A stretch of DNA of 62,882 bases, filler included, from Kipferlia bialata (lineage: Eukaryota), in NCBI GenBank assembly GCA_003568945.1. It is 4 parts of 4 records of this genome, joined end to end, with 100 filler letters (N's around TTAATTAATTAA, not from the genome) between each part and the next. Parts side by side here need not be neighbours in the genome. Positions count along the whole stretch, not along the records: positions 22,316 to 44,519 come from BDIP01000303.1; 3 more parts are not named here. One strand, written 5' to 3'. The notes under the pieces are model-generated. The model saw only the letters and a list, made by a program, of their open reading frames with translations, ran no database searches and had not been told where the DNA came from. Position numbers and translations under genes: made by a program. Numbering within the stretch: the first letter of the stretch is position 1; each line of letters opens with the position of its first letter. Positions 1-62,882 of this stretch are shown here, piece after piece.

Positions 1-13155: not shown

Positions 13156-13416
13156 GCCTGGCTGGCTCCAGTGGAGAGTTCTGACCTGTCTCTGAACTTT
13201 CACTACACCCCTTCTTTACTACACCCTTAGCCAAAAAACAAGTTTTTGTGACAAAACTGTGCAGCTTCATCTCTTCACCAGTTTGGCGCTTGAGCAGGAC
13301 TCTCTCAGAGAAGCCAGGTTTTAGGCTTGGGACTACACCCGCCGACTGTTATATTCCCTGGGTGTCGGTCTGGAAATTGGCGGGGGCCCCTCGGTGCATA
13401 GTCGAGGTTGACGCCA

Positions 13417-15107
13417 ATGGATGGAGATACCGTCGACTTTGATGTCTCCAGTGACGAAGGGGAATGCCGGACAGAGCCAGCGATACTGAGCCAGGACAGT
13501 GTTCTAGGTGGTCAGAACCAGGGAGGTGAGTTTTATTGTATTAGCGGATATTATGTCTGCCGTCATTCAACTATATCTTTCCCAATATTTTGTCTGTTTA
13601 TGGATAGTTTGCTCGGGAAACCTGCCTCCACACCCCAAATACCTTCAGTATTGCACGCTCTCTCAGACATGTTGATTGTCTCACCCCCAGGCCGGCCTGA
13701 CCCCCTCGTCTCCAGGGTCTGTGTGCTTGAGGCACTGGTGCGGGACCTCTGCAACGAGATGGCTGGGCTCAAACAGACTGTCAAGGTGGGAGTGTGGGTG
13801 GATACCAGAGGGCGTTGTACCGCGTCTACCCCCCCCCCCCCTCCCCATACCCTTCTTCTCTAACCCCCAGACCCAGAGACATGATCTGAGGTCGCTGAGG
13901 AAGGAGTACAGCAGGGTGCAGGAGACACTGAGTAGGGTACAGTCGGAGAGGGCCCATGCTACCAGAGACGTGAAGGGGGCGTCAGTGGAACACATCAGCC
14001 AGAGGGGGTATAGTCAGAGAGAGAGACACCCAGGTGCCACAGGGGGCAATGCATTGAGACCGGGTGGTGCCGGTGATACCAAGGCCACTGTTGTCCCTGT
14101 GTCCCGTACCTTGATGGCCATGTCCATGGGAGGTGGGCATCCCAGGGTGGCAAGTAGGCATGGGAAGGTGGTGTCGGGGAAGAGTCAGATCCACAGGAGT
14201 CAGGCTAGCCAAGGACTCACGGTTGCTATTGGGAAGAGGGTTGTGCGAGAGAGACACCTAGACAAGGCAAAGGTGGTATCCCTTTTGGCCAAGGAGGGGA
14301 GGTGTGGGGTACGGGAGAGAGAGAGTGTCCCTACCCTTTCGACCCAGCCTGGGGACATAGACCTTGACACCTCAGACTCCATGAAGGGTGTCCCGTGTCT
14401 CTCTCTCTCACTGTCTCTGTCTCAGTCGTCGCCCCCAGGGTCACCCGAGCCACTATTGCCTGAGAGGGAGATGGAGAGGGAGAGGGAGAGGGAGAGTGTG
14501 GCTGACGGTGGTACGGGTATCCAACCCAAGCCTAACAAGACTGTCTCCAAGGGCAAGGGGAGGGGGCGCCCTACCAGGTCTCTGCAAGGGGTCACGGCTA
14601 TCGAGACTGATGACGACGGGTATGCGAGGAAGAGACCACGCCCTGCCGCACCTGTAGAGCCTGTGCCTGTGCATGCCCCTTCTGATACAGTGTCTGACCG
14701 AGAGACGGTTACTGCTGGAGTGTTGAGTCCCCGAGGAGAAGGGCTTGAGCTGTTGGATGTGAGGGAGGGTGTGTGTGCCTCACCTGGGTCAGACAGGCTA
14801 GACAGGCTGGGTGTGCTATCCCCTGTTGGGTCCCCCTCCCCCCTCACCCCTGTGCAGTACCCGACCCCTGTCCCCTTCTGCCCCTTCTCCCATGCCGTGT
14901 CCCCCTTGTCCAAGGACCCCCTCGACGCCCCAGGGCACCACAACATACCAGTGCCAGACAGGTTGGTAGTATATATATACACACATACCATACGTACTAT
15001 ACTGCGCAGTGTTTACTCACTCTAGATGGGTAGCCAAGGGGGACAGGGATGCAGGGAGGCCCTCCAAGCACCCGACAGACACAGGGGCCAGCCCTCTGTC
15101 GATGTAG
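13417..15107 (+). CDS. Hypothetical protein: N-terminal coiled coil plus disordered region, 4 exons
   Basis: ATG 13417; GT-AG introns about 13527-13690, 13786-13870 and 14962-15025; LEALVRDLCNEMAGLKQTVK|TQRHDLRSLRKEYSRVQETL; TAG 15105-15107. Confidence 0.65.
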
Positions 15108-15139
15108 CCCCTGTAACATGGTGCACTATGGCTGGGGTC

Positions 15140-15480
15140 CTCTTCATTTCTATGCTTTCTATGCTTTCTAAGCTTTCTATTGGTTTCCATCTTCCTATGG
15201 GATCCCAGCTTTCTACGCTTTCCAGAGTTTCTAGGCCTCCCACGTCTTCCCATCCTTTCTAGGCGGTCCCTTCTTCCTTGGGGATCCCAGCTTTCTACTC
15301 CCACGCTTTCTATGTGTTCCATGTTTCTTTCTAGCCCTTCGCAGCTTTCTATTGGTTCACGTCTTTCTATCCCAAGCTTTCCCTTGGCATTCGCGTCTTT
15401 CTATTGTTTCCCAGGATTTCTACGCTTACCAAGCTTACCTGGCTTTCCAGCCGTACCGTCTCTTTCTTTTTTCCTACTGT
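15140..15480. repeat. Degenerate array of a ~9-bp GCTTTCTAN-like unit
   Basis: Many recurrences of gctttcta/ctttcta/tttcca; GGGATCCCAGCTTTCTAC occurs twice; lies between convergent gene 3' ends. Confidence 0.7.
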
Positions 15481-15672
15481 CTCTATCCCATCTTTCTTCA
15501 CCGTTGAGGTGTTTTCTATGTACATAAGGTACATTGTATTAATAGACCTTTCTACCTCATTCGGTTGACCTGTGGCAATGCATGGTTCATTGTGCTGAAT
15601 GTAATCCTATGTATCACAAACAACACGATATACTAAGCCTCGTTCCACCGCAACGCCTCTCTATTGTACAAC

Positions 15673-18365
15673 CTACTCATCACTATCGTCTTCTAGCTCC
15701 GTATCAACCACCGTGGGGCCACCTCTCTTGCCAACCAGGTCACCGAAACTGGCAAACAGCCTGGCCTCTATCCGCTGCAGCTCCCCTATCGGCTTGGGGA
15801 TGCTCTGGGGGGACCTGCCTGGGGACACAGGTGCATATGCACTGACCTTTGCCCCAGGGCTAAAATGGGAGGCACCCAGCTGGGCCTTGCCAGTCAGAAT
15901 CCGGTTGAGGTTGGAGTCAATCTCGCGTATCAGCTTGGTCACACCTGGCCCAACCTCCGAGTGCCTTACCGCCCTGTGCCTTCTGTCTGTGTACCCCCCC
16001 TCCACCACGTCCATCTCCCCCTCCACCTCCTCCAGCATCTCCCCCACTATGTCCCTGGCCTCCATTGCGGCACCCATGGAGACAGCGCTGGAGGGGAAGG
16101 CAGCTACACTCTGCACATAGGAACGACTCCTGCCGCGTAGGCTCCGGACACTACCGCGTAGCTTAGAGAGGTCCCCGAGCATGGCCGCTGCCTCCCCCCT
16201 GACCCTCCTGATCTGGGCCTTGACAGCCTGCTTGGACTCAGCCGAGTGGGTGAGGGAGAGGGTGTGGCTGTGCCTGATGCTGGACAGGGCGGAGAGGTCC
16301 CCCTCATACTCTGCCACCTGTCCCTCCAGGGCCTGTACCGCATGTGCCATGTCGGCATGATGTCTCACTGACATGGCAAGGTTGCGCTCATTGGTGGCCG
16401 TGCTGGCTAGCTTGGCCTCGAGGGCCTCGTTCTCTCTCTCCATCCTAGACGAGACAGTCCTAGCGTTAGGGAAGGATGGAAGGGAGTGGATAGTGACTGT
16501 AGAGTGTGCAGGCCCCCACCTCAGAGCCCCGTATGCCTCTGACACACTAGATGCCTGGGTGATACAGGCCTGTGCCGCCAGAGAGGCATGCTTCTGCTTG
16601 GCCTGCGGTGGGAATATAGGGGATGTAAAACATATCCACAACAGATATATAAGAGTATGAATAGACCCCTACCTTGATGAGCTGTGCCTGTGTCTCTGTG
16701 AGCGTGTCCTCAGCCCCATGTAGCACATCCACACCTGAAAGGTTAGAGAGAGTGGCTGAACAGAATAGAGTAGAGACTACGTTCCAGATCTTACACAATA
16801 CTACACACCTCCCTCCGGGTCCCTCTGCAGCGTTGTCCTTGTCAGGAGGTCTCTCTCTCTGGCCTCCAGTGCATCAAACTCTGCCTGGGCCAGTTCCTCT
16901 CTCTCCTGTAGCTCCACAGCCTCCAGTCTATCTGCCAGCTCCTGTCTTGCCTGCTCACTCCTGTGCAGCAGGGCCAGTGCCTGCTTGACCTGGGCCTCCA
17001 GAGCCACATAGGCATCAGCCGTCACAGACTTCTGGAGGGCAGCTCTCTCTCTCTCCCTCTGCCGCTCCTGTCTACGGGCAGCTGCAGCCACTTCCTCCCT
17101 CTCCTGGTCTCTCTCTCTCTCCCTCTGGAGCTCTGTCTCTCTCTCCATTTCCTCATCCAGCTCAGAGTCTCCCATACCAGACCAGTCTCTCTCTCTCCTC
17201 TCCCCCTTCCCCCTCTCCCCGTGTCTGTGTGCAGGTGCCTCTCTGTCGTCTCTGAGGGAGGCCTGGTCCACAGCCTGTGTCTCATTGAAGGCTGAGATGG
17301 ACCGATATGACACCTCTCTCTCCCCTCCCCTCCCCTCTCTCTCTGTTGTGGCATCACTCTCCATACCGTCCTCCTCCCCCTCTAGCTCTTGGTCCCATGG
17401 GGGGTACTCCTCACCCCCTTCCTGTCTCTCCTCTCCCTCTCTGTCATCACCAACATCCAGGTTGGCCTCTGTGTCACTCAGCATATCTCCCTCTCCCTCC
17501 CTCTCCTCCTCACCTGCCTGTAGGACGTCAGATGGCGCCACAAAGCACAGCTGGTCACGCCTGGCAGCAATGGGAATCAGGGGTGCGTATATACCCTTCG
17601 CCCTCCCTGCCAACTCCAGTACATTGCCTGTGGAGGTGGGGAGAGAGTCATTCCCTGGGGTGAGTGGGTAGTGAAAAGGTAGTGGAGTGCAAACAACACC
17701 TATGATAATCCGACAGACGTGACTACCCACATTAATGAGCGTGTAGACAATAACATAGTCAGTACCTGTGACAATGAGTGCCCCTGCAGCCTGTGAGAGC
17801 AGGGGTACCACGAGCCGAGAGAGTACCGTGTCACGTCCTGAGGGTGAGGGAATGACAAGACCGCACATATACAAGTGTCTCACTGCATGACACACCTGTG
17901 GGTACCGACCCTGGGTGGTCCCCCATGGACCTGAGGGCTGTGGAGAGAGAGAGAGAGTGGGTCTGGGCATAGGCTGGGGGTGCCTCCCTCTGGGTGTCTC
18001 TCTCTGAGGCAGGGGGCAGGGAGGGAAGCACCTCGATCAGATGGGCAGTGGCCAGTGTGTCGTTGTCACTATCATGCAGAGATACCCTGACAAAGGAGTG
18101 AGAGTGGCCGGGGGAGGGGAGGTATCGACCCGACCTGGCTGTTAGAGTGGGTGGCACTCGAGAGAGGGAGTACGGAGGGGAGGTAGGGGGGGGGGGGTCA
18201 AACTTGAAACTATCAGTCCCCTGTGTTATACAATAGCAGACACATCGGATAGGTACCAGTAACGTATATATAGGTATCCTATGTCACCGCCTGATACCTG
18301 ACCCTATCGTCTGTCCAGTTGTCACTGAGGGAGTGGCTGTACTGCACCAGCTGTCCGGCTGTCAT
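15673..18365 (-). CDS. Coiled-coil hypothetical protein, multi-exon (5' end uncertain)
   Basis: Long ORFs 15673-16641 and 16801-17970 with E/R-rich heptad segments, linked by canonical introns; tentative start MTAGQLVQY at 18365. Confidence 0.65.
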
Positions 18366-19649
18366 CTCGTCTGGTCAGTGCACACACACGACAGCTGGGG
18401 CTGAGGGGGGAACCACACTACGCTCAGGGTCAGCAGGTGGTACATGCTCATCACCCAACTCTAAGCAGCTCACACCGACTATGACTTCTGAACACATTGA
18501 GGGCCTCCTCCTCTGTGCAGGTCACAACAGGCGTCATCGTGAGTTTTAGGAAAGGATGCAATATTCCTTCATAGTTTGTGAATATAGTAGAGTCATCTTG
18601 CATATACAATGAGTCATCTTGCTCGTTCCGGGTAGTCTTAAAATAATGATGAAATCAAGTCCTGGTTTCCTACACCCTTTTTCAGAATAGGAAGAATTCA
18701 ATTTACTATTGTAGGGATATTCCTGATTCTATACTGTCAGACTCCCTGCTTACCTGTGTTAAAGTACCTCAACTTGGGACCTTGCAATGATAGACATGTC
18801 TGGCTCAATACATAAAGTGTACAGAGCTTGACATACGGAGCTTGTATCACATACTCGCAAAAGGGGCTGGAATCCAGCAATAGTCCGACGACTGCATTCT
18901 GGTCTGGTTCAATGAAAAGAGGTCTCATGTGTGGGGCCCGTACATGCACTGTCCAGTCTAGTGACTAGAGTACACGTATGGGCACCACCCATGGGACAGG
19001 GTATATATATGTATATACTAGATCAATGAAAATGTATCAGTTAAACACTTGACTTCCTACTAAGCACATTCAGTGTTGTCAATGGTAAACGAGTGACAAC
19101 TGATGCATGGAATCGCATACAACCAGCAGGTAAAGCTATCGTTCCCAACTAAGTGCACACCAAAATCCTAGGACAACAGCAAATACCATCAACACCTCCA
19201 CCCAATGTAGTTGTTGTTATGGTGACCAGTGAAGAATACAATGCTACAAAGAAGTGCCTCCATCCTCAGCCGCAAGGAACCAGGGATGTTAAAGGCAACA
19301 AAGAGGGAACCTTGAAAATCAGCACCTAACAAGTCTCACATGTTGAGTGTGGAAAGGAAAGAACCCTAACACACCTGGACAACATGTGGACAGCACGCTC
19401 GGTCTGTGAATGAGGTCATCCTCAGTCTCCAATTGGATCACTGAGACTCCTCCCATTGCCGTCATGGTACCGGTGATACTAGAGTTGTTGTGCAGTGCAA
19501 TGGGGATAAGTTCTACGAATGGTGTCCGTCTAATGCGGCATCAGGCGCATCATCATCAGCAAGACCTTAGTATCAAGAATGGTCTCTACCGGGCTCCTCA
19601 GGACGGAGCCGGCACACTGCCCAGTGTGAGAAGCCGTGCGTCATGTTTC

Positions 19650-22207
19650 ACGTTCTGGACTGTATGGAGACAGGAACCTACATGGCACCAATTGCCATGA
19701 ATTCTCAGATGACTTCCTCCAACTGTCGATCAGCGGAGACCAACTGCCAAACAGAAGCATGATGCAGTCCATAGTTCTCTCATCATAGTCGGGTGGATAT
19801 ACCATATGGGTATGAGTCTCCGACCTCACAAGCGACAGGTGACAACCAAGGACCACGAAGGAACATGCCGAGGGAGGGGTGTCGTCTCTGTTCATCATGG
19901 CATCGATGAAACCAGAGCTGGTGTTGTCCAGGACATCATCAGGACCTTCGACGAGCATTTGGGTCATATTTGTCTGCATCGACATGCCTCTATAGCAAGA
20001 GCAGTGCAGTGATCGAGCCTGGTGCAGCTATGGTACCTGTGGGGCACTACATAGTGGAATGGCGTTGCAAACATTAGGAAGCGACGCATTTTTCCACGTT
20101 TGAGATAGAACTGGACCTGATCACTGGACTGGACAACGCCATCACTATCCCTGCTCCGTCGCATCACCGTACGTACCCTTGACGTTACGTGGTGCCCGAG
20201 ACAAGATGCATCGCACTCAACACACAAGACACAGCGCACTATTCCTCTGACATGGGCCACCACAGTACAGGATGTGGGTCCCATATTACTCTAGCCGCCT
20301 CTGCCAAGTGCAGCAATGTTTTAGTGTGCCAGAGGCATATGACAGCATGTCAAATTGTGTGTACACGGTGTACACTGACCGGCGTAAGCTATCTGACATG
20401 ATAAGTGCAGGAAGCTTAGCGGCGATGCCAACACATATCATGGAGGGATACATCCCTGAGGGACGCATTCCAACTCTCGAAACATTCGTATGCTCCTCCA
20501 GGGGCGTAAGTAGCTACCATATGTGCAGTTGGAGTTTCAGGCTGGACACTATTTTGGGTGAAATTGCGGAGCACATATGTGGGTGCCAAGACTGTGTACC
20601 TCACAGTGTCCAGTAACAGCCGGGCAGCCGTAGTCCCACTACATGATCTTTGACAGCGCCGGAGGACACAGCTGCCCTCGATGGGGCATGTACGCCATCT
20701 ACCATGTTGAACAACAGACAGAACTTGACATATTCTCTTTGGACTATGTGAAACTATCAAGTGTAACAACACTGTCCGTGTCCTAGACGTCAAAAGGTGC
20801 CCAAAGAGAGGTGCATCCCACCCAACGCAATACACAGTGCACCTACACTGTGACACGAGCAGAGAGGCGCCACCTCACCCATGTGTGTCAGAGACTACTC
20901 AAGACATAACGGCCAAGCAGTGCCCCAGTATCATGGTGTGTCAGAGGCATATGACAACAGGGTATTGTGCCACAGCCGATGGAGAGCATGTATCACGAGT
21001 GACACAAACCCCATCTCGGTGAACATTGGTGTCAGACATGTAAAATGCTGTCCACTTCCGATATACCTTCACGAGATACAACTTTGGAGGGCACAATACA
21101 CCCACAGCTGAATGAGAGAATGTATCATGGAGGGGGTTGTGTGCATGGTGCACTAATCATGCCAACAACACTGTCCCCAAAAGATGGATAAGGATGTACA
21201 CTTGGCTCCAGCCGTGCTCACAGACACTATCCGCCAGATGCACATGGAACGTTTCGCCAAGCTTCAAAGAATTCCCAGACCTTAACCTGACCAGAATATC
21301 AGGAGCCATAGGCGCAACGTTACGATATCACAGCCATCACTAGAGGAAGGAACACCCATATAGTGTCTCAGTAGTGACACCCAGCCTGACAGGAGGGCAG
21401 ACAATGTATGGAGTAGTATGACAATGGGAACCCGTGGCGACACAATGCAACTACCCCGCTGAGTCTCTGGCCAACTACATTGCCTGTCCTACACTCGTGC
21501 GTCCCAGAGTAAAGGGAACACTAACAACCCCATCCGGCGGACTCAGAAGTGATTGCAGTTTCTCATTCCCCATTCCTGTTTGACTGGCTACAATACCCAG
21601 GTCGCGTTAGCTATGATGCTGTTCGTCCCTTCTGATGTATGTATGGTGCCTCCATAGACTGGCATGGCCTGTGTCTATGAGTATGTCACGTAAGCACTTC
21701 CGGACTAGTGATCTGGTTCAAGTCCGGCCTTAGTCCAGCAATATTGGAGCCCGCCCACCCACAGGACACCACGCAAACTATCTACCACAAGAACACATCG
21801 CCGGCCAAGGATAAGAGCAGGCAGCAAGGAGAGAACACACCAAGGATGCCAGGTGTGAAGTAGTTGACACTACTGTGGTCGGTGTCAAGGCAGAGCCGCA
21901 CTGGATACCAATATGAACATGAGATCCAGATGACACTGGCAGCCACACGACGCGGTGACGTTCTTGCACGTGGACAGGATCCTGCATGTCACCAATAGCC
22001 ATGTATTCTCAGATGACAGCCCCCAACTATCCATCCGCGGAGACGAACTGTCAAATAGAGGCATGATGCAGTCCACAGTTCTCCCATCAGAGCCATCCCA
22101 TCGTGAATCGACCAGGGCACAGGTGTCTGACCACCCCAGTAGCTACAGACGAGATGTAAACGGGCCAAAGGTTGAGTGTGTTCTCTGTTAATCATCGCAT
22201 CGATGAC
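19650..22207. repeat. Decayed duplicated segments in a gene-poor region
   Basis: 19650-19915 resembles 21957-22207 (minus-strand RTMDCIMLLFGSWSPLIDSWRKSSENSW vs RTVDCIMPLFDSSSPRMDSWGLSSENTW); about 20075-20400 resembles 20685-21020 (shared gtgYCAGAGGCATATGACA). Confidence 0.65.
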
Positions 22208-22215
22208 GAATTGTA

Positions 22216-22315
22216 NNNNNNNNNNNNNNNNNNNNNNNNNNNNNNNNNNNNNNNNNNNNTTAATTAATTAANNNNNNNNNNNNNNNNNNNNNNNNNNNNN
22301 NNNNNNNNNNNNNNN
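22216..22315. other. Artificial contig linker (N44-TTAATTAATTAA-N44)
   Basis: 100-nt spacer whose core puts stops in all six frames. Confidence 0.98.
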
Positions 22316-22326
22316 TCGAGTCTATT

Positions 22327-24227
22327 ATGGGAGAGGAAGATGAGAGTCAGGAGGGGATAGTGGCAGCGTTCTGCAGGGGTATGCAGCCATGGGTGTATGA
22401 TGTTTCAGACATTCTACTTAGCAGTCCCTATTCCAGTCACGCGGTTGCTCTTGGTTACCTTTCTGTTACTGCAGAGAACCCTATCACCATCCCTAGCGTA
22501 ACTGCACTCTCTACCCTCTGTGAGCTAGCAGATGGGATGTACCCAGACAGGCCACTCTTCGACCCATATGCTTACACCCAAGAGGAGTATCTCTCTGTTG
22601 TAATCACTGCAGCAGTAAGTACACCCCTCTATATGCCTTTTTGGAGGGCTGTCTGTCGGTGTCTGGTCTCTAGGGTGTCTGAACCCTCGCCTTGCATACT
22701 GGACCTGTCTCACATCGGGAGTCTCACCTCACGTCCTGGACGGAGACGAATGACGTTGTTACTGTCTTTCCTACACAGTGTCTCTTTCACTCCATCCCTT
22801 GACTGGAGAGAAGTTGAGGTACTCTACCACCCATCTGTGCCAACTCCACTGAAAGATGTGATTAAGGCAGCATTCTCTTCGGATAAGGATCTAAACGAGG
22901 GTGTCACCTCCATCACCTTTAAGGACTGCTGTGGCCCAGAGGAGGTGTATCCCCTCATCACTGATGTCTCCATCACTCCCTACCGGATACAGATCTCCGT
23001 CCCAGGTGAGTCTTACATATGACGGTCTGAAAGAATCGAGTACCTAGATGGTTTGAATACTTCTCTCTGTCTCTATTGCTAATCTAAAGGTGTCCGGAGT
23101 AAGGTCAGTGTGATTGGCTGGGAGACAATGGTTCCAATCTCTGAGACTGAGGTACAGTGTCCTCTAGGGCTATTCAATTCACTCTGTGACAGTCATACAA
23201 TCACAAAGTACACATATTGAATTATTATATGTGTGTATACTGACAGCAGACTATATGCTCTGACCTTATCGACACAGTGCTACCGTATAGGGTTGGGCCT
23301 ATTGCACAGGACAGGCGGAGGTACAGGGAGGATAAGGGGGTGTCTGGCGGGGGTCATGTACCCTCCACTCAGAGGCGCAAGCCTGGGTGTCGTGCCCTCC
23401 CTGATCACGTCGTTGACAGTCTCGAGTACGGGGTGTGGCGTCGATCAGTAGGAGAGAGGGGGAAGATGACTCACACGTGGGAGCCAATCAAATCCCACCG
23501 AGAGGCTTGGGGTGAACCTCTCATTCTCAACGGATGTGTCCACTATCTGACCAGGAGGAGTAGTGGCGGCAACAAAACCTCTGTTCTCTCTCTAGACCTG
23601 GCAACTCATGAGTGGACAAGGCACAACCCAGTTACAAGCAGCATCGCTCCACGTACCTGGCAGCCAAGCTTTGTTATGCACGGCTGCCTGTGTGTGTTTG
23701 GTACTGACGAGTCTGATGACCGGGTGTCTGTCTGGATGTGCGATGTGTCTAGCATGGACTCAAAGGGGTTCAGGTGGCGCTGTGCGACAGAGGCACTGAT
23801 GGGGTCGGGGGGTGGCATGGCTCTGCTGCAGAGTCCCAACACTACACGCCCTGGACACAAGGAGGGATCAGTGTATGTAGAGTGTGGGGAGGACAGTTAT
23901 AGGACTCCGTATCTACTCGATGAGTCCCTGAGAGTGTCAACCATTCAGAGTGACACACTGGGGGGGCATGTGTCTGTGGGTCAGTTTGACCTACGGGCAC
24001 ACGAGTACCGCAGATACCCGCTGATTCTACACGATACTGTCAGTGGTAGGTGGTTCAGGCCCAATAACGTCCCAGACGACCTGCCGTACAACCTCCTTCC
24101 TCTAGGTCCCTACACTGTCCTAGCATATGGAGACGGACTATATCCATACCTCATTGACTTGAGTGAGTGGGTAAGGAAGGGGTGTAGGGTGTCAGCACAT
24201 CAGATTCTGCTAAGTGAGAAGGAATAG
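22327..24227 (+). CDS. Hypothetical protein with C-terminal divergent Kelch-like beta-propeller
   Basis: ORFs 22327-23005 and about 23278-24227 plus a small middle exon; blade-like motifs LNGCVHYL..VLSLDLATHEW, MHGCLCVFG..VWMCD, VGQFDL..ILHDTVSGRW. Confidence 0.6.
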
Positions 24228-24478
24228 ATAGTGCCGTGACCCAGTAGAGGTAATACACTAGAAAAACTTGGGTCTCCATGGTATGGGACCGAATGATACT
24301 ACGTCATCACACACATGACCAAACACCTCCAATACTACATTTACTCACTGGCTGACACAATTAGTGATGACTGAATATTATCACTTAGGAGATTAGATTC
24401 CCCCAAAGACAGTAAGCTTTCTACGCAAATACAGAGGGGTAACCCACACAGAGTTTGTGACAGACTATGTTAATGCAT

Positions 24479-26968
24479 CTACACAATGCTATCGTCAGGA
24501 GTAGCAGTTGTCTCCCCCTCACTCTTATCTCCCTCCATGTCTCTTTTGACCCATCCCAGCCCATACCCCAGTGCAATGGAGACTACGAACATGGCACCCA
24601 GCATGAGACCTGCAGCCATCATGATGGTGTCAGCGCCTATGATTAGAAGAATAATACTATTGCACTATATATATGTGTATCTCTGACATGATGATGCCAT
24701 GATGGTGGTAATCGGCAAAAGGTGAATTGAAACAAATCACAATACCCGGACATGATACACTTCACACTTAAGATGCAAATTAGTAGTAAGATATCATAAG
24801 ATAGAATGTGGACTAAAGCGAAGGATAAATGAGTACAATAGATATCATACTATAGAGTGTGTACTACTGGGAAGGTGGTGTTCACATCATATGGTTGTAT
24901 GTACCTAGCTCGAATGCGAACCCTGTGACGGCATAGGACACAGGCTCTAGAGCCACCCAGCAGGTCATGAGGGCACCTGGGGAGTAAGATACGCACACAT
25001 ACACACACGTATACAAACATATGTGTATACTAGCTATTCTGATTGATATTCGCCCAGCATGTCATGAGGGCCCCTAGGGGATAAGTAACAGAGTAACATA
25101 CATACGGTAAACTGTTATCAAGGACAGTCCATCGATAAGTACTCGACTCACCCATGACCTGCCCCTGGGGGTGCTGTTTTACAAATATGTAGAGTGTATA
25201 TATATGCATATGAATAGTAAACATACCCATGACCTGCCCCATGGCCATTCCAAACATATACCTATGTACTATCCATATATATATATATATAGTATATACA
25301 TAAGGTCACGTACCCATGACCTGTCCCATGGCCCCAGGTGGTGCCATTGACTGGAAGAATGTCATCACCATGGGGTTGGCAACACCGTCCAGGAAGCCCA
25401 TGATGCCTGAGGGGTGAGGTTTAGTACATAGATTAGTGACCAGCAACTGTAAGATAGATAACGGAAGGAACCATCGAGGAAGCCCATGATGCCTGAGGAG
25501 TGAGATAATGAATAGTGCAGTCTCTATCTATACAATTATTCATACTCGAAGTGAACAGATCATTGAGATTCTGTACGTGACGTACCTATCATGATTGCCA
25601 TGTATACTGTTGAATCTGCAATGCCCATGACAAAGAGACCGATGCCATACACAAAGGCCACACTGACGTTAGGGAGCATTGTGTACTACTACTAATTATT
25701 TATATGTATACGTGTCAGTCTCATGGAGAATACGGTGGGTATCTGAGGTACATACTTGACATTAATTCCAGAACACAAGCAACTCAACAGACGCATCACA
25801 GAGTCGTTCAGAAGACCTATATATAGAGGGTAAACATATATATATGTTTCAAGTATCAAATATATACATATATATAATATACTCGTACCAGAACACCAGC
25901 AGGACAACAGAGGCATCACGGAGCTTGGTGCCTGGAGTGAGAGGGTCTGTGTAAAAGTGAATCACATCACTACTCAAGACCCAAATATACACATACACAT
26001 ATATATACACGAACCACTTCATCTATGAGTACTCGGAGTGTATAGTACCGCACTTAACACATCAACAAAGTATTCAACTCTCTTAAGGGCTCCTGAATTC
26101 TCTCATATATTCCTCTCTCCATGCTCACCTGACACCATTGAGAAGAGACCCCCGGCCATTGTAGTCAGACCATACGAGGAGACCTGATGTTAACAATCAA
26201 TCAGATACGGAAGATATATATAGGACATGATTGATATATGTCAAATATGGCAACTAAAACGAAGACTACATAGAGACAGATAGTTTCAATATGACTGGGA
26301 AACACTCACCACTCTTCCATAGTCGAGAGCTGTTCCTCCCAGCTCAGACTTGATTCTGAAAGGAACACCGATGAAGAATGGACCACAGAACATGAATGTC
26401 TGGAGGGACATCACTGGGGTGAGGGTAACGAAACTATGTAGATAAGATATGGAAACTGGTGGAGGGGTATATTGCACATGAATGATTGTCTTCAATGACA
26501 TGATAGTGAAAGTAAATACACACTAGCTACCAACCTAGGAATACCAGCAGCATTGTCTTTGACTTGGCGATGAGGGCAAGTCCCGCAAAGGTGGAGGGCT
26601 TAGAGGGTGCCTCAGCATCAGCCTCTCCCTCTCCCTCTGTCTCCTTATCATCATCCTTGGCCTCTGTCTCTGTTTGTGTCTCTGGCTTGTGGATGTGCAC
26701 AAAGAGCAGGGACCCGACATGGAACACAAAGGTCAGGGCGTCGATCAGCATGGCCCAGCCAATGCCAGTCATGGTAGGGACGACCTGATGTTAGTACATA
26801 CATATCCTGCTATATTCAAATATATATAGAAAGAGAGAGAGAGAGAGAGAGAGTCAATCAGCATGGCCCAGCCAATGCCAACCATGNNNNNNNNAGAGAG
26901 AGAGAGAGTCAATCAGCATGGCCCAGCCAATGCCAACCATGGTGGGTACTACCTAGGGTAAGTGAATG

Positions 26969-27012
<44 letters not shown>

Positions 27013-29035
27013 AAGATAGAGAGAGTATATCAGCATGGCCCAGCCAATGCCAACCATTGTAGGGACAACCTGATGTTAATACATTAATATACTGCTATAT
27101 ACAAATATATATAGAAAGAGAGAGAGAGAGAGAGAGCATGGCCCAGCCAATGCCAACCATGGTGGGGACGACCTGATGTTAATACATACATATCCTGATA
27201 TGTATATATATATAGAGAGAGAGAGAGAGAGTCAATCATCATGGCCCAGCCAATGCCAATGGTGGGAACAACCTAGGGTAAGAGTGTATATAGAAAGACA
27301 AAGAGAGAGTATATATATCAGCATGCCGCTTGGAACCATGCATATATGTAGAGGAAAGACTATCTACACCAGTGTATATATGTACTTATAGATGTATACA
27401 TCTAAATATATATATATATATATATAAGACTCTAACCCATACCTCTCCAGTATCTGGATCGACCATGTCACTTGGGAACAGGGATATGACAGCACCCCCT
27501 AGGAGGGGACCCGTGAACAGAGAGGACTGGGGTGAGGTACACACAAATACACTGATACACTGATACACTGAAATAGTCAACAACAACAGACACATCCACA
27601 TGGGAATATATATATATATCACTCATACTCTTGTAGCTAGTGATGACGCAGCATTGGCAGCCTGCAGGATACTAATAGTATTCATATATATATATATACA
27701 ACACTTACCCTTGTTGCAAGGGACGCAGCAGCATTGGCAGCCTGCAGGTACTGGGAGTAGTCCTTCCTGCCACTATCTCTCTCTCTCTCTCCCTCTCCCT
27801 CTGTCTCTGTCTCTGTCTCTCCCTTTGTCTCTGTCTCTGGCTTTGCCCCAGGGGCGTTACCTATGGGTAAGACAGAGTACACATACACATAGATTGCGTA
27901 TATATCACTTCATATACTGACGTACCGTTAGACATGATGAGGGGTATCATGGCCATGTGGGCTGGGAAGTAGAGGGCGTCTGTGACCTGGGTGTCAGAGA
28001 GAGGAAGAGGGAGAGAGGGGAGATACAGTACCCCAAATGACACACTCACAAGGATAGTATTGAGAACTGAGAATTGATGTGAATGCCAATATGTGAATAT
28101 ATTAGCAGATATCATCAAATAGAGACACCATAAGGGATACTAATACCGTGCCCCAAATAGCACACTGACGATGACCAGCTGTAACTGATACTGATACATA
28201 TGGATACATAAGTATGGATACATATATATACATACGATATATACATATACATATATGTATACATTCCGTACCCCGAATAGGACACTGATGATGACCAGCT
28301 GCCATATCTCCACTGTGCCAAAGAGGATGAGGAGGGAGAGGGCTGAGGGATTAGGTTGAGTATGGAATACTCATTAAGTATATATATATATGTGTGTATA
28401 TATATACCATATCTCCACTGTGCCAAGGAGGATGAGGAGGGAGAGGGCTGGGTTAGTTAGTTGAGTAACTCTATACTCTATACACAAATCTCCATCAAGT
28501 ATATACCATATACAAATATATATATATGTATATGGATGAGTGTGAATAGGGATGGGTTAGTATAATCAGAAGTTCACGAAATATTTATATATATATACAT
28601 ATATAGTGGGCAGTGCGTCTTACCTATGACAACTGATCCCTTGAAGACTGATGCCCCCAGCACGGCCCACTTGATGTCAGGCAGCCTGGTGTTAGTACAT
28701 ATATATATATATATATATAACAAATCAGTATATATGTATGGCTGCTATGTATATGGATATCTATGATGCCCCGAGCCCACTTGATGTCATGAAGCCGGGT
28801 ATCAGTTGAATGTACCTGTCCACCAAGCTCCTCCCATACAGCATACATATTAAATCAATATTTATATATATATATATATATATGTTCAATTCATTACATA
28901 CCGCTAAGCTATCAATAATGCGTTGTTACATGCGTTGTACCTATCAACCAGGCTACCACCATACAGCATCAGCAGCCCCCTGGGTAGAGACGAGGACAGC
29001 AGTAACATGCCCAGGACAGTGCCAGAGTCAGTGAG
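24479..29035 (-). CDS. Major facilitator superfamily transporter, DHA3/MFS_3-like, about 14 exons; N-terminus missing
   Basis: Spliced in frame: LTDSGTVLGMLLLSSSLPRGLLMLYGGSLVDR|LPDIKWAVL..|..IISVLFG|VTDALYFPAHMAMIP..|SSLFTGPLLGGAVI..|..AMLIDALTF..|..FFQSMAPPGAMGQVMG|..EPVSYAVTG; MFS motif A-like GGSLVDR; TAG 24479-24481. Confidence 0.9.
26748..27280 (-). repeat. Intronic tandem copies of an acceptor plus exon start (VVPTMxGIGWAML)
   Basis: Real exon starts 26784; copies start 26952, 27069, 27172 and 27272, each running into (CT)n; one further partial copy abuts the N gap. Confidence 0.9.
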
Positions 29036-29120
29036 CTGGAGTGAGTCTGTAGAACATATATATATTGACGTGGAAGTCCAGTTCACATAGGTGGTATTGA
29101 AGTAAAGGGTATATACCTGG

Positions 29121-29168
<48 letters not shown>

Positions 29169-29273
29169 GACAGGAGGAGCATGCCTAGGACAGTGCCAGA
29201 GTCAGTGAGCTGTAATAAGTATTGTATAGTATATATATGAAGAGAAAGAGCGGGGGGGGGGGGGGGAGAGCAA

Positions 29274-29317
<44 letters not shown>

Positions 29318-29318
29318 C

Positions 29319-29720
29319 GTACTCTAGCTTCATCCCTAGGGCCTCGACTTCAAGGGTGGGGATCTCCCCCTCTGCTAGCTTGTTGAACCCCTGGTGTGAG
29401 TACTGGATCCCCGGTGAGATATATTTGTCTCAATGACTGGTGCTATTCATATAAATATATTCATAAGTAAAGCTGCCACTGAGATATAGAATGGCAGCTC
29501 CCAGAGTCACCGCTTCGAACTTACTCCGCATCCTGTCTGAGACTAAGTCCCTATAGACAGAGAGAAGGATCACTAACTGGTGTGGGAACCCTACCTCCAT
29601 AGAGAATACTGTAATGACTCCGACATCCAAGGGGTTGGGCTCTCCCCCTGGAGGACACTCCGCACACACCATGTGGATCAGCACAGTGACAACAAAGAGC
29701 ACAGCCGCACAGATGCGCAT
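29319..29720 (-). CDS. 5' fragment of a signal-peptide protein, cut off at a poly-G run
   Basis: MRICAAVLFVVTVLIHMVCA|ECPPGGEPNPLDVGVITVFSME with donor GTAGGG, next exon after ctcacaccag (GFNKLAEGEIPTLEVEALGMKL). Confidence 0.45.
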
Positions 29721-29834
29721 ACTGGCGTGGCACTGATAGAAGAGAGGCTGGATTTGAGAATAAGCATTTTTGTCTACTAGGTGATCTACACCCCTATGGC
29801 AAACTCATTTGTTGACCACCAGTCACTTCATCTA

Positions 29835-32800
29835 TTACTTTCCCCTGAGCCTTCTGCGCCAGGTGTCTCTGTTCTTGAGGGCCTTTGACAAGGTGGTCTC
29901 TCCCATACTAGCCGCAGCGTGCATCCCCAGCCTGTTACACTGCGTCACCAACAGGCGTAGGAGGGGTATAACCTGGGGAGAATGAACAGACTCAAAAGGG
30001 TAGGACACCAACTCTGTCACAAACTCTACTATATAAGAGTCGTTACCTTGCAGTCCAAGTGAGCAACTTGGCACACGCACAGGGTCTTCTCAGCCTGGGG
30101 TCCATCGCCACTGCGTTTCGAGGGTACCAGTAGACCAGCGTGTGCCTCCCTATAGCCAGACATGAGCTGCTCCCGTAGGTACTGTCTTCCAAACCTCTCT
30201 GCCACTGACCACTTCCGACTGGCATTCCCAACTGATCCCAGTAGGTAGATGGACCTGGCTAGCACTACTTGGACCTCACCTGTACTGTTAGTGGCTGACA
30301 TTGCTCAGACAGAAATGATATGCCTTGTGCAGTTACTGCACAAGGCATATCATTTCTGTCTAATCTACTGCACTGCAGTAGATTATCTACTATAATCACT
30401 CTACATATATCTTGTGTGTGCTTGTCAGACCTATGTTATCTGTAGGTACCGCAAGTGCCGAGGGTAGAATCAGCTGGGCTTTCAGATGACACAGTTGGGG
30501 TCGCACCACACCCAGTCGACCTAGTTCATCAAGGATATCGGTGGAGTTGCCCTCTACCATTAGATCCCTGATGAATCCCCTGTACACCGGGGTACAGGAG
30601 AAAACATGAGCCTTAGACAGTACCACTGAGGCCAGGTATGAGGCCTGTTGTTTGTGTGAGGTGTGAGATATGGTGCTGTAACTTGCTAACCTGAGTCTGT
30701 ATTGGGCCCTTGGTACCGTGTAGAACTGTGATCGTGTTAGCGGTACCCTTTAGATAGCCTGTGCTGTACCCGGGATGATCCATATTGGTAGCACAGGTAG
30801 CAAGCATGATGAGAAGCTGAAGTGTCGGCGGGAGCAACACTTTGCCTGGAAGACTCTCTCTGATGTATGTGGAGACTGTTACTACTGTCTGCAGGGCATC
30901 CAAGGTGAGTACACTATTGTGGAACGGATTGTCACGGTGTAACCTGTTGTCATGAATTAGAGACGCATGCAGCGGTGTTACGGTAGCCCCCTACCTGTAC
31001 ATACTGAACAGCACTTGGGTAAGGTGACGGGCCCCTATTGGCATGGCAAAGAGGGTATTGTGCGCCAGGGTTCCATGTGTGTGGAGGAACAGCCATCCAA
31101 AGGCAAATGCCCCAAACTGTGCTGTGAAGGTGTGGGCGTCAAAGGCCGGGTTGGTCACGGCACGATCCAGCATGTTGTGCGCTAGCCAGTTGCCTGCATT
31201 AGAGTGAGGGGAACAGGTGACACAGTGTTCACCCAGGAGGATGGGCGATAAAGATCTGGTTGTATTACATATCACAGTCTGTAAGTGATATTGTCACAGT
31301 GTCATACTGTGCCTGATGGACTGCTGAGTTATCGGATCTGATGATACAAATAGTACCTTCGAGGGTTTCCCAGGTGGACATTAATGAATTGACGCAGGCA
31401 CCACACGTATTCAAGCAAGTTCTGATATCCAGTAATCCAATTGGTAGCTTCGGAGGGTCATCTTGAACCGGTCCATCTGCTTTGGGGAGAAAGTATGACG
31501 CTGGGTCTTTCTTACACATCCAAGGGGAGAACTGCAGGGAGTTGGGAACCATCTGAGACCCTTTTCGCCTTAGACCATGCCTGCTAATGCCCTTCGAATC
31601 GACAAATGATCGCTGGTGCCCTGACACTATAGACTCCAAAGTGCTGGTGGCTTGGATATGTGAAGGCAGTCTCTCTACATACCCAGCAATAAGCGCAGGT
31701 TGGCCATCCTCTGTGCGTCGGACAACAGAGCTAGAGTCAGTGATGCTTACTCGGTCTCATCGTACCAGTCCACGTAGTAGAGAAGTGCAATCTGAATAAC
31801 CACATAATACACACATCAATGATATCATTTGACACCCACCCAGTGTCTCTCATCCAGTAGTAGTTTCCCTTGGGCATACGCTGTCCGTAGCAAACCTGGT
31901 AGGGTTTACGATCCATTTGGACGTCCTCCAGTGCTGTGAATACCTAGATGTGAGGTCTACAAGTGTAACGCTATCACGATTTCCAGACCCTTTAATATGA
32001 CTGCGGTCCAGGATATTGTGGCCTAGCGTGAGCAACAGATACTAGTAGAAGGCATACCCTAGGTGTGTCACGGTGCCTAATATGGGCAGGAAAAGAGCAC
32101 AGCTCCTCTCTCTCTGCAGCATCCCCTCGAATCTCACAGAGCTCTAACCAACTCCGGTACACATATGTGCGGCTGTTTTGGACTCCGCCTTGAATTGAGT
32201 GGTTAGTGAGCCAACATAACTACTATAAGGTTGGGCATACAACCGTACCTCTTGCAAGATTGTACATCCAGCTTCTACAGAGTGGTCGACAGTTGTCTGC
32301 TGCAAAGAGACCTCTCCTCGCAGTCCTTGGGGGCACAGCCACTTGTACCTTCCTGTACTCGCCGTCCTTGGGTCTGCGCTCCTCCTCAGCAGGGGCCTGG
32401 GTGTTAGGGAGAGGGTACTAGGGAATGAATACACCGTAGTATCCCCAATAGAGACCCATTCTATCTTACTATGCTGGGCCTCACCTGCCAGTCTCCGACT
32501 ACGCACTGCACCAAGGACTGTCCCTCGACCATGACCAGTTCTGCTGTGGCAGTATCCACAGAGGCCGTTTCCCCATATGCATCTCCGGCAACAGAGAGCA
32601 TCTCTATGCTGGCAGACCCGGGGCAGACTTCACACTGGTTGCCATGACCCCTATGCCGTTGGGGCACCAGATGACCTTGGCGGTGGGTGTACAACCACCC
32701 GCTTGCTACAGATTGGGATAGCCTTCGCATGTGCTCCTGAATGGGTAGAAACACGGGTTCAGACCGAAGATCCTGAAATTAGGGTCAAGGATGTGTAATC

Positions 32801-33790
32801 AGGCATACGAGTAAGTGCTCATGAACCCACATGGGTGAACTAGCAGACACAAGTGGCGACTGTCACCTGTAGTAGTGCCACAAGGTCATCAGCTGCCGTA
32901 CAAATAGCTGCTGTCTCTGAGTAGAGAGGTGTCTGCCGAAGGAGGGACTGAACCGGAAGTATAGTGAGAATGCGATCCAACAGATCCTCTGACCCCTTTC
33001 CACTTCTTTGTACGGTTCGGCAACGCCACCATATCCAGCAGGAATCAAGCATTGAAACTGGTGATCCCGTCAAGCCAGATGCCGCATGGTGTTTGTGTTG
33101 GGGTGTTCTGGCGCAGACTGACGACAACAGATGTATACACATTCTGGAAAGGTAATCATCACATATGTCCGAACTCCTCTTGGAGAGGGCCACTCCATGT
33201 GAATGGGACTCTTCGCCGTGTGACGTTGGAACCACTAGTCTAGGCACACCAATAGTAGTGCCTCTGATTTCAAGGACCCTCTGGTATATTTCACACACAG
33301 CTGATTCCCGGTGTGTGTCGTGTTCTAGCTTGTGAGTCTTGGCGACACTTCTGAGTCTCATGTACCTAGAACACTCCCTAAGCAGCAGGTGCCAAGGGGT
33401 ACCACTCACTGCTTTGATGCTATCATTTGATGGATCCCAGAGACTGGCCAGTCTAGCGACAGGTGCACAGACATACACTGGAGCACTCAACAGAGTGATA
33501 TAGTAGACCAACACACAAGGAATCAGGTATTGGGGTGCAAAGGGGCGAACGGTGAAGATCGCTCCTGAAATGGCAGTGATCCCCATGGTCAGCCAAGAGA
33601 GTATGGCGATTGGGTGACTCTGATGTCTGGATGGGGTAAGGATATCCCTCAGGTGTAGCATGAAAGCACCTGCCAGCAACACCCATTGCAGAACACTAGC
33701 AACTGCACTGTCAGCACGGATCAAGACCAACAATGTGGTCAGAACTACAAATGTCATAGTAGAAAGCCATTGTCCGACCCCGGCCCACAT
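29835..33790 (-). CDS. One or more hypothetical genes; N-terminal part has about four hydrophobic segments
   Basis: 316-aa ORF 32840-33790 followed by a chain of same-strand ORFs down to 29835; exon structure not resolved. Confidence 0.4.
30307..30385. repeat. Two abutting perfect palindromes (27-bp and 12-bp arms, 1-nt spacers)
   Basis: AGACAGAAATGATATGCCTTGTGCAGT-T-ACTGCACAAGGCATATCATTTCTGTCT (30307-30361) and TAATCTACTGCA-C-TGCAGTAGATTA (30361-30385). Confidence 0.95.
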
Positions 33791-34513
33791 ATACTCACGG
33801 CAAGACTAGTGTTGGACTTCTTTCCAACTAAGCACTAAAGGGGCCCACCCAAACGGTCTCACAGATGTAATTGCAAGGATGAGGACACGCGGTTCTTGAT
33901 GGTTAACACAACGAAAGGGCAGCAGTTGTGCCTCTTCACCAGGAAACCGTTAGAGTGCAGAAAGAGAGGGAGTTCGACACACAGGTATCTATGAGTGTAT
34001 ACACTCATCTTACAGTAGATGGTATCAACCTGTGAGTGACAGATACCAACCACACTTACTGTCATTCTACAGTAAGTAGGGATGTCAGAATCAGACAGAC
34101 TGATTCCTATAGTGCAGGCAGGTCAAGCGGGACCAGCTTTGTTTCCCCATATACCTCTTCACCTTCTCGAGATATCAGCCCATATCCATACTCTACAGTG
34201 GGGAGGCCCCCCTGTACTGTTGGTACCTACAGTCACTCCAGACATGCCATAGAGCCTTTATGTCCCATAGAGTGTGGAGGAAGGGAGGAGAGACTGAGTG
34301 ATAGCCGATGTGAATGGCAATACTGTTGTGACAATAGCCACCCCATAAGAGAGCCGTTGGGTCCACACATAGTGTCTCTTTGTATGTATATGTCTCTCAG
34401 TTTCACCACGTCATAACATACTCACGAATGTACAAGTAATCGATGTCACTAGCAAGGTGTTGGCATTGAAGCACACAATCTATTATACACTCTGTAAATA
34501 CTCCTATCTACAC

Positions 34514-36960
34514 TCATACACTCGTCACAACCTTGGAGATACGTCCTAGACATGTCATACATTGGATCACTATGAGGACAGATACCGCACAATCTACCTT
34601 GTCCCCTTCTCGAAACACTGGTTGATCATTGTGACCCTCTCCCCCTCTCACCCTTTCCCTCGTTCTCTCTAGTAGAATGCCTGATCGGCCTGGCTGGGGG
34701 GTATGTAGGCTGGGCCAGGGTTGGAGGAGGCTGGGGGTCAGAGAGTGGAAGTGGTAAGATTGGGACCCCATATACACAACAGCGATACTGATACTGATAC
34801 TGATACCGGCTAGCACATAGTGAAAAGTACTCCACCCACCGTTCTGTCCATATTGGTCTGGCTGTGCAGGTGCTCCATAGGCAGAGTACACACCTTGTGG
34901 TAGTAAGTCACTTAGATACACAGAGAGAGATGGAGACTGAGACTTCGAGACCAGGTGGTACTAAGTAGTACTAAGTAGTACTAAGCAGTGCTAAGTAGTA
35001 CTAAGTGGCACTAAGTAGTACTACGTAGTACTAACCAGTACTAACCTGGGGCAGGGGCAGGGGGAGCTCCAGCTCCATATCCAGGTGCCCCATAGGGTCC
35101 AGTCTGGGCTGAAGGTGAGAGTCGAGTTTAAGCAGAAAGACGGAGGAATGGGTCTAATGCCATAGAGAGGGTAGTCAATATAGAGGAGTACTTGATGGCG
35201 GCCTATCACCAAGGTGAAGAGAAGTAGACAACTAGCATTGGTGAACTATATACTCACTCCCCACCTGGGTTCTGGGGGGCATGTGCATAGGAGGGCTGGC
35301 CATAGGGGGCTGGAGAGTGAGGCAAAAAGTGAGACAATGATAGTGGATGTCACCCGGATGAGTATGTCCGGCTAACCTGGTGCTGTCTGTGCCGGTGGGT
35401 ACTGAGGGGACTGGGTGGATACAGGCCCAGGGGCCGGGGCAGGGGAGGGTGTGTATGCTGCCACTGTCTGCTGGGCCATGGTGGTCAAGGGGTTGGAGGT
35501 CTGGTGTGAGAGGGATGGATAGACGGAGAGAGATACTCGTGTGGGACTGACCTCGCCGTGTCCCCTGTTGGCTAGCCCCCCTGAGACTGCCCCTACCCCT
35601 GCACCCACCACAGCACCCAGGGCAGCAGCCTTGGCAGCCTTGGTGGCAGTCATCTTGATGCACCCTCGGGGTCAGGGGTAGAGAGAGAGGAAGAGAGTGC
35701 GCAAGTTGATAGTACCTAAGATACCCCATGCGATGAATATGGGCACAAGGCAGAAGCATGCAATGCCCCCTATCTTCTGGTACCCACCTAGGGTCAAAGT
35801 CGGTAGGACTCCAATATCATATGTCATCACACCAGTATATATGACACCCTAAACCGTGTCATTAGTGCAGACACACATGAATATCATCACACACCATACG
35901 AGCAGGCGTTCTCCTTCTGGGTGGGGGTAACTGCAGACACAGAATCCTAAGGGTCAGAATACGTTGAAGGAGAGGAGAGTTTGAGGATACATTTGCTATG
36001 ACACACCCACGCACTATTCTCTCAATAGAATCCTCTGATCATCATGCACATATACATATACACATCCCACTCACACTGTAGAAGCTGCACATGTCCCTGG
36101 CCATGTCAGCCAGTATGTACATGGAGACAGGGGAGTCTGGGGTGGGGGGAGGGGGGGAAGTGTATGTATAGTGTGGATACAGATATATATACATAGAGAG
36201 AGAGAGAGAGAGAGAGCGTAGGAGGAAGAGATAGCAGTCTGACACCATTGACTGGATATGTATACACACACTCCCGTACCCACAGTGAACTGACCACAGT
36301 ATGTGTTGTGGGTGTTGTAGCTGGAGGAGGTGGCGCCGATGAGGGAGCTGGAGGCATAGTAGTAGTCGCTGAGGGTAGAGAGAGAGAGAGGGAGAGGCGG
36401 AAAGGCGGAGAGACAAAACAGATACGTACGCAAATGTCTGGATGCCGGACTTGAGACACACGTCGCATCTGTAGGTCTGAGAGTCAGCAGACCCCGAAGA
36501 CTGCATGTTCTTGAGTGAGGGGGGAGGGGTAAGAGAGAGAAGAAGAAGAGAGGGAAAGAATAGGAAGAGAGAGAAGGGGGGAGGGGGGGAGTTGGCTCAA
36601 GGAAGAAAGCCTGAGAATGATATAGGTGCAACAGTGTGAACACTGAGAGATAGAGACAAGAGACACATAGTGACTTAGCTACCTTAGAGTCGACTATGAG
36701 TGTGGCCGGGGTGGAGTAGTTGCAGATGTTCTCACTCGTGCCGCTCAGCCATATCAGTGCGGCACCACCAAGACCAGCGAAGACAGCCACGACAATGCCT
36801 GGGGGGAGACCGGGGGGGGGGGGGGGGGGGGGGCCAAAGACTTGACAGAGATTTCTGAATGGGGAGGGGGGGGGGGGGTTACTATCCACACACTAAGTGG
36901 TAGTGATGAAGGACTTAGGAGGTGGATCCATATATATATATATATATATATGGAGGCCAT
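34514..36960 (-). CDS. Membrane protein with Cys-containing segment and Pro/Tyr/Gly/Gln-rich tail, many small exons (both ends uncertain)
   Basis: Exons GIVVAVFAGLGGAALIWL..NIC, YRCDVC, YCGQF, AALGAVVGAGVGAVSGG, APYGQPSY, GPYGAPGYG, each flanked by canonical splice sites. Confidence 0.6.
34958..35045. repeat. 10-bp minisatellite (GTACTAAGTA)n, about 9 units, at an intron 5' end
   Basis: ctaagtagta ctaagtagta ctaagcagtg ... ctaaccagta ctaac directly adjoining the minus-strand donor G|GTTAGT. Confidence 0.9.
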
Positions 36961-37344
36961 GACGGTGGACCTAGAGGAGAGAACGGCACGTGATCTACAG
37001 AACGGTTAAGATCATAGGTTAGACCAGGTGTAGGACATCTGTTCTCTTCGGAAGAGTCTCTTCCTACCTGCCACCAGACAGCCACATGGGGTGTTCTCCT
37101 GTCTCTTTCTGTGGTGTCTAACCATACTCCACTCCTGCTCTTGTAAGAAGGCTGAGAAGACTGACCACAGCTCTCTTCCGACGAGATCCATTTCACATTC
37201 TGTGTGCCTATTCTTAGGTTGCAATTTCTATTTTTAGGCCAGAGCAGATTCAATCCTATACCTATATACACTCTACTCAACTGATACCCCTTCAAAAGAG
37301 CCCTACATGTAGATTATTCACCACATACTTGGTACGTTCCAATG

Positions 37345-37860
37345 TTAAGTCCCTGTGTCCCCACCCAGCCTAGTGTGCCATGAATGTAGGCCCCATGACA
37401 ATATATGTAGATGTGCGCTATGTTTGAGAGTCACTCTGACTAACAGGGTGCAAAGGCTGAGCAGTACAGTGGACAGAATGCTGTCACCCGGTTTGGGCAA
37501 GGGCACAATAGGGGAACTATGCCACACGACAGTGTCGTGACGACACACAGTCCCTCACCCAGCACTCAGGGGGACCAGTCTCACCCTGGGGGGCACCCAC
37601 AAAGCGGCCCATATTGGGCACTTGGGGTATCACGAGCTGATACTGGCCGTACCGCTGTACATACAAGAGTGTGCGGTTGAATCTGTCTAGGGGGTGGTGG
37701 TGCATAGGCTCGGGTGGTCTCTGTCAGCTGTCCACCTGCCATGCCTGTAGAATCTATAGGCTATGGCATGATATACACCTCATTGGTAGCCGGACCACTC
37801 CAGGTGTCCTCACCGAGGAAGACCACCTGTTGTGGTACCAAACATCGATTGGTTGAGTGT
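37345..37860 (-). pseudogene. Possible degraded Kelch-like family fragment
   Basis: Frame-split motifs YGQYQLVI and HDTVVW..STVLLSLCTLLV resemble the C-terminal blade of the 22327-24227 protein. Confidence 0.3.
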
Positions 37861-38241
37861 GTGTGGACAGTCTAGTGCTTGTACTGCAGTGCAGCCTGCA
37901 CCCTTTTGATCGGCGTGTAGATACTTATAGTGTACGTTACATACACCCCAGGATAGTTACCATCTCTGACAGGGACCGTTAGTGGTGAGGCTGACTCTAG
38001 GTGACAGTCAGAGCTCTACTAGGCGTTGCAACCACAACACCCAACACCAATAGATGGTCTCTTATGTGATGGTATGAGCCTACCCTCTGCTGTGATGCCC
38101 TCAGTCCTAACTTCGCACGTCTTGCTCATCTGTGTCACTTCTCTGCACGTATTGACATGCGTGGGTCGTCTCTAGTCCTTACACTGCTCTGCCTTCTAAG
38201 TGTGGTTATATGCACCACCGCGGTATCAGGGCAGAGGAGGA

Positions 38242-38654
38242 GGATTGTGTCTGGGGAGTGGGAGGACGGCACTCCAATCGAGAGACAGGCAGCAGGTGGG
38301 ATGTGTTAAGTGTATCCGCTCAATGCTAGTAAGGGGCGCCCCTCGGTGTGTCTCTGATCACACCACAGTAGTCAATGACTGTTCACATCTATGTGACCGT
38401 GACACCAGGCATAGTGTCCGGAGAATGGGAGGACGGCACCCCAATTGCCAGGCAATCAACAGGTATAGGATACAAACATTGTCACATTGACTACATGAGA
38501 AATGATACAGTGCCTTATGTCATTAGAATTATGGTGTCACGCGTCCCTAGTATCCCTATATGAGTGCAATCTACTAGCCTCTATCTTCTTCCCATAACAG
38601 GCATAGTGTCTGGGGAATGGGAGGACGGGACTCCAATTGCCAGGGTGTCTGCAG
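38242..38654 (+). repeat. Three tandem 54-nt exon-like units encoding (G/R)IVSGEWEDGTPI
   Basis: Units 38242-38295, 38409-38462 and 38601-38654; each ends at G|GT; units 2 and 3 are preceded by an acceptor; phase 1-1. Confidence 0.85.
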
Positions 38655-39664
38655 GTACACCAATATCTCTATATATTAATGCGTACCCACAGCCCTCCCT
38701 ATCCTTTCCCCCGTGACTCTAGGCCACAGACAGATATGCTACCCTGTAGCATGTGACGTAGCTCCTGTGTGCTACTTGTGCTGGGACATATAGTATGGTG
38801 GAGTGAGTCACTCCAAGTGACGAGGGAGAGTGTCCTCAGCCCCTGAGTCAGTGTATGTGTGTTATGATAAATGTGGATCTGGACGTATCCGTGTGTGTAT
38901 CCGTGTAGACATGAGATTTGAGTCTGAAAGTGAGGCTTGGCCTGATCAAAGCATCGACGCATCATTAGCTCAAACGTCTTAAACCACACTGATCAGTCTG
39001 ACTAGGGTACCTATTCATCTCTTCACGGTATTAGTGCGTATCAACCACTTCCAAATAGGAGAGAGGAGACTATGTGGGGTGGTAATACTTCAGGTAGGCT
39101 ATTTGTCTAGCGTATCCGCTATTGGTGGGGTTACTCATCATACGGTCACTCACACTGTTTCAGTATCATCTCATACTTGATAGACAGTCAACGTATACCA
39201 TAGTGGTGTGGCGACACAGCTGTCTACCTCTTCACCCTAACCCCCAGGCTCCTCAGGTGCATTCAGTTTCTCGAGTGCAGATACCCCCCCAGATGCCACT
39301 GGGTCCTCTGTCTTCAGTGGTCATGCCGCTGCTAATAGGCAGTCAGTGTTCGGTGCATCAAAGGCATCTGCCGGATGGGGTCAGGCCACAGGTGGGTGAA
39401 CCTCTCACTATCTCCTACTCTCTCTCTCTTTGCCCCCCCCCCCCTACTCCCCTTTACTCTCCCCTTCTCTTTTACATGCCACTGTTTTGTGTCTTCTCCC
39501 CCTGTGTTGAGTACACTGTACTCACTCAATGCCCTTCACACTCTCTGCCCATGTTTCTCCTTTCAATATATATGTGTGTCTGGCTATACATGCCTCTCTC
39601 TCTCACTCCAGCCACCTCTGGTTGGGGTCACCCTTCCTCCTCCACCCCTACCCCCCTTGGGGCT

Positions 39665-41435
39665 ATGCCTGGTGCTGACCCTGACCTAGTGTCCATGCTA
39701 GAGAGGATAGAGAAGACAGCAAGGGGAGACAAGGGGGAGGGGGATGGGGTGCTGCAGTCACTGGGTGGGTCTAGATATGTATGTACACTTGTTGTTAATA
39801 GGGCTGTGACATGACTATTATATCTCTCTCTCATTCTCCCCCCTCCCCTTCACCCCAGCTGAGTGGCTAAGTACCAAGCCCTACATCAGCGAGTGGGATG
39901 AAGATCATACCAGGAACCGCAGGCTGTTGCAGCACAAGCTGTGGACAGTGCAGACACACATGCGGAGGTGGGTATAGTGAGTGGTGCTATAGAGTCTATA
40001 ATTGACACATATATCTATTCATATATGCTCATACACCTCTAAGATACCTCCCCTGTGTCTATACCCCTCACCCAGTGTCAATCCCGAGGTCTCTCCAGGC
40101 CATGTCACTCTCTCAGTGGTAGAGACCAAGAGACTCAGTGCCTGTCTCAGTATCATATCCAGGTTCAAGGGGTACGGTGTTGTGTGTGGGTGGATGGATA
40201 TATTGTTTTAGTACATTAATTGTAGAACCTTTGATAGAGTGTACCCTGACTGTCCTCACCTACAGTATGAGGGACATTGACCCCTCTCTCTGCGAGGACT
40301 TGGTGGCACTCATAGCAGAGGTACCCGCTGTACAGACACTAATGCATAGATATTAACGGGAGTGCTCCAGGGTGTCTCCCTATGGACTCCCATAGTCATA
40401 TAATTGAGAGTATATATGGTACTCTCTATCCATCCTAACCCCCTAGTCCAGCAAGTGGTCTCTCACTGAGATGCCCCATCTTGTTGATGCATACAATGCA
40501 CTGGCAGGAGTGCCTCTGAACATAATGGTACGAGGTCACGACTGATCTGTATTTCGCATCCACCATTTGCACTTGTGTTTCCTCTGTATGAACAAACATA
40601 GAGATTCTATAATATGGACAAGGACTGATGTGGATACTCTGATATGCTGTGTTTCACCCTCAGAAAGCCGGAGACTCCAGTTGCGTCAGGGTGATTGTGG
40701 GCCAGGTACATTCCACGATGTATTGATATACTTTGACATGGTTTCTATAGACACGTATGAAACTCAAGCACTCTCCATCAACAGGAGGTGTTATTGAAGA
40801 TCTCTAGCACACGTTAGTATATCACACATACATTCTCAAGTCATGTTATGTTCCTTCGGTATACTTCCACTGTCACTCCCAACCTTAGATGTCTCGAGTG
40901 TTCCCTAGCTTTCAGGCCACGTGCTCCGAGACACCCGAACTCTTTGAGGTATGTTAGCATATCACCTATCCAGCTCTGTTCTAGACTGTGACCAGACCTA
41001 GTGCTACTACTGCGTCTATCTCAGACTCTGAATTCCATGCATGTGGACTCCACTATCCAAGTACCGTCATTGCAATGTGTACATCTCTACCCCCAGGCCC
41101 TCATTGATCTATTATGCCACATCCTTGATGATGCTCCCAAGACTGTAGTGAGGCCTGGTACACTCAGCTTTGGAATGAGCATGGGAGGGTATGGTTATAC
41201 TCTATAGGTGTTTGATACACACATGTAGATGTTGGGTAAGTGGATGACATTTCTTTCGAGTACCACTGGTTTCTCATCTATATCATCCTTCTTACCCCTA
41301 GTATCGGTGTACCAGCATGTATCGATGACTATGTGCCCCTCTGTCTCGATGTGGTACACACCCTCCTCTCCCAGCCTGGGTATGGGACAGACCAGTGGCA
41401 GCCAAAGGCATGGTGTCGTGTAATGATACCATGTC

Positions 41436-41475
<40 letters not shown>

Positions 41476-44393
41476 CCCGGTGGCAGTTAATGCTGCATCC
41501 GCTGTCTATGAGATCCCCATATGCATCATATGGTTGACATCCCACCCTATTATCTATAATCGTTTGCTAACCCCCAGCGTGTCATTGACAGCCTGGTGCG
41601 CCATGCCCCCTGTCAGAGCCAGGCACTGATAAACCACCCAGTGTATGAGTACATACTCAGCCCAGCTAGGTGAGTGGTATTCAATGTGCTTTCTTGTTGT
41701 AGCAGCGTGGACACTGATACACGATTACTCTCTCCCTCTCCTCCTTCCCACTTACCCTGCTAGGCAGTATGACATGTCTGTCAATGGCCTGAGTCTCTAC
41801 CGCCTCCTCACAGGGGGTGTATTGACGAAGGCTGACACTCCCGGTCCTGTCCCATTCAGACTAGCAGCCCAGGTTGGTATATGTATATATACACCCACTC
41901 ACTCGTATAGTCACTTGACCTCCAGGGCCTGCTGGGGGGTCTCAGTCAGCACCAACCACATGTCACCCCCGGGCAGATGGTGGGTGGCCCGGAGCGTGTG
42001 ACCCACCAGGTGTCACATATACTTCCCATAAATCATACTCCACAGTTGTGATCCACATTTTTCATTCATGTTTCATTCGCCTTTCTCATACGGGGGTACT
42101 CATAATCATCACCCCCACGATGGTCTATCATGATATATGTGTCCTTGTACCCCTGACCATAGGAGAGTGTGGATGTCTGCTGGGCACTGATCACCCACTA
42201 CCTGACATCTGATGGTGTATTGAGACCGGATGTGGCACACGAGCTATCTGTAGGTATTGGACTAAGAACAATGACTACTCATTCTATTGCTGTCATGCCA
42301 CTTCTGGGTGAGTCTCTCTAACCCCAAGACATGCCGGGTCCCACCATCCATGGAGTACCTACCAGTCTAATCGACACACTTTCTCACTGTGAGAAGGTCT
42401 GTAGCTCGTTCTCAGCGTACCGGCCACCGCTGAATCATGTGAGTAAACATGGCTGCCACTCCCAGTACTCTTTCCTTCTTGTACCTACTTCGACTGATTG
42501 CCAACAATCCGAGGAAATTCATCTTTGACCGGCTACTTCTTACACTAGGCAGCAGAGGTACAGGCAGCGGTGACTGCATTCATCCACTCTACTCACCAGT
42601 CTAGGCCGTCTCGTCTACTTGGAGCTGTCAGGGTATGGTGTATGCATCTCCATACATGATATGTCAGGTGTGGTGTTGAGGTGCTATCTCTGACTCTGCA
42701 GGTGCTTCGTGTCCCCTCTACTGCCTTCCGTCCTGAGTTACCCTGTTCCATAGTGAGCACAGGGTCTAACACTGCCCTGCTGGTAGGGTTTGTGGAGGGT
42801 GGAGATGTCTCTCATGCCTACAGAGTTACACTCTCCGTCAATGAGTCTGGTTGCACCCATGTGGGCATTGAAAGGGAGGACAACACTGGGGATGGGAAGA
42901 AGACGCTCTCATTCCCCATGGGTAGTTGTGCAGCGATGCTGGGCGGGAAGGTGAGGAAATCCTGAGTAATCAGTATATATATGAGAACTGTAACTATAAT
43001 ATCACAGGGTAGGATACTGAGTCATCAATGACCCCAGGTATATGTTTGTGGGGATGTGTCTGACTCCCACCCCTGTCTGTGGGTACACACTCTGGAGACC
43101 AACAGCTGGGAGACACACATGCCTAGTGGGTCGCAGGTATACACATATATATAGCCGCAACCGTAGCATATTCTGAGTAACTATAGATACGCGTTGTAAC
43201 CCATGATCTCTCATCTCACTCTCTAGGTGTGGCCCCCTAGTCTGGTGGGTAGTGCAGCAGCGGTGTCGGACACTGAGGTGGGTGGTACTCATAGACTCTC
43301 TCTTATGAGTGGTATTTTGGTTGTACTCACCCCAGTTTCTATTTGTCCAGAAGCCACCCCCCATGGAGCACGGTAAGCAGGAACAGAGGGCAGAGACACG
43401 AATATACACATGGCTGTTTGACACATCACGTATGGAGTGGAAGGTATGAGCCATGAGTGCCAGTGAACCACTGAATACCGCGTGACACGATGTGTACCTA
43501 TATACCCCTATGTATCTTGCATTAAGTCTCAGATGGCCACCCCTGCACCTACAGCCACTAGTCCAGACGTATCAGTGGATGGTGTGACGGCACTCAGTGT
43601 GGGCAGGTGAGTTGCCTTGAGATTCATTCACATTGAGGCTGTCTCTACACTATACATATCATTACCATGTCTGAGAATTGTCCGAGTACCTGATATATGG
43701 TTTCGCCCCTGTCTCATCACAGTAGCGTTCACATCTTGGCCACTTTTCAGTTTTCGGGTCCATCCTACCACGCGTCACTACACGAAGGTACTTACCTAAC
43801 CAACTCTATTCAGGACCCAACTTGTCACTTCACTCTTTGGATATTTCCCTGATCCCAGATGAGTGGTCCACCCACCAGGAGTCCACGCTACACCTGCAGG
43901 TACAGTGCAATAGAAGTGTGTAGATATCAAAGACTATCTTCCAGGAGACAACGGATATGATATTGCTATAAACTGGCGTCTGTCTATACACACTTTGTGG
44001 AAGTCTTTGGTCCAATAGTAATGTCAGGACATTGGCGGTGGAATGGCACTCTCCTTCGACAAAGACTCAGTGAGGCTATATGACACAAAGAGGTACTGGC
44101 TTACTCATGCATTAGTACACATCTTAGAACTACATCATATGATAGTGTTTCTCACATGGGTATTCTATTCAAACAGCTCACACAGCGACCACAGCGGTGA
44201 GGTACTAGCCATCCTCCCTGGGGCCTCTTCCAAGATTGGGCATTACCTGACATCATCATTCAAGGAGTATACGTCATGCATGGCCAATGAAGGTAGGAGT
44301 GAGTTCCACTACATACAGCATATCGTCTCGTGTAACTCTGTGAAGTCCCACCCCAGAGACCGTCCTTCTTATAGGCCTGCGTCCACACCCTAG
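39665..44393 (+). CDS. Large multi-exon hypothetical protein with Kelch-like C-terminal part (3' end uncertain)
   Basis: ATG 39665 followed by many short exons with canonical sites; late exons SIVSTGSNTALLVG, CAAMLGGK|VYVCG, TWLFDTSRMEWK. Confidence 0.5.
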
Positions 44394-44519
44394 TTTCCTC
44401 ATGTCCACTGGTACTATGGTGCATGCAGAGATGTACTTGATACACGTGAACAGAGAGAGGGCAAGGCAGTGCTTCCGAGGCCAGGAATGAGTATTCATAA
44501 TACTAGTACTAAGAGGTCA

Positions 44520-44619
44520 NNNNNNNNNNNNNNNNNNNNNNNNNNNNNNNNNNNNNNNNNNNNTTAATTAATTAANNNNNNNNNNNNNNNNNNNNNNNNN
44601 NNNNNNNNNNNNNNNNNNN
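44520..44619. other. Artificial contig linker
   Basis: N44-TTAATTAATTAA-N44. Confidence 0.98.
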
Positions 44620-45062
44620 TATTTGCTCGTCGCCACAACAGAGAAGTGCGCACGTACTCACTGATGTACATCACACAATAAGGGTTTAGTGTGTGAATGT
44701 CATTGTCCGTAAGGATCAATAAAAACTATACCCAATATGTGGTGTACTCAGAATACGATTCTGTTCGGTTCTATGTAGTGATGTATTCTTTGCAATGAAA
44801 AGGATTCTGGTCACCAGAATCTGGTGTACCAGCACTGTAGCTAGCATTCCATGGCGCCACAGTGACATATGATTTACCACGCTTCACACGTCTCCTCCTT
44901 CGATATCACTGCCCTCTCAATGTCCGCCTTTGTACAGTGTAACAGGCTGCATATGCACTCATCGCAGCAGTGTCTCTTGACCAAAGGGTCCAGTGGGTCC
45001 AGGAACCATCCTGCAATGAAGTCACACAGCACGTCAGGAGCGGACTCTCTAGAGGAACACTG

Positions 45063-48000
45063 CTAGTTAGAGATGACATAGTGCGTGTAATGTGAAGTAT
45101 ACAAGCATCCATCACAGATAAGTACCTCTATCCCCTGTCTGAGGGTCTCTGCTGCAGTCTCGAGTACTACTCTAGCTAGTGCGGGCATGTGGTCCATACA
45201 CTTGTGTCTGCAACGTGAGGTTGTGATAGAGGCAGACGCGCGAGTATCCAAAGGATTACTGCTGCTCACACGCTCAGGTACTACATCAGTCACTTGCATG
45301 GGTGAAGCGGCAGATGTGTCAGTCAGTACAGGCTCCGACGTAGCAGTGCCACCCACCGACTGAAGCGGGCCAGTCTCCTGCTTAATCCTCTCAAACAGCT
45401 CAAGCTTGACTGCCTCCTGTATGTAGGTATGGACTGACTCACACGACTGAGGACACACACTGTCAGGAACACAGGTATCAGAAGCAGTAGTTGAGGTCCT
45501 CTCTGTGAGTGTGACACCCATTGTTCCCTCTTCCTCTTTCACACTATGAGAGGGGTCAGTCACTTGAGACACTGACTCCTCAACTTGAGGAGTATCGTCC
45601 TCATGTGTGGAGACAGTAGTATCAAGGTCTCTCTCAGAGTCAGAGCCAGGGTCCTCCTCTGCCAGAAGGTTCACAGCCTCAGCCACCTCTCCAGACTCAC
45701 AGGAAGGGTCGCCACTCGACGACTCGTCGGAAGAAGGGAAGCATATATCACTGTCACTGCCCTCACTCCCTGGGGACTCCTCCACTCTCCCAATGTCAGC
45801 ATCATCAGAGTGCGTATCACTAGACTCAGAGGCTTCATTAGAGGCACTGGACTCCTCTTCAGACTTGACAGTGCTCTCCCCCTCACTGTCACTCCCAGAC
45901 TCATCCAATGTGGCAGGATCTGCCATTGGTACAGCCTTCAGGTTGCAGCCCAAATCAGACACTCGAATGTGTGGGTTGTCGATGTCCATATCGTGGTGTG
46001 TCTCACGGTGAATGGGCACAACTGGAGTAGTGGCAAGAAGAACAGGTCGTGGGAGACTGCCCATGTCTGCGTCCTCCCCTAACTCCAGTGCGCTGTCACT
46101 CTGCATTGGCTCTGACTGGTGAGTGGGGGACACGCTATCACCACCACCTACTCCACCTGAGTCCTGCGAGATAGGCATGGGTGGGTCCCTGTCGTCTGCT
46201 TCTGGGATGACAAACTGGGCATCACCCACACTAGTAGTACTAGTGTCTGAGGGGACGGCTGTCGATACACTCACTCCTGCTGAGGATGGGAGGACTGGCG
46301 CGGGCTCCACACTATGGGAACTAGCTAGCTGGAGCTTCTGCTTCTCCCTCTCCTTCTGCCGACGCAGACTCTCCATACGTATAGTGGCCAGACTCCGCAC
46401 TGGTGATGCCACTGTGCGGGTACTGGCAGGCTGTTCCCCCCTAGGGGCTGTCTTAGCCCCCTCCTGGCTTGCCTTGAGCCGAGTCTGAGCCCCATACTCC
46501 AGTGTCACTCTCTGCAGCAACGAGACAAGTCTCTCTCTCCCAGCCTGCACAACACCCTCTGACAGACCGCTGATCACAAACTCAACACTAGTTGTACCCT
46601 CTACGACACTCACAAAGAGACGTTGCCTGGAATCCGATATGTGATTGGCCAGTGTGGATGCAGAGTACTGACCAGTAGCAGGCAGGTATCGCGGCACTGG
46701 AAGTCTAGTCGTGTGACGTGTCAACTCATAGTAGACAGTCTCTGACCCAGTATCTACAAGGTCAGTGAAGTGGAGGGGTTGGAAGGCAGTCAGATCCACA
46801 GTCTTCAAGTCTGTCCGTGTCATCAACTGTGTGATAGCCGAGACTGTCTCCTTGGGGGTCTCAGGAAGAGCTGGGACTGGAGATACACCACTAACGGGAG
46901 GCTCAGACATGTCTTGTAGATGCAACACAATGGAGCTGATTACAAGATGCATCTTAAGATATGCAAGGTGCACAGTCTCTTTTGCATTAGCTATGATGAC
47001 GAGTGAGCTTCCCTTGCGCTTGATGTTGCAACCATTCCCTACCAGGCGGGCAATGAATAGACACCACTCCTTCAAGTTCCCCACTACACTGGAATCAAGC
47101 CGCAGAAAGACACAGAAGGTTGACTGGGCAACAATACGGAGGGGGGGAACTGCGGAATACTGGAGCGGCACGAGACAGCCTATCATCGTTTCAGAGGTGC
47201 ATCTGTTGGTGGCTGTAGCTGATTGTGCGTTGCAACGTAGCACAGAGTCTCCTTGTTGTGTGGGGGTGGCCCCCGGTGGGTCCAACAAAAGCCTGAAGTC
47301 ATTGCGAACAAGACCTTTCAGCGCCTCAACCATGGGCAGAACAGTCCAAGAGACGCTATCGGCCAGTCTTTCTGCCTGAGAGGGGCGGCATGACCATATC
47401 TGGAGGGACCCGTTGTCTGAGTTGTCTGCTACCTCGACCTCTAACCGCTCATCTCTGTTGACGCGCCCAATGTCCTCAATGCTCTCATCGATGGCTTTCC
47501 TGACAAGTCTCCACGAAGTATCTACAATAGTATCAAGGTAGCCATGCGGAAGGACCAACCTCTGGTACTCCAGCTCAGGGGGCAGAGTGACGTCAATGAC
47601 ATACCTCTCCACGCAGTCCACCCCACTGCACGGAAGGTACAGGTCCATTAACTCGTCGGGGAGACACGCTGTCCCATAATGACGGGCACTGGTCGGCATA
47701 TACCCTAACATGTCCAACGAAGAGATTCCAGTCCTCTTGGTCGTGGTGTCAAGTGCAGGGTAGACAAGAGCTGTGCCTGTACATTCACAACTCTGGATCC
47801 ATTCCCTACATAGAACCACAAGACGATATGCCATGCACACACTCTCGTAGGTGTCCGCACCTATGAAGACCTCAGCAATCCCATATACCATTCTCACAAC
47901 GCACCCGTCTCCTACTACGGATGATATATGTGCTGGGAAAGGCCGAAATCGCATGTATACTCTCTCAGGTAGATACACACCGACTCTGTACCGATGCGTC

Positions 48001-48395
48001 AGCCTCACCTCTAGACAACCCATGGGCGTTGCAACCCCCTCTCTCTCCAGCTGCTCCCGGTAGCAGAGCTCTGGGTCGTCACCCCCTGGGTCTGCAAAGG
48101 GAGGGGGAGAGTGGGACATTGGGGTGTATATGTACTTGGGCCTCTCTGTGTCAAGGGGCAGGGCAACCAAGGGGGGGAGGCGGTTATAACTCCTCCATCG
48201 CTCTACATCCCATCCAGCAGGCCGTAGCATGTCATAGAGAGCGAGAGTCTGCTTGAACTGCTGTGTCCGTAGTGCCACACCAGTGGCAGAGGGTCTAGAC
48301 CTAGACCGACGCTTGGGCCTCCCCCCCCTTCTCTCTCCCCTCCCCCCTTGCTCCGCAGATCGCTTGGAGGGAAAGGAACTGTCCCCTCTGGGCAT
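45063..48395 (-). CDS. Intronless 1110-aa protein: Arg/Gly/Ser-rich N-terminus, about four degenerate KH-like modules, acidic disordered C-half
   Basis: Single uninterrupted ORF; module ends EVFIGADTYESVCMAYRLV, SLQIWSCRPSQAERLADSV, SLVIIANAKETVHLAYLKM, EFVISGLSEGVVQAGRERL. ORF is secure, KH call is by eye. Confidence 0.75.
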   Translation of the reverse strand: MPRGDSSFPSKRSAEQGGRGERRGGRPKRRSRSRPSATGVALRTQQFKQTLALYDMLRPAGWDVERWRSYNRLPPLVALPLDTERPKYIYTPMSHSPPPFADPGGDDPELCYREQLEREGVATPMGCLEVRLTHRYRVGVYLPERVYMRFRPFPAHISSVVGDGCVVRMVYGIAEVFIGADTYESVCMAYRLVVLCREWIQSCECTGTALVYPALDTTTKRTGISSLDMLGYMPTSARHYGTACLPDELMDLYLPCSGVDCVERYVIDVTLPPELEYQRLVLPHGYLDTIVDTSWRLVRKAIDESIEDIGRVNRDERLEVEVADNSDNGSLQIWSCRPSQAERLADSVSWTVLPMVEALKGLVRNDFRLLLDPPGATPTQQGDSVLRCNAQSATATNRCTSETMIGCLVPLQYSAVPPLRIVAQSTFCVFLRLDSSVVGNLKEWCLFIARLVGNGCNIKRKGSSLVIIANAKETVHLAYLKMHLVISSIVLHLQDMSEPPVSGVSPVPALPETPKETVSAITQLMTRTDLKTVDLTAFQPLHFTDLVDTGSETVYYELTRHTTRLPVPRYLPATGQYSASTLANHISDSRQRLFVSVVEGTTSVEFVISGLSEGVVQAGRERLVSLLQRVTLEYGAQTRLKASQEGAKTAPRGEQPASTRTVASPVRSLATIRMESLRRQKEREKQKLQLASSHSVEPAPVLPSSAGVSVSTAVPSDTSTTSVGDAQFVIPEADDRDPPMPISQDSGGVGGGDSVSPTHQSEPMQSDSALELGEDADMGSLPRPVLLATTPVVPIHRETHHDMDIDNPHIRVSDLGCNLKAVPMADPATLDESGSDSEGESTVKSEEESSASNEASESSDTHSDDADIGRVEESPGSEGSDSDICFPSSDESSSGDPSCESGEVAEAVNLLAEEDPGSDSERDLDTTVSTHEDDTPQVEESVSQVTDPSHSVKEEEGTMGVTLTERTSTTASDTCVPDSVCPQSCESVHTYIQEAVKLELFERIKQETGPLQSVGGTATSEPVLTDTSAASPMQVTDVVPERVSSSNPLDTRASASITTSRCRHKCMDHMPALARVVLETAAETLRQGIEVLICDGCLYTSHYTHYVISN

Positions 48396-48974
48396 AGGAG
48401 TGGGGGTGGGTATATCCTGCTACTAGACACTCTCTCAATGAAGAGTGAGTGAGAGACGATACGACATGCACTACTACACCCCTACAGGCAAAAACAATGG
48501 TGTCACTGACATTGTTGTGTGTTATTTGCCACAGGCTTGACCACCAAGCCACACACCTTTGCCATCTATTCCTATATATGCAGATACAGCGCTTAGCAAT
48601 GATTCTACAAAACTGTAAATATCATGTCCGAGACACCTGTCGTATTCTCCGGAATGGTAAACAAAGAGACGGGTCCAGATGCTACTACCAGACGCCAATG
48701 GATGTATACTCCCCATATCCTCCTATCCAGGTGAAAGGGGACCAGAGATACGAGTCACATGCCTCAATGGCAATAATCAACCTGCCACATCAGTGTGTCA
48801 TCCGATGCCTGGACCCGATGAGGTATCCGGCACTCAGAGCACATAGGGCATCACCAACCCTCTAATGAACTAGTAGGGAGATTGGAGCATTGTATGCTCC
48901 TGGCAACTTCGACTAGTACTGCCGAGCCCACACAATGAGCCCCAAGGAGGGGGCTGAGGGTCCGCTCAAACAAT

Positions 48975-50684
48975 TCAGGGCGGGACAATCGAGCACAGCG
49001 ACCTGTCTCTGTCAATCCCACAATTGGTATTGTGGGTATTTCCGACGGTTAGGTGTTGGGACTCACACTGCCTGCCGCAGTGCCTCTCTGCATCTGTTCT
49101 GTGTCCTCTGTCTGTGCCTGTCACTGCCTAGCAGCACTACCCTCGGCACCGCATATGCCAGGATGGTGGGTATGACAGGCCTCCTCATGACCTGCCCTAC
49201 TACATACCACCCGTCTGTGCATGTGTATGTAGAGGGGTCGAGGGTGGCATCGTACACTGCCAGTGACACCACCTGCACCATCCTTACTAAGGGTATGGGC
49301 ATGCTCAGCCACACACTCCGCCACACATCACCACTGCTGGCCTCGGACCTAGAGCGCACCCTGGAGCGATGCTTCCTGTCAACATAGAGAAGCCTGAGGT
49401 TGGGGAGAGAGAGAGGCGAGGGGGGAGGGGGAGGGAAGAGATCTATTCCCCCAGCCCAAAGAATTATGGGCTATGCAAATGTCATACAATTTGGACAGAG
49501 AGAGAGAGCACACACACCCATATAGCAATGTATACTATTTGTAAGTACCTGAACCCGAGCCCCAGCAGCACCGATGTGGCGCATGCTATGAGGGTGGTGG
49601 GTATCTCGTACCAGAAGGTGTAGAGGGGGGTGTCTCCGGCGGGACTCGTGTTGAACCAACAGGGGGTATAGCATGTCTGGAGGGTAAGGGAGATGAGAAC
49701 CCACACATATATAGTATATTCCCACACCTCACACAAGGGGTCTGGGTTGCATATGGCTGGGTTCCCACAGTCTGTGCTGGTGTTGACTAGTCCCATGCTG
49801 CCTATGGCCACATTCAGAGCAAGGAGTGTCACTGATGTGGCTGTGAGGTATGCCCTGGTCACAGTGCCCTGGGGGGTGAGTATTATAAGTCCGTATAGAC
49901 ATGCATATACACACACCGAGATATATACATGTAGGACGATATCGAGTGAGACGCATGATACTACATACACCCATACCTAAATATATATACAAGCAAATAG
50001 AGTGATAGTAAAAATCGGACCACACACCCTGCTGACCCTCTTCCTCCTGCCTGTCCCTGAGGCTATGGCCAGGTATGTGAAGTGGGCAAAGCAGCACATG
50101 ACAATCTCGCCTGGAGTTAGGGTACGATGATTAGTGTATTTGCTACAAATACTGAATGGATACCCCGCTGTAAGTGCTCTCTTTTCCTCACCTCCCACTC
50201 CTCCTGAGTAGTCAAGCACAAAGACAGTCTGGGAATGAGGAGGGGTAGAAGAGAGAGAAGACAGTAATGAAAAACAGCAGAGAAATACGATGAGATGGAC
50301 CATGGCCATTCATATGACCCGAAGGCAAAGAGAATCGGTGACGGAAGTGAGTCAATAGCAGAACACTACAAAGTAGGTACTGTGTCATGTATAATAAACT
50401 CCTCACCATGCACTCGAGGGATGTGGTCACCAATGTGGACACCCTGTATGCCCCGACATGCACCATGTCACACAGGATGGTGGTGGCCACAAACAAATCA
50501 ATGGTGGCAACACGGCGCTTGTGCCTAGGGGTCATATACAGAGAGTGACAGGACATACTCATAACATAGTAACAGCATACCTCACATCGTTGATGCCCTT
50601 GCCAAACAGAAACATGAGGAAGAGGAGTCCAAGACACAGGGATATGTCAAGCGCCTGCATCTTGGGACCCGTACAGTCTACCAT
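48975..50684 (-). CDS. Seven-transmembrane GPCR-like protein, multi-exon
   Basis: Hand-spliced product has seven hydrophobic segments, Asp in TM2 (TILCDMV), Cys before TM3 (LECM), CW in the TM4-TM5 loop (TPCWFN) and basic loops and tail. Last exon tentative. Confidence 0.6.
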
Positions 50685-50841
50685 CTCTTACTGACCTGTG
50701 AAGAAGTGAATGGCAGATTCGGATTTGGCTGTTTTTGGTGATTCAATGGCGAATAAAGGGTGGTGGGTCGGGTGTTAAAAGTGCGTCGGACAAGAAATGT
50801 CCGGGTTGCTGCATCTCGATACTGACTGGTTTAGATCAGTC
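50685..50841. promoter_or_regulatory. Candidate bidirectional promoter region
   Basis: 157 bp between divergent start codons of the 7TM gene and the phospholipase B-like gene. Confidence 0.45.
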
Positions 50842-51296
50842 ATGTGGAAGTGTGTGCTGGTTCTGGCCCTTTTGGGCTGTGCTATGGCAACTGGCCTACC
50901 CGATAGCTACACCTACAAGTACGTTAGTGTGTTTTTGTGAGTTCTAGGGTCCATTTCATTGACATTACCTTTTTTTTCTTATTCCCAGCTACGGTGTGAC
51001 CTTTGACGAGGTTAAGGGATACAACATCACCACCACACCCGATGTGGACTGTGCTGCTTTCGGTACGTGCTCTTATCAGCAGTTTGTGATGTTGACAATC
51101 GTGGACCTATCATCCCTTGTCAGTGTGGATCATCGTCTTTGCTCTGTGGCTCTCCCCCCCTTTGTGTTTCTCTTCTCTATGTGCATGTATGGTGCTTACC
51201 CCCAGCCTACTTCGAGGACATGCTCGACGAGATTGGCTGGATGCCCATCAGGGTCACCACCAACGGGTGAGTATATACATGTCCACTCTCCCTCGT

Positions 51297-51327
<31 letters not shown>

Positions 51328-62882: not shown

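Follow-up and report, generated by a model that had tools for sequence, protein, structure and literature searches.

Background

The closest described relatives of the structure reported here are the 'mirages' of amphioxus, which have been found in Adh3, in the globins BflGb6 and BflGb9, in troponin C and in PGBD5 (PMC3087553, PMC3902484). Mirages are duplications of exon-intron boundaries, on the 5' as well as the 3' side, in which the AG or GT is often but not always kept, and in whose presence splicing is normal; their host is highly heterozygous, and their origin has been called unclear (PMC3087553). They are also characterised as minisatellite-like arrays, repeated in tandem and evolving in concert, with copy numbers that vary somatically or from one haplotype to another. 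In the human CBS variant c.844_845ins68, the duplication consists of the final 52 nt of an intron plus the first 16 nt of the exon, with a few divergent bases, and the copy, which carries a different exon variant, is spliced out (PMC7490669). The 37-bp VNTR of human F7 IVS7 contains pseudo-donors that stay silent downstream of the true one, the most upstream donor being the one used (PMC1557585). Tandem exon duplication and mutually exclusive exons also give rise to exon-like copies within introns, with divergence at silent sites (PMC9013439).

The metamonad protist Kipferlia bialata has ~125,000 introns (PMC5874029) and a reduced spliceosome with 87 of 174 proteins (PMC6679479), and neither sex nor parasexual processes have ever been directly observed in Metamonada (PMC8516963). 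In this paper, we describe truncated copies of exon ends in the introns of several K. bialata genes, which differ from the working exons at silent sites far more than dead duplicates should. In the literature searched, no description was found of such copies in Kipferlia or of a silent excess beyond 2:1. The covered parts of PMC5874029, PMC6679479, PMC3488318 and PMC9013439 make no mention of such copies, and the word 'synonymous' has 0 occurrences in the main text of PMC3087553 and PMC3902484, while the original mirage paper may discuss a silent bias.

Results

Genes of the window

The window, i.e. the whole stretch of DNA that was analysed (62,882 nucleotides), consists of contigs chained with N linkers. 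Contigs from two runs of one sample were compared with it: X1 (DNA), which is possibly the window's own source and therefore tests stitching rather than the sample, and X2 (spliced contigs, presumed RNA). Region 24479..29035 is a minus-strand K. bialata MFS transporter gene; one exon compared with the protein collection gave one match among 56 candidates, named as a K. bialata MFS protein, and the gene product has a Pfam match to MFS_1 (E 1.3e-20). The 14 exons in the window encode 458 aa in one open frame that ends with a stop, and are separated by 13 introns, all GT..AG. The true 5' exon or exons lie outside the window, an upstream exon being present in X2 contigs. Protein searches for relatives gave matches of 25% identity, too weak to be of use, and none among shorter proteins.

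The copy count covers four genes of the window, which were picked from a whole-window diagonal scan, with the phospholipase B gene added as a contrast. The models of the three genes other than the MFS gene rest on sequence only, and exon 1 of the second gene, which encodes a predicted membrane protein, had no Pfam match. In the other intron-bearing genes of the window (12-18 kb, 35-36.5 kb and 41-44 kb) the diagonal scan found no copy at score 14.

Truncated copies of exon ends in adjacent introns

When each exon was aligned to its flanking introns, 33 truncated copies of adjacent exon ends were found in the four genes (Table 1): 16 in the MFS gene, in 8 of the 13 complete introns and the 5' remnant; 13 in the second gene, in 3 of 5 introns and part of an upstream intron; 3 in the UPF0047 gene, in 3 of 4 introns; and a single weak one in the phospholipase B gene, in 1 of 16 introns. 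An earlier note on this DNA had claimed that most MFS introns hold a copy of an adjacent exon end, and the counts bear this out, as well as the orientation that it gave: acceptor-side copies lie upstream of the true exon and donor-side copies downstream, all 17 matches to a downstream exon begin at or near its first base, and all 16 matches to an upstream exon finish within 2 nt of its last base.

Table 1. Positions along the window of the genes, the exons of the MFS gene and the copies of exon ends
Feature	Position	Strand	Remarks
MFS gene, exons 1-7	29035-28941, 28685-28624, 28342-28272, 27986-27926, 27860-27709, 27526-27443, 26784-26535	-	
MFS gene, exons 8-14	26413-26310, 26183-26129, 25931-25889, 25662-25586, 25406-25314, 24976-24905, 24636-24479	-	
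Second gene, predicted membrane protein	59984..62420	+	6 exons modelled
UPF0047 gene	54494..56093	-	5 exons modelled
Phospholipase B gene (contrast)	51206..54118	+	16 short introns
Exon 1 start, acceptor-side copy	29160..29209	-	runs into (TC)n; 139-nt X1 contig, 5 letters differing, depth 186.7
Intron 1, two copies	28775..28844	-	copy of exon 1 end, donor side, 28844-28816; intron remnant of 20 nt; copy of exon 2 start, acceptor side, 28795-28775, AG lost
Exon 3 start, acceptor-side copy	28407..28447	-	sole difference a replacement
Exon 3 end, donor-side copy (intron 3)	28181-28152 (within 28023..28181)	-	GT>GC; 613-nt X1 contig, one diagonal
Exon 3 end, second donor-side copy (intron 3)	28049-28023	-	shorter, more decayed; outside the counted set
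Exon 5 end, donor-side copy	27630..27668	-	X2 contig uses the true exon end
Exon 7 start, five acceptor-side copies (intron 6)	27272, 27172, 27069, 26952, 26886 (26854..27272)	-	
Exon 10 end, donor-side copy	25769..25803	-	GT lost; within 4506-nt X1 contig, 0 differences
Exon 12 start, acceptor-side copy	25470..25492	-	
Intron 12, three copies	25053..25246	-	donor-side copies of exon 12 end, 25246-25227 and 25165-25152; acceptor-side copy of exon 13 start, 25071-25053
UPF0047 gene, three copies	55771-55733, 55026-55010, 54763-54730	-	
Phospholipase B gene, copy	52425-52441	+ (gene)	weak

The copies are one-sided and 11-53 nt long. Each unit consists of an exon end and the adjoining intron end, with intron flanks identical at up to 27 of 30 positions, and among the boundary-anchored copies the AG is kept in 10 of 12 and the GT in 10 of 12 (20 of 24 together). 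Introns that carry copies are longer than the others (median 283 vs 89 nt). Of the 20 exon ends affected, thirteen have just one copy and seven have 2-5, the units varying in break point and acceptor type; some copies duplicate each other, as seen from common break points and twofold contig depth. Two offsets on the acceptor side, of 11 and 17, are due to an N gap and a 3-nt deletion.

In a control with shuffled introns, 9 of 800 tests reached the threshold, so that about one of the weakest matches may be due to chance, and a control with non-adjacent exons gave 5 weak matches in 169 tests at p<0.05. The break lies beside a dinucleotide run in 13 of the 33 copies, compared with 17.8% of intron windows, and 20 of 33 have no such run within 10 nt of it. 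A gradient of differences along the copy was looked for and none was clear, nor was an order of age from the nearest to the farthest copy (differences at 0-fold sites, 9/239 vs 3/149).

Three places show how the copies are combined. The five copies of the exon 7 start, of which the one at 26886 sits behind an 8-N gap, show two acceptor types and no fewer than three break points in interleaved order, and two sites 6 nt apart show all four combinations. The copies of intron 12 enclose an inner GT..AG stretch of 78 nt. Among the copies of exon 5 of the second gene, only the middle one carries a set of three linked silent changes.

The copies in genomic contigs

The copies are real intron DNA, unspliced. 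An X1 contig of 4506 nt spans 24480-26815 with 0 differences at a depth of 449.6, and contains five copies together with their exons. Another contig (613 nt) has exon 3 and both its donor-side copies on one diagonal, and a third (400 nt), judging from the positions of its pieces, would join the donor-side copy of exon 5 to the true exon end at an 80-nt offset. In the seven copies bridged in this way, 15 of 20 differences fall at third positions (hand sum), and the neighbouring X1 contigs have depths of 317-450, not halves. A 58-nt X1 piece of the exon 7 copies has a depth of 896, twice 449.6, as two identical copies around the N gap predict. Among the contigs listed, none bridges the whole exon 7 array or joins the copy at 29209 to exon 1; that copy (29209-29160) is the least secure, its contig having about half depth and no bridge to exon 1 across a 42-nt (AG)n run. 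The start of exon 4 has extra contig depth, a sign that the genome contains similar sequence at another place: a piece matching 27949-27989, with flanks of its own and about four copies' worth of extra depth, lies outside this intron.

Silent differences exceed the limit for dead copies

Differences between copies and exons were counted once per exon end for each change, over 20 exon ends in the four genes. They number 12, 8 and 45 at codon positions 1, 2 and 3, and affect 16 of 410 non-degenerate sites vs 34 of 110 four-fold sites, a ratio of 0.126 (bootstrap over the 20 exon ends, 0.08-0.18). The ratio is 0.162 when all copies are used (four-fold 0.22, non-degenerate 0.036), stays low when each exon end is represented by one copy (14/407 vs 27/109), and is 0.12 in the MFS gene and 0.14 in the other genes. 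The aligned stretches of all 33 copies contain 0 stop codons.

The earlier note had held the differences to be mostly synonymous, on the premise that dead intronic duplicates decay without regard to codon position. The excess above chance is confirmed, but the premise is incomplete: a dead copy changes at every site and the live exon at silent sites only, so that the two already differ 2:1 at silent sites and the correct null is a ratio of ~0.5, not 1. When dead duplicates were simulated and passed through the same finder, the ratio was 0.52-0.55, and none of 1200 sets fell at or below 0.162; a binomial test against 2:1 gave p 2e-6. The simulation also rules out detection bias as the cause, and base composition and CpG are rejected as well, since the excess persists for each base and outside CpG (z 4.5). 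A neutrally decaying dead duplicate of the same exon, with its expected ratio of ~0.5 or more, is thus incompatible with 0.126. When copies are compared with each other and the exon is excluded, third positions account for 12 of the 16 extra alleles (p 7e-4).

As to the single copies singled out before, the five changes listed for the copy at 29209 are indeed all silent in protein, the last two edging the (TC)n run, and the copy 28844-28816 differs from the end of exon 1 by four silent changes and one replacement (Gly>Arg). The copy 27668-27630 does read AANAASSLATR, but its SLATR, described as fully recoded, is recoded at 4 of 5 codons, Thr having the same codon.

With a ratio so far below the dead-copy limit, most of the divergence probably arose while both sequences were working exons. 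Such an excess probably calls for donors that came from diverged alleles and were working exons there.

The copies are skipped in splicing

The X2 contigs join 12 of the 13 MFS introns at the modelled sites, including all 8 with copies; in the case of introns 1 and 2 the evidence is a stretch of 59 letters separating exon 1 from exon 3, which matches exon 2 in size. At exon 5 the X2 contig has the letters of the true end, not those of the copy, and in intron 6 all five copies of exon 7 are skipped. No copy was seen in X2 contigs, in which, at a depth of 6-9, rare forms are dropped and hence invisible. The suggestion that the copies are used in splicing is not upheld by these contigs, and in only 1 of 33 copies would joining through GT and AG restore the register with the exon body. 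The same count (1/33) speaks against the gain of introns from a duplicated AG|GT proto-splice site, and mutually exclusive tandem exons were rejected, the copies being one-sided, short (11-53 nt) and absent from X2 contigs, rare forms being invisible there.

Among 32 site scores, the true site is better in 20, equal in 5 and worse in 7, i.e. the copy is as good or better in 12 of 32. That the outermost pair of sites is used despite the inner GT..AG of intron 12, and that good inner sites are skipped, is suggestive of exon definition in this protist, whose spliceosome is reduced, although decay of mis-spliced RNA could hide the use of inner sites.

Discussion

Origin of the copies

On balance we favour, at somewhat better than even chances, the explanation that the copies are exon ends which once worked and which remained when an imprecise recombination with a diverged allele, the presumptive donor, replaced the exon end. 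Alleles in the population would differ at ~15-20% of silent sites, and the microsatellite-rich introns would hardly align between them, so that exchange would begin within exons. One end of the break would then copy from the partner the exon end, the splice site and a length of intron, and would be rejoined by short matches, often at a dinucleotide run, through one-sided invasion or unequal crossover by microhomology. What stays behind would be the old exon start, on the upstream side, or the old exon end, on the downstream side; further rounds, together with unequal exchange, would stack and mix the layers. The spliceosome would stay with the outermost sites, as exon definition predicts, and the layers would be tolerated and decay slowly. 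One-sided invasion is a known repair route. Microhomology template switching has also been described (PMC4888836). Metamonads are without NHEJ and fornicates without Rad51A, meiotic genes being retained, and a relative is predicted to be haploid (PMC8516963). In Schizophyllum, silent diversity is 0.20 (PMC4576712) and crossovers fall in exons, the sole parts similar enough (PMC4209137).

The earlier note had also proposed that the copies exchange sequence with the exon or record successive states of it. The direction of this proposal was right, but successive states of one lineage find no support: read from the farthest to the nearest copy, the exon 7 array needs 12 silent changes at four sites, while the farthest copy has just one replacement and one 3-nt deletion. 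Alternating acceptor types and the linked changes confined to the middle copy in the second gene misfit a single line as well. A pool of coexisting diverged versions fits both the exon 7 array and exon 5 of the second gene.

In favour of alleles as donors, the MFS exons compared with contigs have no paralog-like cover, and no paralog protein occurs among the matches listed. No second allele was seen, the X1 contigs listing no variant letters (contigs drop variants) and two metagenome scans being empty. By our arithmetic from the all-copy values, the four-fold difference when a copy formed would be at least ~0.15, close to the 0.20 of Schizophyllum, and the diversity that the model demands approaches the greatest recorded, which counts against displaced alleles. 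So does the asymmetry of the silent changes, 24 of which go from G/C in the exon to A/T in the copy and 9 in reverse (p 0.014). Neutral swapping should give equal numbers; the imbalance calls for exonic G/C to be favoured, by selection or by conversion, or for some decay. The clustering of copies by gene (8/13, 3/5, 3/4 and 1/16 introns) is unexplained by the model, decay does not clearly increase with distance from the exon, no dinucleotide run lies within 10 nt of 20 of the 33 breaks, and the stray multi-copy match to the exon 4 start keeps paralogs in play.

The same 24 to 9 in favour of G/C on the exon side is what would be expected if, as in mirages, a boundary was duplicated in tandem within one lineage and the silent sites of the exon then outpaced the decay of the copy, by codon selection, GC-biased conversion or raised exon mutation. 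This is an unlikely origin, albeit one with a known structure of the same orientation (PMC3087553), and with copies here that duplicate each other by break point and depth. At equal rates the ratio does not go under ~0.5, and two-way conversion would, by argument, raise it; the silent sites of the exon must then run several times faster than neutral, the exon 7 array needs three changes per site beside a farthest copy that has barely decayed, and thirteen silent changes stay within the G/C or A/T class.

Diverged gene copies, whether by ectopic recombination or by collapse, would predict the silent excess equally well and would account for only some genes being affected, and the multi-copy piece matching 27949-27989 also speaks for them. 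We nevertheless regard paralogs as improbable donors: among the pieces listed, depth is flat and single-copy over exons 6 and 8-14 at 85-90% likeness, no Kipferlia paralog occurs in the 4 protein matches or among shorter proteins (within the limits of a word index), and sixteen copies in one gene would require many paralogs.

Selection on the copies as coding templates, acting either through frequent copying back into the exon or through translation in rare isoforms, would agree with the lack of stops, the few replacements, the AG or GT kept in 20 of 24 boundary-anchored copies and the 12 of 32 sites that score at least as well as the true one. It is very doubtful nonetheless, for every copy-bearing MFS intron is skipped whole in X2 contigs (depth 6-9, rare forms dropped), register-true rejoining is possible for 1 of 33, frequent copying back would wipe out the silent differences, and several copies have lost splice sites or carry a deletion. 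Stitching of alleles or strains at microsatellites during assembly is scarcely credible, despite the N gap in the exon 7 array, the array and the half-depth copy at 29209 being unbridged among the contigs listed, and X1, as maybe the window's source, not being independent, given the 4506-nt contig with its five copies and exons, the two further contigs that bridge the donor-side copies of exons 3 and 5, the 15 of 20 third-position differences in the bridged copies (n=7) and adjoining depths without halves.

Implications if the copies are displaced alleles

If the copies are displaced alleles, recombination and ~15-20% silent diversity would exist in a metamonad without observed sex. A count over the whole genome, with its ~125,000 introns, would then make outcrossing and population diversity testable from one assembly, and mirages would gain a testable mechanism, by which they are to be expected in highly polymorphic species. 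In K. bialata, a free-living protist, many of the introns in some genes would likely archive former versions of exons. The stronger statement, that the exchange of exon ends with highly diverged partner chromosomes, by one-sided repair, is routine in Kipferlia and that its introns are a layered archive of displaced alleles, we put forward tentatively, at somewhat less than even chances. One genome would then prove recombination, yield both silent and replacement diversity and map hot spots of exchange, and introns would have a route of growth from their edges inward.

Comparison with known systems

The Kipferlia copies share with mirages a unit that spans the boundary, an AG or GT that is mostly kept, and undisturbed splicing (X2 contigs, depth 6-9). 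A mirage, as described, is one homogenised unit, whereas 13 of the 20 affected exon ends in Kipferlia have a single copy and the arrays mix break points; moreover, up to 8 of 13 introns of a gene are affected, the host is a metamonad protist, and a silent excess beyond 2:1 has been measured. Truncated, unexpressed, coding-like copies are also known from Neisseria pilS and from the VSG pseudogenes of trypanosomes, which diversify a protein and feed an expressed gene. The copies in Kipferlia, judged from their sequence, appear to conserve the protein, lie in genes of housekeeping type and give no sign of directed transfer. CBS 844ins68 is a single allele of one gene whose variant is a replacement, with no silent-site pattern in what is described (PMC7490669), and the repeat units of F7 IVS7 are identical, at one locus and with no codon signal reported there (PMC1557585). 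Mutually exclusive exons are whole, have both sites and are spliced in, in contrast to the truncated, one-sided and skipped copies of Kipferlia (PMC9013439). The structure itself is therefore already known from mirages, F7 and CBS; what appears to be new, in the literature searched, is a silent excess beyond the dead-copy limit.

Splice signals and composite copies in the modelled genes

In most introns of all four modelled genes (the MFS gene, the second gene at 59984..62420, UPF0047 and phospholipase B), a branch-point-like motif lies 7-9 nt ahead of the intron end. At 28447, the unused acceptor-side copy of the exon 3 start, the motif is found at 6 or 10 nt instead, and the spacing of this motif may decide which acceptor site gets used. 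Some copies form nested units (see the table below), and at one junction in these units the start of exon 3 is joined to the end of exon 2 via a short motif common to the exons.

At the start of exon 4 of the MFS gene, the bin of contigs of X1, one of two coded runs of the same sample, has a depth of 1640 versus 423. About four such copies of the exon 4 start seem to be present elsewhere in the genome, and these extra copies are perhaps the copy stack of a distant paralog.

Assembly joins, the MFS gene 5' end and other repeats

As N runs flank a 12-nt linker at three places, the window consists of separate contigs joined together. The contig carrying the MFS gene is 22204 nt long, the same figure as is given for the database MFS protein of Kipferlia bialata, P0001. 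Residues 1-150 of P0001 derive from a different sequence, and this portion of the protein was probably mispredicted. The repeat at 11991-12074 is probably an assembly overlap. The three similar stretches at 38238-38660 appear to be repeats of a complete exon from a repeat protein, not truncated copies.

Coordinates of joins, repeats and copy-related features in the window
Position	Feature	Detail
11991-12074	Exact repeat	29 nt, on either side of an N gap
15155-15400	T-rich repeat	Degenerate
22216-22315, 44520-44619, 59771-59870	N runs and linker
27949-27989	Exon 4 start	Matched by X1 piece with its own acceptor flank and (TC)n tail
28775-28844, 60570-61112	Nested units	Exon end, short whole intron, next exon start
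29035-29320	Upstream of MFS exon 1	Spliced X2 (second run) contig extends past exon 1 by 103 letters with no match in the window
29252-29317	Poly-G	Reached by the assembly upstream of MFS exon 1
34955-35055	Intronic tandem repeat	10-nt, palindromic
38238-38660	Three similar stretches	54 nt each; a splice site at either end in at least two of them

What the first reader, a model, noticed from the sequence alone, without database searches (positions are those of the whole stretch)
26748..27280. Stack of decoy acceptors with silent-site variation across five VVPT starts
Seen: first four codons are GTC GTC CCT ACC (real, 26784), GTA GTA CCC ACC (26952), GTT GTC CCT ACA (27069), GTC GTC CCC ACC (27172), GTT GTT CCC ACC (27272, followed by an in-frame 3-nt loss). 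All encode VVPT. Each keeps an intact acceptor of one of two types (taacatcag or ttaccctag) but runs into (CT)n with no nearby donor. Inference: the spliceosome must skip four good upstream acceptors, or use them stepwise as in recursive splicing (each AG is followed by GT).
Basis: partly seen in the sequence, partly recalled or inferred. Interest (0 to 1): 0.8.

Follow-up and report, generated by a model that had tools for sequence, protein, structure and literature searches.

The report
Stacked splice-junction echoes from diverged alleles
An intron of a transporter gene in the free-living protist Kipferlia holds a stack of spare copies of the next exon's start and splice signal, which the assembled RNA skips; such copies in three genes differ from the working exon mostly at silent positions, so they are likely leftovers of different working alleles pasted side by side by uneven recombination.

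Summary
The stack lies in intron 6 of the model (27442-26785, minus strand) of a Kipferlia bialata MFS transporter gene. DNA contigs support three of the four decoys and suggest a fifth inside the N gap. An RNA contig joins the donor straight to the last acceptor.

Recursive splicing is not supported. The GT is simply a valine codon, and only 1 of 8 other intact acceptor copies starts with GT.

This is a 'mirage', a tandem copy of an exon/intron boundary known from amphioxus. In three genes chosen for having repeats, 15 of 40 intron-facing exon edges carry one, against 0 of 840 control pairs.

The copies are too silent-biased to be dead duplicates. pN/pS is 0.17 (0.10-0.26), against at least 0.5 for duplicate-and-decay, and splice-signal bases are conserved too. 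Each version was therefore probably functional while it diverged, most likely as a different allele joined later by unequal recombination. No second isolate was found to test this.

The parts
26535..26784 (-). Live exon 7 of the model (250 nt), starting VVPTMTGIGWAMLID; acceptor with branch motif CTAAC at -7
   Evidence: RNA contig 10; spliced model found verbatim in P0001
26785..27442 (-). Intron holding the stack; 658 nt as assembled, inferred at least about 30 nt longer because of the N gap
26848..26894 (-). Sixth copy, cut by the 8-N gap; its first codons and a third acceptor type are inferred from an 85-nt DNA contig
   Evidence: (records 3 and 5)
26903..26962 (-). Decoy 26952 with CTTAC-type acceptor
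   Evidence: record 6
27028..27079 (-). Decoy 27069 with TTAAC-type acceptor
   Evidence: record 4
27135..27182 (-). Decoy 27172 with TTAAC-type acceptor; assembly only
   Evidence: not among contigs laid
27229..27282 (-). Decoy 27272 with CTTAC-type acceptor; 3-nt loss and one L>M change; furthest from the exon and most decayed
   Evidence: record 2
27297..27342 (-). Possible older remnant of a core plus tail (weak)
   Evidence: by eye only
27443..27526 (-). Upstream exon 6 and its donor
   Evidence: RNA contig 10
24470..29035 (-). MFS transporter gene: 14 modelled exons encoding the last 458 residues of P0001 (Pfam MFS_1, weak MFS_3)
29160..29222 (-). Acceptor echo of exon 1 of the model
28764..28844 (-). 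Donor echo of exon 1 and acceptor echo of exon 2 (AG lost)
   Evidence: DNA record 6
28407..28460 (-). Acceptor echo of exon 3
   Evidence: DNA record 5
28023..28181 (-). Two donor echoes of exon 3
27623..27668 (-). Donor echo of exon 5; the RNA carries the first copy's end
   Evidence: tables 5 and 5c
25762..25803 (-). Donor echo of exon 10 (GT lost)
25470..25506 (-). Acceptor echo of exon 12, skipped in RNA
25053..25246 (-). Two donor echoes of exon 12 and an acceptor echo of exon 13 in one intron, all skipped in RNA contig 9
59984..62097 (+). Second gene (small predicted membrane protein) with 12 anchored echoes in 5 stacks
   Evidence: model from open frame only, no RNA laid
54730..55785 (-). 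Third gene (Pfam UPF0047) with 3 anchored echoes
   Evidence: model from open frame and Pfam, no RNA laid

Best explanation
The stack is a set of tandem copies of one intron/exon boundary that the assembled RNA splices out whole, and the copies are likely former working versions of that boundary from different alleles, placed side by side by unequal recombination or aborted homologous repair. SHOWN: the copies are in DNA contigs; the RNA contig uses only the acceptor next to the intact exon; acceptor copies always lie upstream and donor copies downstream of the live site; differences fall at silent codon positions and free splice-signal positions. INFERRED (strongly): both versions were under selection for most of their separate history, which one chromosome cannot provide because only one copy can be live. 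INFERRED: the donors were alleles rather than lost paralogs. Later unequal exchanges in the shared core (codons 7-12, invariant) would have collected several spacer+acceptor+codon 1-4 modules. INFERRED: the decoys are ignored because sites are paired across the exon, or decoy-spliced RNA is degraded; the three decoys whose frame avoids the N gap hit a stop within 26-63 codons.
For: RNA joint 27442 to 26785, and outermost sites used in introns 5, 10, 11 and 12; introns 1-2 are consistent. DNA contigs with their own flanks cover 3 of 4 decoys plus the gap copy at depth 343-452, against 450 for the flank. Echoes occur at 15 of 40 intron-facing edges, 0 of 40 far edges and 0 of 840 non-adjacent pairs. 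For 28 anchored echoes in 19 stacks there are 51 silent and 28 non-silent unique differences: pN/pS 0.17, stack bootstrap 0.10-0.26, p = 1.3e-4 against the duplicate-and-decay expectation. Without the VVPT stack it is 0.18; with all 40 segments it is 0.28 (0.19-0.39), p = 0.007. Simulated duplicate-and-decay through the same detector reached the observed silent fraction (0.61) in 0 of 300 runs in five settings and 2 of 258 in the sixth. GC-neutral changes alone are 15 of 21 silent, p = 2e-4. Splice-signal bases differ at 6 of 81 constrained and 71 of 152 free positions. Metamonads lack NHEJ and are thought to depend on homologous recombination (PMC8516963, passages). Aborted SDSA finished by alternative end joining is an established route (PMC8951532, passages).
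Against: No diverged allele was seen. The one DNA run shows no other letters at 90% likeness, and at 80% only the stack's own copies and one distant paralog. Two metagenome scans found no relative. A silent difference rate of 0.26-0.30 would need unusually diverged alleles (my knowledge). Silent differences are lopsided (live G/C to echo A/T 26, reverse 8, p = 0.003), which a symmetric two-allele swap does not predict. Echo ends are not enriched for microsatellites (12 of 28 vs background 0.35, p = 0.24), so the microhomology step has no support here. Taken singly, only the MFS gene beats the decay bound (p = 5e-4; the other two p = 0.13 and 0.15). The genes were picked because they had repeats, and two of the three models lack RNA. 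The DNA run may be the window's own source.
Confidence: 0.58

Rival explanations
1. Ordinary mirage: same-chromatid tandem duplication (slippage or microhomology-mediated), then neutral decay. The silent bias arises only because the live exon keeps changing at silent sites.
For: Microhomology-mediated tandem duplications are common across species (PMC13167724, passages). One echo is identical to the live end (61824). The furthest VVPT copy is the most decayed. The G/C-to-A/T skew fits decay.
Against: It predicts pN/pS of at least 0.5; observed 0.17 (0.10-0.26). Simulations do not reach the observed fraction. Decoy-versus-decoy changes are 6 silent to 1 non-silent. Branch motif and GT/AG are kept while free positions diverge by 47%. 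The live exon's silent rate would have to be about five times neutral, and GC-neutral changes show the same excess.
Confidence: 0.13
2. The diverged working versions came from paralogs, since lost or unassembled, by ectopic conversion rather than from alleles.
For: An expressed paralog with an intron at the same place exists in DNA and RNA contigs (records 2 and 8). It would supply selected divergence without extreme allelic diversity.
Against: That paralog differs at 9 of 51 positions and has other residues at codons 5-6, while the decoys match the live core, so it is not the donor. No close paralog protein was found in three searches (limited sensitivity). Three unrelated genes would each need several donors.
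Confidence: 0.13
3. The copies are translated at times, as alternative starts or as remnants of mutually exclusive exons, so selection acts on them in place.
For: It would give low pN/pS directly. A triple at 38244-38655 looks like whole small-exon copies with silent changes.
Against: Decoy use meets a stop at codon 63, 26 or 39 (the 26952 frame crosses the N gap). No RNA contig carries decoy letters. Decay of whole-exon duplicates should leave far-edge remnants too, and there are 0 of 40.
Confidence: 0.07
4. Recursive (stepwise) splicing through the AG|GT sites, or a selected regulatory decoy array.
For: Each AG in the stack is followed by GT, and the acceptors are intact. A mature-RNA contig cannot exclude intermediates.
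Against: The GT is forced by the valine codon. 1 of 8 other intact acceptor echoes starts with GT. Regenerated donors have T at +5, seen in 1 of 21 modelled donors. The intron is only about 0.7 kb. It does not explain conserved first and second codon positions or the donor-side echoes.
Confidence: 0.04
5. Assembly artefact: alleles or repeats placed in tandem by a short-read assembler.
For: There is an N gap inside the array with identical 47-nt flanks, and the published K. bialata draft is short-read (PMC5874029, passages).
Against: One 4506-nt DNA contig holds the echoes of introns 10-12 with 0 differences. Array copies have their own contigs at near flank depth, and the shared core is at about double depth. 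The tool warns that depth is not copy number, so copy number and order remain provisional.
Confidence: 0.04

Closest known systems
Amphioxus 'mirages' (Adh3, globins BflGb6 and BflGb9, PGBD5): PMC3087553 passages, PMC3902484 passage; Canestro 2002 not held
   Same: Tandem copies spanning an intron/exon boundary, at 5' or 3' boundaries, many with intact AG/GT, with normal splicing; unit length 100-170 nt here, 150-160 nt in BflGb6.
   Different: Here a metamonad protist; units are irregular, with microsatellite spacers and two or three acceptor types; echoes sit at most introns of a gene; silent bias exceeds the decay bound. The passages read report no silent/non-silent analysis and call the generating mechanism unclear.
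Human F7 intron 7 37-bp VNTR (PMC1557585, abstract and outline)
   Same: Functional pseudo-splice sites in tandem stay silent; the site next to the intact exon is used.
   Different: Donor side only, with pseudo-sites identical in sequence; explained by 5'-to-3' scanning, which cannot explain use of the last acceptor here.
Human CBS 844ins68 (PMC4479818, passage)
   Same: Duplicates the splice site at an intron/exon junction.
   Different: A single recent duplication. That splicing removes the insert is recalled, not read.
Microhomology-mediated tandem duplication (PMC13167724, passages) and aborted SDSA with alternative end joining (PMC8951532, passages)
   Same: Plausible routes to short local duplications.
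   Different: Same-chromatid routes give identical copies; the pattern here needs a diverged working template. Microsatellite-linked ends were not enriched.
Intron gain by tandem duplication of an AGGT exon segment (search listings; Gao and Lynch 2009 not held)
   Same: Internal duplication involving splice signals.
   Different: There only exon sequence is copied and a new intron arises; here existing intron ends are copied with the exon edge and no new intron is seen.

Membership tests
Mirage (boundary minisatellite) | Tandem duplication spanning an intron/exon boundary | tested here: met
Mirage (boundary minisatellite) | Many units keep AG/GT signals | tested here: met
   4 of 4 assembled decoys keep branch motif and AG; 6 of 81 constrained positions differ overall
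Mirage (boundary minisatellite) | Normal mRNA is still made | tested here: met
   RNA contigs 9-11; one sample, contigs only
Mirage (boundary minisatellite) | Both 5' and 3' boundaries can be copied | tested here: met
   donor and acceptor echoes
Mirage (boundary minisatellite) | Length differs between haplotypes or cells | not testable with these tools
   one sample; no relatives in metagenome scans
Mirage (boundary minisatellite) | Concerted evolution within the cluster | tested here: inconclusive
   codons 7-12 invariant and codon 6 shared by most decoys, but codons 1-4 and acceptors heterogeneous
Recursive splice site (features recalled) | AG immediately followed by GT | tested here: met
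   forced by the valine codon
Recursive splice site (features recalled) | Regenerated donor fits the organism's donor consensus | tested here: not met
   +5 T in all four decoys; 1 of 21 modelled donors has it, 15 have G
Recursive splice site (features recalled) | Intermediates or lariats at the site | not testable with these tools
   only assembled contigs available
Intron gain by tandem duplication | Intron ends are copies of flanking exon sequence only | tested here: not met
   copies include intronic branch point and AG, or GT and intron start
Mutually exclusive exons | Each copy has acceptor, donor and an open frame | tested here: not met
   stops within 26-63 codons; 0 of 40 far-edge remnants

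The most novel reading that the evidence does not exclude
Kipferlia introns are an archive of displaced alleles. Recombination between strongly diverged homologs repeatedly overwrites exon edges and pushes the previous working splice junction into the intron, so one genome records past allelic exchange (cryptic sex) in a free-living fornicate. Its reduced spliceosome copes by pairing sites across exons, even though the introns are short.
Probability: 0.4. Interest if true: 0.72.

Novelty: new variant of a known kind. Interest (0 to 1): 0.5.

Why it matters
The origin of mirages is called unclear in the paper read. The bound 'pN/pS of at least 0.5 for a dead duplicate' is a test that runs on a single genome, and these copies fail it. 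If the donors are alleles, the copies are fossil evidence of recombination between very divergent homologs in a fornicate, a group whose sexuality is debated (my knowledge). The genes are also natural splice-choice experiments: a consensus acceptor 170 nt from the donor is passed over for one at least 658 nt away, in an organism with 87 of 174 spliceosomal proteins detected and no snRNA candidates found (PMC6679479, passages). If the silent bias fades genome-wide, this is an ordinary tolerated repeat.

Tried and rejected
Whole-genome search: no genome is held for this window, so there is no genome-wide count. Sequencing runs: 2 listed, one sample, no holder on record as RNA; X2 is a guess but shows spliced joints. 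Missing cover of decoys in RNA contigs and of the 27172 copy in DNA contigs proves nothing by itself. Metagenome scans: 65 and 596 pattern matches, none confirmed. Homolog searches found only the protein itself and distant MFS proteins, 20-37% identical in local alignments. Microsatellite-at-breakpoint test was negative. I first took the identical flanks of the N gap for an artefact; argues against it. Purging of non-silent echo changes through conversion into the live exon was rejected by argument: conversion frequent enough to purge would also erase the silent divergence. GC-biased change in the live copy as sole cause was rejected. Whether K. bialata has nonsense-mediated decay: one paper search gave nothing relevant. 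No description of these echoes in Kipferlia or another protist turned up or in the passages. The library lacks most subscription papers, three look-ups for two key papers failed, and no supplements were opened; the mirage alignments in the PMC3087553 supplements could bear on whether silent bias was already visible. Earlier-findings look-ups by place, words and sequence gave nothing on this genome.
Full report
Setting. The window is four contigs joined by N spacers. The finding lies on the minus strand in an intron of a gene whose product is P0001, named by its source a major facilitator superfamily protein of Kipferlia bialata (Pfam MFS_1 E = 1e-20). A 14-exon model built by coordinates translates to 458 residues found verbatim in P0001. 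The intron runs 27442-26785.

Observation. There are six core copies; one is cut by an 8-N gap. Laying DNA contigs on the live exon start alone gave 6 records: the main contig (depth 450), a paralog (423), a 58-nt shared core (896), the 27069 copy (452), the 26952 copy (343) and an 85-nt piece with a third acceptor (388), which I infer belongs in the gap. The 27272 copy lies in its own contig (428). The DNA run may be the window's source and depth is not a strict copy number, so the array is probably real but its order is provisional. Among the four full decoys, codons 1-12 need at least 6 silent and 1 non-silent change (p = 0.0011); codons 7-12 are invariant.

Splicing. Run X2 is only guessed to be RNA, but its contigs skip GT..AG introns of the model. 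Contig 10 joins exon 6 directly to 26784. The 2 RNA records laid on the exon start at 80% likeness were the live form and the paralog. Use of decoys 27272, 27172 or 27069 would meet a stop at codon 63, 26 or 39. Contigs drop rare forms, so minor decoy use, or use hidden by RNA decay, is open. Recursion has no support. The GT is the valine codon. Only 1 of 8 AG-retaining acceptor copies elsewhere starts with GT. The would-be donors have T at +5, found in 1 of 21 modelled donors.

The pattern is general. Frame-blind self-comparison showed short local repeats in this gene and two others on other contigs. I modelled those genes (no RNA for the other two) and searched each intron for copies of the adjacent exons. 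This gave 40 segments at score 11 or more, a level at which 32 of 970 non-adjacent pairs also hit. Requiring anchoring at the junction and score 15 left 28 echoes in 19 stacks. The 12 dropped include chance hits, the gapped 27272 copy and the cut copy. Anchored echoes occur at 15 of 40 intron-facing edges, 0 of 40 far edges and 0 of 840 non-adjacent pairs. Because the genes were chosen for having repeats, this is not a genome-wide rate. Where RNA covers them, the outermost sites are used (introns 5, 6, 10, 11, 12; introns 1-2 consistent).

Why simple decay fails. After a duplication on one chromosome only one copy can be live. Silent sites then diverge on both branches and non-silent sites on the dead branch, so pN/pS cannot fall much below 0.5. 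Observed, with shared variants counted once per stack: 51 silent and 28 non-silent, pN/pS 0.17, bootstrap 0.10-0.26, p = 1.3e-4 against the spectrum-matched decay expectation (0.435 silent vs 0.646 observed). It is 0.18 without the VVPT stack and 0.28 (0.19-0.39) with all 40 segments. By gene, only the MFS gene is significant against this bound. Simulated decay through the same detector gave silent fractions of 0.37-0.43 and reached 0.61 in 2 of 1758 scored runs. GC-neutral changes show the same excess (15 of 21). Splice signals, which were not used for detection, behave the same way: 6 of 81 constrained positions differ against 71 of 152 free ones (three acceptors skipped for register, and free donor positions may include non-homologous sequence).

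Mechanism. Both versions must have worked for most of their separate history, which points to different chromosomes. The one paralog seen is too distant to be the donor. I therefore favour alleles, joined by unequal exchange or by homologous repair that copies across the homolog's splice site and ends by alternative joining. Metamonads lack NHEJ (PMC8516963, passages), and aborted SDSA with alternative end joining is established in Drosophila (PMC8951532, passages). Once one echo exists, exchanges in the shared core would collect more spacer+acceptor+codon 1-4 modules, which fits an invariant core beside varied starts and two or three acceptor types. This part is inference. Against it: no second allele or isolate was found; the alleles would have to be very divergent; silent differences are skewed toward A/T in the echoes (26 vs 8); echo ends are not enriched for microsatellites. 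Skipping of decoys is most simply explained by pairing of sites across the exon, since the live site is always the one next to the intact exon, with RNA decay as an untested alternative (one search gave nothing relevant).

Known kind. An earlier scan note (e1-7787241) pointed to amphioxus 'mirages', and I checked the papers. PMC3087553 (passages) describes minisatellite-like duplications of intron/exon boundaries at either end, many with AG/GT, not disturbing splicing, with mechanism unclear; PMC3902484 (passage) agrees. The stack meets the four features I could test fully; haplotype length variation could not be tested and concerted evolution is inconclusive. Human F7 (abstract) and CBS 844ins68 (passage) are related cases. 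Another scan note (e1-7880682) reports silent-biased mirage copies in a sea urchin and calls the effect expected; I did not check it, and it is not independent support. I found no report of mirages in a protist, nor of the pN/pS bound. Canestro 2002 and Gao and Lynch 2009 were not held, and no supplements were read.

Verdict. A real but probably non-functional structure of a known kind. The new points are its occurrence and density in a metamonad and the quantitative sign that the copies were once working versions. New variant of a known kind; interest 0.5. The bold reading, introns as an archive of displaced alleles, has probability about 0.4 and would deserve about 0.72.

Noticed in passing
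window 38244-38655 (+): Three copies of a 17-codon stretch (IVSGEWEDGTPI...) with many silent differences. The second and third have possible acceptors and GT donors about 55 nt apart, so they may be whole small-exon duplicates or mutually exclusive exons. Left out of the statistics.
   Followed up: partly
records 2 (DNA) and 8 (RNA), laid on window 26716-26766: An expressed paralog of the MFS gene with an intron at the same position; it did not appear in the protein searches.
   Followed up: partly
window 24470-29035 (-), P0001: The closest relatives found are about 23% identical proteins of 385-432 aa from JGI, ENA and Logan sources, one named an MFS arabinose efflux permease. This may be a laterally acquired gene that gained at least 13 introns; not tested. 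The first 150 residues of P0001 are upstream of my model and look like a possible over-extended prediction.
   Followed up: no
all modelled acceptors: The branch motif CTNAY sits 7-9 nt from the intron end in 21 of 23 acceptors (TTAAC in one more), with no polypyrimidine tract between it and the AG; this resembles the fused branch/acceptor recalled for Giardia and Trichomonas.
   Followed up: partly
window 24001-32000, 52001-56000, 60001-62882: The 4-kb bins with anchored echoes are mostly those richest in dinucleotide microsatellite (165-311 bp, against 8-140 elsewhere). Only three genes were scanned, so this is confounded.
   Followed up: partly
window 22216-22315, 44520-44619, 59771-59870: Spacers of N around a 12-nt all-frame stop linker join four separate contigs; the three echo-rich genes lie on three different contigs.
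   Followed up: yes
window 11991-12074: An identical 29-nt sequence flanks a 26-N gap; possibly a gap-overlap artefact.
   Followed up: no
window 15147-15468: Degenerate low-period repeat region (about 9-10 nt units).
   Followed up: no
window 30262-30340: A long perfect-looking inverted repeat read by eye; possibly a hairpin or element end.
   Followed up: no
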